Origin: Candidatus Uhrbacteria bacterium
GTDB taxonomy: Bacteria; Patescibacteriota; Patescibacteriia; UBA9934; GWF2-40-263
NCBI GenBank assembly: GCA_016219925.1
Contig: JACRJU010000013.1
Span: 180,472 to 244,471 of the forward strand
DNA: 64,000 nucleotides
Reading direction: 5' to 3'
Part shown: piece by piece, positions 1 to 64,000 of the stretch
How positions within the stretch are numbered: the stretch's first letter is position 1
Layout: the number at the start of each line of letters is the position of its first letter
Program-made: the position numbers and the translations under genes
The notes under the pieces: generated by a model
Seen by the model: the letters and a program-made list of their open reading frames with translations, nothing else
Database searches by the model: none
Told to the model about the DNA's origin: nothing

Positions 1-1
1 T

Positions 2-472
2 CACATTGTCAGATTGATCGAAGACGGTCACGATCTTGCGCTTGTGACCGATGCTGGGACGCCGGGAATTAGTGATCCAGGCGGCCAGCTTGTTGAAGCG
101 TTGGTGAAGCGTTTTGGTGGCTCGCTTGCGATCGTTCCTATTCCGGGACCGAGCGCGCTTATCTGTGCACTCAGCGCATCGGGAATGCCCGCGGATAAAT
201 TTGTCTTTTTGGGTTTCCCGCCGATAAAAAATGGCCGGCAAAAATTTTTTGACCATCTTGCCGATTTTGATCTCACGATCGTTTTTTACGAGAGTACGCA
301 TCGTATTTTGAAAACCCTCGGCGAACTCGACAAACGGTTTCCGGACCGAAAAGTGGTCGTGTGCCGCGAGCTGACGAAACTCCACGAAACCATTTATCGC
401 GGCACCGCCGCTGAAGTGACAAAACAACTCGGCTCGACTAGTATAAAAGGCGAGTTTGTGGTCGTCCTCTAA
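2..472 (+). CDS. rsmI: 16S rRNA (cytidine1402-2'-O)-methyltransferase RsmI, 5'-truncated at the window edge
   Basis: The translation (LIEDGHDLALVTDAGTPGISDPG...VVVCRELTKLHE) matches the tetrapyrrole-methylase-like RsmI C-terminal region, and the frame is open from base 2. Confidence 0.7.
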   Translation, partial: HIVRLIEDGHDLALVTDAGTPGISDPGGQLVEALVKRFGGSLAIVPIPGPSALICALSASGMPADKFVFLGFPPIKNGRQKFFDHLADFDLTIVFYESTHRILKTLGELDKRFPDRKVVVCRELTKLHETIYRGTAAEVTKQLGSTSIKGEFVVVL

Positions 473-474
473 AT

Positions 475-1914
475 ATGCCCCGCTCTTACATCACCACCAC
501 TCTTCCATACGTCAACGCCAAACCGCACATTGGTTTTGCGCTTGAGATCGTGCAAGCGGATGTGCTCGCGCGTTATCATCGCGCCAAAGGCGATGAAGTG
601 ATTTTCAATACCGGCACAGACGAGCATGGGCAGAAGATTTATGAAAAGGCGATAGCAGAAGGGAAGGAGCCACAGGCGTATGTAGATGAATATGCGGCGA
701 AATTTGATGCCCTGCGCGAGGCGCTCAATTTAAGCTATACCCATTTTATCCGGACGACCGATGCTCATCATGTCGCCGCCGCGCAGGAATTTTGGCGTCG
801 TTGTTTCGAAAATGGCGATATCTATAAAGATCGATACCAAGTGAAATACTGTGTGGGATGTGAGCTCGAGAAAACGGATTCTGAACTGGATAACGGCCAT
901 TGTCCCGTGCATCCCAACCTTGAACTCGAAGCGCGCGATGAGAACAATTATTTTTTTCGGTTTTCAAAGTATCAGCAACCTTTGCTTGATCTGTACACAG
1001 CACGTCCAGATTTTGTGATGCCGGACTTTCGTCTTCAAGAGATTCGAAACTTTGTCGAGTCCGGATTGAAAGATTTCAGCATCTCGCGCCAGAAGAATAA
1101 AATGCCTTGGGGAGTGCCGGTGCCAGACGACGATGAGCAAGTGATGTACGTATGGTTTGATGCGCTCGTCAATTACATCTCAACACTCGGTTGGCCGAAA
1201 TCCGACAGGGATTTTGAAACATTCTGGCCGGGCGTGCAAGTCGCAGGCAAAGACAATTTGCGCCAACAATCTGCCATGTGGCAGGCGATGCTGTTTTCCG
1301 CTGGTCTGCCGCCATCGAAGCAGATATTTATTCACGGCTTCATCACTTCAGGCGGCCAAAAAATGAGTAAGAGTTTGGGCAACGTCGTGGATCCGTTTGA
1401 TGAAGTCAGCGAGTTCGGTACGGATGCCGTGCGTTATTATTTGTTGCGCGAGATTCCTTCCGGTGATGACGGCGACTTTTCGCGTGCACGCATGGAGGAA
1501 CGTTACAGCGAACTGGCCAATCAACTTGGAAATTTGGTTGGGCGCGTTGCCGCGATGGCGGAAAAATATTTTGATGGCGCCCTTGAGGTGTCCACGAACG
1601 ATTGGAGGGCACGAGAAGAACAATTGGCGCAAGCCATAAAGTCGTATGATTTTAAGCGCTACTTTGATATCGTTTTTGAGGTCATCTCCGAAGCCAACGA
1701 ACTGACCGATAAAAAAGCGCCGTTCAAATTAGTGAAAGAAGATGAGGCCGCGGCAAAAGTCGTTCTCTCAGAACTGGCAGATCAGATCCGCTTTATCGGT
1801 CGTGCGCTCGGACCTGTTCTTCCACACACCTCCGCGGAAATTTTGCGTCGGTATGGTACAGTAGTCACAGCGGACGAGCCGTTGTTCCCGCGTCGAGATC
1901 TTTCGGCTTCCTAA
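475..1914 (+). CDS. metG: Methionyl-tRNA synthetase (short form)
   Basis: Class I aaRS with a PHIGFA HIGH-like motif, a CPVHP zinc knuckle and a KMSKS motif (KMSKSLGN). Confidence 0.9.
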   Translation: MPRSYITTTLPYVNAKPHIGFALEIVQADVLARYHRAKGDEVIFNTGTDEHGQKIYEKAIAEGKEPQAYVDEYAAKFDALREALNLSYTHFIRTTDAHHVAAAQEFWRRCFENGDIYKDRYQVKYCVGCELEKTDSELDNGHCPVHPNLELEARDENNYFFRFSKYQQPLLDLYTARPDFVMPDFRLQEIRNFVESGLKDFSISRQKNKMPWGVPVPDDDEQVMYVWFDALVNYISTLGWPKSDRDFETFWPGVQVAGKDNLRQQSAMWQAMLFSAGLPPSKQIFIHGFITSGGQKMSKSLGNVVDPFDEVSEFGTDAVRYYLLREIPSGDDGDFSRARMEERYSELANQLGNLVGRVAAMAEKYFDGALEVSTNDWRAREEQLAQAIKSYDFKRYFDIVFEVISEANELTDKKAPFKLVKEDEAAAKVVLSELADQIRFIGRALGPVLPHTSAEILRRYGTVVTADEPLFPRRDLSAS

Positions 1915-1920
1915 CAGGCT

Positions 1921-2427
1921 ATGACGTTTATTGATCTTCTTCTCATTGTCATCATTCTTGCGTTTGTCTTTTTTGGATTGTTTTTTGGCTTGTTGCACAC
2001 GCTTGGGAGTCTCTTTGCCACCATTATTTCGGTCATCATCGCCTCTCATTTCGTCAATCCCGCTTTTGACACTTTCGGTTTTATGCTCGGTGGCGGCCAA
2101 ACCGCCAAGGTCATCACGTTCATTTTTTTATTTTTTATCACCTCGCGCCTTTTGGCACTCCTCATGAAATTTTTCGGGGGGGTTTTTTATTGGTTCACCT
2201 ACATTCCGTTTGCCAACACGTTTAATCGATTGTTGGGCGGTTTGTTTGGACTCCTTGAGGGGGTGATCGTTGTGGGTGTGATTATTTTTTATGCCATGCA
2301 GATTTTGCCGGACGACACCTTGTTGCACGCTTTGCAAGGATCATTGTTGGCGAAATATTTGGTAGCGATCATGAGTGCACTTCAGGTGTTTTTCCCGGAG
2401 ACTCTCAAGACGCGGGTGAAAGCGTGA
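1921..2427 (+). CDS. CvpA-family small membrane protein
   Basis: A 168-aa polytopic hydrophobic protein whose N-terminus (MTFIDLLLIVIILAFVFFG) is typical of colicin V production protein family members. Confidence 0.5.
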   Translation: MTFIDLLLIVIILAFVFFGLFFGLLHTLGSLFATIISVIIASHFVNPAFDTFGFMLGGGQTAKVITFIFLFFITSRLLALLMKFFGGVFYWFTYIPFANTFNRLLGGLFGLLEGVIVVGVIIFYAMQILPDDTLLHALQGSLLAKYLVAIMSALQVFFPETLKTRVKA

Positions 2428-2450
2428 CAGACGCTGTCTGCTAACGGTTT

Positions 2451-2546
2451 GGGTGTGGAGAGATCGATGGGACGACTTTTGTTGACTCAACACCGGCTAC
2501 GCGTCAAAAAAGTGTCCCATAACGATCTCTTCAACCGTTGGGGTTA
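2451..2546. repeat. 95-bp direct repeat, copy 1 (intergenic)
   Basis: Exact repeat of ggtgtggagagatcgatgggacgactttt...caaccgttgg, found again at 2581-2676. Confidence 0.85.
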
Positions 2547-2580
2547 TCAGACGTCTGTACGCTGAAGAGAAAAGATATAG

Positions 2581-2676
2581 GGTGTGGAGAGATCGATGGG
2601 ACGACTTTTGTTGACTCAACACCGGCTACGCGTCAAAAAAGTGTCCCATAACGATCTCTTCAACCGTTGGCGATAT
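2581..2676. repeat. 95-bp direct repeat, copy 2
   Basis: Identical to 2451-2546. It is followed by a hairpin element and a second partial unit. Confidence 0.85.
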
Positions 2677-2684
2677 TGTCTTGT

Positions 2685-2749
2685 GGTTTATGCCATGTCT
2701 TTGGGCCAGCGGACTCCTCGCCGCTGTTCCCTCCGACATGGCATAAACC
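2685..2749 (+). repeat. Structured hairpin repeat, family 2, copy A
   Basis: A 17-bp stem (GGTTTATGCCATGTC / GACATGGCATAAACC) closes the conserved loop TTTGGGCCAGCGGACTCCTCGCCGCTGTTCCCTCC. Confidence 0.8.
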
Positions 2750-2798
2750 GCAAAAAGACGTCTGTACGCTAAAGAGAAAGGATTATTTTGCGAACTCT

Positions 2799-2830
2799 TC
2801 GCCGCTGTTCCCTCCGACAGGGCATCAACC
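2799..2830 (+). repeat. Partial (3' half) copy of the family-2 hairpin repeat
   Basis: cgccgctgttccctccgacagggcatcaacc matches the 3' loop/stem half of copy A. Confidence 0.6.
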
Positions 2831-2850
2831 GAAAAAGATTGACAGCATAT

Positions 2851-3750
2851 ATGCTCATCGATACACATTGCCACGTGCATTTTAACGCTTACAAAGACGA
2901 CATGGACGCGGTGATCCGCCGAACCCTTGACAAAGGGGTTTTTATGATCACGGTCGGCACACAAAGAGATACGAGCGCAAACGGATTGAAAGTTGCCGAA
3001 CTCTACGATGGATTGTGGGCAAGCGTTGGCCTGCATCCAAACCATCTCACCCGACAAGAGTTTTGGGATGATGATGAACTTCCGCCGCAGGCGCAAGCAA
3101 CGCCGCTTATCAAAACACGAGCCGAAGTGTTTGATCCCGCCTATTATCTCAAGCTGGCGCAACATCCGAAGTGTGTGGCTATCGGCGAATGCGGCCTGGA
3201 TTATTATCGGATCCCCGAAGGGGTTGATAGAGAAGACGTAAAGCGCGTGCAAGAAGCGGCTGTGCGCGGACAGTTCGATGTGGCCACGCAAGCGAATCTT
3301 CCCGTGATTGTGCATTGCCGCGATGCACACGCGACGCAGGCCGACCTTATTGAAGAGTTTGTGAAAGAGGGAAAACTGGCGCGGCGGGGTGTGGTGCATT
3401 GTTTTACGGGAACGATTGAGGAAGCACAGCGATATTTGAATTTAGGATTTTATATTTCGTTTACGGGAATCATCACCTTTCCTGCGCGAAAAGGAGAAGC
3501 AGATGGTGACGGGTTGAGCGCGCTTCATCGAGTGGTGCGCGAGATGCCGCTTGAGCGTATGCTTATTGAAACGGACGCGCCGTATCTGACGCCAATCCCG
3601 CATCGTGGCGAACGTAACGAACCGTGGTATGTGGAGTTTGTGGCACAGAAGGTTGCGGAGCTCAAAGGGATTTCGTTCGATAAGGTCGCTGAGCAGACAA
3701 CAGAGAATGCGAGGAAATTATTTGGGATAATTGAATCTTTCTTGCAATGA
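2851..3750 (+). CDS. tatD: TatD-family metal-dependent deoxyribonuclease
   Basis: Contains MLIDTHCHVHF, GECGLDYYR, VIVHCRDAH and LIETDAPYLTP signatures. Start taken at the ATG at 2851 rather than the repeat-derived ORF extension. Confidence 0.9.
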   Translation: MLIDTHCHVHFNAYKDDMDAVIRRTLDKGVFMITVGTQRDTSANGLKVAELYDGLWASVGLHPNHLTRQEFWDDDELPPQAQATPLIKTRAEVFDPAYYLKLAQHPKCVAIGECGLDYYRIPEGVDREDVKRVQEAAVRGQFDVATQANLPVIVHCRDAHATQADLIEEFVKEGKLARRGVVHCFTGTIEEAQRYLNLGFYISFTGIITFPARKGEADGDGLSALHRVVREMPLERMLIETDAPYLTPIPHRGERNEPWYVEFVAQKVAELKGISFDKVAEQTTENARKLFGIIESFLQ

Positions 3751-3756
3751 TAGCAA

Positions 3757-3795
3757 AAGAAAAACGCCTGCGAGAGTTTCGCACGGCGTTGGTTG
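3757..3795 (-). terminator. Putative intrinsic terminator for the minus-strand island gene
   Basis: On the minus strand an imperfect GC hairpin (aacgccgtgcgaaactctcgcaggcgtt) is followed by TTTTTCTTTT. Confidence 0.45.
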
Positions 3796-3804
3796 AGGTA
3801 GGGG

Positions 3805-4677
3805 CTACCAGTAGCGCCGACGGAACTCCGTCGCGTCATGGTGGTTCAGGCCCGTGTTGAGGTCGGCGATGAGCAGGCCCATCAGCTGACCGAACAGGAC
3901 CATCTGCGGTCCGTTCTGTCCGCTCTTGAAAGCTTTGACCAGATCGATCGCCCGCGCGAGCTTGACGCGCGCGGCTTCCTTGGCGACGACATCGCCGTTG
4001 CGGAATGCGCGGTGTGCCTCGATGATCGCGTCGCGGTTCGACGGCCAGTTCGAGTCATGGTTCACGATCTCGCGCAGGCCGATCGTGATGGGATCCGACG
4101 CCCGAGCAGGGGGGGTCAGTGGCGGTTCGCGTCGATCCTCATCTCGAGGCTTTCCGTCGCGTCGGTCGTCCCGACGCGGTTGCTCGCTCGTGGGCTGGCG
4201 CTGTCCTGATGGAGCCGTTGCTCCTGGCGCGGTGCGCGGAGCTTGTACCACAGGAGCGCGCGGCGCGCTCTGCGAAGGGGGAAGCAGCACGGTACGCGCC
4301 CCGCCTCCGCTTGGAGCCGCAACTGCCGCCGCAACGAGATCGTCGAAGTTCGTCACACTCGCTGCGGGTTCTTCGACCGCTTCGACCGGGAGAGCTTCTA
4401 CGATCACCGGCTTGGCGACGTCGACGGTGACCTTGGCCTCCAGCTTGGCCGCGTAGGCCGCCAAGAGGACTTTGGCTGAACCGTCCGTCAGGCCTTCAGC
4501 GTAGAAGGTGGGCCTGCGAGTGAACTCGCCGACGTTGTCGATGGTGTTAGGGTTCAGACCCCCAGCCTCGTCGTTGGTGGGCTCGGGGCTGTCCCCGAGG
4601 GCTTCGACAGCCTCCTGCGAGGCCGTCGCGTCAGGGTTGGGCCCGAAGAGGGCCTCAAAGGCTTCGTTTCTGGTCAA
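3805..4677 (-). CDS. Hypothetical protein with a low-complexity Ala/Pro/Glu-rich middle and a conserved C-terminal domain (high-GC island 1)
   Basis: GC3-rich coding frame with a diverse amino-acid composition, while the opposite-strand ORFs are Arg/Ser/Ala junk. The likely start is the TTG at 4677, 6 nt after AGGAGG; the ORF tool's longer start at 4728 lies inside the -10 box. Confidence 0.55.
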   Translation of the reverse strand: MTRNEAFEALFGPNPDATASQEAVEALGDSPEPTNDEAGGLNPNTIDNVGEFTRRPTFYAEGLTDGSAKVLLAAYAAKLEAKVTVDVAKPVIVEALPVEAVEEPAASVTNFDDLVAAAVAAPSGGGARTVLLPPSQSAPRAPVVQAPRTAPGATAPSGQRQPTSEQPRRDDRRDGKPRDEDRREPPLTPPARASDPITIGLREIVNHDSNWPSNRDAIIEAHRAFRNGDVVAKEAARVKLARAIDLVKAFKSGQNGPQMVLFGQLMGLLIADLNTGLNHHDATEFRRRYW

Positions 4678-4718
4678 GGGCCACCTCCTGATTAAGGGTT
4701 GTCCAGTCGAAGGAAGCG

Positions 4719-4797
4719 AATTTATCACAAAAACTCTTATTTGTCAATAAAAAATGACAAGCGAAAGCTTGACATTTTTAGGGAAATCAGCTAATAT
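4719..4797. promoter_or_regulatory. Back-to-back divergent sigma70-like promoters of island 1
   Basis: Plus strand: TTGACA (4769-4774), 17 nt, TAATAT (4792-4797). Minus strand: TTGACA (revcomp of 4742-4747), 17 nt, TAAATT (revcomp of 4719-4724). Confidence 0.55.
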
Positions 4798-4905
4798 CGT
4801 CCCTCACGTTCGTGTCGTTTTCAACGATTCGAACATGGGGAAAGTTTCTCAACCCGCCGCTAAGCGCGGCCAAAACGCCGCGTGAGCGGCAAGGAAGGAG
4901 GCCAG

Positions 4906-6537
4906 ATGGCCACGCAGCAGTCCCAGTCCGATACCGGTGCCTTCGGCACCGACGACGTCATCGAGCGCCTGGGCGTTCGCGTGCTCGAAGAGGGCGAGAG
5001 CCCTGCCTCCGGCACGACCGCCTTGGTGCAGTTCCGGGCCGCCCCGACCCTCAAGGCGATCGGGCGCGACCTCGCCCGCGTCGCGGCCACGACCTCCATG
5101 GGCAACCGGGAGGGCGCCCGCCGCCGGTGGCTGGACCGCATGGTCATGGTCTCCGGCCCGGATGGCAAGCCCTCGGACGTCCCGCTCTTTGTGAGCGTGA
5201 CCTTCACGGGCAAGCTCGTGACGGTCAAGGGCGTTCAGGACGTGGGGGTGAGCGCGGAGATGGAGCTCCCCGGCCTCGGCCGCGTGGAGATCCAGCCGCT
5301 CTTCACCGTCGGGATCGAGTACGTCGCCGTCAAGGAAGGCGTGCTCGTGCCCACGCGCTCCTTCACCGGCGCCCTGTTCGCCCCGAAGAGTGGCAAGGGT
5401 CCCGGCAAGTTCGTGCCCATCGACTTGGCCGACCCCCAGCTCATCGCGCGCTGGAACGGCATCGTCGAGCAGGGCAAGGCGCTCAACACCGACCACGGCA
5501 AGTGGCCGACGATCCCGGTCCTCGAGACCAAGATCGGCCGGCCCGGGCAGATGATCATCCCCTTCGCGCCCCGCTACCAGGTCAAGGAGACCTTCAACGA
5601 GCGCGGGCGTGACGGCAAGGAGCGCCAGAAGTCGATCTGGGTCATCGGGACCCGGTTCGGCAAGAAAGTGATCCTGGAAAGCCGGTCGCAGGCCCCGGCG
5701 GTCATCGACGCCAGCTCGGCAAAGCCGTTCGGCGATCTCGAGTTCGTCGTCCGTGAGGGCGAGAACTCCCTGATCGTCGTCCTGCGCGGCCGGCCCGGGC
5801 AGACGCCCCTGCCGGAGTCCATGGCGACCATCGAGCAGGCGAGCGACGGGGTGGACCCGTTCGCCGTCCTCAATCTGGACGTCATGCGCTACGAGCCCGG
5901 CCGGGCGCACACCTTCGTGGAGCGGTGCATGCAGCTTCCGCTCAACTCCGCCAATCCGCTCTACAAGAGCGCGATCAACCTCGGGCTCATCGTCGCGGGC
6001 CAGTCCACGGCGGTCGTGAGCAACCAGCTCCAGGCGCTGGCTGACGAGGCCCAGCGCAAGGCCAGGGAGTTCTGGGACGCAGCCATGAAGGCGACGTGGG
6101 AGGCCTTCAGGGTCTACACGTTGCCGGAGATCGGCGACTGCCTGCAGGGCAAGCCCCTGGGGCAGGTCATCGACCGGCTCAACCCTGAGGACGCGGCCGC
6201 GGCGTGGATCACCAGCCACGTCGAGGGCGAGTACTCGCACACGAGCCCGTTTCACCGGGTCCTGCGCGAGCGCGTCCTGCGTGCCGTCGCCCGCAAGGCC
6301 GGCTACCGCGACCCGGCCCCCGAAGGCCCCGCGGCCGACGAGCAGGCCAAGCCCGCCAAGTCCGAGGCCCCGCAGAACAGCGGGACCAACGGCGCGACCA
6401 GCCCCGTCGCCGCGGACACCGCCGAGGCCCCCAAGCCGAAGCGGACCCCGCGCAAGCCGACCAAGGGCGCCAAGCCCAAGGCCGCCGCGCGCAAGACCGC
6501 CAAGCCCAAGGGCTCCCAGCCCGCACTGCGGCAGTGA
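4906..6537 (+). CDS. Hypothetical 543-aa protein with a Lys/Pro/Ala-rich basic C-terminal tail (high-GC island 1)
   Basis: AAGGAGG at 4893-4900 precedes the ATG at 4906 by 5 nt, and the frame is very GC3-rich. The tail (PKPKRTPRKPTKGAKPKAAARKTAKPKG) resembles histone H1 / HU-tail repeats. No family was recognised for the body. Confidence 0.6.
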   Translation: MATQQSQSDTGAFGTDDVIERLGVRVLEEGESPASGTTALVQFRAAPTLKAIGRDLARVAATTSMGNREGARRRWLDRMVMVSGPDGKPSDVPLFVSVTFTGKLVTVKGVQDVGVSAEMELPGLGRVEIQPLFTVGIEYVAVKEGVLVPTRSFTGALFAPKSGKGPGKFVPIDLADPQLIARWNGIVEQGKALNTDHGKWPTIPVLETKIGRPGQMIIPFAPRYQVKETFNERGRDGKERQKSIWVIGTRFGKKVILESRSQAPAVIDASSAKPFGDLEFVVREGENSLIVVLRGRPGQTPLPESMATIEQASDGVDPFAVLNLDVMRYEPGRAHTFVERCMQLPLNSANPLYKSAINLGLIVAGQSTAVVSNQLQALADEAQRKAREFWDAAMKATWEAFRVYTLPEIGDCLQGKPLGQVIDRLNPEDAAAAWITSHVEGEYSHTSPFHRVLRERVLRAVARKAGYRDPAPEGPAADEQAKPAKSEAPQNSGTNGATSPVAADTAEAPKPKRTPRKPTKGAKPKAAARKTAKPKGSQPALRQ

Positions 6538-6600
6538 TTCCCTCCGGATCCTGCCGCTCTTTTTTTATTGTAGCGTGATAGATACAGATGACAGATCAGT

Positions 6601-6738
6601 CAGTGGGGGCCCGGCTGGCCATTTCCCCATCCGTGCTCGCAAGCTGCGCGCGGATGGGGACCCCATGGCCGCCTCCCCACTGGCCGTGACAGCTTATCCA
6701 TTCGCAAAGCGACTCTATTGCCCGAGCTTGTCGAGGGC
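6601..6738 (+). repeat. GC-rich extended-hairpin repeat, family 1, copy 1
   Basis: About 90% identical to 13221-13358. It forms nested stems: CCAGTGGGG/CCCCACTGG, GCTGGCCAT/ATGGCCGCC and CCCCATCCG/CGGATGGGG. Confidence 0.8.
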
Positions 6739-6844
6739 TGCTCTTGCAATGCGGCGTAGTCCATGCCTCCTCGACAAAATCAATCATTCATCACCGAACG
6801 AGATGGACAACGTGAAGATGAAAGGAGGAGGAACTATCCGTTGG

Positions 6845-6914
6845 TGCGATAATATGAACACAAGGGAATCCATAGGGTTCCTCCCGTGATTCCCCTGTAT
6901 TCATATCATCGCAC
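6845..6914. other. Nested inverted-repeat element upstream of the atp promoter
   Basis: The outer stem GTGCGATAATATGAA/TTCATATCATCGCAC encloses the inner stem GGGAATC/GATTCCC. Confidence 0.4.
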
Positions 6915-6952
6915 CCCAAGGGGAAGCTGTTCCTTGATATTTTTTATCCGCA

Positions 6953-6981
6953 TTGACCTTTTTCTCTGTGCCGCGTATACT
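6953..6981 (+). promoter_or_regulatory. Putative promoter of the ATP synthase operon
   Basis: TTGACC (6953-6958), 17 nt, TATACT (6976-6981). Confidence 0.5.
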
Positions 6982-7016
6982 TTCCGCGCTTGTTGACCGT
7001 TGCGCACAAGACGCTT

Positions 7017-7262
7017 ATGAGCACCGATGCCCCTTATTACCGACTTGCGATGAAGATTTTCGTAGACTTTACCGGAACCATCGCGATCCCGGTGGTTGTC
7101 GCAGCGCTTGCAGGCAAATGGCTTGATGAGCGTTATGGCACATCGCCGTGGTCTCTCATCGGCTTGTTCGCTCTTGCGCTGATTTTTACGGGCATGACGG
7201 TCGTCAAAAAAGCGTATCGGTATCGGAAAGAATTTGAATCCATTTCACACAACGCTAAGTGA
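7017..7262 (+). CDS. Small two-helix membrane protein, possibly an AtpZ/AtpI-like ATP synthase accessory protein
   Basis: An 81-aa hydrophobic protein immediately upstream of atpB, in the usual AtpI/AtpZ position. Confidence 0.4.
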   Translation: MSTDAPYYRLAMKIFVDFTGTIAIPVVVAALAGKWLDERYGTSPWSLIGLFALALIFTGMTVVKKAYRYRKEFESISHNAK

Positions 7263-7266
7263 TTGT

Positions 7267-8115
7267 ATGAGTTTCGCCATTCCTCCCGTTGCGGCTGAAC
7301 CGGTTCTCTCTATCGGAACATTTCCCATCACGAATACCATGGTGAACGCCTGGATCGCGGTTGTTTTTTTCCTGCTCATTTCTCTTGCGGTTCGTTCTCG
7401 AAAAGCGCGCGTTCCAAAAGGGTTGCAAAATATTGTGGAGTCTGTGGTGGAGTTTCTTTTGCGCGAAGTCGAAAAAGTAACAGGGGATAAAAAGAAAGCT
7501 CGGCAGTTTTTGCCGATCGTCGGCACGATCTTTCTTTTCATCCTCTTTTCTAATTGGATCGGATTGTTTCCGGGAACCGGTTCCATTGGAGTCTGGGGGA
7601 TGGTTCATGGGGAAGTGGAATTGATTCCCTTACTTCGTCCAGCCGCCAGCGATCTGAATCTCACCCTTGCGATCGCTTTGTTTGCGATCATCACCTCACA
7701 CGTCATGGCTTTGTTGTCGATCGGACCGTTAAATCACATCAGCAAATTCATCAACATCCGCGGAGTTCTGCGTTCGTTGCGCAACGGACCGATGGCTGTG
7801 ATCGTAGCGATTATCGAATTGGGTGTGGGCTTTATCGAAATCGTTGGTGAGATTGCCAAAGTGGTCTCGCTCTCGCTTCGGTTGTTTGGAAACATTTTTG
7901 CCGGCGAAGTTTTGATGACGGTTATGCTTGGATTGCTCGCCTATGTCGTGCCGATTCCGTTTATGTTTTTGGAGCTTCTGGTCGGAGCGGTTCAAGCAAC
8001 GGTTTTTGCGATGCTGACGCTTGCGTATTTGGTGGTGGCGACGGAAGATCACGGTGGCCACGAAGAAAATACTCACGGTGGCCACGAAGAAGTTCTCGTT
8101 TCAACTCATCCATAA
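7267..8115 (+). CDS. atpB: F0 ATP synthase subunit a
   Basis: Conserved LSLRLFGNIFAGEVL region with the essential Arg. The C-terminus carries a His-rich tandem repeat. Confidence 0.85.
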   Translation: MSFAIPPVAAEPVLSIGTFPITNTMVNAWIAVVFFLLISLAVRSRKARVPKGLQNIVESVVEFLLREVEKVTGDKKKARQFLPIVGTIFLFILFSNWIGLFPGTGSIGVWGMVHGEVELIPLLRPAASDLNLTLAIALFAIITSHVMALLSIGPLNHISKFINIRGVLRSLRNGPMAVIVAIIELGVGFIEIVGEIAKVVSLSLRLFGNIFAGEVLMTVMLGLLAYVVPIPFMFLELLVGAVQATVFAMLTLAYLVVATEDHGGHEENTHGGHEEVLVSTHP

Positions 8116-8355
<240 letters not shown>

Positions 8356-8528
8356 AAGTTAGCCGCAAGTAATAGGTGGCAAGTATCAAGTCGAAAACTG
8401 ACAGACTTCTGCAGAGGTCACTTGATACTTCGGACGTGTTACTCGTTTTGCCTATGTCCTCACCACAACAGACAACAGAACTTGCTCGAGGAGCCGCTCA
8501 AACCGTTGAAGCAACCGGCGGTCTTGGC

Positions 8529-9008
8529 ATGCTCGGCATCAATGCCAAAATTCTTTTGGCTCAATTGGTCAACTTTCTTATTGTGCTTCTGGTTTTGTGG
8601 CGATGGGTATATCGGCCCATGGTGAAATTGCTTGATGAACGCAGTGCGCGCATCGAAGCCAGCATGAAGCATGCCGATGAGATTGATGCGAAAATGGCGG
8701 CGATAGAAAAAGAACAACAGCGATTGGTCGGACAAGCCAAAACAGAAGCCGCGGCCATTTTAGAATCCTCTCGACAAGATGCTGAACGTCGAAAAAAAGA
8801 AATGATTGATGCGGCGAAGCAGGAGGTGCAGAGTGTTGTCGCTCAAGGAAAGGATCAGCTTCAAGCGCAAAAACACCAGATGATTCACGAGGCAAAAGAG
8901 GAGATTGTGGAGATCGCCATTCAGGCGGCCCAGAAAGTTTTACAGGAACAGATTGATGAGAAAATCTCTCATAAACTTTCCGAGCGTGTGATCAAACAAC
9001 TTTCTTAA
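8529..9008 (+). CDS. atpF: F0 ATP synthase subunit b
   Basis: One N-terminal transmembrane helix followed by a long charged coiled coil. The start is set at MLGINAK by analogy with canonical b subunits (the ORF tool starts at 8376). Confidence 0.7.
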   Translation: MLGINAKILLAQLVNFLIVLLVLWRWVYRPMVKLLDERSARIEASMKHADEIDAKMAAIEKEQQRLVGQAKTEAAAILESSRQDAERRKKEMIDAAKQEVQSVVAQGKDQLQAQKHQMIHEAKEEIVEIAIQAAQKVLQEQIDEKISHKLSERVIKQLS

Positions 9009-9011
9009 GGT

Positions 9012-9395
9012 ATGCGCGATATCCTTATTCAACTCGCCAGCGAGCTTGTGGAACGGCTGGAGAAAAAAACGGCTGATGCCGATCAGGTTGCGGATGCCGT
9101 CATTCGGTTGTTGGCACAGCGTGGTCAGCTCTCCTTGGTTCGCGAACTTCCCGAAGCCATCGAGCGCGTGTGGAAAGAGCGATATGGGGCGGCAACGATT
9201 TCCGTTCAAAGCGCCCATCCGCTCACCGCGGCCCTGCGCAAGCAAATCGAGGCACTTGCTCCGGGGGCGGAACTGCGCGAAACCGTTGATACTAAATTGA
9301 TCGGGGGAATGCGCCTGCGCATTGACGATCGCATCATTGATGGATCTATCGCCGGTCATCTTGATCAACTACGCACGCAGTGGAAAGCGAGCTAA
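9012..9395 (+). CDS. atpH: F1 ATP synthase delta subunit (short, 127 aa)
   Basis: The C-terminal motif [26 protein letters not shown] is diagnostic of delta/OSCP. The N-terminal domain is shortened. Confidence 0.75.
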
Positions 9396-10912
9396 TGTTC
9401 AATCCTATGGCAACAAAAACAGAAATTTTGGACGCTCTCAAAAAATCGCTCGAGCATTTTCACGCGGAAGCAAAGGAAGAGCATGTCGGCACCGTTATCG
9501 CGGTGGGCGATGGCACGGCGCGTATGACCGGGCTTTCCCAAGCACGCGCTTCCGAAATGCTTGAATTTCCCGGAGGCATCTACGGCGTCGCTTTGAACCT
9601 GGAGCAAGACGGGGTTGGCGCCGTTATTTTGGGTGATGCTTCTGCCATCAAAGAAGGCGACACAGTGAAATCAACCGGCCGTATTCTTTCCATTCCCGTT
9701 TCTGATGCGGTGCTCGGTCGTGTGCTTGATCCTTTGGGAAATCCGATTGACGGCAAAGGAAAATTAACGGCAACGAAGTTTTATCCGATTGAAAAAATCG
9801 CGCCGGGCGTGATGACGCGTAAAGGCGTTGGCGTGCCTTTGCAAACAGGAATTAAGGCGATTGATTCGATGATTCCGATCGGCCGCGGCCAGCGCGAGCT
9901 CATCATCGGGGATCGTCAAACCGGTAAGACCGCTATCGCCATTGATACGATCATCAACCAAAAAGGATTGGGGGTGAAATGTATTTATATTGCGGTCGGA
10001 CAAAAAGAATCGAAGATTGCGAAGATCGTCGCGCGCCTCGAGGAGTCCGGTGCTATGGAATACACCACGGTGGTGGTGGCTGGCGCGTCCGATCCAGCTT
10101 CGCTTTCTTACATCGCGCCATTTGCCGGATGCACCATTGGAGAATATTTCATGGAAAAAGGAGAAGATGCACTTGTCATTTACGACGATTTGTCCAAACA
10201 GGCCTGGGCCTACCGCGAAATTTCGCTTTTGCTTCGCCGCCCGCCGGGTCGCGAAGCCTATCCCGGCGATGTGTTTTATCTTCACTCACGATTGCTTGAG
10301 CGCGCGGCTCGTTTGAATGAAGAGAACGGCGGCGGATCGCTCACAGCGCTTCCCATCATTGAAACGCAAGCCGGCGATGTCTCGGCCTACATTCCAACAA
10401 ATGTCATTTCTATTACCGATGGACAGATTTATCTGGAATCCGATTTGTTTTATCGCGGGATTCGTCCGGCGCTCAATGTGGGATTGTCTGTTTCCCGCGT
10501 CGGTTCTTCGGCGCAAACCAAGGCCATGAAAAAAGTGGCGGGAAAATTACGCTTGGATCTCGCGCAATTCCGCGAACTCGAAGCGTTTGCCCAGTTCGCA
10601 ACCGATCTTGATCCTCAAACGCGCGCGCAGATCGAGCGCGGCCGTCGCACCACCGAACTGCTCAAACAGCCTCAATATCAACCGATGCCATTTGAACAAC
10701 AGGTCACGGTGCTGTTTGCGGTAACTCAAGGGTTGATCGATCAGATTCCTGTTGACCAAATGACCGTTTGGGAAAAAGCGTTCCACGCGTATATGCTTTC
10801 TTCAGGGGCTGAAACGCTTAAGAAATTGCGGGAAGAGAAGGAAATCACCGATGAGATTGAGGTCTTGTTGAAAAAGGATATTGCGAATTTTAACGAAACA
10901 TTCACTTCATAA
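9395..10912 (+). CDS. atpA: F1 ATP synthase alpha subunit
   Basis: Walker A GDRQTGKT and strong global similarity to AtpA. TAATG overlaps the atpH stop. Confidence 0.9.
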
Positions 10913-10918
10913 TTTCCT

Positions 10919-13175
<2,257 letters not shown>

Positions 13176-13220
13176 ACCGGTCTATAATAATCATCAAAGC
13201 GGGTCCTGTCGCACGCCGGC

Positions 13221-13358
13221 CAGTGGGGGCCCGGCTGGCCATTTTCCCATCCGTGCTCGCAAGCTGCGCGCGGATGGGTGCCCCATGGCCGCCTCCCCAC
13301 TGGCCGTGACGGCTTATTCATTCGCAATGCGACTTTATTGCCTGAGCCTGTCGAAGGC
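13221..13358 (+). repeat. GC-rich extended-hairpin repeat, family 1, copy 2
   Basis: About 90% identical to 6601-6738, with the same orientation and nested stems. Confidence 0.8.
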
Positions 13359-13470
13359 AATGACGATCCCTCCGACACGGTTTTTGTCAGAACCACTGGT
13401 CTCGCAGTTTCTCCTTTCGTTTCTCTTTATCCCCCGAGCTTGTCGAGGGGGGTGCACGTAGCATCTGAAA

Positions 13471-13541
13471 GCGATTTGTAACCATGTCGGAGGGAACGAC
13501 GGCGATGAGTCCGTCGGCCCGGAGACATGGTTACAAATCGC
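13471..13541 (-). repeat. Structured hairpin repeat, family 2, copy C (inverted orientation)
   Basis: An 18-bp stem (GCGATTTGTAACCATGTC / GACATGGTTACAAATCGC) closes a loop that is the reverse complement of the conserved loop. Confidence 0.8.
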
Positions 13542-13555
13542 TTCCCATTCAACAT

Positions 13556-13993
13556 ATGCCTCTCTCGCTCAAAATTGTGACCCCGGAACGCGTGGTCTTT
13601 GAAGACACGGTTGATTCGGTGACGGCGACGACACAGATGGGTGAAATCACCATTTTGCCGCATCATATTCCCCTTGTTGCGAATCTTCAGGCGGGCGAAC
13701 TTCGGGTTCGATCCAACGGGGACGAGCAATTTTTGGTGGCGTCGACCGGTTTTTTGGAAGTGCGGAGCGGTAATGAAGTGGTGATTTTAGCGGATACCGC
13801 TGAACGGGTGGAAGAATTAGAACTTGAAAAAATCGAAGATGCGCGCGAACGGGCTCGTCAGCTGCTTGAAGAAAAACGTCACATCGATGATGTGGCTTTT
13901 GCCGATGCCGCAGCCGTGTTAGAGCGCGAATTAGCGCGCTATCGCGTGGCCATCAAACGAAAAAAATACCGCGATGTCGGTAAGACAAGCTAA
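13556..13993 (+). CDS. atpC: F1 ATP synthase epsilon subunit
   Basis: MPLSLKIVTPERVVFEDTVD matches the beta-sandwich N-terminal domain plus a helical C-terminus. The ORF-track N-terminal extension runs through the repeat and is rejected. Confidence 0.8.
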   Translation: MPLSLKIVTPERVVFEDTVDSVTATTQMGEITILPHHIPLVANLQAGELRVRSNGDEQFLVASTGFLEVRSGNEVVILADTAERVEELELEKIEDARERARQLLEEKRHIDDVAFADAAAVLERELARYRVAIKRKKYRDVGKTS

Positions 13994-13998
13994 CTTCT

Positions 13999-14790
13999 AT
14001 GTCTTTTGAAACTATGAGTATGGAGCACGAACACGAAGCTTTTGAAAAAGAAAAATCCTGGAAAGATCAAGACGCCATGATTCAGCAAATTCTGCAAGAG
14101 GGCATGCAGGCATACGTTACCGAATTAGAGGATGCCGAACAGGCTTTTGAAACCAGCGAGCACACCCTCTGTTGTATTGATGAAGGGGTTCCCGCGGGTG
14201 ATATGCGAAGCGCTGGCTCCGGGATCTTACTTGTAGGAGCCGATCGCGCGGCGTTTATCGAAGAACTGAAAAAGGCTGGAGTGAAAGAAGTCACAAGCCA
14301 TGTCGGTTGTGGAGCCGCGGCGCTTTATCGTGAACAAAGGGGACTGACCGATCAGACCGTTGACGACGTGGCAATGGAAGGAGCGCGGCGTATGGCTGAA
14401 GAACTCGGGGTTCCATATAAGGGACACATTAACCAGCTTAGACGTCCCAAAGAATTTCATCATGCCCGTGTCGTGTATGTGGATGGAACAGGTGTCTTCA
14501 ATCCGGACAGCGTTAAAGGTTTGCCACAGGGGTTCGTGGTCAGCGAGGCGTATATGACATCCACGCAGGCCGCTTCAGAGGTTGGTCTTGCGGCGAGCAT
14601 TGCTCTGGGAGATCATGGTTTTGGGAAAAAGTTTACAAATGAGTCGCCGTTGTTGGTCGTTTTGGTTGGGGATGAATTTTCCGATGAACTGGTTGGTGAG
14701 CTTCAAAAAACTTTGCGTGACAAACCGATCAAAATGGAAGTCTGGAAGCGTCCAGTGAAACAAGAAGTTGAACTTCCGAAGGCCGCATAG
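13999..14790 (+). CDS. Hypothetical protein, host-GC paralog of the two island-2 proteins (C-x-D / HxxCGAA motif family)
   Basis: Starts 5 nt after atpC. Carries LCCIDEG, SAGSGILLVGAD and SHVGCGAAALY, which align with the motifs of the 14876-15490 and 15694-16230 products. Confidence 0.55.
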   Translation: MSFETMSMEHEHEAFEKEKSWKDQDAMIQQILQEGMQAYVTELEDAEQAFETSEHTLCCIDEGVPAGDMRSAGSGILLVGADRAAFIEELKKAGVKEVTSHVGCGAAALYREQRGLTDQTVDDVAMEGARRMAEELGVPYKGHINQLRRPKEFHHARVVYVDGTGVFNPDSVKGLPQGFVVSEAYMTSTQAASEVGLAASIALGDHGFGKKFTNESPLLVVLVGDEFSDELVGELQKTLRDKPIKMEVWKRPVKQEVELPKAA

Positions 14791-14808
14791 GCCTTCTTTT
14801 TTTTTCTC
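14778..14808 (+). terminator. Intrinsic terminator closing the atp operon
   Basis: GAAGGCC-GCATA-GGCCTTC followed by T12. Confidence 0.75.
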
Positions 14809-14837
14809 TTGACGGTTATCTTCACTTCAGGTAATAT
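14809..14837 (+). promoter_or_regulatory. Promoter of island-2 gene C
   Basis: TTGACG, 17 nt, TAATAT. Confidence 0.5.
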
Positions 14838-14875
14838 TTTACACCGTTCGTTCAACCCACAACCACAGGTGAGCC

Positions 14876-15490
14876 ATGGGACGATTGTCCACGTTTGACA
14901 GGGAAGTGATTGGCATCCTTCGAGAGGAGAACGTCCTGCAAGACGGCGAAGCGCACCTGCTTGAGTCGCCCACGGGTGTGATCGTGGTGGCCTGTTCGGA
15001 CGGCGACCAGATGCCGGACATCTTCGACCACTATCGGGACCTCGCGCGGGCGGGGGAATGGCCCGTGCGCCCGCACATGCTCTGCCTGCACGGTGGAGCC
15101 ATGCTGATCGCGCCCGACTGCCCGCTCTACCGCGCGTTCCACGTGGACGAACTGCTCCTTCAGCACATCCGCGAGGCCGAGGGACTCGACCTCAAGGGGA
15201 TCGGCACGGTCGTGCTCTACGTGCATGCCCCCTGTGGCGCGGCCGGCTTGGCGAACCTGACGGTCGTCAACCAGCTCGACATGCTCATGCGCGCCAAGGC
15301 TCGCGTCAAGGCGATCGATATGACCAATAGGGTCATCTGTTTCGTCCACGTCGACTACGGCAACGAGGGCAACGGAAGCCATAGACGTCGCACGTACTTC
15401 ATGTCCGCGGCGGGCTGGGCCGAGTTCTGGAACCGTCAGGGCCACGAGTTGTGGGGGCGCTTACTAGGTTTTCCTGTGTCGGCGAGTTGA
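14876..15490 (+). CDS. Hypothetical protein, paralog family member C (high-GC island 2)
   Basis: Motifs VVACSDGD, HGGAMLIAPD and HAPCGAAGL. GC3-rich frame. Confidence 0.6.
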   Translation: MGRLSTFDREVIGILREENVLQDGEAHLLESPTGVIVVACSDGDQMPDIFDHYRDLARAGEWPVRPHMLCLHGGAMLIAPDCPLYRAFHVDELLLQHIREAEGLDLKGIGTVVLYVHAPCGAAGLANLTVVNQLDMLMRAKARVKAIDMTNRVICFVHVDYGNEGNGSHRRRTYFMSAAGWAEFWNRQGHELWGRLLGFPVSAS

Positions 15491-15504
15491 ACAAACACCT
15501 CCTG

Positions 15505-15531
15505 ACCGTTCCTGCGAAGGGCGGTTTTTTT
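15505..15531 (+). terminator. Putative terminator between the island-2 paralogs
   Basis: Imperfect GC hairpin ccgttcctgcgaagggcgg followed by T7. Confidence 0.4.
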
Positions 15532-15619
15532 ATATCATCCAGATGTCATCCCAAGCGAGTTTGAAGAGAGCCGAAGGATTTTTCTAAATGGCTGAAAAAG
15601 AGTTATCAGCCCATCGGGA

Positions 15620-15648
15620 TTGACAAGATTGTGTAAAGTGCGTAAACT
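15620..15648 (+). promoter_or_regulatory. Promoter of island-2 gene D
   Basis: TTGACA, 17 nt, TAAACT, then AGGAGG 6 nt before the ATG at 15694. Confidence 0.5.
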
Positions 15649-15693
15649 CGTCGAGAGCTGTGCACCAACCGCACAGTCTAACGGAGGAGAATC

Positions 15694-16230
15694 ATGACCT
15701 TGCAAGATCTCGTGTCTCGTGGTGTGCTCGTGCCTCGGACGGTGCGCGAGAAGAACACCAAGCCGGTCGTCGTCGTCTGCGACAGCGAGACGGTCATCGA
15801 GGGGCTGTGCGACAAGCGCGTTTCTCGGCGCGTGATCGCGAACGTCGCCGGGGTGCTCGTCGGCACCCCCGAGAGCGATCTCCAGTCCGAGATCGGCGTC
15901 GATCCGGACAAGGTTCTGTACGAACCTCTCCAGATTGCCTTCTCCAACGGGCACCGGTACATCCTGCTGGTCGTAAACCCGGACGCGGTCTGGGGGATCA
16001 TGAGTGAGATGACCAACGTCGAGCTCATTGACCACATGATGCAGGTCGCTCGCGAGATCCGGGAGCGGATGCCCCACTTCGAACTCGACTGCGTCGTCGT
16101 CAAGGGAACGAACTACGGGGAGGTCTACACGGTCAACCCCGAGGCTTGGACGCGGTTCTACGCGACGTACGAGACGCGCGTGCTCGGTCGCCAGGATGAC
16201 GGGCTGGAGCTCGTCCCCGCCACCGTCTGA
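15694..16230 (+). CDS. Hypothetical protein, paralog family member D with degenerate His/Cys motif (high-GC island 2)
   Basis: Aligns with gene C (VVVVCDSE, VAGVLVGTPE, YILLVVNPDAVWG, CVVVKGTNYGE) but lacks the HxxC pair. Confidence 0.6.
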   Translation: MTLQDLVSRGVLVPRTVREKNTKPVVVVCDSETVIEGLCDKRVSRRVIANVAGVLVGTPESDLQSEIGVDPDKVLYEPLQIAFSNGHRYILLVVNPDAVWGIMSEMTNVELIDHMMQVAREIRERMPHFELDCVVVKGTNYGEVYTVNPEAWTRFYATYETRVLGRQDDGLELVPATV

Positions 16231-16344
16231 CGCCTCGCGTCTTCACTCATGGCACCTTCGCGACTTCTTCTACTGCACCCGTCGTCCTCCGGGTGCCTTT
16301 TTTATATTTTTTTTAATAGTCTCGCCAGCTAATCATTCATGAAA

Positions 16345-16415
16345 CAGATTTGTAACCATGTCTCTGGGCCAACGGACTCATCGCCGTTGTTCCCTCCGAC
16401 ATGGTTACAAATCTG
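16345..16415 (+). repeat. Structured hairpin repeat, family 2, copy D
   Basis: An 18-bp stem (CAGATTTGTAACCATGTC / GACATGGTTACAAATCTG) closes the conserved loop. It sits between convergent genes. Confidence 0.8.
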
Positions 16416-16437
16416 TTTTATAAAAAAACATCCATTC

Positions 16438-16980
16438 TCACGGATGCAGAATGCGGATGCGCAGACGGATGTGACTGCGCTTGGGGTTGCCGATGTAGAT
16501 CGAGTCGTAGTCCTGGAGCTCGACGTACACGTCACGCATCAGCGGCCGGGCCTTGGGTGCGCCGGTGCGCCGATGATACGTCGTGTGGCGGTCGGACATC
16601 GTACGCAGGCAAGGTTTGTCGTCCCGGCGTTCGATCACGGCCTGGATGCGCGAGAGCGTACGCTCTGCGTTCAGGCCAACCAGGAGCGGGAGCAGATCGA
16701 CTTCTGGCACGATGGGAGGAACGGTGGTGTCGTCCTTGCGACCGATGCGAAGAGGCGGGTCTCCCGCCGATTCCAGATCGAAGGTAAACGAGATCGGCAC
16801 ATCGCCTGCAACCAGCTCTCGATCACCCACCTGTTCAACGATGATCTCCATGGTGGCAACGGGCTGTTGCACAGCGACGATCGCCTTTGGTTGCGACGGG
16901 GGGGACAGGGGACTCCCATCCTGATCGCACACGAGCGTGCCGTTCTTGAAGTGCTTGCCGCATGAGGGGCAGGTGATCAT
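16438..16980 (-). CDS. Zinc-ribbon plus FHA-domain protein (high-GC island 3)
   Basis: N-terminal CPSCGKHF...C ribbon. FHA signatures: IGRKDD, LSRIQAVIERR, the HTTYHRRTG beta-turn and L.DYDSIYIGN. The ATG overlaps the vWA stop (ATGA). Confidence 0.6.
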   Translation of the reverse strand: MITCPSCGKHFKNGTLVCDQDGSPLSPPSQPKAIVAVQQPVATMEIIVEQVGDRELVAGDVPISFTFDLESAGDPPLRIGRKDDTTVPPIVPEVDLLPLLVGLNAERTLSRIQAVIERRDDKPCLRTMSDRHTTYHRRTGAPKARPLMRDVYVELQDYDSIYIGNPKRSHIRLRIRILHP

Positions 16981-18254
16981 GGCTTCTCCTCATCCGTTCC
17001 ACTGTGTTGCGGAAAGTGCATGGTGTGAACCACGCTGACCGAACCGCCCGTGAGCGTTTCGCTTCCGCGATCGACTGCGGCGCGGCTGTGCGTTCCACGC
17101 GCGAGGTGATCGACCATGGTGCGCAAGGCAGTGGCTGTGGCATGGTCGCCGGCACGTTCGTAGACGACCGAGGCGCCATTGAGGTCGCCGCGATCAGCCA
17201 TCTCCGCCCCGGCCATGTGTTGGGCGACCCTGATCACTTCTGGGTCGGGTTCGGTCTGTGCGGCCTCGTCCCACGTGAACGTTGCGTCGACAGAGAGGTC
17301 GCAGGTGAACGAATTGCCGCTCGAACCGGCTTCCGTGCCGGCAAGCGACAGCTTCAGGATTGGGTGAGTTCCGGGTTCCGGTGTCCCGACCTCGATCTCG
17401 AAGTAGTACTGCTGACCCCGCGCGCGATCGAGCGCGCCCGACGCATCGGTAAACGCGCCGTCTTGGCCGACGTTGAGCGGGCGCTGCTGGGGCATGAAGC
17501 GGGCCGCACGGATGAGGCTCGTCCCTTGCGAGATCTGTCCGGAGACGACCAGTCCTCGGACTCCGACCCCGCGCAGGAAGCCGACCTCGGAGCGGAGGTG
17601 ATCGAGCAGTTCGTCTGCTTGCATCACATGCTTGAGGAACGACCCGTTGCCGGCGCGAACCGCGAGTTGCTGCAGCAGGGCGAAGTTGTAGTCACCGCCG
17701 GTGCCGTAGACGAGCATCGGCAAGCCGTAGTCGCGCGCCCGATCGGCGCTCTTGACCAGTTGCTGGTGGTCTTGGTGGACGTTCACCGTGCTCTCGCCGT
17801 CGGTGAACAGGACGAGCCGCGTCTCGAAGCGGATATCGGGGCGTGTGATGGCTTCCTCGACGCCGCCGGAGATGAACGTGTCGCCTTCCGCCTTGATGGC
17901 CGCGATGAGAGCGCGCGCGTGACTGTGAACCTTATAGTCCATGTTCGTGCTGGGCAGATCAAGATCGTGGAAGTCGGCGAACGTGATGAGCGCGAGCCGA
18001 TCCTTCGGACCAAGATCGCCGATCAGCTCACGCAGGGCAAGCCGCACGGCCTCGATCTTTCTGCCCTCCATTGAGCCGGAACGGTCGATGACCAGGCGCA
18101 GGTCGATCGGCGGAGCGTTGGGGTTGGTGGTCGCGGGACGAATGTCCACGAACACCGGCACGACAACAGGACCCCCGTCGATGTGTGTGACTTCACGACC
18201 CAGATGCACGGTTACATGCACGTGAGTCAACTTGTGAACGAGCTGGGTACCCAT
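16977..18254 (-). CDS. von Willebrand factor A (vWA) domain protein with MIDAS motif (high-GC island 3)
   Basis: LVIDRSGSMEG (DxSxS), LITFADF and LFTDGES. GGAGG lies 5 nt before the ATG. The minus-strand promoter is TTGACA, 17 nt, TAACGT. Confidence 0.7.
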   Translation of the reverse strand: MGTQLVHKLTHVHVTVHLGREVTHIDGGPVVVPVFVDIRPATTNPNAPPIDLRLVIDRSGSMEGRKIEAVRLALRELIGDLGPKDRLALITFADFHDLDLPSTNMDYKVHSHARALIAAIKAEGDTFISGGVEEAITRPDIRFETRLVLFTDGESTVNVHQDHQQLVKSADRARDYGLPMLVYGTGGDYNFALLQQLAVRAGNGSFLKHVMQADELLDHLRSEVGFLRGVGVRGLVVSGQISQGTSLIRAARFMPQQRPLNVGQDGAFTDASGALDRARGQQYYFEIEVGTPEPGTHPILKLSLAGTEAGSSGNSFTCDLSVDATFTWDEAAQTEPDPEVIRVAQHMAGAEMADRGDLNGASVVYERAGDHATATALRTMVDHLARGTHSRAAVDRGSETLTGGSVSVVHTMHFPQHSGTDEEKP

Positions 18255-18342
18255 GGGAACCTCCGTGGAGTGGGTGCACGGACGTTAGGTCATTTTAGCC
18301 TTTTTGTCAACCCGTTGATGAGCCGGTATACTGAACGTCTTG

Positions 18343-21309
18343 ATGGATACAGCGCTTCTTGATCAACTCAATGACGAACAAAAAAAGGCCGTCACGCACA
18401 AGGAGGGCCCGCTTTTGATTGTGGCTGGAGCCGGAACAGGGAAGACGACAGTCATTACCAAGCGCATCGCCTGGTTGATTGACCAAGGTCTTGCCAAGCC
18501 CGAAGAAATTCTCGCGCTGACCTTTACCGATAAGGCGGCTGGCGAAATGGAAGAACGGGTCGATCTGTTGTTGCCTTATGGTTATGTTGATCTTCAGATT
18601 TCGACATTCCATGCTTTTTGCGAGCGACTCCTGCGTGACTTTGGAACGCAAATCGGACTCTCGCACCAATTTGAAGTGTTGGATGAACTGGAAACCTGGT
18701 TGCTCGCTCGTCAAAAACTGGATCGTTTTGATCTTGATTATTACCGGCCGCTCGGCAATCCCACAAAATATCTTCGCGGTTTGCTTGCGCATTTTTCTCG
18801 AGCAAAAGATCATCACATCACCCCGGAAACGTATTTGGCTTTTGCCGAGTCGCTTCAGGCAGATGCCGACCATTTCCAAGCGGATGGCTCGTCTGACATG
18901 GAAGCCCAGCGGATTTTTGAATTGGCCACAGCATATCAAACATACCAACAGGTGCTCCTTGAACAAGACGCGCTCGATTTTGGTGACCTCCTGCTCTATA
19001 CCCTCAAGCTTTTACAGGAGCGTCCGAATGTTTTGCAACAGCTTCGGGCGCGCTATCGATTTATTTTGGTTGATGAGTTTCAAGACACCAACCCCGCGCA
19101 GTATGAACTCGTTCGCCTCTTAAGCGAGCCGCGAAACAATCTCACGGTTGTGGGCGATGATGATCAGGCCATTTATAAATTCCGCGGAGCATCCATTGAA
19201 AACATTTTGCGATTTGAGTCCGATTATCCAAAAGCGGCGCGTGTCGTCCTCACGCAAAATTACCGAAGCGTGCAGGCGATTTTGGATCGAGCGCACACGT
19301 TTATCCAAATGAACAATCCGGATCGGTTGGAAGCGCGCTCCGGCGGCTCGCTGTCCAAGCGATTGGTTTCCAATCAGCCGGGCGCTGGTCTCATCGAGCA
19401 TCTGCATTTTGCCACGAGTGAGGAAGAAGTCCGTGAGGTCATCAAAAAAATTCTCGCGCTCAAAGCCGCTGATCCAGAAACGCTCTGGAGCGATATTGCC
19501 GTTTTGGTTCGGTCTAACGGAGCGGGCGCGGATTTTGCCCATGGGTTCGAACGTTCAGGGATTCCGTTTCAATTTCTCGCGTTGTCTGGATTATATCGCA
19601 AGCCATCCGTGGTCGATCTAATGTCACTTCTTCGGGTGATCGATCAGCCGCACGATAGTCCGAGTCTGTATCGGGTGCTGTTCTTGCCGATGTGGAACAT
19701 CCCTGCCGAAGTCCTCATCGAACTCAGTCGTTTGGCCACACGCAAAGGAAAGAGTCTCTTTGAAACGATAGCTCTTGCCGGGACGCTTGGCGCTCTTCCT
19801 CTCGAGCCCATCGTTCGACTTCGAGAAATCTCGCATCTGCTCCTGGAACTTTCCAATGAAGCCAAAACCAAAACGGCTTCGGAACTTTTTGTGCGAGCGT
19901 TGAAACAGACGAAGTATATTGACGTCATTACCACTCTTGATGATCAGAAGAAAAAAGAAATTTTCGGGTACTTGCAACAGATGCTTGAGCGGGTCAAGTC
20001 GTTTGAAAAACGAAGCCCCTTGCCGTCGCTTCATGAATTTCTCGCGGAGTTTCGTCATGAACAAGACGCCGGCGAAGAGGGTTCGCTTTCTGTAGACATA
20101 GAAGCGGGACCGGACGTGGTGCGCCTGATGACCGTGCATGCCGCCAAAGGACTTGAGTTCAAGTATGTCTTTGTTGTGAATCTCGTTGATCGCCGTTTTC
20201 CCACTCAACGACGATCCGATGCCATCGCTCTTCCGTCAGAACTTTTGTCTCCAAAAGACGCAGAGGTAGATGAAGCCGCGTTTCATTTGCAGGAAGAGCG
20301 TCGGTTGTTCTATGTCGCAATGACGCGCGCAAAAGTGGGATTATTTTTCACCTCAGCCGAGGACTATGGAGGCGCCCGATCACGCAAGCTTTCCCGATTT
20401 TTGATTGAACTCGGATACGAAAAGCCGTCGACAACCGAAGAGACTCTCATCGTATTGATTGATGATGAGCGTGAACGCGCCGAGACCTCCACGCAAGATT
20501 TGAGCGCCTATGTGCCCAAGCAATTTTCCTTTACTCAACTGGCGGCTTTTCAAACTTGCCCTTTGCAATATAAGTTCGCCCATCTTTTACGCGTGCCCGT
20601 GCTGGGACGTTGGTCGCTTTCGTTTGGTAAGACCATGCACAATACTCTGCACCGGTATTTTACCGCTTGGATGGAACGCACGGGCAAACGACAAGTTGGA
20701 CTGTTTGATGGCGTCCGGGTAAAGACACCCAGCGACAACGGTTCGCAAGCATTGCCGGTTTCTCTTGAAGAGTTGTTAGAGATGTACCGGGCTTGTTGGA
20801 TTGACGAGTGGTATCCCACGGATGAGGCGCGCGAAGAATATCGCAAACGGGGAAAGGAACAATTGACGCGCTATGCTAAATCTTTTGAAGATGAGCGACC
20901 CGTTCCTGTGGCGCTTGAACAAGGATATACTTATAAGATTGGTGACGTAATTTTGAAGGGGCGGATTGATCGCATTGACGCTTTTGAAGATGGGGTGGAG
21001 ATCATCGATTACAAAACCGGCACACCAAAAGTTCTTAAACAGCTCGAGCGCGAGGACAAAGAGCAACTGTGGTTGTATCAACTCGCGGTTCGCGATGTGT
21101 TGAAACTTTATCCAAAGAAGTTGACGTTCGTTTATCTTGAAGATCAATCGCGCGTTTCGTTTCTGGGGAGCGATGAGGATCTTTTGCGTCTTCAGGAAGA
21201 GGTTGTCGAACGCGTAAAACGTATTCGTGAGAGTGATTTTCCTCCCAATCCGGGTCGGCATTGTCGTTACTGTGACTTCGCTGACATTTGTGAGTATCGA
21301 GAGCTGTAG
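18343..21309 (+). CDS. UvrD/PcrA-family helicase fused to a C-terminal Cas4/AddB-like PD-(D/E)xK nuclease with a Cys cluster
   Basis: Walker A AGAGTGKTT and UvrD motifs. The C-terminal IDYKTG...QLWLYQ and CRYCDFADICEY resemble the RecB-nuclease Fe-S motif. The promoter TTGTCA, 17 nt, TATACT ends 10 nt before the ATG, so the transcript is near-leaderless. Confidence 0.85.
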   Translation: MDTALLDQLNDEQKKAVTHKEGPLLIVAGAGTGKTTVITKRIAWLIDQGLAKPEEILALTFTDKAAGEMEERVDLLLPYGYVDLQISTFHAFCERLLRDFGTQIGLSHQFEVLDELETWLLARQKLDRFDLDYYRPLGNPTKYLRGLLAHFSRAKDHHITPETYLAFAESLQADADHFQADGSSDMEAQRIFELATAYQTYQQVLLEQDALDFGDLLLYTLKLLQERPNVLQQLRARYRFILVDEFQDTNPAQYELVRLLSEPRNNLTVVGDDDQAIYKFRGASIENILRFESDYPKAARVVLTQNYRSVQAILDRAHTFIQMNNPDRLEARSGGSLSKRLVSNQPGAGLIEHLHFATSEEEVREVIKKILALKAADPETLWSDIAVLVRSNGAGADFAHGFERSGIPFQFLALSGLYRKPSVVDLMSLLRVIDQPHDSPSLYRVLFLPMWNIPAEVLIELSRLATRKGKSLFETIALAGTLGALPLEPIVRLREISHLLLELSNEAKTKTASELFVRALKQTKYIDVITTLDDQKKKEIFGYLQQMLERVKSFEKRSPLPSLHEFLAEFRHEQDAGEEGSLSVDIEAGPDVVRLMTVHAAKGLEFKYVFVVNLVDRRFPTQRRSDAIALPSELLSPKDAEVDEAAFHLQEERRLFYVAMTRAKVGLFFTSAEDYGGARSRKLSRFLIELGYEKPSTTEETLIVLIDDERERAETSTQDLSAYVPKQFSFTQLAAFQTCPLQYKFAHLLRVPVLGRWSLSFGKTMHNTLHRYFTAWMERTGKRQVGLFDGVRVKTPSDNGSQALPVSLEELLEMYRACWIDEWYPTDEAREEYRKRGKEQLTRYAKSFEDERPVPVALEQGYTYKIGDVILKGRIDRIDAFEDGVEIIDYKTGTPKVLKQLEREDKEQLWLYQLAVRDVLKLYPKKLTFVYLEDQSRVSFLGSDEDLLRLQEEVVERVKRIRESDFPPNPGRHCRYCDFADICEYREL

Positions 21310-21354
21310 TAGAATAAGGAGAAAGAAGTAAGAAGAAAGAAATAGTCTGGATAT

Positions 21355-21669
21355 ATGCTCCAACTTAAAGATCTCCTCACAGGGGCGCTTAAGCGCGCGC
21401 ATGTTTCGACTCAAGTAACGGCCACGCAAATCGTCTCCGTCGCCAATGAGTTTCTTGGAGTCTTGCTTGGCATGGAATCAAAAGAGGCTCGTGTGGTTTC
21501 CTTTCGCAATGGAACACTCACCATTGAGATGCGCCGTTCATCGACAAGTCAATTCCTTAAAGAACACGAGGAGGTCTTGTTAGATGAGTTGCGCCTGCGT
21601 CTACCGTCTCAAAAAATCGCTTCCGTGCGATATCATCTTGTTCACCACTTCCGTCGATCAGAACTGTAG
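21355..21669 (+). CDS. Small hypothetical protein, possibly DUF721/DciA-like
   Basis: A 104-aa protein. The pattern NGTLTIEMRRSSTSQFLKEHEEVLLDEL resembles DUF721. Weak call. Confidence 0.35.
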   Translation: MLQLKDLLTGALKRAHVSTQVTATQIVSVANEFLGVLLGMESKEARVVSFRNGTLTIEMRRSSTSQFLKEHEEVLLDELRLRLPSQKIASVRYHLVHHFRRSEL

Positions 21670-21679
21670 ATTTTCCTTT

Positions 21680-22075
21680 ATGAGTTTTCGTTGGTTCCTT
21701 CTTGTTATGGCTCTGGCCACTTGTGCCGCGTGGATCGGCTGGGTGTTTGTTGTTCATAGTGTTGACCCAACCCATGCCGGGCTTCTGGGATTCCTTCTTT
21801 TTTATCTGACTTTGCTTGTGGCTGTTCTCGGTTCAACCGTTTTTTTCGGGGCGCTTATTCGCGTATGGATGAAACCGCAAGAAATCCCTTATCGGCAAAC
21901 CGTGCGCGCCCTTCGGCAAGGTGTTCTTCTTACTTTTCTTTTTCTTTCCGTTCTTATCTTGATCTCTTTTGAACTATTGAGATGGTGGACAGGGGGGTTG
22001 TTAATTCTGCTCTGTGCCCTCATTGAGCTTCTCTTTTTGACAAAACATGGCCGTAACGGCTCTACACCCTCTTGA
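21680..22075 (+). CDS. Hypothetical membrane protein
   Basis: Four predicted transmembrane segments. Start moved to the ATG at 21680 to avoid an out-of-frame overlap. Confidence 0.4.
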   Translation: MSFRWFLLVMALATCAAWIGWVFVVHSVDPTHAGLLGFLLFYLTLLVAVLGSTVFFGALIRVWMKPQEIPYRQTVRALRQGVLLTFLFLSVLILISFELLRWWTGGLLILLCALIELLFLTKHGRNGSTPS

Positions 22076-22137
22076 GCACAAAAACGGTTCAAATAACGTC
22101 TTGATGGATGTTTTGGCATCCAGTAGAATCAAGGCGT

Positions 22138-23190
22138 ATGTTGAATAAATTGCTCGGTAGATTTTCAAAGGATTTGGGGATAGATTTGGGGACTTCAAAT
22201 ACATTGGTCTATTCAAAGGACGGCGGCATTGTGGTTAACGAACCTTCTATCGTCGCAATCAACACCCGAACAGATCAAATTTTAGCGGTGGGGAAGGACG
22301 CTAAGGATATGCTCGGAAAAAATCCGCCGCATATCCAAATGACGAAGCCTTTGAGTAAAGGGGTCATTTCCGATTTTGAGGTTACGGAAAAGATGCTAAA
22401 GCATTTTATTGATCGCGTTCATGCGGAATCATTCACCATTGTTCCGCGGCCACGCGTGGTGATTGGGGTACCACTTGAGACGACAGAGGTTGAACGAAAA
22501 GCGATAGAAGACGCGGCTCTTTCTGCTGGAGCGCGCCAGGTTTATCTTGTGGAAAATCCTATGCTTGCGGCCTTGGGAGCTCGTCTTCCTCTTTCTGAAT
22601 CCGTTGGGATGATGGTGGTGGATCTCGGAGGTGGCACAACGGAAATTGCCGTGATGTCTTTGGCAGGAATTGTGACATGGAAGTCACTTGATGTCGCAGG
22701 TGATGAATTGAACAAAAATATTATTCAGTATGCGCGTGAGGTTTTTAATCTTCTGTTAGGTGAGCGTGTTGCAGAGCGGGTGAAGATGCGTATCGGAACA
22801 GCGATGGAACCGGATGACGCTCTTGAAATGGAAATGCGCGGCCGAGATCTTCTGACAGGCTTGCCGAAGGAAATTACGGTAACGGACGGGCAGATTCGTG
22901 AGGCCATGGAAAAATCTATTCGTACGATCATTGAGAATATTAAAGCCACGCTTGAAATCACACCTCCGGAGCTCGTTGCGGATATTTATGAACGAGGCAT
23001 CGTATTAACCGGCGGCGGAGCTCTCTTGCGAGGATTGGATAAGCTCGTTTCAAGACAAGCAGCCATTCCCGTGCGCATTGCGGATGATCCTTTGACCTGC
23101 GTGGTGCGCGGAGCGGGTTTTCTGCTTGATCATGATGACCTCTTAAAAGATATTTCTCTCCCTTCTGCGACGGAGGGACATATTTTCTAA
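22138..23190 (+). CDS. mreB: Rod shape-determining protein MreB
   Basis: The actin-fold N-terminus GIDLGTSNTLVY and global MreB similarity. Confidence 0.9.
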   Translation: MLNKLLGRFSKDLGIDLGTSNTLVYSKDGGIVVNEPSIVAINTRTDQILAVGKDAKDMLGKNPPHIQMTKPLSKGVISDFEVTEKMLKHFIDRVHAESFTIVPRPRVVIGVPLETTEVERKAIEDAALSAGARQVYLVENPMLAALGARLPLSESVGMMVVDLGGGTTEIAVMSLAGIVTWKSLDVAGDELNKNIIQYAREVFNLLLGERVAERVKMRIGTAMEPDDALEMEMRGRDLLTGLPKEITVTDGQIREAMEKSIRTIIENIKATLEITPPELVADIYERGIVLTGGGALLRGLDKLVSRQAAIPVRIADDPLTCVVRGAGFLLDHDDLLKDISLPSATEGHIF

Positions 23191-23199
23191 TCTGTTCCT

Positions 23200-23994
23200 A
23201 TGGCCGTACGATCACGTCCCGGATCGCGTCTCTTTTTTCTCTTGGGTATTGTGATGATTGGTCTGGCTGTCTTTTTGGGTCGGCCATGGATTGAGCGGTC
23301 TCTTCAGTTTGTTGAGCGTCCGGCTGTGGGGGTGGGAACGTGGCTTTATCGGAACATGGTATTTTTTAAAGGATCGTCAGCTTCACCAGAAGAGGTTCAA
23401 AATCTGAAAGATCAAGTGCTTTCTTTAGCAGTGGATCAAGTTTTGCTTGACCGTTTAAAAAAAGAAAACAAGGAATTAAAAACGGCGGTGGATTTTGAAA
23501 AAAGGTCACAGCGATCTACGATTACGGCCTCTGTTATCTTGCGTTCAAGCACGGTTAAATCCGCACTTTTTGTCGTGGATCGGGGCGCGCGTGATGGCAT
23601 TCATGTCGAAGATCCGGTCATCGTAGGCGACGGGGTGTTGGTGGGGAAGGTGAGTGCTCTCACGCCAACCACAGCAACGATTACGGCTTTAACTGATCCT
23701 GGTTCTGCCACGGCTGTGAGTATTCTGAACCAAAATCAAACCATTGGGATTGCCGAAGGGATTACCGGAAATCTGTTGCGTCTAAAATTTATTCCTCAAG
23801 GAACGGACGTTGCGGTGAATCAACTCGTCACCACGTCCGGTTTGGAATCTCGAATTCCATCTGGTCTTCTGGTCGGTTTGGTCAATGATGTGAAGTCGGA
23901 ACAAAACGCGCCCTTTTTGGAAGCGATCGTTGAGCCGCTTATTGACGTGAGAACGTATGAGATTGTTCAGGTGATTACGGGTCCATCTCTATGA
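23200..23994 (+). CDS. mreC: Rod shape-determining protein MreC
   Basis: Transmembrane anchor, a coiled-coil (LKKENKELK) and a beta-rich C-terminus. Positioned after mreB. Confidence 0.8.
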   Translation: MAVRSRPGSRLFFLLGIVMIGLAVFLGRPWIERSLQFVERPAVGVGTWLYRNMVFFKGSSASPEEVQNLKDQVLSLAVDQVLLDRLKKENKELKTAVDFEKRSQRSTITASVILRSSTVKSALFVVDRGARDGIHVEDPVIVGDGVLVGKVSALTPTTATITALTDPGSATAVSILNQNQTIGIAEGITGNLLRLKFIPQGTDVAVNQLVTTSGLESRIPSGLLVGLVNDVKSEQNAPFLEAIVEPLIDVRTYEIVQVITGPSL

Positions 23995-24497
23995 TGCGCG
24001 TGTTGATTTCCGGATTCTTTTTTCTCGCGGTTGTCCTTTTTGAGACGAGCTTTCTCTCTTCTGTCCCATCCGTTTTGGCCATGACCCCGCTTGTTTTTGC
24101 GTTGAGCGTTTATCTCATTCAGCATCAAAACCGTCTGGATGGAGTGTTTTGGTTGATAGGATACGGCATTTTTTTGGAAGCTTTTCATCTCTCTGTAATT
24201 CCTCTTCCGTTTTTGCCCTACGCGTTTGCGGCCACGGCGAGCTTTATCAGTGCGCGTCAGGTGTTTTCAAACCGATCTTTGTATGGGATCGCCGGATGTG
24301 CGCTGACAGGGTGGGCTACGGCCGCATTCGGTGAGGCTTTGATCAAGATGGGTGCGTCACTTGCGGGGCACAGTGTTCCGAACTGGGGGATGTGGTTGCA
24401 GACGATAAGTTTGCGCGCGCTCTTGCTCATCGGCGCGATTTATATCATTTTTTATGTAGCAAGACCTTTCCAGCATGTCTGGGGGTCGCGTCTCTGA
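23991..24497 (+). CDS. mreD: Rod shape-determining protein MreD-like membrane protein
   Basis: Polytopic, and overlaps the mreC stop by 4 nt. Confidence 0.6.
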   Translation: MMRVLISGFFFLAVVLFETSFLSSVPSVLAMTPLVFALSVYLIQHQNRLDGVFWLIGYGIFLEAFHLSVIPLPFLPYAFAATASFISARQVFSNRSLYGIAGCALTGWATAAFGEALIKMGASLAGHSVPNWGMWLQTISLRALLLIGAIYIIFYVARPFQHVWGSRL

Positions 24498-24499
24498 GC

Positions 24500-26440
24500 A
24501 TGTTTTTTAGAAAGAAGCCTTCTCGTGTTTTCGTGATTCAATCCGACCATCTCCTCGGAAAAGTTTCGAATGAGCGAGAACGAGAAGATCTTGAATACGC
24601 GATTGGGAATGAACCGTTCGGAGAGCATCTATCCAATCGCTCTCAAATGGGATCGGCGATTCCGGCAAAGCGACGGCGGTTCGCTGTGGCCATGCTTGGA
24701 TTTACTCTGTTGCTTTTTTTGGGTCGATCCGTCGAGCTCCAGCTGTTTGAGGGGAATCACTATCGAGCACTCGCGCAGGCGAATCGCTATCGCGTCACGC
24801 GGGTGTTACCCCAGCGTGGTTTAATTTATGATCGGGAGGGGGCCATCTTAGCTCAAAATATTCCGTCTTTTGTCCTTACGATGACGATTGCGGATCTGCC
24901 GCGGACTTTGTCGGAACGTCGAAAAGAATTTGCTATCATCAGTGACCTTGCGGGATTGCAACCAACGGATCTTGATTTATTGTTGACCAGTTATGCTTCT
25001 TCGCCTTATGACGCCATTCCCGTCAAACGCAATATTCCGTTTGAACGCGCCATGCATCTTTCCATCGAGACGAAACATCTGCCGGGGTTTGCTCTTGAAG
25101 CTGGGACGCTTCGCTCCTACCCATCGAACATTTCTTCGCTCTCGCACATCCTTGGATATATTGGAAAAATATCTCCGGATGAATTAGAAAATTTGAAAGG
25201 TCAAGGCTATCGTCCGATTGATACGATTGGCAAGATTGGAGTCGAACAAACCGCCGAGCAGACGCTTCGCGGGACGCCTGGTGAAATGGTAGCCGAAGTT
25301 GATGCTCAAGGTCGCGAAACCTCCGTGGTTTCAAAAACAGATCCCGTGGCCGGGATAGACATTCATCTTACGATCGATGCGCCATTTCAACAGTTCATTG
25401 AACAGCAGTTGCAAGATGTCTTTCATCGAACACAAACCTCACGCGGATCTGTCGTCGCACTGAATCCAAAAACAGGTGAGATCTTTGCCTTGGTAAGTTT
25501 GCCTGCTTTCGACAACAATGCTTTTTCTGCTGGCATTGATGAGGAAAGTCTCAACGCATTGATACAAGACAAAAATCAGCCTCTCTTTTTTCGTGCCATC
25601 GCAGGTGGGTTTCCATCGGGCTCTATTTTTAAACCGTTCGTAGCTTACGCGGCCCTCGCCGAACAGGTTGTTACAAAGCATACGTCTTTTTTGTCGACCG
25701 GTGGTTTGCGAATCAATGATTGGTTTTTCCCGGACTGGAAAGCAGGCGGCCACGGGGTGACAGACATCTATAAAGCCATTTCTGAATCGGTCAACACCTA
25801 CTTTTATATTGTCGGAGGCGGTTTTGATCAATTTAATGGTTTGGGCGTGAAACGAATCACCGATTACGCCTCGTTGTTTGGATTTGGAAAACCAACGGGC
25901 GTTGATCTCCCCGGAGAAGCATCAGGATTTTTGCCGTCAAAAGAGTGGAAGGAGCAAACCAAAGATGAGCGGTGGTATGTGGGTGACACCTATCACCTTG
26001 CCATTGGACAAGGTGACTTTTTGACGACGCCGCTTCAGATGGCTCGTGCCACTGGAATCATTGCAAACAAAGGGGTTGTCGTGACTCCGCATGTAGTTAA
26101 AGGCGTGCAGTTCGTGGGCGAACCCATCCCGAATTTGGACCCTTCGGCTCTGAACATTGTCCGTCAGGCCATGAGGCTGACCGTGACTCAAGGAAGCGGG
26201 CGCGCTCTTTCTTCGCTCCCTTTTTCCGTTGCGGGCAAAACAGGAACCGCCCAGGCGCCAGGCTCTGAGCGGTTTCATTCTTGGTTTACAGGATTTGCTC
26301 CGTTTGATGATCCAGAAATTGTCGTTGCCGTGCTCGTTGAAGAGGGAGGGGAAAGCACCGCGGCGGCCGTTCCCATTGCTCGAAATATTTTGAGCTGGTG
26401 GATGAGTCGCTCAGATGATTTGTTAAGGTCGTTGCAGTAA
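24500..26440 (+). CDS. mrdA: Penicillin-binding protein 2 (peptidoglycan D,D-transpeptidase)
   Basis: SXXK motif (SIFK), the SxN region and KTGTA. Follows mreBCD. Confidence 0.85.
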   Translation: MFFRKKPSRVFVIQSDHLLGKVSNEREREDLEYAIGNEPFGEHLSNRSQMGSAIPAKRRRFAVAMLGFTLLLFLGRSVELQLFEGNHYRALAQANRYRVTRVLPQRGLIYDREGAILAQNIPSFVLTMTIADLPRTLSERRKEFAIISDLAGLQPTDLDLLLTSYASSPYDAIPVKRNIPFERAMHLSIETKHLPGFALEAGTLRSYPSNISSLSHILGYIGKISPDELENLKGQGYRPIDTIGKIGVEQTAEQTLRGTPGEMVAEVDAQGRETSVVSKTDPVAGIDIHLTIDAPFQQFIEQQLQDVFHRTQTSRGSVVALNPKTGEIFALVSLPAFDNNAFSAGIDEESLNALIQDKNQPLFFRAIAGGFPSGSIFKPFVAYAALAEQVVTKHTSFLSTGGLRINDWFFPDWKAGGHGVTDIYKAISESVNTYFYIVGGGFDQFNGLGVKRITDYASLFGFGKPTGVDLPGEASGFLPSKEWKEQTKDERWYVGDTYHLAIGQGDFLTTPLQMARATGIIANKGVVVTPHVVKGVQFVGEPIPNLDPSALNIVRQAMRLTVTQGSGRALSSLPFSVAGKTGTAQAPGSERFHSWFTGFAPFDDPEIVVAVLVEEGGESTAAAVPIARNILSWWMSRSDDLLRSLQ

Positions 26441-27286
26441 TTTTTTTCCGGCCACCAGAAAAAAGATGATCGCCCCCAGTAAAACAATTGTCGCTCCAGA
26501 TGGAGTGTTGAGATAAAAAGAAAAGGCGAGTCCGAAAAAGATAATCAATTCAGAGAAAACGACGGACCAGATCATGTGAGAACGAAAGTTTTCTGCAAAG
26601 ATGCGACTCGTGGCAGCGGGAATAATCAATAAAGCAGAGATCAGGATGATGCCAAGAATTTTGACGCCAAGCACGGTGGCCAGAGCGAGCGCGATGTAGA
26701 AAAGCACGGTTTGCAGAGCAACCGGAACTCCAGCCACCGTCGCTTGTTCTTCACTCAAAGAAAGCAGGGTGAGTTGTCGGTGTGAGAAAAAGAGCCACGT
26801 GAGAATAACAAGGGAGCATCCGATGATGATGAAAAGATCAAAATAAGAAACACTTAAAATACTGCCAAACAAAAAGGATATCAGTTCAGGTTGATAGCCG
26901 TGGGTCATGTTCATTATCACGACCCCGAGCGCCATGGAAGAGGTAAAGAGAATTCCAAGAACAGAGTCGGCCGACAAACGAGTTCGGCGTTCCAAAAAGA
27001 AAATGAGGAGGGCAAGGATGACCGCCCAACCCATAGCAACAGGAAGTGGAGAGAGACCGGCAAAAACTGCAAGCGCGATTCCGGCAAGAGATCCGTGGGC
27101 GATTCCTTCTCCAAAAAAGGCCATATTGCGCAAGGTTACGAAAACGCCCAGGCTCGCGAGGAGCACGCCTAAAAAGAGTCCCGCAAGGGTTGCGCGTTGC
27201 ATGAATCCGAACGCAAGAAAGCTTAGAGGTTCCATACTAGAGGTGTGGGTGTTGATGGCGATAGAGTTCCATATCATTATGACCAT
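26423..27286 (-). CDS. znuB: Metal ABC transporter permease (ABC-3 / ZnuB-like)
   Basis: Polytopic ABC-3 family member adjacent to the ATPase and substrate-binding genes. Confidence 0.75.
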   Translation of the reverse strand: MVIMIWNSIAINTHTSSMEPLSFLAFGFMQRATLAGLFLGVLLASLGVFVTLRNMAFFGEGIAHGSLAGIALAVFAGLSPLPVAMGWAVILALLIFFLERRTRLSADSVLGILFTSSMALGVVIMNMTHGYQPELISFLFGSILSVSYFDLFIIIGCSLVILTWLFFSHRQLTLLSLSEEQATVAGVPVALQTVLFYIALALATVLGVKILGIILISALLIIPAATSRIFAENFRSHMIWSVVFSELIIFFGLAFSFYLNTPSGATIVLLGAIIFFLVAGKKLLQRP

Positions 27287-27950
27287 AAAGCTCCGAAAGG
27301 GTTTCTTGTGTCAAAGTTTCTCTGGGTGGACCGGAGCAAACCAATTTTTTATTCACGCAAATCACCTGATCCACAACTTTTGCGATGACCGCAATGTCGT
27401 GAGAGACGAGAAGAACGGTGGTGTGGTGTTCTTTGACCTGTCGTTCAATCAGTTCATAAAACTGCTTTTCTCCGACGATATCAATGCCAGTGGAAGGTTC
27501 GTCGAGAATAAGCAGAGCCGGGTGATGAAGAGTCGCGTGGGCGATGAGCACACGTTGCAGTTGTCCCCCAGAAAGAGATCCTAAACGTTTATACAAAATC
27601 GAAGCGCTTAAACCGACTTCCGTTAGTTTCGCCGTGAGTGAGGTTGGCTTTTTTCGCCGCAGAGTTAGTCCAAGGAATTCGCCGACAGAAATGGGGAAAT
27701 CTGGATCAAAGCGAAATTTTTGCGGAAGATACCCTATCTGATCGCGCATGCGCTCAAGCGGTTTGCCATCGAAGAGAACTTTCCCGTGCGCGATGGGGGT
27801 CAATCCCAGCATGGCTCGAATGAGAGTTGTTTTTCCAGAGCCGTTTGGTCCAATAATAGCCGCAATTTTTCCGAGGGTGACTTCAAACTGCACACCGGTT
27901 AAAACGGGGTGCGTGCCAAAGCGCACTTCCAGGTTCTCAACCCGGATCAT
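27237..27950 (-). CDS. znuC: Metal ABC transporter ATP-binding protein (ZnuC-like)
   Basis: Walker A GPNGSGKTT, signature LSGGQLQR and Walker B ILDEP. Start set at MIRVENL. Confidence 0.8.
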   Translation of the reverse strand: MIRVENLEVRFGTHPVLTGVQFEVTLGKIAAIIGPNGSGKTTLIRAMLGLTPIAHGKVLFDGKPLERMRDQIGYLPQKFRFDPDFPISVGEFLGLTLRRKKPTSLTAKLTEVGLSASILYKRLGSLSGGQLQRVLIAHATLHHPALLILDEPSTGIDIVGEKQFYELIERQVKEHHTTVLLVSHDIAVIAKVVDQVICVNKKLVCSGPPRETLTQETLSELYGHNDMELYRHQHPHL

Positions 27951-27960
27951 GGGCTCGTGA

Positions 27961-28872
27961 CTAGAGGTTTTCGGAGAGGATGCGGGCATTGGCGTCCATA
28001 ATATCAATATAGGAGGTTGGGTGGCTTTCGCCTTCGGCTGGATCAAGATACTCCACGCGGGCGTGGTGGTCAGTTAAGAATCCTTTCAGAGGTTCAATCG
28101 AAAATTGTGGTTCGGCAAAAAGCACCCGAATGTTCCAGAGGTCTAACTGTTTTGAAAGTTTGGCCAAAGAGCGCGCGGTGGGTTCTCGTCCAGCGGTCGG
28201 TTCAAATGTTGCTATCAAATCAAGACCATACGCCTCACTGAAATAATACCATGCATCGTGAAATGTGATGATCTTTTTGCCCTTGAAAGGCGCGAGGCGA
28301 TTTTGCAAACGCGATTCCAGGTCTTCCAGCTTTTTCTGATAGGCTTCCGTATTTGCGATGATGTCCGTCTGTTTGTGAGGAAAGAGTTCGATCAAACGAT
28401 CAGAAACCGTTTGAGCGATAAGAGAAGCATTGGAGGCCACCAACCAATAGTGCGGATCAACCGGTCCATCATCTTCGGTATCTGCGGACGCGCGCAACTC
28501 AATATCACGATCGACGATTACGGCTTTTTTTGAATCCCCAATCAAAGAAAGCGCCCAGGTGTCTAACCCATGCCCAATGAGGAATACCGCCGGTGATCGT
28601 TCTATGGTTTTAATCGTTTCTGGACTTGGCTCAAACGTGTGAGGAGAAGAACCAGGAGGAAGAAGTGTTTGCACCTCAACCACACCAGCGCCTACCTGTG
28701 ACACGATATCCGAAAGAGCAAAGATACTGGCGCTCACAACAGGTAAAGATTCTACGCGGTCGCTGGATGTGCGAAAGTTCCATGACCCATACGCAAAAAG
28801 GAACGTTGCAACGAAGAGAGCGCCGATGAGTCCGATGATAGAAAGAAAAGGTTTCATACGCACGTCGGACAA
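27961..28872 (-). CDS. znuA: Metal ABC transporter substrate-binding protein (ZnuA/TroA family)
   Basis: Signal peptide, the HDAWYYF motif and a His-rich metal site. Confidence 0.8.
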   Translation of the reverse strand: MSDVRMKPFLSIIGLIGALFVATFLFAYGSWNFRTSSDRVESLPVVSASIFALSDIVSQVGAGVVEVQTLLPPGSSPHTFEPSPETIKTIERSPAVFLIGHGLDTWALSLIGDSKKAVIVDRDIELRASADTEDDGPVDPHYWLVASNASLIAQTVSDRLIELFPHKQTDIIANTEAYQKKLEDLESRLQNRLAPFKGKKIITFHDAWYYFSEAYGLDLIATFEPTAGREPTARSLAKLSKQLDLWNIRVLFAEPQFSIEPLKGFLTDHHARVEYLDPAEGESHPTSYIDIMDANARILSENL

Positions 28873-29222
28873 ATGTGCTGGATTTCAAGCATGTGAGGTG
28901 TACGCATGCGAACGATGGGGCAGGGAATGCAAGAAACTTTGTGGCAGGTGGGACAGGCCTCATGATCGTGGTGCTCTTTGGATATCAACTCAAAATATTC
29001 CTCCGTGGTGTGGGAATGAATGGAACGAATTAATCCGGCTTCGGTAAGTTTGGTGAGATTACGATAAATCGTCGAGAGTTGTTTATCTGGGACATGAGAG
29101 GCAAGCTGACTGGCACTCCATGCGCGATCTTGCAAAAAAACTTCGAGGAGATCGTGACGGTCTTGTGTACAACGCAATCCGGCGTTTTTGATGAGACGAT
29201 CAATGTGACAGGCGTGTTGCAT
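28854..29222 (-). CDS. zur: Fur-family transcriptional regulator (likely Zur)
   Basis: Winged-helix N-terminus plus HHDH...CPTC metal ligands. It is first in the znu operon. Start taken at MQHACH. Confidence 0.7.
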   Translation of the reverse strand: MQHACHIDRLIKNAGLRCTQDRHDLLEVFLQDRAWSASQLASHVPDKQLSTIYRNLTKLTEAGLIRSIHSHTTEEYFELISKEHHDHEACPTCHKVSCIPCPIVRMRTPHMLEIQHICPTCV

Positions 29223-29246
29223 AGGGGATGAGGCGGTATTGTTTTG

Positions 29247-29358
29247 CGATTTGTGCCATGTCTCTGGGCCAGCGCCTGCCCGCCATCCGGCCTGAGCCGT
29301 CAGGCGATGGCAGGCGGGGACTCCTCGCCGCTGTTCCCTCCGACATGGCACAAATCGC
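29247..29358 (+). repeat. Structured hairpin repeat, family 2, copy E (expanded loop)
   Basis: A 17-bp stem (GCGATTTGTGCCATGTC / GACATGGCACAAATCGC). The conserved loop carries an insert of about 40 nt. Confidence 0.75.
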
Positions 29359-29416
29359 AACAGGTTCCTTCGCTTCTATTGGTCGCTCATGATGGCGAAG
29401 CAAGTATCAGATATGT

Positions 29417-29444
29417 ACATTATGCAAATAGATTCGCATAATGT
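29417..29444. promoter_or_regulatory. Palindromic candidate operator between zur and yibEF
   Basis: ACATTATGC-N10-GCATAATGT, in the divergent promoter region. Confidence 0.35.
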
Positions 29445-29476
29445 CAAATACCGCATTTGTGGTATGATAAACATCT

Positions 29477-30574
29477 ATGTTGCGTTTTTTGCCATTATTT
29501 TTGTTTTGTTTTTCTTTGATTTATTCGCCAACGGCGTACGCGCAGGAGACCGACCAGCCCAGGTCCGTTGAAGCGGTGATCGCAAGCGTACAGGATAAGA
29601 GCGAACAGGGGCGCAAACTTTTTTATCGTTTTACGGCCAAGACGGTCTTGGATGAAACGTTTGTCGTTGATACCCGCGCTTCTTATCCAGACGGGCTCTA
29701 TCTCACCCTTGGGCCTGGTGATCGTGTCACGCTTCGTATTGTGGAAATGCCGGACGGGACCCAGCAAACGTTTTTTGAAGATAAGATTCGCCACCCCTCG
29801 CTTCTGCTTTTGTTCGGGTTGTTTGCGGTCCTCGCGATTGCGGTCGGCTGGTTTCATGGAGTATTTTCTCTGATCGGGCTTGCCTTGACGCTCATCATTC
29901 TCTTCGGATTTCTTTTTCCAAGCATTTTGTCTGGCAAAGATCCGGTCTTGATGACGATTTTGAGCTCCGTGGTGATCTTGGCGGTGAACATGCATCTTTC
30001 CCATGGTCTGCGCGTGCGAACCTTTTTCGCTTTCTTGGGGACGATTGCCGGATTGGCCGTGGCTATTCTCTCCAGTTGGTGGTTTGCACATGCGACCTAT
30101 CTTTCCGGTCTTGGAACCGAGGAGGCTTCGTTGGTGCTTTGGGACATCAAAACGATTACGGATCCCGTGGGATTGTTTATTGCGGCGACCATTCTCGGAG
30201 CTGTGGGAGTTTTGGATGATATTGCCGTCGCTCAATCCGAAGTGGTTGAGGAACTTCAAAGCGTCAATCCGGAATTTACGCGCAAGGAATTGTTTGTACG
30301 AGCCATGCGCATCGGACGGCATCACATCGCCTCAACGGTCAACACGCTTGTTCTGGTGTATGCGGGCGCGGCTCTCCCAACCTTTCTCCTATTCTTCAAT
30401 ACAGCACAAGGTCCTTTGGTCTTTCTTAATAACGAATCCGTGGCTGAAGAGATTGTGCGCATTTTGGCCGGAACGGTTGCGCTTATTCTCACCGTTCCAT
30501 TTTCAACGCTTTTGGCCACGATCCCTAAATCTAAAATCATCAAACGCGTTGACACTCATTCTCATGCAAGGTAG
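29477..30574 (+). CDS. YibE/F-family membrane protein
   Basis: Signal peptide, a large extracytoplasmic domain, then 6 transmembrane segments with the GVLDDIAVAQSE motif. Confidence 0.65.
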   Translation: MLRFLPLFLFCFSLIYSPTAYAQETDQPRSVEAVIASVQDKSEQGRKLFYRFTAKTVLDETFVVDTRASYPDGLYLTLGPGDRVTLRIVEMPDGTQQTFFEDKIRHPSLLLLFGLFAVLAIAVGWFHGVFSLIGLALTLIILFGFLFPSILSGKDPVLMTILSSVVILAVNMHLSHGLRVRTFFAFLGTIAGLAVAILSSWWFAHATYLSGLGTEEASLVLWDIKTITDPVGLFIAATILGAVGVLDDIAVAQSEVVEELQSVNPEFTRKELFVRAMRIGRHHIASTVNTLVLVYAGAALPTFLLFFNTAQGPLVFLNNESVAEEIVRILAGTVALILTVPFSTLLATIPKSKIIKRVDTHSHAR

Positions 30575-30586
30575 CGTGACATAACT

Positions 30587-31042
30587 ATGTCGATGTATAT
30601 CTCACAAGGCGGTCTGGATGAATTGAAACGCGAGTATCAAAAACGCGTAAAAATTACGCGCAGAGAAATTGCGGATGCGATTACTTCAGCGAAAGAACAG
30701 GGAGACTTGTCCGAAAATTTTGAATACCAAGATGCGAAGGAGCAACAAGCGCTCAATGAAGCGCGTATCGCCCAACTTGAAGGGATGATCCATGATGCGG
30801 TCATTGTTGAACAGACTCAAGGAAATGATACGATTGAACTTGGATGTACCTTTCTGGCTCTTGTTAATGGTGCAGAGAAGACTTTTTCTCTTGTTGGTTC
30901 AACGGAGGCCGATCCGATCGCTGGAAAAATCAGCAACGAATCGCCATTGGGTCGTGCCCTTTATGGCCACGGGCCTGGCGAGATGGTCGATGTTCAGACG
31001 CCAAATGGTTCCATTCAGTATAAAATTATTTCCATTACATAG
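30587..31042 (+). CDS. greA: Transcription elongation factor GreA
   Basis: A coiled-coil N-terminus with the acidic tip DLSENFEY, plus a C-terminal FKBP-like domain. Confidence 0.9.
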   Translation: MSMYISQGGLDELKREYQKRVKITRREIADAITSAKEQGDLSENFEYQDAKEQQALNEARIAQLEGMIHDAVIVEQTQGNDTIELGCTFLALVNGAEKTFSLVGSTEADPIAGKISNESPLGRALYGHGPGEMVDVQTPNGSIQYKIISIT

Positions 31043-31045
31043 CGT

Positions 31046-32524
31046 ATGCCAGATGAATCTGCTTCGCGCCTCGAACGTCTTGAGCGTTTACAAGCCGCGA
31101 GTGTTGACCCGTATCCATCAACGACTCAACGAACGCATACCCTTCTGCAAGTACGAGAGCACTTTGAGGTTCTTGAGAAATCAGCCGAGCGTATGACTAT
31201 TGTCGGTCGCATCCGACTCATTCGCACACATGGTGGACTGACATTTCTTCAGATTCAAGATATCTCAGGCGTAATGCAGTTAGCTCTCAAGCGTGATGTT
31301 TTGGGTGAACAAGCCTATCATTTTTTTCATGAAACCATCGATCTGGGAGATTTTTTGCAATGTACAGGAACGGTTTTTCTGACAAAGAAGGGGGAACAGA
31401 CGCTTCTCGTCGATCAGTATGTTTTGCTTGCGAAAGCTCTGGAGCCTTTACCAGAAAAATGGCATGGTCTGACGGATGTCGAAGCGCGTTATCGTCAACG
31501 TGAACTCGATCTCCTTTCTCATCCGGAGGTCAAAGAGCGATTTTTGAAACGATCAAAACTGATCTCATCCATTCGTTCGTATTTGGATAATCATGGGTTC
31601 ATTGAAGTTGAAACACCGATTTTGCAGCCTATCCCCGGAGGCGCAAGTGCCCGTCCGTTTGTCACGCACCACAATGCGCTCGATGCGGATTTGTATTTGC
31701 GCATCGCCCCCGAACTGTATTTGAAACGCTTGTTGGTTGGAGGATTTGAAAAGATTTACGAGATTGGAAAAGTGTTCCGTAATGAAGGAATTGACTACGC
31801 TCATAATCCTGAATTCACGATGTTGGAGTGCTACTGGTCCTATGTGTCGGGCCGTGATAACTACATTGATTTTTTGGAGGATTTTTTGCGCACGATTATG
31901 CGAGCGACCATTGGGTCCTTGCGCGTGCCGTACGGGGAAGGGGAGATCGATTTTTCGGGTATGTGGCCGCGTAAAACTTTTCGTGAAGCGATTCTTGAAA
32001 GCTGTCAAATCGACATCGATGATTATCTAGATGAGAATGCTCTAAAAGCCGAAGTCAAAAAGAAAAAGCTCGATGTGGATTTTTCCGAATGTGTTGGGAT
32101 CGGCGAGTGTTACGATCAACTCTATAAAAAAACCGCGCGGGAAAAACTGGTTGAGCCGGTTTGGGTGTTTGATTACCCCCTCGAACTCAAGCCTCTGACG
32201 AAAGCCAGTCCGGATGATCCAAGCAAAAGCGCTTCCGTGCAGTTGGTGGTTCACGGCATGGAGGTTGTCAACGCGTACTATCACGAATTGAACGATCCTA
32301 TCGATCAACGTAAACGGTTTTTGGCTCAAGAAGCTCTGCGCGAGCGCGGGAGTCAAGATGCGCAATATGTTGATGAAGACTTTTTGCGTGCGCTTGAACA
32401 CGGCATGCCACCCACAAGCGGCATGGGGCTTGGGATTGATCGTTTTGTCGCTTTTTTGACCGGGGCCCCAAACTTGAAGGAAGTGATTTTGTTCCCGACC
32501 CTTCGTCCGAAGGGAGATTTGTAA
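31046..32524 (+). CDS. lysS: Lysyl-tRNA synthetase (class II)
   Basis: OB-fold N-terminus. Class II motifs: LRIAPELYLKRL, FRNEG and GLGIDR. Confidence 0.9.
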   Translation: MPDESASRLERLERLQAASVDPYPSTTQRTHTLLQVREHFEVLEKSAERMTIVGRIRLIRTHGGLTFLQIQDISGVMQLALKRDVLGEQAYHFFHETIDLGDFLQCTGTVFLTKKGEQTLLVDQYVLLAKALEPLPEKWHGLTDVEARYRQRELDLLSHPEVKERFLKRSKLISSIRSYLDNHGFIEVETPILQPIPGGASARPFVTHHNALDADLYLRIAPELYLKRLLVGGFEKIYEIGKVFRNEGIDYAHNPEFTMLECYWSYVSGRDNYIDFLEDFLRTIMRATIGSLRVPYGEGEIDFSGMWPRKTFREAILESCQIDIDDYLDENALKAEVKKKKLDVDFSECVGIGECYDQLYKKTAREKLVEPVWVFDYPLELKPLTKASPDDPSKSASVQLVVHGMEVVNAYYHELNDPIDQRKRFLAQEALRERGSQDAQYVDEDFLRALEHGMPPTSGMGLGIDRFVAFLTGAPNLKEVILFPTLRPKGDL

Positions 32525-32526
32525 CT

Positions 32527-32937
32527 ATGGCAAAGCGTGTGCTCGTTTTTGGGACGTTTGATGGATTACATTCTGGGCACCTCTTTTTTTTACGCCTGGC
32601 CCGTTCGCTTGGCGAAGAACTCCTTGTCTCTGTCGCGCGTGATCGTCACGTGCAAGCGTTCAAGCAAAAACAACCGCAACATCCTGAAAACGATCGTCTG
32701 CAAGCCGTTCGTGCGTTGTCCTTTGTGAAGGAGGCTGAACTTTCAGATGAGGTGCCGGGATCTTTTGGCTTGCTTGAAAAATGGCATCCCGATAGGGTTG
32801 TGATTGGACATGATCAAGATGAATTAGAAACAGCGCTTAAAGCGTGGGCTTCAGAACAGTTATCGCCTCCCATTATTCAACGGCTTGAGGATGAGTATGC
32901 ATACGGAACATGTCAAAATTGCTCTTGCCATCATTGA
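32527..32937 (+). CDS. Cytidylyltransferase-like nucleotidyltransferase (HxGH family)
   Basis: FGTFDGLHSGH, a Rossmann nucleotidyltransferase motif, as in the FAD synthetase N-terminus / CTP-glycerol-phosphate cytidylyltransferase. Confidence 0.55.
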   Translation: MAKRVLVFGTFDGLHSGHLFFLRLARSLGEELLVSVARDRHVQAFKQKQPQHPENDRLQAVRALSFVKEAELSDEVPGSFGLLEKWHPDRVVIGHDQDELETALKAWASEQLSPPIIQRLEDEYAYGTCQNCSCHH

Positions 32938-33322
32938 ACGGGACAACCGTATTCTGTTACTGCATCGACGGGATTTGGAACCTCAATGGGACGGAAAGTG
33001 GGAATTTCCTGGTGGAAAAATTGAGGCGGGTGAACAACCGGATCAAGCCGTTCATCGGGAAGTTCAAGAAGAGACTGGTTTGACCATTGATGAGGCCGCG
33101 TTGTTGTGTGTGCATCACCATGATTGGCATCTCGAAGATCGCACGCTTCATGTGGAACTTTATTGTTTTACCGCGAGTAATAGGGAAGGGGATTTTCATC
33201 TTGAACCCGAAAAGTGTTCAGAGGCAAGATGGGTTGATGTTCAGGAGGCGCTTACCTACGATTGTCTTGTCGCAAATCATGATTTGCTTCTGAAGTATGT
33301 ATCGCACCTGGATCGAAATTGA
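32900..33322 (+). CDS. NUDIX hydrolase
   Basis: Nudix box GGKIEAGEQPDQAVHREVQEETGL. Confidence 0.75.
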   Translation, partial: HTEHVKIALAIIERDNRILLLHRRDLEPQWDGKWEFPGGKIEAGEQPDQAVHREVQEETGLTIDEAALLCVHHHDWHLEDRTLHVELYCFTASNREGDFHLEPEKCSEARWVDVQEALTYDCLVANHDLLLKYVSHLDRN

Positions 33323-34427
33323 TGAGCAAGCGCTTGTCACTAACATCAAGACTCTCCGTAGCCTTTCGGAAGGCGCGCGGTTTTGTGCGATCGTGAAGGC
33401 AAATGCCTATGGCCATGGACTAAAGGAAGTCGCGCAGATTGTCTCTCGTGTTGGGGTCACGGCGTTTGGAGTCGATCACATTGACGATGCCATCTTGTTG
33501 CGCGAGAGATTTCCCAGCGCCCTGATTATCGTGCTTGGGTACACTCTGTTTGAACGCTTCGGTGATGCTGTCCATCACAACATTGAACTCACGCTTTACG
33601 ACAAAGAAGGGATTGCCCATGCAGAACGGATGGCCGCATCAGCGGCAACCTTATTGCGCGTACATCTCAAACTGGAAACCGGTACAACACGACAAGGGGT
33701 CATGTCTGAAGATATGTTGGATCTTTTGCTTGAGCTCAAACGATGCTCGCATGTGCAGATTTCAGGGGTCTCAACGCACTTTGCCAATATTGAAGATACT
33801 TCTGACCCGCAATATGCCTCCGAACAGTTTTCTCGATTTCTTGCAGGAATTGAGCAAATTCGAACGGAAGGTTTTGATCCAGAACACATTCATTGCGCCT
33901 GCTCGGCGGCCGTGCTTGTTTATCCGCAAACGCACCAGACGCTCGTGCGGCCTGGCATCGCGTTGTATGGTCTGTGGCCTTCAGCCCTTGTAGAGCAAAC
34001 CGTCCGCAAGCAAAATATTTCTTGTGATCTTCGTCCGGTTCTCCGATGGAAAACACGTATCGCACAGGTGAAATCCGTGAGAACGGGAACTCCGGTCGGC
34101 TACGGACTTACGGTGCGAATGAAACAGCGCAGTCGCGTTGGCATTCTTCCCGTGGGATATTGGGATGGCTATGATCGATCGCTCTCTGGGGTGGGGGAGG
34201 TGCTTGTTTCAGGACAGCGCTGTCCAGTGCTTGGCCGGATTTGCATGAATATGATGATGATTGATGTCTCAAATGTTCCGAAAGTCGAGAAGGAACAGCC
34301 AGTCACGTTGATTGGAGTTGATGGACGCCATGAAATCAGCGCGGCTGAATTAGCTATGAAGGCGCAGACCATTCCGTATGAAATTGTTTCACGGATTAAT
34401 GCGATCTTGCCACGTGTGGTTGTTTAA
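33297..34427 (+). CDS. alr: Alanine racemase
   Basis: PLP lysine motif AIVKANAYGHGL, plus the C-terminal beta domain. Confidence 0.85.
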   Translation: MYRTWIEIDEQALVTNIKTLRSLSEGARFCAIVKANAYGHGLKEVAQIVSRVGVTAFGVDHIDDAILLRERFPSALIIVLGYTLFERFGDAVHHNIELTLYDKEGIAHAERMAASAATLLRVHLKLETGTTRQGVMSEDMLDLLLELKRCSHVQISGVSTHFANIEDTSDPQYASEQFSRFLAGIEQIRTEGFDPEHIHCACSAAVLVYPQTHQTLVRPGIALYGLWPSALVEQTVRKQNISCDLRPVLRWKTRIAQVKSVRTGTPVGYGLTVRMKQRSRVGILPVGYWDGYDRSLSGVGEVLVSGQRCPVLGRICMNMMMIDVSNVPKVEKEQPVTLIGVDGRHEISAAELAMKAQTIPYEIVSRINAILPRVVV

Positions 34428-34430
34428 CTT

Positions 34431-35270
34431 ATGAAGCGTCGTGATTACTTTCGAAGAACGCAACAGAAACAATATATCTCGCGTCCAAAAGCGAATCCCT
34501 ATTTTCGTTCCAAAGATGATCGCAAGCGACTCTTTGGAACGATTGGAGCCATAGGAACTGTTGTTCTGATGGTCGTCCTTCTCATTGTGCTTTTAGCACA
34601 TCCTTTTTTTAACATCACGTCTGTGACCGTTCATGGAGCTGTTCAAACCGATCGAGGAGCTCTCTCAGAGACGATTCGATCTGCTCTGCATGAACGCCCT
34701 CTTCTTTTTTTTCGCCGCCAAAATCGTTTCTTATTTCGATCGACCGCTCTAAGCAAAACACTGAATGATTCTTTTGCCTTTCGTGACGTCCAGATCAAGC
34801 TCCAGAGGAAACAACTCAATATTGCGGTCGTTGAACGCACCTCGCAGCTCATTTGGAAGAGTGCAGAAGAAGCGTATGTGGTTGATCTTGATGGAATTGT
34901 GATTCGTTCTCTTGATGTTGAAGAGTGGGAACATCTCAAAACGCTTTTGCCAATCTTTGTTGATAAGAATGGCACGAAGGTGACCGTTGGCACCTCGATA
35001 TCAAATCGTGTTGAGATCTCGACAATTTTTGCGTTTAATGAAGAACTTCAGAAGCGTCAGATTCACGTGTCGCAAACAGACATTGATCGGCTCTCGGGGA
35101 AATGGATCGGAACTCTGACGCAAGATGGATATCGTATTTTGTTTGATGCCACAAGCGATATTAAGGAACAGGTTGAACGGCTTGATGTGTTGTTGCGGGA
35201 GAAAATTTCTGATCGCTCAAAGCTTGAATACATTGATCTGCGGTTCGGGGATCATGTGTATTATAAGTAA
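34431..35270 (+). CDS. ftsQ: Cell division protein FtsQ/DivIB-like (POTRA domain)
   Basis: Basic cytoplasmic N-terminus, one transmembrane segment, then a POTRA-like region (ITSVTVHGA). Confidence 0.55.
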   Translation: MKRRDYFRRTQQKQYISRPKANPYFRSKDDRKRLFGTIGAIGTVVLMVVLLIVLLAHPFFNITSVTVHGAVQTDRGALSETIRSALHERPLLFFRRQNRFLFRSTALSKTLNDSFAFRDVQIKLQRKQLNIAVVERTSQLIWKSAEEAYVVDLDGIVIRSLDVEEWEHLKTLLPIFVDKNGTKVTVGTSISNRVEISTIFAFNEELQKRQIHVSQTDIDRLSGKWIGTLTQDGYRILFDATSDIKEQVERLDVLLREKISDRSKLEYIDLRFGDHVYYK

Positions 35271-35283
35271 AGGGAAGAGAGTC

Positions 35284-35362
35284 GTTTTGCGGTTTGTGCT
35301 ATGTCTCCGGGCCAGCGGACTCCTCGCGGCTGTTCCCTCCGACATAGCACAAACCGCAAAAC
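35284..35362 (+). repeat. Structured hairpin repeat, family 2, copy F
   Basis: A 22-bp stem (GTTTTGCGGTTTGTGCTATGTC / GACATAGCACAAACCGCAAAAC) closes the conserved loop. Confidence 0.8.
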
Positions 35363-35605
35363 GATCGACAGCAAGCACACATCTGCGTCTCTGGGTCGTC
35401 CACCCTAGCTTGTGTCTTAAAATGAAATATCGCAAAAAGAATATTCAGAAGAGTGAGCGAGACAGAAATGTCTTTCTTTTTATCTCTTCTCTCCATGGGG
35501 TGGGTGATCCCGAACACAAACCGGACCAGTCATGAAGACCAGTCCGGAATATACTGAATAACCGAGATCTATCCTAGCGTCGTATAAGGTTTATTGTACG
35601 ACACA

Positions 35606-35833
35606 TTAGAATCCTTTAAACACGTCGGTGAGATATAACAGCAACAGCATAATCGCTCCCATAAAGAATAAGGCAAGAGCAATGAGAACCAGGGCTTTTA
35701 CCGTCACATCGTCCTCTGCTGCCCCACGGATCATGTGGAAGCTGATGGACATGAAGGTGATTGTCGGTCCGAGAACAAAGAGCCAGCCGATAATTTTGAG
35801 AATGAGTTCAAGGGTCATAGAGATCTTTGCCAT
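35606..35833 (-). CDS. Small hypothetical membrane protein
   Basis: A 75-aa protein with two transmembrane helices, immediately downstream of the M23 peptidase gene. Confidence 0.3.
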   Translation of the reverse strand: MAKISMTLELILKIIGWLFVLGPTITFMSISFHMIRGAAEDDVTVKALVLIALALFFMGAIMLLLLYLTDVFKGF

Positions 35834-37038
35834 TAAAACGATGGAAGATAATCAAGGGGATTGGTTGGAATGCCATTTTTTCTGACTTCGAAATGGAGGT
35901 GAGGTCCGGTTGAGAAACCTGTGCTTCCGACCGCTCCAATCACATCCCCTTGAGCGACATATTGATCCGCTGAAACGCCGATACGCGAGAGGTGCGCGTA
36001 GAGTGTGGCGGTCTGATCGGCGTGGATGATCATGACGTAATTGCCATATTGAGTCCCTCGACGAGCCCAGGCGACGTATCCTGAAGCCGCGGCATGAACA
36101 GGGGTTCCTGTTGGCGCAGGCAAATCGATACCAGAGTGTTCGAACAGGTGTCTAAATGGATAGGTGGGATCATGAAAATAGGTGGAGAGACCCTTTATCG
36201 AAGGATCAAACGGCCAAGCGAGAGGCCCCTCCCCTGCCTCGGTTCCTGTTTTGGATTTAAGCTTGCGTTCGACTTCTTGTTGCAAGGATTGAATCTGCTG
36301 ATTGATCGCCGCTTGTTCTTGTTTTAAGTCTTGTAGTAACGATCGAAAAGCGTTTTCCGATCGTTGTGTTTGATCAATGAGGGTTTGCCGCGATCCCACC
36401 TCATCTTCCAAAAGATCTTGTTGTTTTTCTAACGCCAACTGAACTTTTTCCTGTTGGGTTTTTTGCTCTTGTTGATTGGTGCGTTTGGTTTCAATTTGAG
36501 CCTTGGCTTGGTTTGCACTTTCTAAGGTGTCTTTTAACTCCTCATTAACATTCTGGAGTGCCGCCGCCTCGTCAAAGAGGTCTGCAATGGAATCCGAACC
36601 AAACAAAAGTTGAAGAGGAAGATCTTTGTCTTTCGTTTGAATGTGTCTAAGCACACCAGCCATCAATTCCTTGTCATGAGTTAATTTTTGATCAAGCTGG
36701 CCGATTTCTTCGTTTAAGAGGGCGATTTGCGTATTGATCAAATCGATCTCATCCTTACTTTGGTCTATTTCCAATTTTGACTTTGCGATACGGTTTTCAA
36801 GAAGCTCCAATTCGCCGTTCAGGGTTGCCTTTTCTTTTTGTTTTTCTTGAATTTTGGTTTGGTACTGTTCAATTTGTTGATTGATCTTATCGATGTTTCC
36901 TTTTTTTTCATTGATGGATTTATTGATGGCATCAATTTGTGTTGTATATTCTGGCGCTTGTTGAGCCAACGCAAAAACACTCCCTGAAGCCAGCAAGGTG
37001 GTGACAACTATCGCGCTAAGTAAGCTGACTGATCGCAT
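35833..37038 (-). CDS. M23-family metallopeptidase with an N-terminal coiled-coil (EnvC-like)
   Basis: Signal peptide and long coiled coil. The LytM domain has HxxxD and HLHFE motifs. Confidence 0.8.
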   Translation of the reverse strand: MRSVSLLSAIVVTTLLASGSVFALAQQAPEYTTQIDAINKSINEKKGNIDKINQQIEQYQTKIQEKQKEKATLNGELELLENRIAKSKLEIDQSKDEIDLINTQIALLNEEIGQLDQKLTHDKELMAGVLRHIQTKDKDLPLQLLFGSDSIADLFDEAAALQNVNEELKDTLESANQAKAQIETKRTNQQEQKTQQEKVQLALEKQQDLLEDEVGSRQTLIDQTQRSENAFRSLLQDLKQEQAAINQQIQSLQQEVERKLKSKTGTEAGEGPLAWPFDPSIKGLSTYFHDPTYPFRHLFEHSGIDLPAPTGTPVHAAASGYVAWARRGTQYGNYVMIIHADQTATLYAHLSRIGVSADQYVAQGDVIGAVGSTGFSTGPHLHFEVRKNGIPTNPLDYLPSF

Positions 37039-38479
37039 GATCGATGCGTTTAAGTGTCTCCTGTTTGCCAAGCACCCACATGAACTCGTGAGGACCGGCG
37101 GAACGCTCTTGTCCGGAAAGCGCCACACGGAGCGGCCACAAGACGTTGCCGTTTTTGAGTCCATTATCTTCAATATACCGCTTGAGCCCCTTTTCTATCA
37201 ACGCGGCCGTGTCAAACATGGACGAGTCTTTGGCGTTGAGAAAAACACGGAGATTCAATAACTGTTCTTTAGCATCTTCCCGCGTACTTTTTTTCCACAC
37301 AAGAAGATCGGCCGCGTACATCGGTTGCATGGTATAGACAATCAACGCATCCTTTACTTCGCTAAGCAATTGGATGCGCGTTTTTTCAATTTCCATGGCG
37401 CGAATACCGAGAGCCTCATCAACCCCCCCTCCCTCTTCGATGAAGGGTTTTGAACGCGCTAAAATTTTCGCCCCAGAAAGCTGTTTAATGTACTGACCAT
37501 TCATCCACAACAGCTTGTTGACATCAAAGACAGCGCCGCTTTTATTGATTTTTTTAAGATTAAAAGCTTCAATAAACTCATCGCGTGTGTAAATTTCGCG
37601 ATTGGATGTGGGGTTAAATCCCAGAAGCGAGACGTAATTTGAAAGGGCTTCTTCCAGATAACCTTTCGCAAGGTAATCCTCAACAGAAACATCTCCTTGG
37701 CGTTTAGAGAGTTTTGATTTATCCGGGTTTAGAATTAAAGGAAGGTGTGCAAACACAGGAAGATCGAATCCAAACCAACCGTAGAGCAGCACATGTTTTG
37801 GCACAGAGGATAGCCACTCTTCCCCACGAATGATATGCGTAACGCCCATCGCGTGGTCATCCACAACGACCGCAAGATGATACGTTGGAAATCCATCAGC
37901 TTTAAGCAACACTTGATCATCAACTTCCGCATGATCAATCACGACCGTTCCACGGATCTCATCTTGAAAGATCGTCTTCCCTTCCGGGATTTTCATGCGA
38001 ATCACATAGGAAGTGCCGAGATCCAACTGTTTATCAATTTCCGCTTGAGTCAGCTGTAAACATTTGCGGTCATATTTTGTCGGTCGTTTGGTTGCTTGTT
38101 GGGACTCGCGAAGGGTTTCGAGGCGTTTTTTTGTGCAAAAACAGTAATAGGCCTGCTGTTGTTCGATCAACTGCATGGCATGAGTACGATAAGTGTTCAA
38201 GCGATTTGATTGCGTATAGGGACCGTTTGGTCCTTTTTCAACGAGATGACCATCCTGCAAATAGGGACCTTCGTCATATGAAATATCCATGCGCGCGAGC
38301 GTACGGATAAGCGATTCGACAGCGCCGGGAACAGAGCGGGCCTGATCCGTATCTTCAATGCGTAACACAAACGTTCCGCCGTGCTTTTTTGCAAAGTAGT
38401 AATTGTAGAGGGCTGTTCGAAGTGAACCGATGTGCAAGGAGCCCGTTGGAGAGGGCGGAAAGCGCGTTTTAACATTCAT
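37016..38479 (-). CDS. gltX: Glutamyl-tRNA synthetase
   Basis: HIGH motif (SLHIGSL) and KLSKR (KMSKS). Confidence 0.9.
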   Translation of the reverse strand: MNVKTRFPPSPTGSLHIGSLRTALYNYYFAKKHGGTFVLRIEDTDQARSVPGAVESLIRTLARMDISYDEGPYLQDGHLVEKGPNGPYTQSNRLNTYRTHAMQLIEQQQAYYCFCTKKRLETLRESQQATKRPTKYDRKCLQLTQAEIDKQLDLGTSYVIRMKIPEGKTIFQDEIRGTVVIDHAEVDDQVLLKADGFPTYHLAVVVDDHAMGVTHIIRGEEWLSSVPKHVLLYGWFGFDLPVFAHLPLILNPDKSKLSKRQGDVSVEDYLAKGYLEEALSNYVSLLGFNPTSNREIYTRDEFIEAFNLKKINKSGAVFDVNKLLWMNGQYIKQLSGAKILARSKPFIEEGGGVDEALGIRAMEIEKTRIQLLSEVKDALIVYTMQPMYAADLLVWKKSTREDAKEQLLNLRVFLNAKDSSMFDTAALIEKGLKRYIEDNGLKNGNVLWPLRVALSGQERSAGPHEFMWVLGKQETLKRIDHAISQLT

Positions 38480-39285
38480 ACGAACAAATTTTTGAGTTCC
38501 AAACGGACACGTCTACAGGCTTTAAGAAATCGTCGGTGCTTTAGTGTATCCCAAATAACCAAGATCGGAAAGAACACGGTCGCCCGAACGATTCTACGGG
38601 CTCGGCGTGGTTCGATCAACAGACGCCACATCCACTCCAATCCAAAATTTCTCATCCATTTTGGCGCGCGCGGACGCTTGTGCGAAAGCGTATCGAGAGT
38701 CCCACCAATGCCGATGCCAATCCGGATCCCGGGAATGTGCTGCATCACTTCAAAAACGAATCGCTCTTGTTTACCTTGTCCCAGAGCTACTCCCATCGCA
38801 TCGGGTTCAAAAAGACGGATGTGTTCCATGAACGTATCGGTGATCGTCATGGACGCGGAGTTTCCTTGAATGCGACCGGGATCCAATCCCTTTACTTCCA
38901 ATCCCGAAAATTCTTTTCTTAACTGTTCGCAGGCGAGAGTAGCGCTCTGTTCATCGGACCCGATGAGCAAAAGTCGGCGTCGGTTTTTTGCGCACTCTTG
39001 GGCGATCAGCAAAAGGGCATCAATGCCTGTATGGCGATGATGAAGCCGCTCATCGGTCAATGCGGCAATTCCAAAAATGAGTCCCACTCCATCGGGTAAA
39101 GAAATATCCGCTCGATTGAGGAGAGAGTGAAATGCTTGATCTCCCCGAGCTTGAAGTAAAAATTCCGGATTTGGCGTCACAACAAAAAGCTGTGTCCCTC
39201 CTTGCAGGGCGAGATCAAATTTTTGTTCAAGCTCGCCTTCTTCGAGGTCATCAATGCGAACGCCAAAAAGCCTATGGGAAATCAT
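38476..39285 (-). CDS. WecB/TagA/CpsF-family glycosyltransferase
   Basis: The family-typical VTPNPEFL...DGVGLIFG core. Confidence 0.7.
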   Translation of the reverse strand: MISHRLFGVRIDDLEEGELEQKFDLALQGGTQLFVVTPNPEFLLQARGDQAFHSLLNRADISLPDGVGLIFGIAALTDERLHHRHTGIDALLLIAQECAKNRRRLLLIGSDEQSATLACEQLRKEFSGLEVKGLDPGRIQGNSASMTITDTFMEHIRLFEPDAMGVALGQGKQERFVFEVMQHIPGIRIGIGIGGTLDTLSHKRPRAPKWMRNFGLEWMWRLLIEPRRARRIVRATVFFPILVIWDTLKHRRFLKACRRVRLELKNLFV

Positions 39286-39374
39286 AATCTGTTCAATATG
39301 GTATCATAAGTGTGAAATTTTCTTGACATCAGCCAATTGGCACTCTACACTTGTGAGTGCTAAATGCCCATTCT

Positions 39375-42050
39375 ATGATTCCAAATAATTTTACCCACAA
39401 GTCCCAGGAAGCTCTTCAGCAAGCGCACGCCATTGCTCTGGAGATGGGTCAGCAGGCGCTTGAACCAATTCATTTACTCTCTTCCCTTCTCTCACAAGAT
39501 GACGGCATCGTCGGGCCTTTGATCGATAAGCTCACTCCGATGCGCGATCATCTCCGTCATGATGTCGATGAAATTCTGGACTCTCTTCCGAAGACTGGAT
39601 CGACTCCGGCGGGGGGTGGCATGGCACAAATGTTTTTAAGTCAACAGATGGCGCAAGTGCTTTCAAACGCTCAAAAGGTTTCTCAAGAATTCAAAGATGA
39701 TTTTATCTCCACCGAGCATTTGTTAATTGGATTGTTGTCCAATAAACCCATTGCCCGCCTTTTGGCAAACTATCAGGTTGATGAAGAGAGTGTCATGCGT
39801 GCGCTCAAAGACATTCGCGGCAATCAGCGCGTGGATTCGCCGGAACCGGAGTCGCGCTATCAGGCTCTTGAGAAATATGGACAAGACCTGACGGAACTCG
39901 CGCGCAAAGGTGAGTTAGATCCGATCATTGGCCGTGACAGCGAGATTCGTCGTGTCATGCAAGTCCTTTCCCGTCGGACAAAAAATAATCCGGTGCTCAT
40001 CGGAGAAGCCGGCGTGGGAAAAACAGCAATTGTGGAGGGATTAGCTCAGCGTATTGTTTCAGGCGATGTTCCTGAACTGCTCAAAGATAAATTGGTTGTG
40101 ATGCTGGATTTGGGAGCCATGGTGGCTGGAACAAAATATCGCGGAGAGTTTGAAGATCGTCTCAAAGCCGTCATTAAAGAAATTGAAAGTTCGTCTGGCA
40201 AAATCGTTTTATTTATTGACGAACTGCATACCCTCGTCGGCGCGGGGACAACAGAAGGCGGTTCTTTGGATGCTTCAAACATGCTGAAGCCCGCGCTCGC
40301 GCGCGGCAAACTGCGCGCCATCGGAGCGACCACGCTGAAGGAATATCACAAATACGTTGAAAAAGATCCCGCGCTTGAGCGTCGTTTCCAGCCGGTTTTG
40401 GTGGAAGAACCATCCGTGGCTGACACGATTGCTATTTTGCGAGGCATTAAAGAAAAATACGAAGTGCATCATGGGGTGCGCATTTCGGATCCGGCTCTCG
40501 TTGCCGCGGCGCAGTTGTCCGCGCGTTATATCACCGAACGACATCTCCCCGACAAAGCCGTTGATTTGATTGATGAAGCGGCGAGCGCCCTGCGCCTCCA
40601 AATTGACTCCATGCCCGAAGAGCTTGATGTGCTCAAACGAGACATCATGCGATTTGAAATTGAGCAAAAGGCGCTTGTGAAGGAGGAAGATAAAACTTCA
40701 AAAGGACGTCTGAAGGAAATCGAAAAACAGTTGGCTGATTTGCGCGAGCAGGCCGGTGCGCTTGAAGGTCGCTGGAAAAACGAAAAAGAAAAAATCACCG
40801 AACTGCAGAATGCTAAAACGACGATTGAAAAATTGCGTGCCCAGGCAGAAATTGAAGAACGTCGTGGGGATTTGGAAAAGGTGGCGGAGATTCGCTATGC
40901 CAAAATTCCGGCACAAGAAAAGAAACTTCGGGAGACAGAACAGGCGTTAGCGAAATTGCAAAAAGAGCGTGGTCTTTTGAAAGAAGTTATTACCGAATCT
41001 GACATCGCCATGGTGATCGCACGCTGGACGCATATCCCTGTGTCCAAGATGCTCGAATCGGAAATGTCCAAGCTTGCGACCATGGAGCAGGTTCTTAGCC
41101 AGCGTGTGGTGGGCCAAGAAGAAGCGATCGCGGCCGTTTCCAACGCGCTGCGTCGTTCGCGCGCTGGCATCGGCGAAGAAAACCGTCCTATCGGTTCGTT
41201 TATTTTTCTCGGACCAACAGGCGTGGGCAAAACCGAACTCGCGCGCGCGCTGGCCGCGTTTATGTTTAATGATGAATCGGCTTTGATTCGACTGGACATG
41301 TCCGAGTACATGGAGAAACACGCTTCGGCCAAGATGATTGGATCGCCTCCGGGTTATGTCGGATATGAAGAAGGTGGCCAGCTTACAGAACTTGTTCGCC
41401 GTAAACCGTACAGTGTGATTCTTCTTGATGAAATCGAAAAAGCCCATCCCGACACCTTCAATTTGCTTTTACAGATTTTGGATGATGGACGATTAACCGA
41501 TGCCAAAGGACGCACGGTCAACTTCAAGAACACCATCATTATCATGACCAGCAATCTGGGATCGGACATCATTTTGAGCGCGGGAACAGTCGCTGGACAT
41601 CTTGGATTTGAAGATGGCGAAGAGACGCCTTCGGCGGAAGAAGAAGTGAAGGATCGCATCATGGGGCTTCTGAAAGAACAGTTCCGTCCGGAATTTCTCA
41701 ACCGCGTGGATGATGTCATCATGTTCCATTCACTTGCTCCTTTGCAGATCAGCCAAATCGTTGAGCTTCAGCTCAAGCGAGCGTTTGATCGACTGCTTGT
41801 TCAACGGGGGATTCATATTGATATTTCTGATACGGCAAAACGGCTGATCGCTCAAAAAGGTTATGATCCCGCTTATGGCGCACGACCGCTCAAACGTGTA
41901 ATCCAATCGCTGATTTTGGACCCACTTGCTTTAAAAATTGTGAGCGGAGAAGTTGGTGATGGTTCTCGGGTCTCCTTGGGAGCCAAAAATAACGAGATTA
42001 CCTTAAAAATCGAAAAAAGACTGGTAAAGACCCCCGTGGCGGCTGTATAA
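39375..42050 (+). CDS. clpB: Chaperone ClpB (two AAA+ modules plus middle coiled-coil)
   Basis: Double Walker A ([16 protein letters not shown]). The M-domain coiled coil distinguishes it from ClpA/C. Confidence 0.9.
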
Positions 42051-42059
42051 TTGCCCATC

Positions 42060-43490
42060 ATGGGATTTGCCAAACGGGTCATCAGTTCCTTCCTACTCGC
42101 TTCAACCCTTGCCTTTCCACAGGGGTTGTTTGCTCAATCTTTACCAGACCAGCCCCTTGATAGTTTTGATCCGAATTTCATCATTTCGGATCAAGACATG
42201 CTTGATACAGCTTCAACCAAAAAAGATGATCTCGCCTTGCTCCTTTCTCGTGGCTCGTTAGCCCAGTATTTCGGCCCAGATGTGAATGGGATTACCAGAA
42301 GCGCTGTTGATATTATTTGGAATGCCGCACAGACGTTTGGAATCAATCCAAGGTTTCTTCTTGTTCTGTTGCAACGTGAGCAAAGCCTTGTTGAAGACCC
42401 TCAACCCTCTCAAGATCAATTCGACTGGGCGATGGGTTATGGGGTGTGTGATGACTGCGCAAAAAGTGATCCGCGTTTGTTGAAATTCAAAGGCTTCGGC
42501 AAGCAAGTATACTACGCGGCCCAACGGATTCGTGAAGCCTTTTTGGCAGACCTTGAAACACGCGGTTACACCGAAACAGGGGTTGGACCCGGTCGGGAGG
42601 CGATCATTGATCAAACGCTTGTCGTTCCCGTCAATCATGCCACGGCGGTGTTATACAGCTACACCCCACATCTGCACGGCAACGCAAACTTCGCACGCAT
42701 CTGGCAACGCTGGTTCAATAGCACATTTCTTTCCGGCGCGCTCTTACAAGATCAAGGCACCGGCGGTATCTGGCTGATTCAAAATAGCAAGCGACGACCG
42801 ATCACTTCTCGCACGGCGTTTTTTTCGCGTTTTAATCCGGATCAGGTGATCAGCACGTCCTCGCAGACCATCAATCAATATGATCTCGGGGCGCCGATTC
42901 GATTTCCAAACTTCTCTCTTTTGCGTTCCCCACACGGAACGGTTTATCTCATCGACGGTGATACGCGTCGCGGATTTAAATCGCAAGAGGCCCTGCGCGC
43001 TCTTGGTTTTTCTTCGGACGAAATCGTTGATGTTCCTTGGGATGATTTGAACGTCTACACCGAAGGAACGCCGATTGATGTGGCAAGCGTCTACCCGCAA
43101 GGGGTTTTGCTTCAAGATAAATCAACGGGCGGGGTTTTCTTTGTACAGGATGGTCTGAAGCATCCCATCATGTCACGCGAGATCTTACAGACTCAATTTG
43201 CCAATCGAGTTATCGTGACGGTTGCCAGTTCACATATCGCAACCTACACGACCGGCGATCCCGTTCTTTTCCCCGACGGAACCCTCGTCGCCGCTTTAGA
43301 CTCGCCTGATGTGTTCGTCGTCGAAAACGGGATGAGGCGGCATATTACGGATGAAGCCACATTCGCTTCTTACGGATGGAAGTGGAGTCAAGTCGTTTGG
43401 ACCAATGAACGTTCTGTTTTGCTCGAGCCTCTCGGAAAGGATGTCACAACCGCCCTCCGCGCTGACGAACTCACCATCGCCACGCCTTAG
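42060..43490 (+). CDS. Secreted hypothetical protein with C-terminal repeats
   Basis: Signal peptide ending AFPQGLFAQ. Four or more repeats of about 45 aa of the form G-[TG]-[VI]-[YF]-[LFV]-[IV]-x-[DN]-G-x-[RK]-[RH]-x-I. Confidence 0.45.
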   Translation: MGFAKRVISSFLLASTLAFPQGLFAQSLPDQPLDSFDPNFIISDQDMLDTASTKKDDLALLLSRGSLAQYFGPDVNGITRSAVDIIWNAAQTFGINPRFLLVLLQREQSLVEDPQPSQDQFDWAMGYGVCDDCAKSDPRLLKFKGFGKQVYYAAQRIREAFLADLETRGYTETGVGPGREAIIDQTLVVPVNHATAVLYSYTPHLHGNANFARIWQRWFNSTFLSGALLQDQGTGGIWLIQNSKRRPITSRTAFFSRFNPDQVISTSSQTINQYDLGAPIRFPNFSLLRSPHGTVYLIDGDTRRGFKSQEALRALGFSSDEIVDVPWDDLNVYTEGTPIDVASVYPQGVLLQDKSTGGVFFVQDGLKHPIMSREILQTQFANRVIVTVASSHIATYTTGDPVLFPDGTLVAALDSPDVFVVENGMRRHITDEATFASYGWKWSQVVWTNERSVLLEPLGKDVTTALRADELTIATP

Positions 43491-43500
43491 CCATCACCTT

Positions 43501-44289
43501 ATGATTGTCTTTGCCGCTTTCACCCCGCACTCCCCTCTTCTGATGGATTCCATCGGAAAAGAAAATCTTAAATACCTCGAAGATTCACGAACGGCTTTGG
43601 GCAAACTTGCCGCATCGCTTGAAGCAAGCCGCCCGGATGTCATCTTTATCGTTTCTTCACATACCCTCCTTCATGAGGAGGCGTTCTCGTTGAATTTGCA
43701 CGATCAATATGTGGCTGAACTGAAGGATTTCGGTGATCATTCCACGCACAAAACATTCATGCCGGATTTAGAGCTGACGACCACCATCCAGCGTTTGGCG
43801 CGCACCTCTCAAATCCCGTTCGTTTTGGAGTCGTATGAATCGCTCGATTATGGGAGCAGTGTTCCTCTGTTGTTGTTAACACAGAGAATTCAACCGAAGT
43901 TGATCCCTATTGCTTATGCGGGCATGGACCGCAAAGCGCACATGGCTTTTGGTCGTCTTCTCAAGGAAGTGGCTTTGATGAGTGATAAGCGCATTGCCGT
44001 TATTGCCTCCGGAGACTTGGCGCATAGTTTGACCTCGGAAGCTCCTGTGGGTTTTCGCAAAGAAGGCAAACAGTTTGATGAAACTCTCGTGCGTTGTGTT
44101 GAACAGTTTTCTGCCTCAGCTCTTTTGTCCCTTGATGAAGAAATCATTGAGCAATCCGCGCAGTGCGCCCTCAAGCCGATGCTCGTCCTGCTCGGCCTGC
44201 TTGAACGCATGCATGTGCGCAGTGAACTCTTATCTTATGAAGCCCCGTTTGGTGTTGGTTACTTGGTGGCGCAATTTCATGTGCTATGA
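43501..44289 (+). CDS. Hypothetical protein, possibly class III extradiol dioxygenase/Memo-like
   Basis: Weak resemblance of AAFTPHSPLL and His/Asp positions to the LigB/Memo superfamily. Low confidence. Confidence 0.3.
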   Translation: MIVFAAFTPHSPLLMDSIGKENLKYLEDSRTALGKLAASLEASRPDVIFIVSSHTLLHEEAFSLNLHDQYVAELKDFGDHSTHKTFMPDLELTTTIQRLARTSQIPFVLESYESLDYGSSVPLLLLTQRIQPKLIPIAYAGMDRKAHMAFGRLLKEVALMSDKRIAVIASGDLAHSLTSEAPVGFRKEGKQFDETLVRCVEQFSASALLSLDEEIIEQSAQCALKPMLVLLGLLERMHVRSELLSYEAPFGVGYLVAQFHVL

Positions 44290-46115
44290 TCGCTGAAGTT
44301 TATCCTCTGCGACGATTATCGCGCGCGATCCCTTTTTTTGACTACGAGATTCCGACGGATCTTGTGCTCAAGCGCGGGGATTTTGTTTGGATCCCTTTGC
44401 GCCAACGAGAAGTTCTCGGAGTGGTGAAACGGGTAAAACCCTCTCGACCAAGAGGCCTCCGCCTCAAACAAATTGCTTGCGTCAGTTCCGTAGCCGCATT
44501 GAGGGAGGAAGAGCTCTCTTTTTTTGAATCTGTCGCGATCTCTCTGGCTCAACCGGTGGCAAATCTGCTTTTTACCTCTCTGCCACAACCGTCGAAAAAA
44601 ACTTCTGTTTTTGTCGCACCCGTTTACAATTCGTCCCCGCTCACGATTCCCTCAAAAGAGGCTCCAACCGTGGCGCGCTTGGCGTCTGCGTTATGTGAAC
44701 GTCGCGAATCATTTGTGCAGGTCCCTGATTTGCGACGAGCCGCCTGCGTGATCGCTTGTGCTCTTGGGCAAAAACCGTCTGGCAAATATCTTCTCATGTG
44801 TCCCCATGTGATCGATGCTCGGCGTCTCGCAGATGCGTTATCAGTATTTTCGCCTTTATGCGTTACGGGTGAGGAATCTGCATCGAAACGATTTGGCCTG
44901 TGGGAAGCCTATCGTTGCGCAGATCAAGCTCTCTTAATCACCACACGTACGGGCGTCTTTTGGGCGGACGCCAAGACGGATGGACTGTTTGTGGTACGAA
45001 GCAGTCATCCCGATCATGTTCAGCACGACCGTAACCCTCGTTTGGATTCGCGCAGGATTGCTCAAACATTTGCCCGCGCGTTCACCGCGAGTTTAACTTT
45101 TTTTGATGTTTGTCCTCGTGTCGAAGATCTGGCCTGCTTCGCACAAGAGGCGATTTTCAGTTACTCCATTTCTTCAGAAGTCCGGATCATTGATATCACG
45201 CGTGAACGACCTGTTTCAGGTGATGTGACTCTTATGCCAAGCGTTGTGACAGCCATAGAAGAAACCATCCAAAAAGGACAGCGTGTGTTGCTGGTATTTA
45301 ATCGCAAGGGATTTGCGGCCCGATGGCGATGCCAAGATTGTGGAAACACGATTGATTGTCCGCTTTGTGGCGGAGCCGCGAGTGCCGGAGAGCACACATT
45401 GGTTTGTGCTCGTTGTCTTCGCACCCAGGCCGTACCTCTCGCTTGTCCGACGTGCCACAGTCCGCAGGTGCGCGCAAGAGGCTATGGAAATGAACGACTT
45501 GCCCAGACTCTCCAACGTCTCTTTCCAAACCAGAGCCTTTGTATTGTTGACAGCGAACATCCCGAATCGTCCAAGGCACAAATCACTCTTGCCACACAAT
45601 ACGACATCGAAAATCATTTCGATCCCTTTCATCCTGACCCCCTTGGACTCGTCGTTCATCTCAATCCGGATGCTCCACTCTTCTCGCCAGATTTTCGTTC
45701 TAGCCAACGAGCTCTTTGGTCTGTTTATGAATGGCTTGGCGTTGCTCATGCCAGCGGCGCGGCGTATTGGCTTTCTTCTGAAGAGCAAGAATTCTTTGCG
45801 AGTGCTTTGAACGATCCCCTTCCGGTTTTACAAGCCGAACTTGCGTTTCGCAAACACTATGGTCAGCCACCCTTTTCCGTTTGGGCAATGGTGACATTCA
45901 AAGAATCCGAAAAACATAAGCGTGAACAAGAAGTTCATATGCTCAAACAATCCCTTGAGGCCATCGAGACAACGAAAGTGAGTGCCCTTTCATCAGATTC
46001 GGTCGATCAAGCTCGTTTGCGCGTTTCCCTCTCTTCAGAACGCGTCCCAGAGCTTCTGGCGATCTTCACAGGCCTCGACGACCGCTATATCATTGACATG
46101 AACGCTTTTTCTTGA
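44286..46115 (+). CDS. priA: Primosomal protein N' (PriA)-like with degenerate helicase motifs
   Basis: PriA-type N-terminal DNA-binding domain and a Cys4+Cys4 zinc region (CQDCGNTIDCPLCG...CARCL...CPTCHS). Walker A is degenerate (GQKPSGKY) and no DEEH box is present. Confidence 0.6.
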   Translation: MIAEVYPLRRLSRAIPFFDYEIPTDLVLKRGDFVWIPLRQREVLGVVKRVKPSRPRGLRLKQIACVSSVAALREEELSFFESVAISLAQPVANLLFTSLPQPSKKTSVFVAPVYNSSPLTIPSKEAPTVARLASALCERRESFVQVPDLRRAACVIACALGQKPSGKYLLMCPHVIDARRLADALSVFSPLCVTGEESASKRFGLWEAYRCADQALLITTRTGVFWADAKTDGLFVVRSSHPDHVQHDRNPRLDSRRIAQTFARAFTASLTFFDVCPRVEDLACFAQEAIFSYSISSEVRIIDITRERPVSGDVTLMPSVVTAIEETIQKGQRVLLVFNRKGFAARWRCQDCGNTIDCPLCGGAASAGEHTLVCARCLRTQAVPLACPTCHSPQVRARGYGNERLAQTLQRLFPNQSLCIVDSEHPESSKAQITLATQYDIENHFDPFHPDPLGLVVHLNPDAPLFSPDFRSSQRALWSVYEWLGVAHASGAAYWLSSEEQEFFASALNDPLPVLQAELAFRKHYGQPPFSVWAMVTFKESEKHKREQEVHMLKQSLEAIETTKVSALSSDSVDQARLRVSLSSERVPELLAIFTGLDDRYIIDMNAFS

Positions 46116-46130
46116 GATCATGCCGCTCTT

Positions 46131-46604
46131 ATGTCAAACCTTCCGATCTTAATCCTTCCTGACCCAGCCCTACGGATCCCTTCGATGGAAGTTCCGATTT
46201 CGGAATGGTCTTCTTCGCGTCTTAGAAAACTCATTGAGGATTTGAAAGAGACGATGGCTATTGAAAATGGCGTGGGGATTGCGGCCCCACAAGTCGGCGT
46301 GAGAGAGCGTGTGATTATTGTGGATTCCGGTCAAGGCCCGCAGGCATTTATCAATCCACACATCATTCAAAAATCCTTTCGGAAAATCGAAAGCGAAGAG
46401 GGATGTCTTTCTGTTCCGGGGGTATTCGGCATGGTGCGCCGTCATCGAAGTGTTGTCATTGAAGCTTTTGATGAAGAAGGTCGGTCGGTAACGATTCGTG
46501 CAAAACAATTTCCCGCCATCGTGTTTCAACACGAGATCGATCATCTTGATGGTATCTTATTTGTGGACCGTGTGACACGCTATACCAAGCACCCCAAGAT
46601 TTAA
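46131..46604 (+). CDS. def: Peptide deformylase
   Basis: GIAAPQVG, EGCLSVPG and HEIDHLDG motifs. Confidence 0.9.
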   Translation: MSNLPILILPDPALRIPSMEVPISEWSSSRLRKLIEDLKETMAIENGVGIAAPQVGVRERVIIVDSGQGPQAFINPHIIQKSFRKIESEEGCLSVPGVFGMVRRHRSVVIEAFDEEGRSVTIRAKQFPAIVFQHEIDHLDGILFVDRVTRYTKHPKI

Positions 46605-46609
46605 TCGAT

Positions 46610-47623
46610 ATGACAAGGCTCATTTTTTTTGGCACACAGGCCTGGGCGGCGACGCTTCTTCACGCACTCGCGCAAGATTCATTTTTTGAAGTCGTGGGAG
46701 TTATCACCCAACCGGATCAAGCGGTCGGACGTAAACAACAGCTTGAGGCCAGCCCCGTGAAACAAGAGGCTTTACGTTTAGGTCTTCAGGTTTTTACGCC
46801 GAATAATTTAAAAGAAGAAGCTTTTGTTGAAAAGCTTCGATCATTGAGGGGTGAAGTTTCCGTCGTGGTGGCTTACGGTAAACTGCTTCCATCCACTCTT
46901 GTTCATTTGTGTCCTCGCGGAACGGTCAACGTCCACCCTTCCCTTCTTCCTAAATGGCGTGGACCATCTCCGGTTCAAGCCGCCATTGCAAACGGCGATA
47001 CCCAGAGTGGAATTTCTGTCATGGTGATTGATACGAAAATGGATCATGGCCCGATTCTGGCTCAAGAGATTATCCCGATTGAGGAGACAGAAACGTTTGC
47101 CTCTTTTATGCAAAAGGTGACTCAACGAGCCGTTATTCTTTTACCCCAAACACTGAAGGCCTATCTCAAAGGAGAGATCGTCGCTTTTGAACAAGATCAC
47201 GATCAGGCCAGCGTCTGTCGAATGTTGACGCGAGAAGATGGTCGCGTAGATTGGAATCAAAGCGCAAAGGCGGTCGAACGAACCTTTCGAGCTTATCAGT
47301 CATGGCCGGGTTTATGGACCCTTGTGAACCACAAAGGTGCCCCGATGCGTCTGAAGTTCAACCGGTTGGTTTTATCTTCGAAGATCACTCAACGAACTCC
47401 CGGCGCGCTTTATGAATACGGCGGGGCTTTATTTGCCGCTACAGCCGATGGGGTTCTTGAACTTCTGGAGGTTCAGCCTGAAGGGAAAGCGCCGATGACA
47501 TCGAAAGCTTTTCTTTCCGGATATCGGGATGTGCTGGAACCGTCATTTTTTGAAAGACCACAGCCGAACGATCTAAAAACACAAACGCAAGCAAAAGATA
47601 GCCAAGTCCGATCGGATGGTTGA
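46610..47623 (+). CDS. fmt: Methionyl-tRNA formyltransferase
   Basis: The formyltransferase core (HPSLLPKWRGPSPVQ) plus a C-terminal domain. Adjacent to def. Confidence 0.85.
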   Translation: MTRLIFFGTQAWAATLLHALAQDSFFEVVGVITQPDQAVGRKQQLEASPVKQEALRLGLQVFTPNNLKEEAFVEKLRSLRGEVSVVVAYGKLLPSTLVHLCPRGTVNVHPSLLPKWRGPSPVQAAIANGDTQSGISVMVIDTKMDHGPILAQEIIPIEETETFASFMQKVTQRAVILLPQTLKAYLKGEIVAFEQDHDQASVCRMLTREDGRVDWNQSAKAVERTFRAYQSWPGLWTLVNHKGAPMRLKFNRLVLSSKITQRTPGALYEYGGALFAATADGVLELLEVQPEGKAPMTSKAFLSGYRDVLEPSFFERPQPNDLKTQTQAKDSQVRSDG

Positions 47624-49007
47624 GATATGGCGAAAGCAGATGGGTCGTGGTCAAGAAAAGCAGGCCAGCCATGAATCCATCACCAATCCAAGACGAAGCC
47701 AGATGCGTCTGATGAAAAAATCCGCGAAAAAGATTTCCGATCAGCCAAAGAAAACCAAGTGGACCCATGAGTCCCATCTTCAACCACAGTTCGAGCCAGC
47801 CCCATTCCATCGATCCGGTTGACCACGAACCGTCTGGATGAATTTCACGGACACGTGGATCATCTGATATAAACGAAACCACAGATCCAAAACCGTGGCC
47901 GATGAGGGGATGCTGATAAATCGCTTCGGTCATCGGGCCGATGAGTTTCCAGCGGCTTGATATCGCCACATCTTCCTTGGTGCGATGACTCACCGCATCA
48001 AAAACATCCCCAAGACCGATGTGTTGAGAGGGAAACGGAAAGAAGACCGCGATGCTGATCCAGACGATAGAAAAAAGAACACTGAACGCTCCGAGAGTTG
48101 CAGAGGCTCGCCACACAGAGGCGGGCGTTTTTTTATACAGAGCGCGAATGAACAGCCAGAGGATAGCCACCACGAGGCCAACCCAAAAACTTCGCGATAA
48201 CGAAAGCAAGGTGATGGCTAGTGTTCCACCTAAAACAGCGCCGAGCACCCATCGATCTTTACCGTGCCAGTTTGATGCGCCTGCCAGCGTGAGGAAAAGA
48301 AGTCCACCCGTAATGGAAAAGAATTGCGTTTGTGAAAAGACGCGATAAAAACCGCTGTCGAATTTTGTAATTTCAGCGAGCCGAATGTCGCGAATGAAAA
48401 CATAAGCATTGCGAAGAAGCTGAACATCAAAGTGCGAAAACACGTATAGAAGGACGAGGGTGACTATGATATTCCAAACGAGGCCGGCGGCAAAGAGATT
48501 GAGCATCCATCGGCGTTCGCTCGCGCTCCACGAATGAGCAAGAATAGGAATGCCGTAGAGCAAATACAGATAGGCGTTTCCGTCTTTAAATGCGGTCAAC
48601 ACGCTCTGTGAAAAAAAACCGTTAAGTAAACCAATGCCAATAGCCGCGCAAAGGGGTAAGAGAAAATAGACGGCGGGCTTCCATAAAGAAAGACGCATCC
48701 GTGTTCGAAAAAGAAAAATGAGATAACCCACAAAAAATCCGACCAAAACAGCCATGCGCAATGAAAAAACGATTGGCAATCCTTCCGCAAATAGGAGATG
48801 GCCATGAGGATTTGAAAATAATTCCAAAAAAACCCCACCAAGACCCCAGACCGGTGAGAGACTCGATGCGATTATAACGGCCAAGGCCGCTACCGCAAGC
48901 AAAAGCCAAGAGAGTCCGAAAAGATATCCGACGATCGAAAAACAAAAAGTCAGAATGATGATCCCGAGGCCGATCCAAAAAGGTTTGCCGAAAAATTGAT
49001 CTCTCAC
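47439..49007 (-). CDS. O-antigen ligase/polymerase-like polytopic membrane protein
   Basis: About 12 transmembrane segments and a Wzy_C-like loop region (LSLSRSFWVG). Last gene of the glycan operon. Confidence 0.5.
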   Translation of the reverse strand: MRDQFFGKPFWIGLGIIILTFCFSIVGYLFGLSWLLLAVAALAVIIASSLSPVWGLGGVFLELFSNPHGHLLFAEGLPIVFSLRMAVLVGFFVGYLIFLFRTRMRLSLWKPAVYFLLPLCAAIGIGLLNGFFSQSVLTAFKDGNAYLYLLYGIPILAHSWSASERRWMLNLFAAGLVWNIIVTLVLLYVFSHFDVQLLRNAYVFIRDIRLAEITKFDSGFYRVFSQTQFFSITGGLLFLTLAGASNWHGKDRWVLGAVLGGTLAITLLSLSRSFWVGLVVAILWLFIRALYKKTPASVWRASATLGAFSVLFSIVWISIAVFFPFPSQHIGLGDVFDAVSHRTKEDVAISSRWKLIGPMTEAIYQHPLIGHGFGSVVSFISDDPRVREIHPDGSWSTGSMEWGWLELWLKMGLMGPLGFLWLIGNLFRGFFHQTHLASSWIGDGFMAGLLFLTTTHLLSPYLNHPIGLGYLLLAFVFLDRSAVVFQKMTVPAHPDIRKEKLSMSSALSLQAEPPEVQEPHRL

Positions 49008-49849
49008 ATGGGCTTAATCAAACTGGCAAGCAGACTCATGAGATAAAAAACCGGTTCAAGAATCCAGAATACCAGTCCAACCATAGGGCCATAATGTTTG
49101 CGCATATAGCGGCGCACACTTCGGCGCAGGACGTTCTGTTTTTGCACCGTGGGAACCCGATCGAAACTGCTTCCTTTCTTGTGACGCGCTTGGATTCCGG
49201 AAAAATAGTGAACGCGCCACCCGGCCTCTCTCGCCCGTTTACAGTAATCCACCTCTTCATACCAAATGAAAAAACCTTGATCAAGCGGTCCGATCGAATC
49301 GATAACTTTACGGCGGATGCAAAAGAAGGCGCCCATCACTTGATCGACATCGCTATCCTGACCATAATCAAAATCATCCATACGCCAGTGGGCAACCGGT
49401 CCGATGTTTGGCAAGAGGTGATGCAATTTGAAAAGCACGAGCATCTGGCTGAATGGTTCTGGAAAATGCCACACACATGCCTGTTGGGTGCCATCCAAGT
49501 TTTTGAGCGAGATGCCACCGATGCCGATGTCTGGATGCGCGCGCATCGCATCACGTATCTGATAAAGCGCCCCATCGGTAAAAATGATGTCGGGATTGAG
49601 CAGAACGATGAATTCATCATTTGCCTGCTGAAGGCCCAAATTACACCCGCCGGCAAAACCGAGATTGGTAGGGCTGTCAATCCAGATGACTTCATCGAAA
49701 CGTGCTTTGAGTTTTGACAGGTCATCGCCAGAGCCGTTTTCGACGACGATCACTTGTATCCCTCCGCGTTGATGGTACGCAAAGAGCGATTCAAGCATGC
49801 GCTCCAAATAGTCGGCTGTTTTGTAGTTGATTGTAATCGTTGAAATCAT
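49004..49849 (-). CDS. Family 2 glycosyltransferase
   Basis: ISTITINYKTADYL, VIVVENGSGDD and the DxD region. Confidence 0.75.
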   Translation of the reverse strand: MISTITINYKTADYLERMLESLFAYHQRGGIQVIVVENGSGDDLSKLKARFDEVIWIDSPTNLGFAGGCNLGLQQANDEFIVLLNPDIIFTDGALYQIRDAMRAHPDIGIGGISLKNLDGTQQACVWHFPEPFSQMLVLFKLHHLLPNIGPVAHWRMDDFDYGQDSDVDQVMGAFFCIRRKVIDSIGPLDQGFFIWYEEVDYCKRAREAGWRVHYFSGIQARHKKGSSFDRVPTVQKQNVLRRSVRRYMRKHYGPMVGLVFWILEPVFYLMSLLASLIKPM

Positions 49850-50553
49850 ACGAGATGATGTTTTTGTTTGATAACATTCATGGCCATTTTATAATCCCGA
49901 AGGGTTTTTGGCATCCAACCGATTCGATTCCATGGGAGACGATACATGATTGAGGGCATCCAAGTTGAGATGCTCGCGCGGCCATGGTCAGGGAGAACCC
50001 TGAACAGTTCTTTGTTGATTCCAATTCCCATTTGACCGTTTTCAAGAAGCGTCAGCCACAAATCCCAATCTTGAAATCGTTTTAGCGTTGGATCAAATCC
50101 AACAAAAGCGGTGCGTCGTATCAGAGAAGTGGTATGGATAAAATTGTGCTGGCGAAGAATGTTGGCGTCAAATGGCGTGTAGGCAAAGCGTTTTTTCCCC
50201 CAAAAAAAAACCCCGTACGCATAGGCCGCTTGAGGATGCGACTGCAAGGCTTGTTCCATTTCTTTTAGCAGATGGGAATCTGCTTGGATGTCCGCATCGC
50301 AAAAAAGAAGAAGATCGCCATGACTGTGTGCGGCGCCAGCATTGCGCGCCGCCGGAGCTCCCTGATTCGTTTGATAATACGATTGAACACGCGAACGATA
50401 ACGCGCGAGTAATTCTTGGGTAGCATCCGTAGATCCATCGTCAATCACAATAATTTCATCAGCCGTGCGGGATTGAGCGAGTAAAGAATCCAAACACCGG
50501 CTAAGGGTTTGTTCATGTTGATAGGTTGGGATGATCACGCTGATGGTGCTCAT
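49846..50553 (-). CDS. Family 2 glycosyltransferase
   Basis: SVIIPTYQHE...IIVIDDGSTD. Confidence 0.75.
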   Translation of the reverse strand: MSTISVIIPTYQHEQTLSRCLDSLLAQSRTADEIIVIDDGSTDATQELLARYRSRVQSYYQTNQGAPAARNAGAAHSHGDLLLFCDADIQADSHLLKEMEQALQSHPQAAYAYGVFFWGKKRFAYTPFDANILRQHNFIHTTSLIRRTAFVGFDPTLKRFQDWDLWLTLLENGQMGIGINKELFRVLPDHGRASISTWMPSIMYRLPWNRIGWMPKTLRDYKMAMNVIKQKHHLV

Positions 50554-51596
50554 AGATACGGATCAAGTTTTTTCCATTGATCAACACATGCAAACATATT
50601 TTGGACTCTTGTTTTTGCGTTTTGACCTAGTTGTTGGCGCAACGAGATGTCGGTGGAGAGTTGAAAAATCGCTTGAGAAAGCGCTTGCAAATTTCCCGGC
50701 GCAACAAGCAAACCCGTTTGGCCATGAACAATCGCTTCGTCTACTCCTGAAATGGTGGTGCTGATGGACGGAATGCCAAATTGTGCCGCTTCCAAAAAAA
50801 CAAGACCAAAACCTTCTTTATCAATAGGATCATTGCTCACAGGCATCACAAAGAGATCCGCTTGCGCGTAACAGTCACGCAAAGTGTTTTCATCAACTTC
50901 TCCAAGAAATTCAACCTCGTGCAAATTAAGCTCTCCGGCGGTTTGTTCAAGCATGGTTCGTTCAGGCCCCTTCCCTACGATGACATAGCGAAACGGAGGA
51001 ATTCGTCCTGTCGTTTTGAGAGATTGAAGAGCCATGAGCACCTGTAAATGGCCTTTGCGGGCAACCAACCGTCCCACCGTAAGCAGAGTGAGAGGCTTGT
51101 CGTTTGATGAAACAGAGGGTGAAGTCCTTTGCGGGTTTACACACGGATAGATTGTCAAAAGGCGAGAGAGGCGAAATTGCAGAGCGACTTCCGCGTTCAG
51201 AGCATTTGAGTTGGTGATGACGAGTGCGGCCCGTTTCAAAACGCGCGAGGCTACCCATTGTTTGAGCGGATGTTGCAACGCCAGACGGACATCCATTCCG
51301 TGAACCACAACCAAATAGGGTTTACGCGTGAACCACGAGGCCACCCAAGCAGCTGTGCCAAAAGGAAGGACATGACTCGTGATCACAAGATCGTAGGTCG
51401 CGCGCTCTTTGATGAGAAGACGTACCGCTGTGAGCCAACGAAGCGGACCGTGCGATCGCAGAAGTTGTGTCGGATCACTGACTACGCGAATGCGCTTACC
51501 GAAATACTCCTTCAAGGTTTCCAAATAGCGCGCCACTCCTCCGGTCTGCGGCGGAAATTCTGTGGTGATGAGAAGAAGACGACGACTAGCGGCCAT
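50550..51596 (-). CDS. GT4-family (GT-B) glycosyltransferase
   Basis: The EGFGLVFLEAAQFGIPSI motif (E-x7-E). Confidence 0.75.
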   Translation of the reverse strand: MAASRRLLLITTEFPPQTGGVARYLETLKEYFGKRIRVVSDPTQLLRSHGPLRWLTAVRLLIKERATYDLVITSHVLPFGTAAWVASWFTRKPYLVVVHGMDVRLALQHPLKQWVASRVLKRAALVITNSNALNAEVALQFRLSRLLTIYPCVNPQRTSPSVSSNDKPLTLLTVGRLVARKGHLQVLMALQSLKTTGRIPPFRYVIVGKGPERTMLEQTAGELNLHEVEFLGEVDENTLRDCYAQADLFVMPVSNDPIDKEGFGLVFLEAAQFGIPSISTTISGVDEAIVHGQTGLLVAPGNLQALSQAIFQLSTDISLRQQLGQNAKTRVQNMFACVDQWKKLDPYL

Positions 51597-53025
51597 AGGA
51601 GAAAAGAGATTTGAGTTTTCGCACGTCATTCAAAACCAGCAGTCTGGTGAGGACGAGAGCTATGATATAAACGGCCACACAAACTGGAATGATTGCCATC
51701 CAACCAATTATGGGCATCAACAAACGACCAACCATGACCATAAAGAGTCCGCTGATACCAAATCGTACGGCATCAAATAACGACGGCCCAAAGCGAAAAG
51801 CCGGGATGACTGGTTTGATAAAAAAGAGTCCGCTGATGAACATAAAACTAAAACTCAATAAAGCGGATATTGCGGCGCCCTGAATGCCTATTTTTGGAAC
51901 AAGCACGGCATTCAGCAAGATGTTGATGACCATGGTGAAGCCCATGATGATCGTTTTTGTGGTTTGGCGATTTCCGGCGTTGAGCAGGGAGCCAATGGGA
52001 AAATCAAGAAAGATCGGGATTAAGACGAAAACGAGCAAGGATAACACCGGGCCAGAAGCTCGATAGGCCGATCCAGCGAGAACGACGGCTTGATTTGCAA
52101 TAAGCCACAGTCCCAGAACAAGCGGGGTGCTGATGAGCATCATGTACCACAGAGCTCGGCGCAGGAGATGAGGAACACGGGCGGGATGATGTTCCAGGGC
52201 CGCACTGATGCTTGGGTAGAGGCCGGCGGTAAAGGCAAGCGGCAAAAATTGAAAAGCGTAAGTGAATTTGTAGGCGATGCTGTAAATGCCCACCGCGGTG
52301 GTATCGATGAATTTCGAAATAAACAGAGAGTCAACATAGGAATACACTTTGACGAAAATAGCAGCGAGGGCGAATGGGAGGGCCAGGCTTAACAAGTGTT
52401 TTGCATTTGCAGAGTTCCAATGCGGCTTCAAAATGGACCAGCCAAAACGTGCGATTAGGGCGCGGCTCGACAACGTCACATTTGTCGCACTGCCCAAGAC
52501 AAGAGCAAAAGTCAGCCAGAGAAGGGATGGATGGATGAAAAGGGAAAGGCCGCCAACCATTGCCGTCACTGCCTGCCCCGTAAGCATCCCCGTGGCTTCA
52601 ATCGAAAGATTTTGGTGACCGCGCAAAACTCCATAAAAAAGCAGATGTAGGGAATCCAGAATAAGCGAGAGCCCAGCGACCATGGTGAGCATTACCACTT
52701 CCCTTTCATAATGAAGCAGAAGCGCTGCGGCGATGGCTGATGCGTAGGCAATGATGAAAAGCGGAATTTTTAAACTTAAGGCTCGTGAGAGAAGGCGCGG
52801 TGTTTCTTGTGGGGATTTGGCAATCTCACGAATAACGACTGGAGTCATGCCGAAATCAGCGATGACAGAAAAAATGAGTGCGATGGAAACGGTAAGAAAA
52901 TATTGACCGGTCCGTTCTGGCTGCATGATGCGCGCGACAAACAAAAAATAGACAAAGGCCACCAGCTTTTGTCCGACGGATGCGATAGTCAGGTACAAGG
53001 TATTTTTTGCAAGAAGCCCAGACAC
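51586..53025 (-). CDS. Wzx-like polysaccharide flippase (MOP superfamily)
   Basis: A 479-aa protein with about 14 transmembrane segments and a typical Wzx N-terminus. Confidence 0.7.
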   Translation of the reverse strand: MSGLLAKNTLYLTIASVGQKLVAFVYFLFVARIMQPERTGQYFLTVSIALIFSVIADFGMTPVVIREIAKSPQETPRLLSRALSLKIPLFIIAYASAIAAALLLHYEREVVMLTMVAGLSLILDSLHLLFYGVLRGHQNLSIEATGMLTGQAVTAMVGGLSLFIHPSLLWLTFALVLGSATNVTLSSRALIARFGWSILKPHWNSANAKHLLSLALPFALAAIFVKVYSYVDSLFISKFIDTTAVGIYSIAYKFTYAFQFLPLAFTAGLYPSISAALEHHPARVPHLLRRALWYMMLISTPLVLGLWLIANQAVVLAGSAYRASGPVLSLLVFVLIPIFLDFPIGSLLNAGNRQTTKTIIMGFTMVINILLNAVLVPKIGIQGAAISALLSFSFMFISGLFFIKPVIPAFRFGPSLFDAVRFGISGLFMVMVGRLLMPIIGWMAIIPVCVAVYIIALVLTRLLVLNDVRKLKSLFSYGR

Positions 53026-53115
53026 ACAACGGCAGGATAGCGTAAAAGCGGCACTGTGTAAATAAAAAAGGCGCTTCGTGTGGCGCCGCAGGGAGAGAGC
53101 GTCGGTGTGATGGGC

Positions 53116-53964
53116 TTAGCCCAGGAAGGTGATGCTTGTGAGCGATCCGCGTCGCCCCCGGACGGTCTGGCCGAGCGGATCCAGTCCGATTTGCGTGCGT
53201 CCGATCGTCTCGAGCTCGTAGCCCTCGATTTTCAGATTGATGGCGGCCTGACCTTCGCAGAATGTGGCGCGCCACAGCGATTGCAGAACCCGTAGGAAGT
53301 GCCCTTCGAGCAGGACCCCGACCTCGCGCTGGTTCTCCTGAGCCCAGGTGTCGCGACCGGGAACCACCACCGGCTTGTGAGTGGTCTTGTGGTAGCCAGG
53401 CGGCCACAAAGAGACCTTGCCGACGCGGAGCGGCGACTTGAGCGGCCAGCATTCGGCCGCCACCATCTGGTTGTGGTGGATCGCCGCGTCGCGAGCCCTG
53501 GCGATATGCTCGATCGAGGAGGCATACCACTCGAACCGCTGTTGACCGCGACGGTCGAAAGCGAAACACCCCTGGATGATCGTGCCCGTTGGAGGCTGAA
53601 GCGCGCTGAGGTGGCGATGCCCTTCGCGAAGGGTCGAGACTGCATCGTAGCTTACACCAACGTTCCCGGTGTCGTCGATCGAGCCGCGCGTGCGTCCGAG
53701 CAAACGTTGCAGGAGACTCGGTTCGTACGGGCTGACCGACAGCGCCCAAAAGTAGTGGGTCGCCGTCGGATCTTGACGCACGTCCGTGACTTCGCTTCGG
53801 AATCCGACGACTGCCGGAACCCGGTGGCCGACACCCGGAAGGTTGATCACAGCCACATCGGTCGGGACGTCTTCGAGACGGTATTTGAGCTCTTTGGCGG
53901 CCATGGCGCCGCGCAAAGCGTCAGAGAGCGACACGTGCGAAATGGGGATCATCATTGTAGACAC
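53116..53964 (-). CDS. Hypothetical protein (high-GC island 4)
   Basis: GC3-rich frame with balanced composition. AGGAGGAGG lies 6 nt before the GTG at 53964. The ATG at 53997 is an alternative start but would sit inside the predicted promoter. Confidence 0.5.
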   Translation of the reverse strand: MSTMMIPISHVSLSDALRGAMAAKELKYRLEDVPTDVAVINLPGVGHRVPAVVGFRSEVTDVRQDPTATHYFWALSVSPYEPSLLQRLLGRTRGSIDDTGNVGVSYDAVSTLREGHRHLSALQPPTGTIIQGCFAFDRRGQQRFEWYASSIEHIARARDAAIHHNQMVAAECWPLKSPLRVGKVSLWPPGYHKTTHKPVVVPGRDTWAQENQREVGVLLEGHFLRVLQSLWRATFCEGQAAINLKIEGYELETIGRTQIGLDPLGQTVRGRRGSLTSITFLG

Positions 53965-54009
53965 AGCGTACCTCCTCCTGTTGTTGGGCGTTGGCATTTA
54001 AACATAGAA

Positions 54010-54036
54010 ACAAAAAACAGGCAAAGAGCCTGTTTT
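54010..54036 (-). terminator. Bidirectional intrinsic terminator after rpsI
   Basis: AACAGGC-TCTTT-GCCTGTT flanked by A6 and T6. A weak TTGCCT, 17 nt, TTAAAT promoter overlaps it. Confidence 0.7.
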
Positions 54037-54042
54037 TTATCA

Positions 54043-54447
54043 CTAGCGTTTTGACCACTGTGGTGATCGGCGTGCAGATTTTTTACCAAACTTTTTTCGC
54101 TCTCGCACGCGTGCGTCGCGACTCAGCATGCCCATTTTTTTTAAACTGGAACGAAATTCTGGATTGAAATCGATAAGGGCGCGAGCAATGCCTAAACGAA
54201 TGCTATCCGCCTGTCCGTGAATACCTCCACCAGAGACGTGCACGGTCACATCGAAGACATCTTGCGTTCCTGTCTGAATGAATGGAGAAACAACGGCTTG
54301 CTGCAGAGTTGCGAGCGGCAAGTATGTTTCGAGGGGGCGATCATTGATTGTCATCTTTCCGGAACCCCCATTCAAAAGTCGCACGCGTGCGATGGCTTCT
54401 TTCCGGCGGCCAACGGCTTCGATATAAGTTGTCTGTTTTTCAGTCAT
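54043..54447 (-). CDS. rpsI: 30S ribosomal protein S9
   Basis: C-terminal ...SRDARVRERKKFGKKSARRSPQWSKR. Confidence 0.9.
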   Translation of the reverse strand: MTEKQTTYIEAVGRRKEAIARVRLLNGGSGKMTINDRPLETYLPLATLQQAVVSPFIQTGTQDVFDVTVHVSGGGIHGQADSIRLGIARALIDFNPEFRSSLKKMGMLSRDARVRERKKFGKKSARRSPQWSKR

Positions 54448-54451
54448 ACGA

Positions 54452-54811
54452 CTAATTCTTTACGACAAGGCGCTTCATACGCTCGGTGCGCAATTTATTC
54501 TTTGGAAGCATGCGAGAAACCGCTCGGCGCAAGACATCAGAAGGATCCTTCATCCAAAGCGATTTAAGCGAGGTGACACGCAGACCGCTTCCTCGCGTTG
54601 TGTGGTGATAGTAATTTTTTTGTTCAATTTTTCGTCCGGTGATGCGCATCTTTGACGCATTGATAACCTGCACGTGGTTGCTGCTATCGATATGCGGTTC
54701 ATAGCCTGCGCGATTTTTTCCCATGAGAACTGTCACGATACGCGAAGCCAAACGGCCTGGCGTTTGCCCCATGGCGTCAATGGTTTGGATGTCTGGTTGG
54801 ACAGATTTCAT
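54452..54811 (-). CDS. rplM: 50S ribosomal protein L13
   Basis: Conserved L13 core, adjacent to rpsI. Confidence 0.85.
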   Translation of the reverse strand: MKSVQPDIQTIDAMGQTPGRLASRIVTVLMGKNRAGYEPHIDSSNHVQVINASKMRITGRKIEQKNYYHHTTRGSGLRVTSLKSLWMKDPSDVLRRAVSRMLPKNKLRTERMKRLVVKN

Positions 54812-54812
54812 A

Positions 54813-55163
54813 TTAGACGAGTTCGATACGAACCATATCCGACCCATCCGATGGTCGTGATCCGAGTTTCACAATTCGCGTATAACCACCGGCGCGATTG
54901 GCATACCGTGGAGCTAATACTTCAAAAATTTTATTGACCGGCTGTTCGGTATAGAACAACGACAGAAGACGTCGGCGCGCGGCAAGAGTCGGTTTTTTAC
55001 CGGTGGTAATTGCACGCTCAACAACCGAACGGATCGCTTTAGCCTTCGCTTGTGTGGTCTTCACTTTTTCGTATAACACAACGCTCGTTGCGAGATTTCG
55101 CAACATGGCATCGCGCGAGGCCGTGGGCCGTCCGAGTTTTTTTATCGTCTTCCGGTGTCGCAT
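54813..55163 (-). CDS. rplQ: 50S ribosomal protein L17
   Basis: MRHRKTIKKLGRPTASRDAMLRNL. Confidence 0.9.
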   Translation of the reverse strand: MRHRKTIKKLGRPTASRDAMLRNLATSVVLYEKVKTTQAKAKAIRSVVERAITTGKKPTLAARRRLLSLFYTEQPVNKIFEVLAPRYANRAGGYTRIVKLGSRPSDGSDMVRIELV

Positions 55164-55164
55164 A

Positions 55165-55860
55165 TTATTCCGTTGATTTCTGAGTCAACAAGCTAAAGTG
55201 TTCGATCAGAAGTTTTGCAGACTGTTCGACGGCCTTTTGTGGACTGATTGTTCCGTCGGTTTCAATCGTCATGATCAGCTTGTCGTAGTTGGTGATTTCT
55301 CCGACGCGTGTATCTTCAACGCGGTATCCTACATTTCGCACGGGTGAGAACAATGAATCAATCGCGATCGTTCCAAGCTCCGAAGCTTGGCCCGTTCGCT
55401 CCTCGGTCGAGGAATATCCTCGACCCTTTCGAACAGTAATCTCCATGTCCAACTTGGCTTTATTATCTGTCAGAGTCAAGAGATGCAGTTCGGAATTAAT
55501 GATTTCAACATCCGCATTGGCTTCAATATCTGCGGCGGTAATTGCACGCTCTCCTGAAGCCGAAAGTTTCAAAACAACGGGTTCATCTGAAAAACATTTC
55601 AGTCGAAGAAGTTTTAGGTTTAAAATAATTTCAAGAGCATCTTCCTTTACGTTATCAATGGCCTGAAATTCATGATTCACCCCCTTGATTTTCACCGCCG
55701 TTACCGCGGCACCTGGCAGTGAAGAAAGCAACACACGACGCAGGGCATTACCGATCGTCGTTCCATATCCATGAAAGCAGGGTTCAACAATCAATACCCC
55801 CTCATTGGGGCGCTGTCCTTGCTCGTAGGAAATATGGGATGGAAGAAGAATGTTCTCCAT
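55165..55860 (-). CDS. rpoA: DNA-directed RNA polymerase alpha subunit, N-terminal domain only (231 aa)
   Basis: Alpha-NTD dimerisation/assembly fold. Ends about 100 aa short of canonical alpha, so no alpha-CTD. Confidence 0.85.
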   Translation of the reverse strand: MENILLPSHISYEQGQRPNEGVLIVEPCFHGYGTTIGNALRRVLLSSLPGAAVTAVKIKGVNHEFQAIDNVKEDALEIILNLKLLRLKCFSDEPVVLKLSASGERAITAADIEANADVEIINSELHLLTLTDNKAKLDMEITVRKGRGYSSTEERTGQASELGTIAIDSLFSPVRNVGYRVEDTRVGEITNYDKLIMTIETDGTISPQKAVEQSAKLLIEHFSLLTQKSTE

Positions 55861-55878
55861 AAGGTCCTCCTAAGTGAA

Positions 55879-56493
55879 TTATCGCGAATAAAATTCCACG
55901 ATGAGGGTCGGATCAAAGATCGATTCCAGATCTTCTCCCGTCGGAATAGCCGTGACTTTTCCCAGCAAAATCTTTTCATCGCGGGAAATCCACGATGGCA
56001 GTTTGCTCGACTGGAGCGCTTCAGGAATCTGTTTGACGATCCCCTTTTGTTTTTTGTTTTCTTTGAGGGTGATCTCATCGCCGACACTGACCTTGAAGGA
56101 CGGGATATCCACTTTTTTTCCGTTCACGAGAATAAATCCGTGTCCGACCATCTGACGGGCCTGGGGCCGCGTTTTGGCAAAACCTAGGCGATAAACCGTG
56201 TTGTCCAAACGTCGTTCGAGCAACTGCACAAATGCTTCCGCCGTGTTGCCTTGTTTGCGGGAGGCTTGTTCAAAATACCTGTGCATTTGGCGTTCCAAAA
56301 GACCGTACAGGGCTTTCGCCTTCTGTTTCTCTTGCAACTGTTCGCCGTATGAAGACAAACGGGCGCGAGAACGAGCCTGCTTCGGACCGTGAATACCCGG
56401 CGGGTAAGCCCGACGACGTGCATATTTCTCTTTGCCGAGCACGACGCCCAGGCGGCGAGAACGTTTTACGATGGAGGAATGGTCTTGAGCCAT
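55879..56493 (-). CDS. rpsD: 30S ribosomal protein S4
   Basis: S4 N-terminus plus the S4 RNA-binding domain. Confidence 0.9.
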   Translation of the reverse strand: MAQDHSSIVKRSRRLGVVLGKEKYARRRAYPPGIHGPKQARSRARLSSYGEQLQEKQKAKALYGLLERQMHRYFEQASRKQGNTAEAFVQLLERRLDNTVYRLGFAKTRPQARQMVGHGFILVNGKKVDIPSFKVSVGDEITLKENKKQKGIVKQIPEALQSSKLPSWISRDEKILLGKVTAIPTGEDLESIFDPTLIVEFYSR

Positions 56494-56499
56494 AGCAGA

Positions 56500-56889
56500 T
56501 TAGACACGTCGAGGCTTAGGGGCGCGGCAGCCGTTATGTGGCAGAGGCGTCATATCTTTAATCGACAGGACAATAAATCCATTGGCATTTAATGCACGAA
56601 CAGCAGAGTCACGTCCGGATCCCACCCCTTTCACAAAGACATTCAATTCTTTAAGACCGGTTTCCTTTGTTTGCTCAGCGACATCTTTGATAATCATGCT
56701 CGCCGCGTAGGGGGTCGCTTTTTTTGGTCCTTTAAACCCGCAATGTCCTGCACTCGACCAGGCAATGGCGTTTCCATTAAGGTCGGTTAGGGTCACAATG
56801 GTATTGTTAAAGGTTGCCTGAATATAGGCGCATCCCGTAGATACCTGTTTCACGGCTGTTTTCTTTTTGCTTTTTGTCGATGCGGCCAT
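56500..56889 (-). CDS. rpsK: 30S ribosomal protein S11
   Basis: Canonical S11 sequence. Confidence 0.9.
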
Positions 56890-56892
56890 AGA

Positions 56893-57282
56893 TTAAGTCT
56901 TGGTCAGGGCGCGTCGTCCGCTACCCATCGTGCGGCGAACATTACCTCGAACCGTTCGTGAATTGGATTTGGTGCGCTGACCACGGGCCGGAAGCCGCTT
57001 AAGGTGCCGTGAGCCGCGATAGGAACCGATCTCTTTAAGTCGTTTGATGTTTGCCATCACGTCTCGACGGAGATCTCCCTCAAGTCGATACTCCGGAGTT
57101 TCTAGAACACCTCGAATCGCTTTAACTTGATCGTCAGAAAGATCCTTGGATCGAATGCTGGCATCAATTTTGGTGGCCTCAAGAATTTTTTTTGCGCGCG
57201 ATGGGCCAACCCCATAGATATACGTGAGGGCCACGACGATACGTTTGTCTGATGGAATGTTTACTCCGGCGATGCGTGCCAT
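56893..57282 (-). CDS. rpsM: 30S ribosomal protein S13
   Basis: [10 protein letters not shown]... Confidence 0.9.
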
Positions 57283-57296
57283 ATTAAGGATGACGA

Positions 57297-57413
57297 TTAA
57301 CCTTGTCGCTGCTTGTGCTTAGGATTTTTCTTGCAGATAACAACGACGCGACCCTTGCGGCGCGTGACGTGGCAATCTCGACACATTTTTTTTGCAGAAG
57401 CGCGAACTTTCAT
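57297..57413 (-). CDS. rpmJ: 50S ribosomal protein L36
   Basis: A 38-aa product, [38 protein letters not shown]. Missing from the ORF track because it is shorter than 60 aa. Confidence 0.85.
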
Positions 57414-57462
57414 AACGAGTGAATTGATAAACGTCATCGAGCTTTTCGTTCGATGACGTTTT

Positions 57463-57684
57463 CTAAAAACGGTATACGACCCGGCCCTTCGTCAAGTCGT
57501 ACGGACTGATTTCCACCTTGACTTCGTCACCGGGCAAAAGACGGATCCGAAATTTCCGCATTTTTCCTGAGAGGTGGCCGAGAATCGTCTGACCGTTTTC
57601 GAGTTTGATTTTGAAACTTGCGGACGGCAGAAGTTCTTCTACCGTGCCTTTCATCTCAATAAAGTCCTTTGTTGCCATGCCCAT
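57463..57684 (-). CDS. infA: Translation initiation factor IF-1
   Basis: A 73-aa S1-like OB fold. Confidence 0.9.
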
Positions 57685-57831
57685 AATCTTAACGTCGCGA
57701 TTCTAGCATGAATAGGCCAAAAAATGCAAGGTTGGCTCTATTAAGATGAGGCGCCGCTATTTTACGGATCGCGGCTCTATCTGTCAAGAATTCGCGCGTG
57801 GATAACATGAAAAGATTTAAAATGACTTCAT

Positions 57832-59679
57832 TTAGCTTAATTCCGCTTTAATTCGTCGAATGCCAGCCGCGACAGATTCCTCCTTTGTAATTTTAAAATG
57901 TCCAAGTTGTCCCGTGTGTTCCACATGCGGCCCCCCACATACTTCCTTGCTGAAATAGGCTTCCATCGCTTGATCGCCGATAAAATACACTTTGATCTGT
58001 CTTCCAAGCTGGGCGTACTTGTCTTCAAAGACTCCAATGGCACCGCGGCGTTTTGCTTCGGCTAAATCAAGTAGCTCAAAATGCACGGGAAGGTCTTTTT
58101 GAATCTGATCATTCACCATTGCTTCGACCTGTTGGATTTGTTCTGGAGTCATCTTCTCCGGATAGGAAAAATCAAACCTCAAACGCTTGTGGGTGATATT
58201 GGATCCACGTTGAAACACCTGATCGTTTAAGACGGTTCGAAGGGCTTGATGCAACAAGTGCGTCGCGGTGTGAAGTTTAACCGTTTCTTCTGAATGATCT
58301 GCAAGACCTCCGGTAAATTTCTCGGATGATCCCGCCCGTGAAAGATCTTGATGATTTTTGAATTCCTGTTTGAACGTCTCACGATCGACTTGTTGTCCTT
58401 TTTCTTCGGCTATTTCTTCTGTGAGTTCCAATGGAAACCCGTACGTGGCGTAAAGCAGAAAGGCGTCTTGTCCGGAGATGTGACTGTGTTGAGCGAATAA
58501 TTTATCAAATTCTTTTTCTCCATTTTGAAGCGTCTTGCGGAATTTCAGCTCTTCAGCCCCGATTTCACGCACAATCTGTTCCTGCTGTTTTGCTATGTGC
58601 GGATAAGCCTGCACGTACTCATGCACGAATGCTTTTGCAACCGAAAGGCAAAAGGGTTCTTTAATACCAAGTCGACTTCCAAACCTTACGGCGCGACGGA
58701 TAAGACGACGTACGAAATAGCCTTGATCTTTGTTTGAGGGGATGACTCCATCCGCAATGAGAAAAGAAGCGGCGCGGACATGATCCAGGATGACCCGAAA
58801 TGCCTTGGCGTCTATGGAGTCTGATCGATAGGATTTTTTACTAAGAGATTCGATGACGTGAAGAGCTTCAGCAAACACATCAATCAAGAAAATATCTGGC
58901 GTATCAGCCAGAGCGGCCGCAATCCGTTCAAGTCCGCCTCCGAAGTCCACGTTTTGATTTGGTAAATCAACGAATCCTTCTCCAGACTTTTTGTACTGCA
59001 TGAAAACATTGTTGCCGATCTCTAAAAATCTTCCACAGTCGCAATTGACATGACAAGGTTGATCTTTGTAAACAGATCGTTCATGCAATTTCCGTTCGGC
59101 TCCGAAATCCCAAAACAGTTCCGAATCCGGACCACCGGGTTCTCCTTCCGGCATGTGCGCAGGGATCCCCGCACGTGACCACCAGTTTTTCTTTTCATCG
59201 TAGGCAAAAATCCGACCTTCTGGATCAAGATCCTTTGCTCGAAAGGCTTCTTGCCAAAGAGCTTCTGATTCTTGATCTCGATCAATTCCAATCGCTTTAT
59301 TGCCGGCAAAAATTGTGACAGATAATCGTGATGCATCCAGTCCAAGCTCATCTGTGAGAAACGCAAACATCCACGGAATTTGTTCTTTTTTAAAATAATC
59401 CCCCAGTGACCAGTTGCCGAGCATTTCAAAAAACGTTGTGTGACGATTATCTCCGACTTCTTCAATGTCCTGCGAACGAAAGCAGGGTTGAGAATCGGTT
59501 AGACGTTTGCCAAGGGGGTGGGTCTGACCGAGCAGATAGGGAACCATCGGTTGCATACCGGATCCCGTGAAGAGGGTCGTGGGATCGTTCTCCGGAATCA
59601 AAGATGAGGCGGAAATGGTTTGATGACCCCGAGAGGCAAAAAAAGTGAGATACCGCTGACGAATATCATGCGTTGTCAT
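57832..59679 (-). CDS. alaS: Alanyl-tRNA synthetase (short form lacking the C-Ala domain)
   Basis: Class II catalytic core with the HxxxH...CGGxH editing-domain zinc motif. The 5' coordinate is uncertain by a few nucleotides. Confidence 0.85.
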   Translation of the reverse strand: MTTHDIRQRYLTFFASRGHQTISASSLIPENDPTTLFTGSGMQPMVPYLLGQTHPLGKRLTDSQPCFRSQDIEEVGDNRHTTFFEMLGNWSLGDYFKKEQIPWMFAFLTDELGLDASRLSVTIFAGNKAIGIDRDQESEALWQEAFRAKDLDPEGRIFAYDEKKNWWSRAGIPAHMPEGEPGGPDSELFWDFGAERKLHERSVYKDQPCHVNCDCGRFLEIGNNVFMQYKKSGEGFVDLPNQNVDFGGGLERIAAALADTPDIFLIDVFAEALHVIESLSKKSYRSDSIDAKAFRVILDHVRAASFLIADGVIPSNKDQGYFVRRLIRRAVRFGSRLGIKEPFCLSVAKAFVHEYVQAYPHIAKQQEQIVREIGAEELKFRKTLQNGEKEFDKLFAQHSHISGQDAFLLYATYGFPLELTEEIAEEKGQQVDRETFKQEFKNHQDLSRAGSSEKFTGGLADHSEETVKLHTATHLLHQALRTVLNDQVFQRGSNITHKRLRFDFSYPEKMTPEQIQQVEAMVNDQIQKDLPVHFELLDLAEAKRRGAIGVFEDKYAQLGRQIKVYFIGDQAMEAYFSKEVCGGPHVEHTGQLGHFKITKEESVAAGIRRIKAELS

Positions 59680-59738
59680 AATGGCGCCTATTCTATCCAA
59701 TCTGACAGAGGTTGACAAACAGTTTTTTAAAAAGATTT

Positions 59739-61349
59739 CTACTGCTCGCTCATGGTGATCGGTTCGAGCGGTTTGGCCTTTTTCAGGAGACGACGTTGGA
59801 TTGCGTTCAAAAAAGCCCGAAGCTCTTCAGATTTAAGAAGAGAGGCAATGAAACCGAAAACGATCAGTCCCACGAAGCCCGCCACACCCCCCTGCATGAA
59901 AACCCCCACAAAAGAACTAAGCGGAAATACCATTGAGAGAGCGGGTTTTAACAACTGAGTCACAACCGCGCAGACCATTCCCGCCACGAAAAGTTTCATA
60001 AACGAGGTCATGATACGCGCCTCGTCAAGCGAACCGAGTCGTTTTCGAAGAGGAACCCAAAGCAAAATCAGATTGACGACCGCATAAACAGAATAAGCAA
60101 TCCCGAGGCCAACGACTCCGAAGGACTGTTTAAAAACAAAAGCGCTTAGTAAGCCAGACAACGCACCGATGAGTCCGGCGGTCAGTGGCGTCAGGGTGTC
60201 GTGAAGAGCGAAGAACATGCGAGCGAGAATAAAAACAAGGGACTGCGGGATGAGCGTAAGAACGAAAAAAGCTAGCGTGTCCGCCGTCAAAATAGTTGAT
60301 GTCCAATCAAAAGCTCCTGCCCCGACAACGACACGAACCATTTGGGCTCGCAAGATAAGAAAAAGGACCGTAACGGGTATCAGAAAAAAGAGCGCTTGTC
60401 TCACTGTAGAAGAAAATGCCTGACGGGCCCCGTCAAGATCGTGATCTTCGAGATGCGCGCAAAACGTTGGAAAAGCGGCGATCGCGAGCGACACGCCAAC
60501 TATGCCGACCGGAAAAAATTGAATGTTGTAAGCAAATTGAAAAATCGTTACCGATCCCGCGGACATCGTCGTAGCGATCATGGCCAAGACAATGAAAAGA
60601 ATTTGATTGACGGCAATTCCCAGGATACGTGGACCGGTCAGAGAGAGAAGTTCACGAACATCGGACGAACGAAAATTGATCAAAGGACGATAAACATAGC
60701 CGGTTCCAAAACAGCCCAACCACTGCATAAGCAAGTGTAAAGCGGCTCCAAGTACGACGCCCCAAGCCAAACCGATCGGCCCGAGAAAACGGACAAACCA
60801 TACGGCGCCGATAATAATGCCGATGTTGTACAAGATCGGTGCGCTGGCATACAAAAAAAATCGTTTCAGACTTTGCAAAGCGCTCCCCAAAACCATGGAG
60901 AGTCCGAGCAAGATTTGGGCAACAAGCATGATACGCATGAAATCTGAAACAGTCTGTTGTTTGGCGACGCTAAAACCCGGCGCGATCACTTGAGCGAGTG
61001 GATGGGAAAAAATGATGAGCGTAATCGTCAGAAGCGCAAGAGCAATACCGGTGAGATTAAGGACCGTACTTGTGAAGTTCCAAGCCGATTCATGACTCGA
61101 TCGAAAATATTTGTTTGTAAAAATTGGAATAAAACTGGCAGACAACGCTCCGACGACCATGAGACTGAACATGAGGTCTGGAATTTTAAAAGCGGCATAG
61201 TAAACATCCAACGTATCCCCTGCCCCAAAAGTTCCAGCCAATATGCGATCGCGAATGAAACCGAACACGCGACTGAAAAAAGAAAATAAGCCGACAATGG
61301 TTGCGGCGCCGATGATCGTTTTTGATTCTGCGTTAATCAACCGAAACAT
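59739..61349 (-). CDS. murJ: Lipid II flippase MurJ/MviN
   Basis: MurJ N-terminal signature and 14 transmembrane segments. Confidence 0.85.
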
Positions 61350-62454
61350 AGTTCGTACGGCGCATTTTGTAAAAAGCGAATACTCCGATAATCAGAAGCC
61401 CTCCGAGCGAACTAAGTAGAAAAACGATCAAACGATTATGCAGAGAAAAAAACGGCACAAAAATGGTGGCATTTTCCGTCGAGGAGTTTCCTTCCTTATC
61501 CGTGAGAGTTAGTTCGACCCGATAAGCCCCGCTTGTACGAAACGTATGTGTTACCTCCGTTTTATTGGAATGAACGCCGTCATCGAAATCCCAATCATAC
61601 TGGGTGTCCGATAAGACGGGGGTGCTGATACGGAAAATAAAAGTGTTCCATGACTGTCGTTGATAGTTAAAAACGGCATTCGGCGAAAACGTCAGAGAAG
61701 GTTTTTGAACCTCGGTCGTTGGAGCCGTTGGGACGGATGGCTCGAAGGGAACGGAATCAGTTTGGATTTGTTCAGCCACTTTTTTCACGATGTTTGTAAA
61801 AGCGTGTTCAACCGGTTTTTGAGGGGAAGTTGCTTGACGTTTAGGGTCCGTAGGAAACGCGTCCTGCGCATCCAGTGTTCCATCTTGATCTGTATCAGCA
61901 ACTAACGAATTTGAATGCTGTTCTGCTTCCACCGCATCGGATAATCCATCATTGTCATCATCTTCGTCGCAGGCGTTGCCAAGTCCATCGCCGTCTGCGT
62001 CAGCCTGATCCGGATTGGAGATTTGAGAACAGTTATCTTTGGCATCATCAATGCCATCTCCATCTTCATCAAGGATTGGTGTGAGAACGCCTGTAATGGC
62101 CGTGTTGTTTTCAGGATGTTGATCTTCCGGATCTGTTCCGCGAATTTCTGCGCGAATATTAAATGAAGTCGATGGAACGATAAAATCAATGTATACCTCC
62201 TCGGGCACGCCATTTGCAAGAACGGAAATAACCTGTGAGCTTCCTAGAACGAAATTTCCTTGAAAGAAAGTGACGTAACCCTGAACATCAAGATCACCCA
62301 TATTCTGGATACGCGCATACAAACGAACCGTTTTTCCCGCAACAAGAGTCGGGGTGGAAAAACGGATATCATTTTGTATGATACTTAAGTCCGCATTGGC
62401 GCCGAGAGCGCTGAGCGGGAAGAAAAAAACAAGAAGAAGGAAGACTATACGCAT
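61333..62454 (-). CDS. Secreted/anchored protein with a CARDB-like domain and thrombospondin-type-3-like Ca-binding Asp repeats
   Basis: Signal peptide. DxDxDGxxDxxD repeats ([36 protein letters not shown]). A C-terminal transmembrane helix. Confidence 0.5.
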
Positions 62455-63008
62455 AAGTCAACGCGGTCTTGGGCATCGAGCCAAAATTTAGCCGCTTCAT
62501 CAGCATTAAGATGCAGACTATCACAAAAGGTTGGATGCACACGCACCGTCACCTGATCGATCTTGACGGATGGATCGCGCAACACCTGGAGGCGGATTGT
62601 CTGACCGTGATGAAGCTCAAGACGCTTGGCGGTTTGTTCATTCACGTGAAGATGCCTTGCAGGGATGATTACTCCTTGTGATACTGCGACCTCGTTTAAA
62701 TCATTTTTCAAAACGCAATTTCCTGATCGAACGAGATCACCCGAGACTCTTACTGGAATATCCAGTCCAAGTGCGCGAGCTTCACTCGCGGTCAACTCCA
62801 CTTGGGAATGTTCACGCGATGGACCGAGCACATGGACATTATCTAACCAACCGGTTGGTGAGTGAACGGCGATCATCAATCCGGTAACGAACTGACCAAA
62901 GTGTCCAAGAGGAGTCATGGAAGGCCATGACCGGTCACCAAATAATTTCACGAAATCATCTTGACTAAGATGGATGTGGCGATGTTGCACGAAAACGGGG
63001 AAACTCAT
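62445..63008 (-). CDS. PduL/EutD-like phosphate acyltransferase
   Basis: Two PduL repeats carrying HRHIH and ARHLH. Confidence 0.5.
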
Positions 63009-63010
63009 AG

Positions 63011-63928
63011 TTACGACTTTGGACGCTTGATGATCCAATACATCACCAAAAGCATGATGAGGAAAGAACCGATAAACAGAATCGTCACAGCCTGAACATT
63101 GTGAGCAAAAGGGAGCCATGTCACATTCATTCCATAAAAACCAGCGATGAAAGTTGGGATCATCAGTGAAGCGGTAATAATGGTAAGCAGGGTGATGACC
63201 TCGTTCGTTCGGTGTGTCAGAAGAGTTTCATTGACATTAAATAGTCCGTCCAAAAGAAGTTCTAGATTATCCGTCGTGACAGCAATTGTATCGAGATCGT
63301 CTCGAAGATTATCAAAGTAAACCGTGATCTCTTCAGGAATAAAGGTACGCTTGGTTGCTTGGAGAATCGAAATAATGCTTCGTTGCGGTTCGATGACGTG
63401 CCGCAAAAATAACACGTTGCGTCTCACGTGTGCCAAAGAAACCGTGATCGATTTATCGTAATGATGTTCGATGGCCTCCTCAAGCCGGCTCACTTCCATC
63501 GAAAGATCGCTGGCGATATTACGACTATCGCGAAAGGCGTCCATAAGAACTTGATACATGACAAACGCTGGACCTTTGGAAAAGAGCGAAGCGCGAAAAC
63601 GGGCATTTCGATCCACCCGCGAGAAAAGATCATCAATGGCAGAAAGAGAGGCGCGTGAAAGGGTGACGAGTTGTTTATCTGCAAGGAAAATACAAAGCGG
63701 CTCTCGCGCAACTTTTTGTGAAAACGTGTTGTACACCGGAATATGGAAGACAAGAAATACGTAATGCTTGTACGTGTCGATCTTGGAGAGATAAGATTCA
63801 GAACAAATGTCATCATAATCAAGATGGTGAAAACGAAAATGTTCCTGCAGATACTGCAGGTCTTCTTCTCGAAATGGGCTGAAGTTCAGCCACTGCATTT
63901 CTTCGGTTTTGGATTCTTGAGAAGACAT
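63011..63928 (-). CDS. corA: Magnesium/cobalt transporter CorA
   Basis: YGMNV (GMN) motif before the transmembrane helices. Confidence 0.85.
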   Translation of the reverse strand: MSSQESKTEEMQWLNFSPFREEDLQYLQEHFRFHHLDYDDICSESYLSKIDTYKHYVFLVFHIPVYNTFSQKVAREPLCIFLADKQLVTLSRASLSAIDDLFSRVDRNARFRASLFSKGPAFVMYQVLMDAFRDSRNIASDLSMEVSRLEEAIEHHYDKSITVSLAHVRRNVLFLRHVIEPQRSIISILQATKRTFIPEEITVYFDNLRDDLDTIAVTTDNLELLLDGLFNVNETLLTHRTNEVITLLTIITASLMIPTFIAGFYGMNVTWLPFAHNVQAVTILFIGSFLIMLLVMYWIIKRPKS

Positions 63929-64000
63929 GAGGGGTCGCGTTAAGGTTTCTTTTTCTTGAATGGAATGTGTCCGAACGTATAGTTGAATTTGTTATGACGA

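What the first reader, a model, noticed from the sequence alone, without database searches (positions are those of the whole stretch)
14778..18310. High-GC island 2/3: candidate undescribed 4-gene module (two Cys/His-motif paralogs convergent with a coupled vWA + Zn-ribbon-FHA pair)
This is a 3.5-kb block at about 66% GC between the atp-operon terminator and the helicase promoter. The plus strand has two independently promoted paralogs, at 14876-15490 and 15694-16230. The second has lost the putative metal ligands, making it a probable non-catalytic partner. The minus strand, convergent with them, has a vWA protein with an intact MIDAS (DRSGS...T...D). Its stop overlaps the start of a zinc-ribbon-FHA protein (ATGA), which implies stoichiometric co-expression. 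vWA domains partnered with phosphopeptide-binding or kinase/phosphatase proteins are typical of Ter/TerY-like stress and conflict systems and of several recently described antiphage modules. Here, however, no kinase, phosphatase, ATPase or nuclease is present. The partner genes belong to a family I cannot name. A family-2 structured hairpin separates the two halves. The combination and architecture do not match any defense or signalling system I know.
Basis: partly seen in the sequence, partly recalled or inferred. Interest (0 to 1): 0.85.

Follow-up and report, generated by a model that had tools for sequence, protein, structure and literature searches.

The report
CA-like paralogs beside ArnAB-like switch
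In this Uhrbacteria (CPR) genome, the GC-rich block after the ATP-synthase operon is not a new four-gene defence system: it holds two separable units, a set of highly diverged carbonic-anhydrase-fold paralogs and a vWA plus zinc-ribbon-FHA pair built like the archaeal ArnB/ArnA phospho-switch.

Summary
The observation mostly holds. The four ORFs, their promoters and terminators, the ATGA overlap, the MIDAS motif and the hairpin are all real. The block is 60.6% GC, not 66%.

The window comes from a Candidatus Uhrbacteria MAG. The block lies in a variable slot between the atp operon and a UvrD/PD-(D/E)XK helicase gene, and this position is syntenic in relatives. It is not contamination.

- **g2:** a true paralog (hhalign 99.7%) that lacks the His and Cys ligands.
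- **g0:** the upstream gene, outside the finding, is probably a third paralog. Only the g0–g1 pairing survives in a distant genome.
- **g3–g4:** these match the ArnA (ZnF-FHA) / ArnB (vWA) module of Sulfolobus in architecture. The best structural hit of g3 is the ArnA FHA domain.

Only g3–g4 is an obligate pair. g3–g4 occurs without g1/g2, and g1/g2 occur without g3–g4. PADLOC gives no hit, and no kinase, phosphatase or ATPase is nearby.

Verdict: two new variants of known kinds that share a hotspot, of moderate interest. The persistent GC3 excess is unexplained.

The parts
13999..14790 (+). g0: 263-aa protein and last gene of the atp operon (5 nt after atpC, terminator after it). Probable third beta-CA-like paralog with invariant C59, D61, H101 and C104. 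It lies outside the finding and has normal GC (GC3 0.47).
   Evidence: hhalign against the g1 family gives probability 64.6%, E = 6e-5 over 103 colinear columns. It is paired with a g1 homolog in the distant locus L023.
14778..14796 (+). Terminator-like hairpin plus T-run that ends the atp-g0 transcript.
14809..14838 (+). Sigma70-like promoter for g1.
14876..15490 (+). g1: 204-aa protein with a beta-carbonic-anhydrase fold. The putative Zn site is C40, D42, H117, C120. The first motif reads CSDGDQ and lacks the Arg of CxDxR. GC3 is 0.82.
15504..15526 (+). Terminator-like hairpin after g1.
15620..15648 (+). Sigma70-like promoter for g2 (TTGACA-17-TAAACT).
15694..16230 (+). g2: 178-aa paralog of g1 that lacks the His and second Cys ligands (VNP in place of HAPCGAA). 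Probable non-catalytic beta-CA-fold protein. GC3 is 0.87.
   Evidence: Family of 13 representatives. hhalign against the g1 family gives probability 99.7%, E = 3e-26.
16275..16296 (+). Terminator-like hairpin after g2.
16336..16424 (.). Repeated palindromic element with 27-nt arms and a 35-nt loop, lying between the convergent genes. A second, inverted copy lies at 13468-13544.
   Evidence: Logan contigs break here. No Rfam family matches.
16428..16447 (-). Terminator-like hairpin after g3.
16438..16980 (-). [quoted passage not shown] G80-R81 and S110-R111 are invariant. ArnA-like architecture.
16977..18254 (-). g4: 425-aa cytoplasmic vWA protein with an intact MIDAS and a roughly 210-aa C-terminal extension. 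ArnB-like. Its stop overlaps the g3 start (ATGA).
   Evidence: Pfam VWA. A family profile hits ArnB (8s05_A) at E = 9e-9 and ArnE (5a8j) at 2e-4. Invariant residues.
18255..18339 (.). Divergent intergenic region between g4 and the UvrD/PD-(D/E)XK helicase gene. It contains the helicase promoter-like site at 18304-18332.
   Evidence: The g4-helicase divergent adjacency is conserved in L004, L015, L016 and L017.

Best explanation
The block holds two separable units that share a variable chromosomal slot between the atp operon and a helicase gene in Uhrbacteria.

**Unit A: g0 (outside the finding), g1 and g2.** This is a lineage-specific expansion of the beta-carbonic-anhydrase fold.
- g1, and probably g0, keep a Cys-x-Asp…His-x-x-Cys zinc site. 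Both have lost the Arg of the canonical Asp-Arg dyad.
- g1 is therefore most likely a zinc protein that acts on, or senses, CO2/bicarbonate or a similar small molecule, with altered chemistry.
- g2 has lost the ligands. Since beta-CAs work as dimers, it probably serves as a non-catalytic partner. This step is inferred.
- The recurring position just after the ATP-synthase operon suggests a role in pH, CO2 or ion homeostasis. In relatives the same neighbourhood also holds CsoSCA-like carbonic anhydrases, a Na+/H+ exchanger and a complex-I-like hydrogenase operon. This step is inferred.

**Unit B: g4 and g3.** This is an ArnB/ArnA-like phospho-switch.
- The two proteins are made in fixed ratio through translational coupling (shown).
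- The zinc ribbon of g3 tethers it to the vWA protein. When an unlinked Ser/Thr kinase phosphorylates Thr residues in the C-terminal region of g4, the FHA domain binds them and changes the output of the complex (inferred by analogy).
- The target of this switch is unknown.

A functional link between units A and B is possible but not shown.
For: Origin and synteny:
- g1 is 100% identical to HZA85_03420 of a Candidatus Uhrbacteria MAG.
- The order atp operon-g0-g1-…-helicase-mreBCD is conserved in L004, L005, L007 and L015.

Unit A:
- C40, D42, H117 and C120 are invariant or nearly invariant.
- A weak HMM alignment places HaPCgaA on the HYGCGGA motif of 1ddz. Pfam Pro_CA_2 hits 2 of 42 members weakly.
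- g2 and g1 are homologous. g0 and g1 are related at probability 64.6% with four colinear motifs.
- g1 and g0 are adjacent in the distant locus L023, outside any atp context.
- L030 has atpC, then two CsoSCA-like genes carrying CxDxR (one hits Pfam CsoSCA_cat at 24.0 bits against a cut-off of 21.5), then a g2-family gene, then the helicase.
- L027 has the atp operon, a g1 homolog, then a NuoB/L/H/CD-like operon. L016 carries a Na_H_Exchanger gene in the slot.

Unit B:
- The Cys spacing CxxC-x10-CxxC/D is identical to ArnA C21, C24, C35, C38 (PMC12852372).
- The overlap is 4 nt in L015 and L017, and 1 nt in L016 and L020. In L004 the two genes are separated by 10 nt.
- The ArnAB mechanism is taken from PMC6509490 and PMC12852372.

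Separability.
Against: - Foldseek against the PDB gives no significant hit for g1. Beta-CAs appear only at E = 0.03-0.1.
- Pfam Pro_CA does not match.
- The catalytic Arg is absent, so carbonic-anhydrase activity is doubtful.
- I could not inspect model coordinates to confirm that the four ligands converge in space.
- The g0-g1 homology is only moderate (probability 64.6%).
- The three-domain ArnB architecture of g4 was not tested. The C-terminal half shows only a TPR-like helical signal.
- No kinase or phosphatase was identified. Only 64 kb of the genome was seen.
- g1-g4 share an unusual GC3 signature, and a g1 or g2 paralog lies beside or one gene from g3-g4 in 5 of 7 g3-g4 loci. This could reflect a functional link that I have played down.
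Confidence: 0.6

Rival explanations
1. The four genes (with or without g0) form one functional system. The vWA/FHA pair senses a signal and regulates or scaffolds the beta-CA-like proteins, for example through FHA binding to a phospho-Thr on g1 (invariant RRRT173Y) or through the MIDAS binding an acidic residue of g1/g2.
For: - The full arrangement recurs in L015, at 42-68% protein identity.
- Partial versions occur in L004 (g1 + g3-g4), L016 and L017 (g2 + g3-g4).
- In L017 the atp operon is gone, but g2 still sits convergent to g3-g4.
- g1-g4 share a GC3 of 0.75-0.87 against about 0.5 in the flanks, both here and in L015 and L016.
Against: - All examples come from one lineage and one chromosomal slot, so conserved synteny cannot be told apart from functional linkage.
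- g3-g4 sits next to atpC or a membrane-protein gene with no g1/g2 in L018 and L020.
- g0-g1 or g2 occur without g3-g4 in L005, L007, L023, L027 and L030.
- Each of g1 and g2 has its own promoter and terminator.
Confidence: 0.2
2. The block is an antiphage or conflict island: a vWA-based sensing system of the TerY, vWA-MoxR or Esr type lodged in a hotspot between core genes.
For: - The slot has variable content, is flanked by conserved core genes and has atypical GC.
- vWA combined with FHA occurs in conflict and threat-sensing systems (PMC7159879, PMC13622651).
Against: - No PADLOC model hits any of the five proteins.
- No MoxR ATPase, kinase, PP2C or effector (nuclease, toxin) is in the locus or the window.
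- There are no relatives on viral contigs.
- The other cargo of the slot is bioenergetic (carbonic-anhydrase-like proteins, an antiporter), not defence-related.
Confidence: 0.07
3. The g3-g4 pair regulates the divergently transcribed UvrD/PD-(D/E)XK helicase-nuclease gene. This would be a DNA-damage-type response, as reported for ArnA in Saccharolobus islandicus. The beta-CA-like genes would be unrelated neighbours.
For: - g4 is divergently adjacent to the helicase gene in every locus where its upstream side is available: the window, L004, L015, L016 and L017, with spacers of 49-143 bp.
- SisArnA represses DNA-damage-response genes (PMC10470591).
Against: - The helicase keeps the same position in relatives that lack g3-g4 (L005, L007, L030), so the adjacency may simply reflect where the insertion occurred.
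- Neither g3 nor g4 has a recognisable DNA-binding domain, and direct DNA binding by ArnAB is disputed (PMC12852372).
Confidence: 0.1
4. The high-GC block is an assembly chimera or a contaminant fragment.
For: The CDSs are 62-64% GC in a 49% GC background.
Against: - Logan contigs assembled separately span both outer junctions.
- The same gene order, with the same GC contrast, occurs in L015 and L016, which come from other samples.
- The homologs are restricted to CPR.
- The internal spacers have host-like GC.
Confidence: 0.02

Closest known systems
ArnA/ArnB motility-repression module of Sulfolobus acidocaldarius (Saci_1210/1211; PDB 5A8I, 8S05)
   Same: - It is a two-gene operon of a zinc-ribbon + FHA protein and a cytoplasmic vWA protein with an intact MIDAS and a C-terminal extension.
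- The Cys spacing in the ribbon is identical (CxxC-x10-CxxC).
- Its kinases and phosphatase are encoded elsewhere in the genome, as would have to be the case here.
   Different: - This host is a bacterium (CPR), not a crenarchaeon.
- The gene order here is vWA first, then FHA, with an ATGA overlap.
- The fourth zinc ligand is Asp in this subfamily.
- The linker between ribbon and FHA is short (about 20 aa against about 55-70 aa).
- The FHA SxxH motif reads SRIQ.
- The beta-sandwich and helical bundle of ArnB were not verified in g4.
- There is no archaellum, so the target is unknown.
Beta-class carbonic anhydrases and their non-CA offshoots (Cab, CafD, COS hydrolase, CS2 hydrolase, CsoSCA, LCIB)
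   Different: - No Pfam or NCBIfam model matches.
- The Arg of the CxDxR dyad is replaced (CSDGDQ in g1, CxDEG in g0).
- There are extra invariant residues: D44, Q45, H52, R65 and H67.
- g2 lacks the ligands entirely.
- Activity is unknown.
CsoSCA-like carbonic-anhydrase homologs outside carboxysome loci in CPR phyla (noted in PMC9164163)
   Same: In relative L030 they occupy the same slot between atpC and the helicase, next to a g2-family gene. This suggests a shared functional theme for the slot.
   Different: They are 355-366 aa, keep CxDxR (KCMDGR) and reach the Pfam CsoSCA_cat threshold. Profile comparison with g0, g1 and g2 is not significant.
vWA-MoxR ternary conflict systems, the TerY-P triad and the actinobacterial Esr pathway
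   Same: They use a vWA protein together with phospho-signalling parts. FHA outputs are sometimes fused to zinc fingers (PMC7159879, PMC13622651).
   Different: They require a MoxR AAA+ ATPase and/or a Ser/Thr kinase plus PP2C in the same cluster, along with sensor or effector domains. None of these is present here.

Membership tests
Beta-carbonic anhydrase superfamily (g1) | Beta-CA alpha/beta fold | tested here: met
Beta-carbonic anhydrase superfamily (g1) | Zinc ligands Cys…His-x-x-Cys, with Asp two residues after the first Cys | tested here: met
   C40, D42, H117 and C120 are invariant or at least 90% conserved in 19-42 sequences. They sit at strand ends as in beta-CA. HxxC aligns weakly to the HYGCGG motif of 1ddz. 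The 3D convergence of the ligands was not inspected.
Beta-carbonic anhydrase superfamily (g1) | Asp-Arg catalytic dyad (CxDxR) | tested here: not met
   The motif is C-S-D-G-D-Q, and D44 is invariant where Arg is expected. g0 has C-x-D-E-G.
Beta-carbonic anhydrase superfamily (g1) | Match to Pfam Pro_CA, Pro_CA_2 or CsoSCA_cat at the gathering score | tested here: not met
   The window protein gets no hit at E<=1. Pro_CA_2 hits 2 of 42 family members, best E = 0.011.
Beta-carbonic anhydrase superfamily (g1) | CO2 hydration (or COS/CS2 hydrolysis) activity | not testable with these tools
   Needs an enzyme assay or complementation of an E. coli can/cynT mutant.
ArnA-type ZnF-FHA protein (g3) | C-terminal FHA fold with phosphothreonine-binding Arg and Ser | tested here: met
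ArnA-type ZnF-FHA protein (g3) | N-terminal four-Cys zinc ribbon (CxxC-x10-CxxC) | tested here: inconclusive
   The spacing is identical, but the ligands are C4, C7, C18 and D21 here. More distant homologs (L004, L020) have CxxC. Pfam Zn_ribbon_3 hits only weakly (E = 0.05).
ArnA-type ZnF-FHA protein (g3) | Encoded in an operon with a vWA partner | tested here: met
   ATGA overlap here. The g3-g4 adjacency is conserved in all 7 distinct loci: 4-nt or 1-nt overlaps in L015, L016, L017 and L020, and a 10-nt gap in L004.
ArnA-type ZnF-FHA protein (g3) | Phosphorylation-dependent binding to the partner's C-terminus | not testable with these tools
   Needs biochemistry. Candidate sites T373, S405 and T411 are invariant in g4 homologs.
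ArnB-type vWA protein (g4) | vWA domain with a complete MIDAS | tested here: met
   Pfam VWA 7e-15. D57-x-S59-x-S61, T126 and D152 are invariant. The profile hits ArnB at 9e-9 and ArnE at 2e-4.
ArnB-type vWA protein (g4) | Beta-sandwich plus C-terminal helical bundle after the vWA domain | tested here: inconclusive
A profile of the C-terminal half finds only designed TPR proteins (E = 6e-4), indicating a helical hairpin at residues 353-390. There is no Pfam hit.
vWA-MoxR / TerY-P / Esr conflict systems | Adjacent MoxR AAA+ ATPase, or a Ser/Thr kinase plus PP2C phosphatase | tested here: not met
   The only ORFs in the locus are g0-g4. No window ORF of at least 90 aa has a Hanks HRDxKxxN or PP2C motif. 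The neighbours are the atp operon, the helicase and mreBCD.
Known antiphage defence systems (PADLOC-DB v2) | A match of any component to a defence-system model | tested here: not met
   No families hit any of the five proteins at E<=1.

The most novel reading that the evidence does not exclude
Uhrbacteria carry a bacterial counterpart of the ArnA/ArnB phospho-switch, a module so far described only in Crenarchaeota. This counterpart would be functionally wired to a previously unrecognised branch of the carbonic-anhydrase fold (g0/g1/g2) attached to the ATP-synthase operon. Ser/Thr phosphorylation would then control CO2/pH or energy homeostasis in these reduced-genome symbionts. The block would move as a GC-rich cassette between Uhrbacteria by recombination at the conserved atp and helicase flanks.
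Probability: 0.15. Interest if true: 0.65.

Novelty: new variant of a known kind. Interest (0 to 1): 0.45.

Why it matters
- **Function for CPR hypotheticals.** CPR/Patescibacteria genomes are full of unannotated genes. This work gives three such families a fold and a testable chemistry: a zinc site on a beta-carbonic-anhydrase scaffold with an altered dyad, plus a ligand-less paralog. Their repeated position next to the ATP-synthase operon points to a bioenergetic or pH/CO2 role.
- **Wider reach for the ArnAB design.** The two-gene ZnF-FHA + vWA design is experimentally understood only in Sulfolobales. A CPR version bears on where that module came from and on Ser/Thr signalling in minimal bacteria.
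- **A caution on GC islands.** Here the GC3 excess of the same genes persists across relatives with low-GC flanks. A high-GC island in a MAG is therefore not automatically foreign or defence-related.

Tried and rejected
- **Pfam, NCBIfam and PADLOC on the five proteins:** only the vWA domain was recognised.
- **BLASTP of g1 against g2 and g0:** not significant. Profiles were needed.
- **Word-indexed homolog search for g2:** it found only itself. The exhaustive HMMER search found 13 representatives.
- **Profile searches of the g1, g0 and g3 families against PDB sequences:** nothing significant.
- **Foldseek of the g1 model against the PDB:** not significant. The afdb50 library was unavailable.
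- **hhalign of the L030 CsoSCA-like proteins against the g0/g1/g2 families:** not significant.
- **Rfam on the whole window:** no hit, so the hairpin is not a known RNA family.
- **Viral-contig scans for the g1 and g3 families:** nothing.
- **Paralogs of g1-g4 in the other two high-GC islands:** none. Those islands' ORFs have no Pfam hits.
- **Contamination or chimera:** rejected.
- **Defence system:** rejected as the leading reading (and the genomic context).

Full report
**1. What is in the sequence**

Consensus scans find sigma70-like promoters before g1 and g2. They find terminator-like hairpins after the upstream gene g0 (14778-14796), after g1, after g2 and, on the minus strand, after g3. 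A promoter for the downstream helicase gene lies at 18304-18332.

The g4 stop and the g3 start overlap as ATGA.

A hairpin with 27-nt arms and a 35-nt loop sits between the convergent gene pairs at 16336-16424. It folds at -48.7 kcal/mol with z = -10.8.

The GC content needs correcting. The stated interval is 60.6% GC, not 66%. The CDSs are 62-64% GC, with GC3 of 0.75-0.87. The three internal or left-hand spacers are 42-47%. The rest of the window is 48.9%.

**2. Where the window comes from, and whether the island is real**

g1 is identical to HZA85_03420 of a Candidatus Uhrbacteria MAG.

Logan contigs assembled separately from run SRR12113407 span atpC-g0-g1-g2 and g3-g4-helicase-mreBCD-PBP2. 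They break only at the repeated hairpin.

The wider window is core genome: aminoacyl-tRNA synthetases, ClpB, PriA, MurJ, alanine racemase and the atp operon.

In related Uhrbacteria the order atp operon, g0, g1, variable genes, UvrD/PD-(D/E)XK helicase is conserved. Contamination or chimerism is therefore excluded.

**3. The plus-strand paralogs**

*g1.*
- It has 51 homologs, all from CPR bacteria, and none has a Pfam domain.
- The invariant residues are C40, D42, D44, H52, R65, G73-G74, H117, P119, C120 and T173-Y174.
- An AlphaFold model built on 19 sequences has pLDDT 90.
- The invariant Cys-x-Asp and His-x-x-Cys motifs sit at the ends of core strands, like the beta-CA zinc ligands.
- A weak HMM alignment puts HaPCgaA on the HYGCGGA motif of the Porphyridium enzyme.
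- Pfam Pro_CA_2 hits 2 of 42 family members weakly.

Three things count against a simple membership call. Foldseek gives nothing significant. No Pfam model reaches threshold. The Arg of the universal CxDxR dyad is replaced, since the motif reads CSDGDQ.

I therefore call g1 a divergent branch of the superfamily that probably keeps its metal site. I do not call it a carbonic anhydrase.

*g2.*
- BLASTP against g1 shows nothing.
- The exhaustive HMMER search found a 13-member family.
- hhalign against the g1 family gives probability 99.7% and E = 3e-26 over 179 columns.
- g2 has VNP where g1 has HAPCGAA, so the His and second Cys are gone.
- Two members, P0070 and P0073, are intermediates.

*g0.*
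- This gene (13999-14790) lies outside the finding and has normal GC. It starts 5 nt after atpC and is followed by the operon terminator.
- It carries invariant C59-x-D61 and H101-x-x-C104-G-A-A.
- It aligns to the g1 family over 103 colinear columns, with probability 64.6% and E = 6e-5.
- I rate it a probable third paralog.

*Conserved partners.* In a distant Patescibacteria genome (L023, a 963-kb contig), a g1 homolog is followed directly by a g0 homolog (E = 8e-49). The context there has no atp operon. g0-g1 is thus the pairing that survives rearrangement.

**4. The minus-strand pair**

*g4.* It has a vWA domain (Pfam 7e-15). The MIDAS residues D57, S59, S61, T126 and D152 are invariant.

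*g3.*
- It gets no Pfam FHA hit itself, but 5 of 10 family members do weakly.
- Its model has pLDDT 84.
- G80-R81 and S110-R111, the phosphothreonine-contacting positions of FHA domains, are invariant.
- The N-terminal ribbon is C4, C7, C18, D21. More distant homologs have Cys at the fourth position.
- The spacing CxxC-x10-CxxC equals that of ArnA C21, C24, C35, C38 (PMC12852372).

*Match to ArnAB.* A profile of g4 homologs hits ArnB (8s05_A) at 9e-9 and ArnE (5a8j) at 2e-4. These are the best prokaryotic solved matches.

ArnA (ZnF + FHA) and ArnB (vWA + beta-sandwich + helical bundle) are an operon-encoded pair. The zinc finger tethers unphosphorylated ArnB. The FHA domain binds ArnB's phosphorylated C-terminal threonines. 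The kinases (ArnC, ArnD) and PP2A are encoded elsewhere (PMC6509490, PMC12852372, PMC5007285).

So the lack of a kinase next to g3-g4 does not argue against this model. I found no Hanks or PP2C motif in the 64-kb window, but I could not scan the rest of the genome.

The C-terminal half of g4 could not be modelled. Its profile shows only a TPR-like helical hairpin.

**5. Is it one module?**

Across distinct loci the arrangements are as follows.

| Locus | Arrangement |
|---|---|
| Window, L015 | atpC-g0-g1-g2 >< g3-g4 <> helicase |
| L004 | g0-g1 >< g3-g4 <> helicase (no g2) |
| L016 | g2-NhaP >< g3-g4 <> helicase |
| L017 | DEAH helicase-g2 >< g3-g4 <> helicase |
| L018 | atpC >< g3-g4 |
| L020 | atpC-membrane protein >< g3-g4 |
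| L005 | g0-g1-helicase |
| L007 | g0-g1-g2-like-helicase |
| L027 | atp operon-g1-complex-I/hydrogenase-like operon |
| L030 | atpC-two CsoSCA-like genes-g2-helicase |
| L023 | g1-g0, elsewhere in the genome |

Only g3-g4 is always together. It is adjacent in all 7 loci, with 4-nt or 1-nt overlaps in five of them, including the window, and a 10-nt gap in L004.

The carbonic-anhydrase-like genes and the vWA/FHA pair each occur without the other.

All the joint occurrences come from one lineage and one chromosomal slot. They cannot separate function from synteny.

PADLOC finds nothing, and neither the g1 nor the g3 family, the two scanned, appears on viral contigs.

**6. Most likely mechanism**

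*Unit A (g0, g1, g2).* These are zinc-site proteins on a beta-CA scaffold, plus a ligand-less paralog that may pair with them. Their location ties them to the ATP synthase.

The slot's other cargo in relatives fits the same theme. It includes CsoSCA-like carbonic anhydrases that keep CxDxR and reach the Pfam threshold, a Na+/H+ exchanger and a proton-pumping hydrogenase-like operon. This points to CO2, bicarbonate, pH or ion homeostasis.

What is shown: the fold, the motif conservation, the paralogy and the neighbourhoods. What is inferred: metal binding, dimerisation and the physiological role.

*Unit B (g4, g3).* This is an ArnAB-like phospho-switch made in fixed stoichiometry.

What is shown: the domain content, the conserved binding residues and the translational coupling. 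What is inferred: kinase input and output. The target is unknown.

A link between units A and B, or to the divergent helicase gene, remains possible but untested.

**7. Novelty and score**

Neither unit is a new kind of system.

The carbonic-anhydrase-like families are unannotated and depart from the defining dyad.

The papers I read describe the ArnA family as largely confined to Crenarchaeota within the Archaea (PMC10470591, PMC6509490). None of them reports a bacterial ZnF-FHA + vWA gene pair, although ArnB-like architectures in bacteria are noted (PMC12852372).

I rate this as a new variant of known kinds, with interest 0.45.

The unexplained point is the GC3 excess of these genes, which recurs in relatives with low-GC flanks.

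Noticed in passing
window 13468-13544 and 16336-16424 (possible degenerate arm at 32516-32531): This is a palindromic element of about 89 nt with 27-nt arms. Two copies are present in opposite orientation: the loop of one is the reverse complement of the loop of the other. One copy lies inside the atp operon, in a spacer of about 370 nt between atpD and the likely atpC start. No Rfam family matches. Logan contigs break at the element. Among the 28 loci held at that point (L001-L028), it occurs only in those from this genome. It looks like a MITE or REP-type repeat.
   Followed up: partly
window 14876-18254; L015:2880-5995; L016:6239-9936; g1 homologs at about 8001-8600 in L004-L014: The GC3 excess of g1-g4 is 0.75-0.87 against about 0.5 in the flanks. 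It is not special to this genome. It recurs in L015 and L016, which have low-GC flanks. g1 homologs are GC-richer than their surroundings in most of the 12 genomes examined, and g2 homologs reach GC3 0.77-0.92 wherever GC3 was computed. The cause could be recurrent cassette exchange from high-GC Uhrbacteria or selection. It is not resolved.
   Followed up: partly
window 3805-6900 and 52856-54054: Two further high-GC islands (62-69% GC) carry ORFs with no Pfam hits and no similarity to g1-g4. The 551-aa ORF at 4882-6537 has a 35%-identical homolog upstream of the atp operon in L003, so island 1 is also at least partly syntenic.
   Followed up: partly
L030:3657-5917 (also L031): In a related Uhrbacterium the slot between atpC and the helicase holds two tandem 355-366-aa paralogs with a canonical KCMDGR (CxDxR) motif. 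One reaches the Pfam CsoSCA_cat gathering score. A g2-family gene follows them. These are carboxysome-type carbonic-anhydrase homologs placed next to an ATP-synthase operon in a non-autotroph.
   Followed up: partly
L027:6001-12705: A g1 homolog (40% identity) lies between the atp operon and a NuoB/NuoL/NuoH/NuoCD-NiFe-hydrogenase-like operon (group 4 hydrogenase or complex-I-like). This is another bioenergetic neighbourhood for the family. In L011 a g1 homolog is divergent from a gene like ATP-synthase subunit a.
   Followed up: no
L016:8061-9266 and L020:2242-3345: Other cargo occupies the same slot in relatives: a Na+/H+ exchanger gene (Pfam Na_H_Exchanger) and a 367-aa predicted membrane protein. 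The position between atpC and the helicase therefore behaves as an insertion hotspot.
   Followed up: no
window 14852-15445(-), 15535-16077(-), 16339-16965(+), 17004-18074(+): Long antisense ORFs (180-356 aa) overlap g1-g4. They are the expected by-product of high GC3 and have no independent support.
   Followed up: no
window 16977-18254, g4 residues 353-411: The C-terminal region of g4 has a TPR-like motif (GDxxGAxxxYxRAGDxxTA) and invariant T373, S405 and T411 in 5 homologs. These are candidate phospho-acceptor sites analogous to the phosphorylated helical bundle of ArnB.
   Followed up: no

Follow-up and report, generated by a model that had tools for sequence, protein, structure and literature searches.

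Between the ribosomal protein gene rpsI and the glycan-operon gene wzx of a 64-kb stretch of Candidatus Uhrbacteria DNA (hereafter the window), we identified a GC-rich gene for a 282-aa protein that was not inserted recently and has been inherited vertically at a fixed slot since the common ancestor of the sampled lineages. Leaving aside what its product does, we consider it probable that this is an independently transcribed gene restricted to Uhrbacteria, with a GC excess maintained by a force specific to the gene. The evidence comprises codon-level conservation of the reading frame, synteny across 11 lineages, agreement of gene distances with those of ribosomal proteins, and a compositional offset that persists despite saturation of synonymous sites.

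Extent and composition of the gene

The coding sequence spans positions 53116..53964 on the minus strand, from a GTG start to a TAA stop at 53118-53116. The corresponding entry in the list of open reading frames (ORFs) covers 53116-53997 (-), and encodes 293 aa if read from an ATG at 53997 or 282 aa if read from the GTG at 53964. The N-termini of homologues match the GTG start (MSTMMIPISHVS vs MATTQIVPVTHVS), and therefore the protein comprises 282 aa; the ATG at 53997 was ruled out because it overlaps the -10 box of the promoter-like site described below. The GTG start that the original prediction had considered probable, lying downstream of this box, was thus borne out.

A GC content of about 66% had been proposed for this stretch. 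The stretch is indeed GC-rich; the figure itself is an overestimate, with GC measured at 62.8% for the coding sequence and 61.1% over 53060-54036, against 50% in the flanks. High GC is limited to the coding sequence, both spacers being AT-rich and the flanks host-like. GC at the three codon positions (GC1/2/3) is.64/.48/.755, compared with a GC of ~49% and a GC3 of 0.48 in neighbouring genes and a GC3 of.42-.61 among host genes of the window. The product had further been described as rich in aromatic residues, His and Gln, which holds for Trp (2.1 vs 1.0% in the comparison) and His (3.9 vs 2.3%) and fails for the remainder, given that Phe is depleted and the sum of Phe, Trp, Tyr, His and Gln is 16.0 vs 15.0%. 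More pronounced shifts were found for Gly/Ala/Arg/Pro, which are raised (30.9 vs 26.3%), and for Phe/Tyr/Met/Ile/Asn/Lys, which are lowered (16 vs 24%).

Also identified were two long ORFs overlapping the gene, a 297-aa ORF in another frame (52856..53749, (-)), which is closed in relatives, and an antisense 251-aa ORF (53299..54054, (+)), whose open frame is not conserved in relatives. Stop codons are scarce in GC-rich DNA, which consequently tends to contain long spurious ORFs; both were rejected as genes and judged to be by-products of GC richness because their frames are not conserved open in relatives.

Regulatory signals and the predicted transcription unit

The rpsI gene ends at 54043 (-), and a terminator scan placed its intrinsic terminator at 54009..54041 (-), consisting of the hairpin AAAAAACAGGC-TCTTT-GCCTGTTTTTT and a T-run. 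Partly embedded in this terminator is a promoter-like site (53996..54024, (-)) that was read directly from the sequence, with a -35 element TTGCCT (54024-54019), a 17-nt spacer and a -10 element TTAAAT (54001-53996), the -35 element sitting within the loop and 3' arm of the hairpin. Although the match to consensus scores only 8/12, under the threshold of our promoter scan, 9-10 related lineages (including L001, L002, L003, L006, L007, L010, L013, L014 and L018) have the arrangement TTGnCt-17-TTaAaT immediately behind their rpsI terminator. Because it is conserved in relatives, the weak promoter proposed at this position gains support, and its conservation suggests that the site may function as a promoter.

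Upstream of the GTG, a Shine-Dalgarno sequence, AGGAGGAGG, was read at 53971..53979 (-), 6 nt before the start codon, where a ribosome-binding site had been anticipated; related loci carry a GGAG(G) motif 5-9 nt ahead of the start. Shine-Dalgarno sequences are absent from most host genes of the window, and are present at the GC-rich ORFs and at rpoA. Downstream, the terminator scan recovered the gene's own intrinsic terminator at 53060..53087 (-), GGCGCC-ACACGAA-GCGCC followed by TTTTTTATTT (T6), in agreement with the GC-hairpin and T6 run of the original prediction (53087-53060). A T-run hairpin follows rpsI at every related locus, and another follows the 282-aa gene wherever the spacer is readable (L001, L003, L006, L010, L013, L014 and L018), such that terminators lie on both sides of the gene in all lineages with both flanks readable.

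The wzx gene starts at 53025 and is preceded by a promoter-like site, TTTACA-17-TATCCT (53034..53062, (-)), which scores 9/12 in the promoter scan and is the sole sigma-70-like match between positions 52800 and 54300. This site suggests that the glycan operon may be transcribed apart from the 282-aa gene. We infer from these elements that the gene would constitute a monocistronic unit, in which a sigma-70-type promoter overlaps the rpsI terminator, a strong Shine-Dalgarno sequence precedes the GTG start codon, and transcription ends at a terminator of its own.

Conservation of the locus in relatives

To place the gene in its genomic context, contigs of family members were fetched, providing a synteny sample of 11 lineages that extends down to ~22% protein identity. 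In 11/11 of these lineages, the 282-aa gene occupies the interval from rpsI to wzx and shares their strand. This contradicts the expectation of the original prediction that rpsI should directly precede wzx in related genomes. The order rpsI-gene-wzx was found at loci L001-L004, L006, L007-L009, L010-L011, L012, L013, L014-L015 and L018, and the identity of the encoded proteins to the window protein ranges from 44-46% (L003; P0002), 43% (L018; no protein number), 42-44% (L002; P0003) and 40% (L001; P0004, Ca. Uhrbacteria), through 38% (L006, no protein number, and L010-L011, P0008) and 33% (L007-L009; P0011, Ca. Uhrbacteria), to 28% (L014-L015; P0017), 23% (L012; P0031) and 22% (L013; P0027). 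The bin containing L006 is labelled Gammaproteobacteria; it was probably mis-binned, because its ribosomal proteins are 67-75% identical to those of the window. Additional searches for related loci with close homologues identified two loci in GTDB genomes and one in a metagenome collection, and viral contigs contained none related to the 282-aa gene.

The slot is bordered by the rpsM-rpsK-rpsD-rpoA-rplQ-rplM-rpsI cluster on one side and by the wzx-GT4-GT2-GT2-wzy glycan operon on the other, within the collinear block CorA-PKD-MurJ-AlaS-InfA-S13-S11-S4-RpoA-L17-L13-S9-[282-aa gene]-Wzx-GT4-GT2-GT2-Wzy-Fmt-Def-PriA. Closer examination of individual slots revealed some variation in gene number. 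The L012 slot contains two tandem paralogues, the extra gene encoding 360 aa (E 4e-21), and the L007 slot contains a second gene, encoding 296 aa, with an hhalign probability of 28%, which may be a very diverged paralogue.

Given this setting, our best guess at the function of the product is an accessory role, in the cytoplasm, within the neighbouring Wzx/Wzy envelope-glycan pathway, for instance as a sugar-modifying enzyme or a regulator. In loci with enough sequence, the gene is always directly upstream of wzx and co-oriented with the glycosyltransferases and wzy; Pfam lists of the cluster include no recognisable priming transferase or precursor-modifying enzyme, and the occasional second paralogue in the slot represents a kind of variation typical of glycan loci. 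Nevertheless, the two genes are kept apart by a terminator and by a promoter-like site belonging to wzx, and the protein has neither similarity to any glycan-pathway family nor a membrane segment. Furthermore, adjacency to wzx carries little information because these genomes are collinear over the entire 20-kb region. We therefore regard a role in this glycan pathway, as predicted from gene neighbourhood, as rather unlikely.

GC excess across lineages and its maintenance

Despite considerable differences in base composition among the sampled genomes, the 282-aa gene was found to be GC-richer than its neighbours in 10/10 lineages measured, with a GC excess of +0.03 to +0.14. The offset in GC3 over neighbouring genes averages +0.17 across the ten lineages (range +0.06 to +0.28). 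Host GC3 spans 0.28-0.74, and that of the gene follows it (r = 0.83). Amino-acid composition, the proteins being Gly/Ala/Arg/Pro-rich, accounts for 35-55% of this GC excess in most lineages, and G/C-ending synonymous codons account for the remainder.

The standard amelioration model predicts that a compositional offset decays approximately as exp(-2d), where d is the number of substitutions per site. Between the window organism and each relative, synonymous sites of the genes for S4, RpoA, S9 and S13 were found to be saturated (pS 0.65-0.84). With the synonymous sites of flanking genes saturated, any historical foreign signal would be gone, and therefore the GC excess of the 282-aa gene must be maintained or renewed, as opposed to being left over from an earlier state. 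On a logit scale, the GC3 offsets computed for the ten lineages correspond to 0.27-1.26, a magnitude that a weak fixation bias would be expected to produce. We propose that a gene-specific force, with a population-scaled strength of roughly 0.3-1.3 on the logit scale, keeps G/C-ending codons above the host level. This force could be weak selection on synonymous sites or on mRNA stability, or else GC-biased gene conversion, and would be common to six other GC-rich clade-specific ORFs of the window. It does not appear to be constant, because the GC3 offset differs widely between lineages and is uneven even between sisters (+.06 in L006 vs +.28 in L002).

With selection on mRNA in mind as one such force, folding of the transcripts was compared with that of shuffled sequences. 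Relative to synonymous-codon shuffles, the mRNA of the 282-aa gene scored z -2.1, compared with a mean of ~-1.7 for the island genes and ~0 for eight host genes; relative to dinucleotide shuffles, it scored z -2.2. Because the shuffle z values scatter widely, these results are no more than a hint of selection on mRNA structure in the GC-rich genes.

A discrete codon-usage class in the window

The original prediction had assigned the gene to the same compositional style as three further GC-rich islands of the window (islands 1-3), and had called for a comparison of codon usage among all seven island ORFs. We identified seven ORFs in the window with a GC3 of 0.74-0.95, and their relative synonymous codon usage (RSCU) showed them to form one discrete class. 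Correlations among the seven are high (r 0.79-0.95), while those to the pool of host genes are low (0.09-0.39); host genes themselves correlate with the host pool at r 0.56-0.93. The RSCU of the 282-aa gene correlates at r.86 with the six other GC-rich ORFs vs.39 with host genes, consistent with the style that had been recognised.

Island 3 comprises a vWA protein, a zinc-ribbon/FHA-like protein and two small paralogues, and adjoins a UvrD/PDDEXK helicase. Its vWA protein is identical to MBI5370213.1 (Ca. Uhrbacteria), and in two relatives island 3 is both syntenic beside the UvrD/PDDEXK helicase and GC3-rich. Because the 282-aa gene and island 3 are syntenic and GC-rich in relatives, the GC-rich set is a class of clade-specific genes that have been passed on vertically, as opposed to foreign DNA acquired recently. 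The suggestion that the gene belongs to a dispersed foreign gene set was thus right as to the existence of a set and wrong as to its recent foreign origin. A literature search on Uhrbacteria and Patescibacteria returned nothing relevant to GC-rich islands or to classes of codon usage.

These results raise the tentative possibility that Uhrbacteria keep a discrete second class of clade-specific genes at fixed positions, including the 282-aa gene, the vWA/FHA-like module by the UvrD-type helicase and two island-1 proteins, in which G/C-ending codons would be actively maintained past synonymous saturation. The cause would be locus-specific GC-biased gene conversion, acting where recombination hot spots lie, or else selection in favour of highly structured mRNAs rich in GC. 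Should selection on mRNA prove to be responsible, codon usage and mRNA stability would together define a regulon, which might be linked to a symbiotic lifestyle.

Vertical descent versus foreign insertion

Phylogenetic comparison provided a separate view of the gene's history. Distances between gene products correlate with distances calculated from L17, L13 and S9 (Mantel r 0.74, p 0.0003), and in small neighbour-joining trees of 9 taxa the sister pairs L001/L018 and L002/L006 are common to the gene and ribosomal-protein trees. The evolutionary rate of the 282-aa gene is ~3.6 times that of the ribosomal proteins. Surveying the surroundings for hallmarks of mobility, we found no tRNA in the 64-kb window and no mobility ORF (integrase or transposase) adjoining the gene. 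One flanking direct repeat of 19 nt (17/19 identical) was considered as an att site and rejected; it was judged to be a chance match because one copy falls within conserved codons of wzx and the other within an arm of the rpsI terminator.

The original prediction had interpreted the gene as inserted and foreign, that is, as derived from a high-GC donor and forming part of a dispersed, horizontally acquired set. Such an origin would account for an atypical composition and codon usage common to six other ORFs, for the lack of homologues in annotated families and for the putative promoter and terminator of its own, and the data are compatible with the gene having been acquired in an ancestor of the clade, before any of the sampled lineages diverged. 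It is, however, difficult to reconcile with an identical slot in 11 lineages down to ~22% identity and with a gene tree congruent with that of the ribosomal proteins. No donor-like homologue was found outside the syntenic family among 5.8 billion and 1.8 billion proteins searched, nor any integrase, tRNA or viral copy, and the only flanking repeat is the chance match described above. Moreover, only the coding sequence itself is GC-rich, the flanks being host-like, and synonymous saturation should have erased a historical GC signal. Foreign insertion is thus largely refuted for any recent event, and we hold an origin of this kind to be improbable overall. Relatives carrying the gene in the same place at host GC had been named as the observation that would mark it as ancestral; the relatives do carry it in the same place, but above host GC. 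We therefore return to vertical inheritance at a fixed slot, together with persistence of the GC excess, as the history of the gene.

Protein family, coding status and predicted structure

Consistent with the original prediction, in which no family had been recognised, the 282-aa protein had no match at E <= 10 in scans of Pfam, NCBIfam, PHROGs and PADLOC; a family profile had none at E <= 10 among PDB chain sequences, and scanning 29 members singly against Pfam gave no consistent match. In contrast to this lack of annotation, searching 5.8 billion proteins brought up one identical sequence together with three homologues sharing 40-44% identity. When 1.84 billion cluster representatives were searched by profile, 38 members were obtained at E <= 0.001 (16 of them at E <= 1e-30), and a profile search of a word-indexed database with a 29-sequence alignment contributed at least one further family member. 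Those members with names all belong to Candidatus Uhrbacteria (e.g. MBI4714077.1 and MBI4438063.1, 'hypothetical protein'). The protein therefore founds an unannotated family so far found only in Candidatus Uhrbacteria.

Within the 29-sequence alignment, Trp73, Asp205 and Thr257 are invariant, PPxGT, ASSxE...R.R..A...N, P..D.W and SLWKAxF form conserved motifs, and indels occur between codons. The reading frame is the only one open across the 11 lineages, and a GC1 exceeding GC2 together with a GC3 that tracks the host constitutes a coding pattern. For the closest pair, L002-L003, we obtained a dS of 0.61 and a dN of 0.08 (dN/dS 0.14), and in all other pairs the synonymous sites of the gene are saturated. 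The 282-aa gene is thus a genuine protein-coding gene under purifying selection, and the stretch contains a single real gene, as had been proposed.

We detected no transmembrane segment or signal-like N-terminus (Kyte-Doolittle maximum over 19 residues <= 1.65), and the product is predicted to be a soluble, non-secreted alpha/beta protein. Structure prediction, which had been suggested as a check, gave a confident fold: with the 29-sequence alignment as input, AlphaFold2 returned a model with a pLDDT of 83.3 and a pTM of 0.78, comprising short N-terminal strands, long beta-hairpins at residues 52-78 and 129-149, and long helices at 108-120, 152-171 and 206-235, in which the two hairpins pack on the three helices. 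An independent AlphaFold2 model of a 40%-identical Uhrbacteria homologue has the same architecture (pLDDT 81.8). Foldseek searches of the two models against the PDB, and of one against BFVD, recovered no recognisable fold relative at E <= 0.001 or TM >= 0.5, the best matches having E 0.03-0.1 and TM <= 0.22. A recurrent match of both models was the MHC class I-like platform (CD1, MR1, FcRn), which shares a beta-sheet overlaid by long helices; the match is not significant (E >= 0.1, probability <= 0.14, TM <= 0.22) and represents a loose topological resemblance at most.

As the gene always follows rpsI directly on the same strand, and as CPR bacteria have an unusual ribosome composition, its product might alternatively act with the ribosome or with RNA polymerase as a factor particular to the clade, the gene being the tail of the rpsM...rpoA...rplM-rpsI cluster. 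Against this, the gene is preceded by the conserved rpsI terminator and what appears to be a separate promoter-like site, its codon usage is unlike that of ribosomal genes, and the protein has a near-neutral charge, evolves at 3.6x the rate of ribosomal proteins and has no known RNA-binding motif, which together make such a role very unlikely. Almost no credence can be given to the idea that the stretch encodes no protein, being instead a structured non-coding RNA or an ORF that arose by chance in GC-rich DNA: several long overlapping ORFs in the window and an mRNA that folds somewhat better than its shuffles are what would be expected of it, but an Rfam search gave no match reaching even half the gathering score, and codon-based, protein-level conservation, purifying selection, the single frame open in all lineages, the host-following GC3 and the confident AlphaFold2 fold refute it.

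Implications and comparison with known systems

Taken together, these findings indicate that a sharp anomaly in GC or codon usage is an unreliable mark of recent horizontal transfer when annotating CPR bacteria, since the anomaly here belongs to old, vertically inherited, clade-defining genes. A gene with a GC3 that stays 6-28 points above that of its genome, while genome GC3 spans 0.28-0.74, also provides a clean natural test case in which mutation bias, biased gene conversion and synonymous-site selection could be told apart in an uncultivated lineage. Furthermore, the new protein family, having a confident model and being conserved across Uhrbacteria, could serve as a marker of the lineage and invites structural and functional study.

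One comparable system is the horizontally acquired genomic island, together with the amelioration model of Lawrence and Ochman. The 282-aa gene resembles such islands in its atypical GC and codon usage, its apparent regulatory signals and its unassigned product. It differs in occupying the same locus in all fetched relatives with a congruent phylogeny, in being without hallmarks of mobility, and in having a GC content that has not ameliorated despite synonymous saturation. Its GC content, in addition, lies above that of its host, while alien genes are mostly richer in AT.

GC-biased gene conversion has been invoked for within-genome GC3 heterogeneity in bacteria (Lassalle et al. 2015, PMC4450053). 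The likeness lies in some genes standing above the rest of the same genome in GC3, and the difference in the form of the distribution, the window containing a discrete class of seven ORFs as opposed to a gradient.

Finally, the gene shares with the orphan genes of CPR/Patescibacteria its restriction to one lineage, its lack of a domain match or functional annotation and its fast evolution. Unlike many of these orphans, it belongs to an old family, present in 11 lineages at saturated synonymous divergence, and is fixed in position, under purifying selection, confidently folded in prediction and marked by a stable compositional signature.

A discrete codon-usage class of GC-rich ORFs

Comparison of relative synonymous codon usage (RSCU) placed the target gene in one discrete class together with six further ORFs of the window, at 3805-4728 (-), 4882-6537 (+; GC3.946), 14876-15490 (+), 15694-16230 (+), 16438-16980 (-) and 16977-18254 (-), all of which have third-codon-position GC (GC3) of.74-.95. 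RSCU correlations among the GC-rich ORFs ranged from.79 to.95, compared with.09-.39 against host genes. Among these six ORFs a Pfam domain was identified only in the vWA protein, which also gave one weak PHROG match of unknown function and no PADLOC match at the threshold used; the other five had no PHROG or PADLOC matches at the thresholds used.

The island-3 module (14876-18254) encodes, besides the vWA protein, a pair of paralogues of 178-204 aa and a 180-aa protein of zinc-ribbon/FHA-like type, and is adjoined by a UvrD/PDDEXK helicase. This synteny is kept in two relatives (L016, 6239-10563; L017, 2880-5995), where module GC3 is also high (.64-.92, against about.45). Island 3 may represent a vWA-FHA signalling module particular to the clade.

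Across gene starts of the whole window, a Shine-Dalgarno motif is missing from most host genes, which are packed tightly or overlap, a pattern suggestive of translational coupling. GGAGG-type sites are present at the GC-rich ORFs and rpoA. No tRNA genes, and no Rfam families at gathering score, were found in positions 1-64000.

The rpsI-wzx slot in relatives

In locus L012 the slot is filled by two tandem family paralogues (435-1517 and 1584-2585), with a match to the family profile at E 4e-21. The slot of L007 holds an extra 296-aa gene (11101-11991) sharing only the SLWxAxF-helix region with the family (hhalign probability 28%). L006 (CAYIPP010000086.1), a 4-kb contig binned as 'uncultured Gammaproteobacteria', shows the Uhrbacteria-type order L17-L13-S9-[family member]-wzx, with ribosomal proteins that share 67-75% identity with those of the window; this contig is probably mis-binned. 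In L001, a Uhrbacteria relative of 37% GC, one 804-aa product (6957-9371) was called as a fusion of wzx with the GT4 glycosyltransferase, for which the window has two distinct genes that overlap (51586-53025 and 50550-51629).

A 551-aa protein with a Lys/Ala/Pro-rich tail

The extreme-GC3 ORF at 4882-6537 encodes a 551-aa protein for which no family match was found. Its C-terminal tail is Lys/Ala/Pro-rich, similar to the tails of histone H1.
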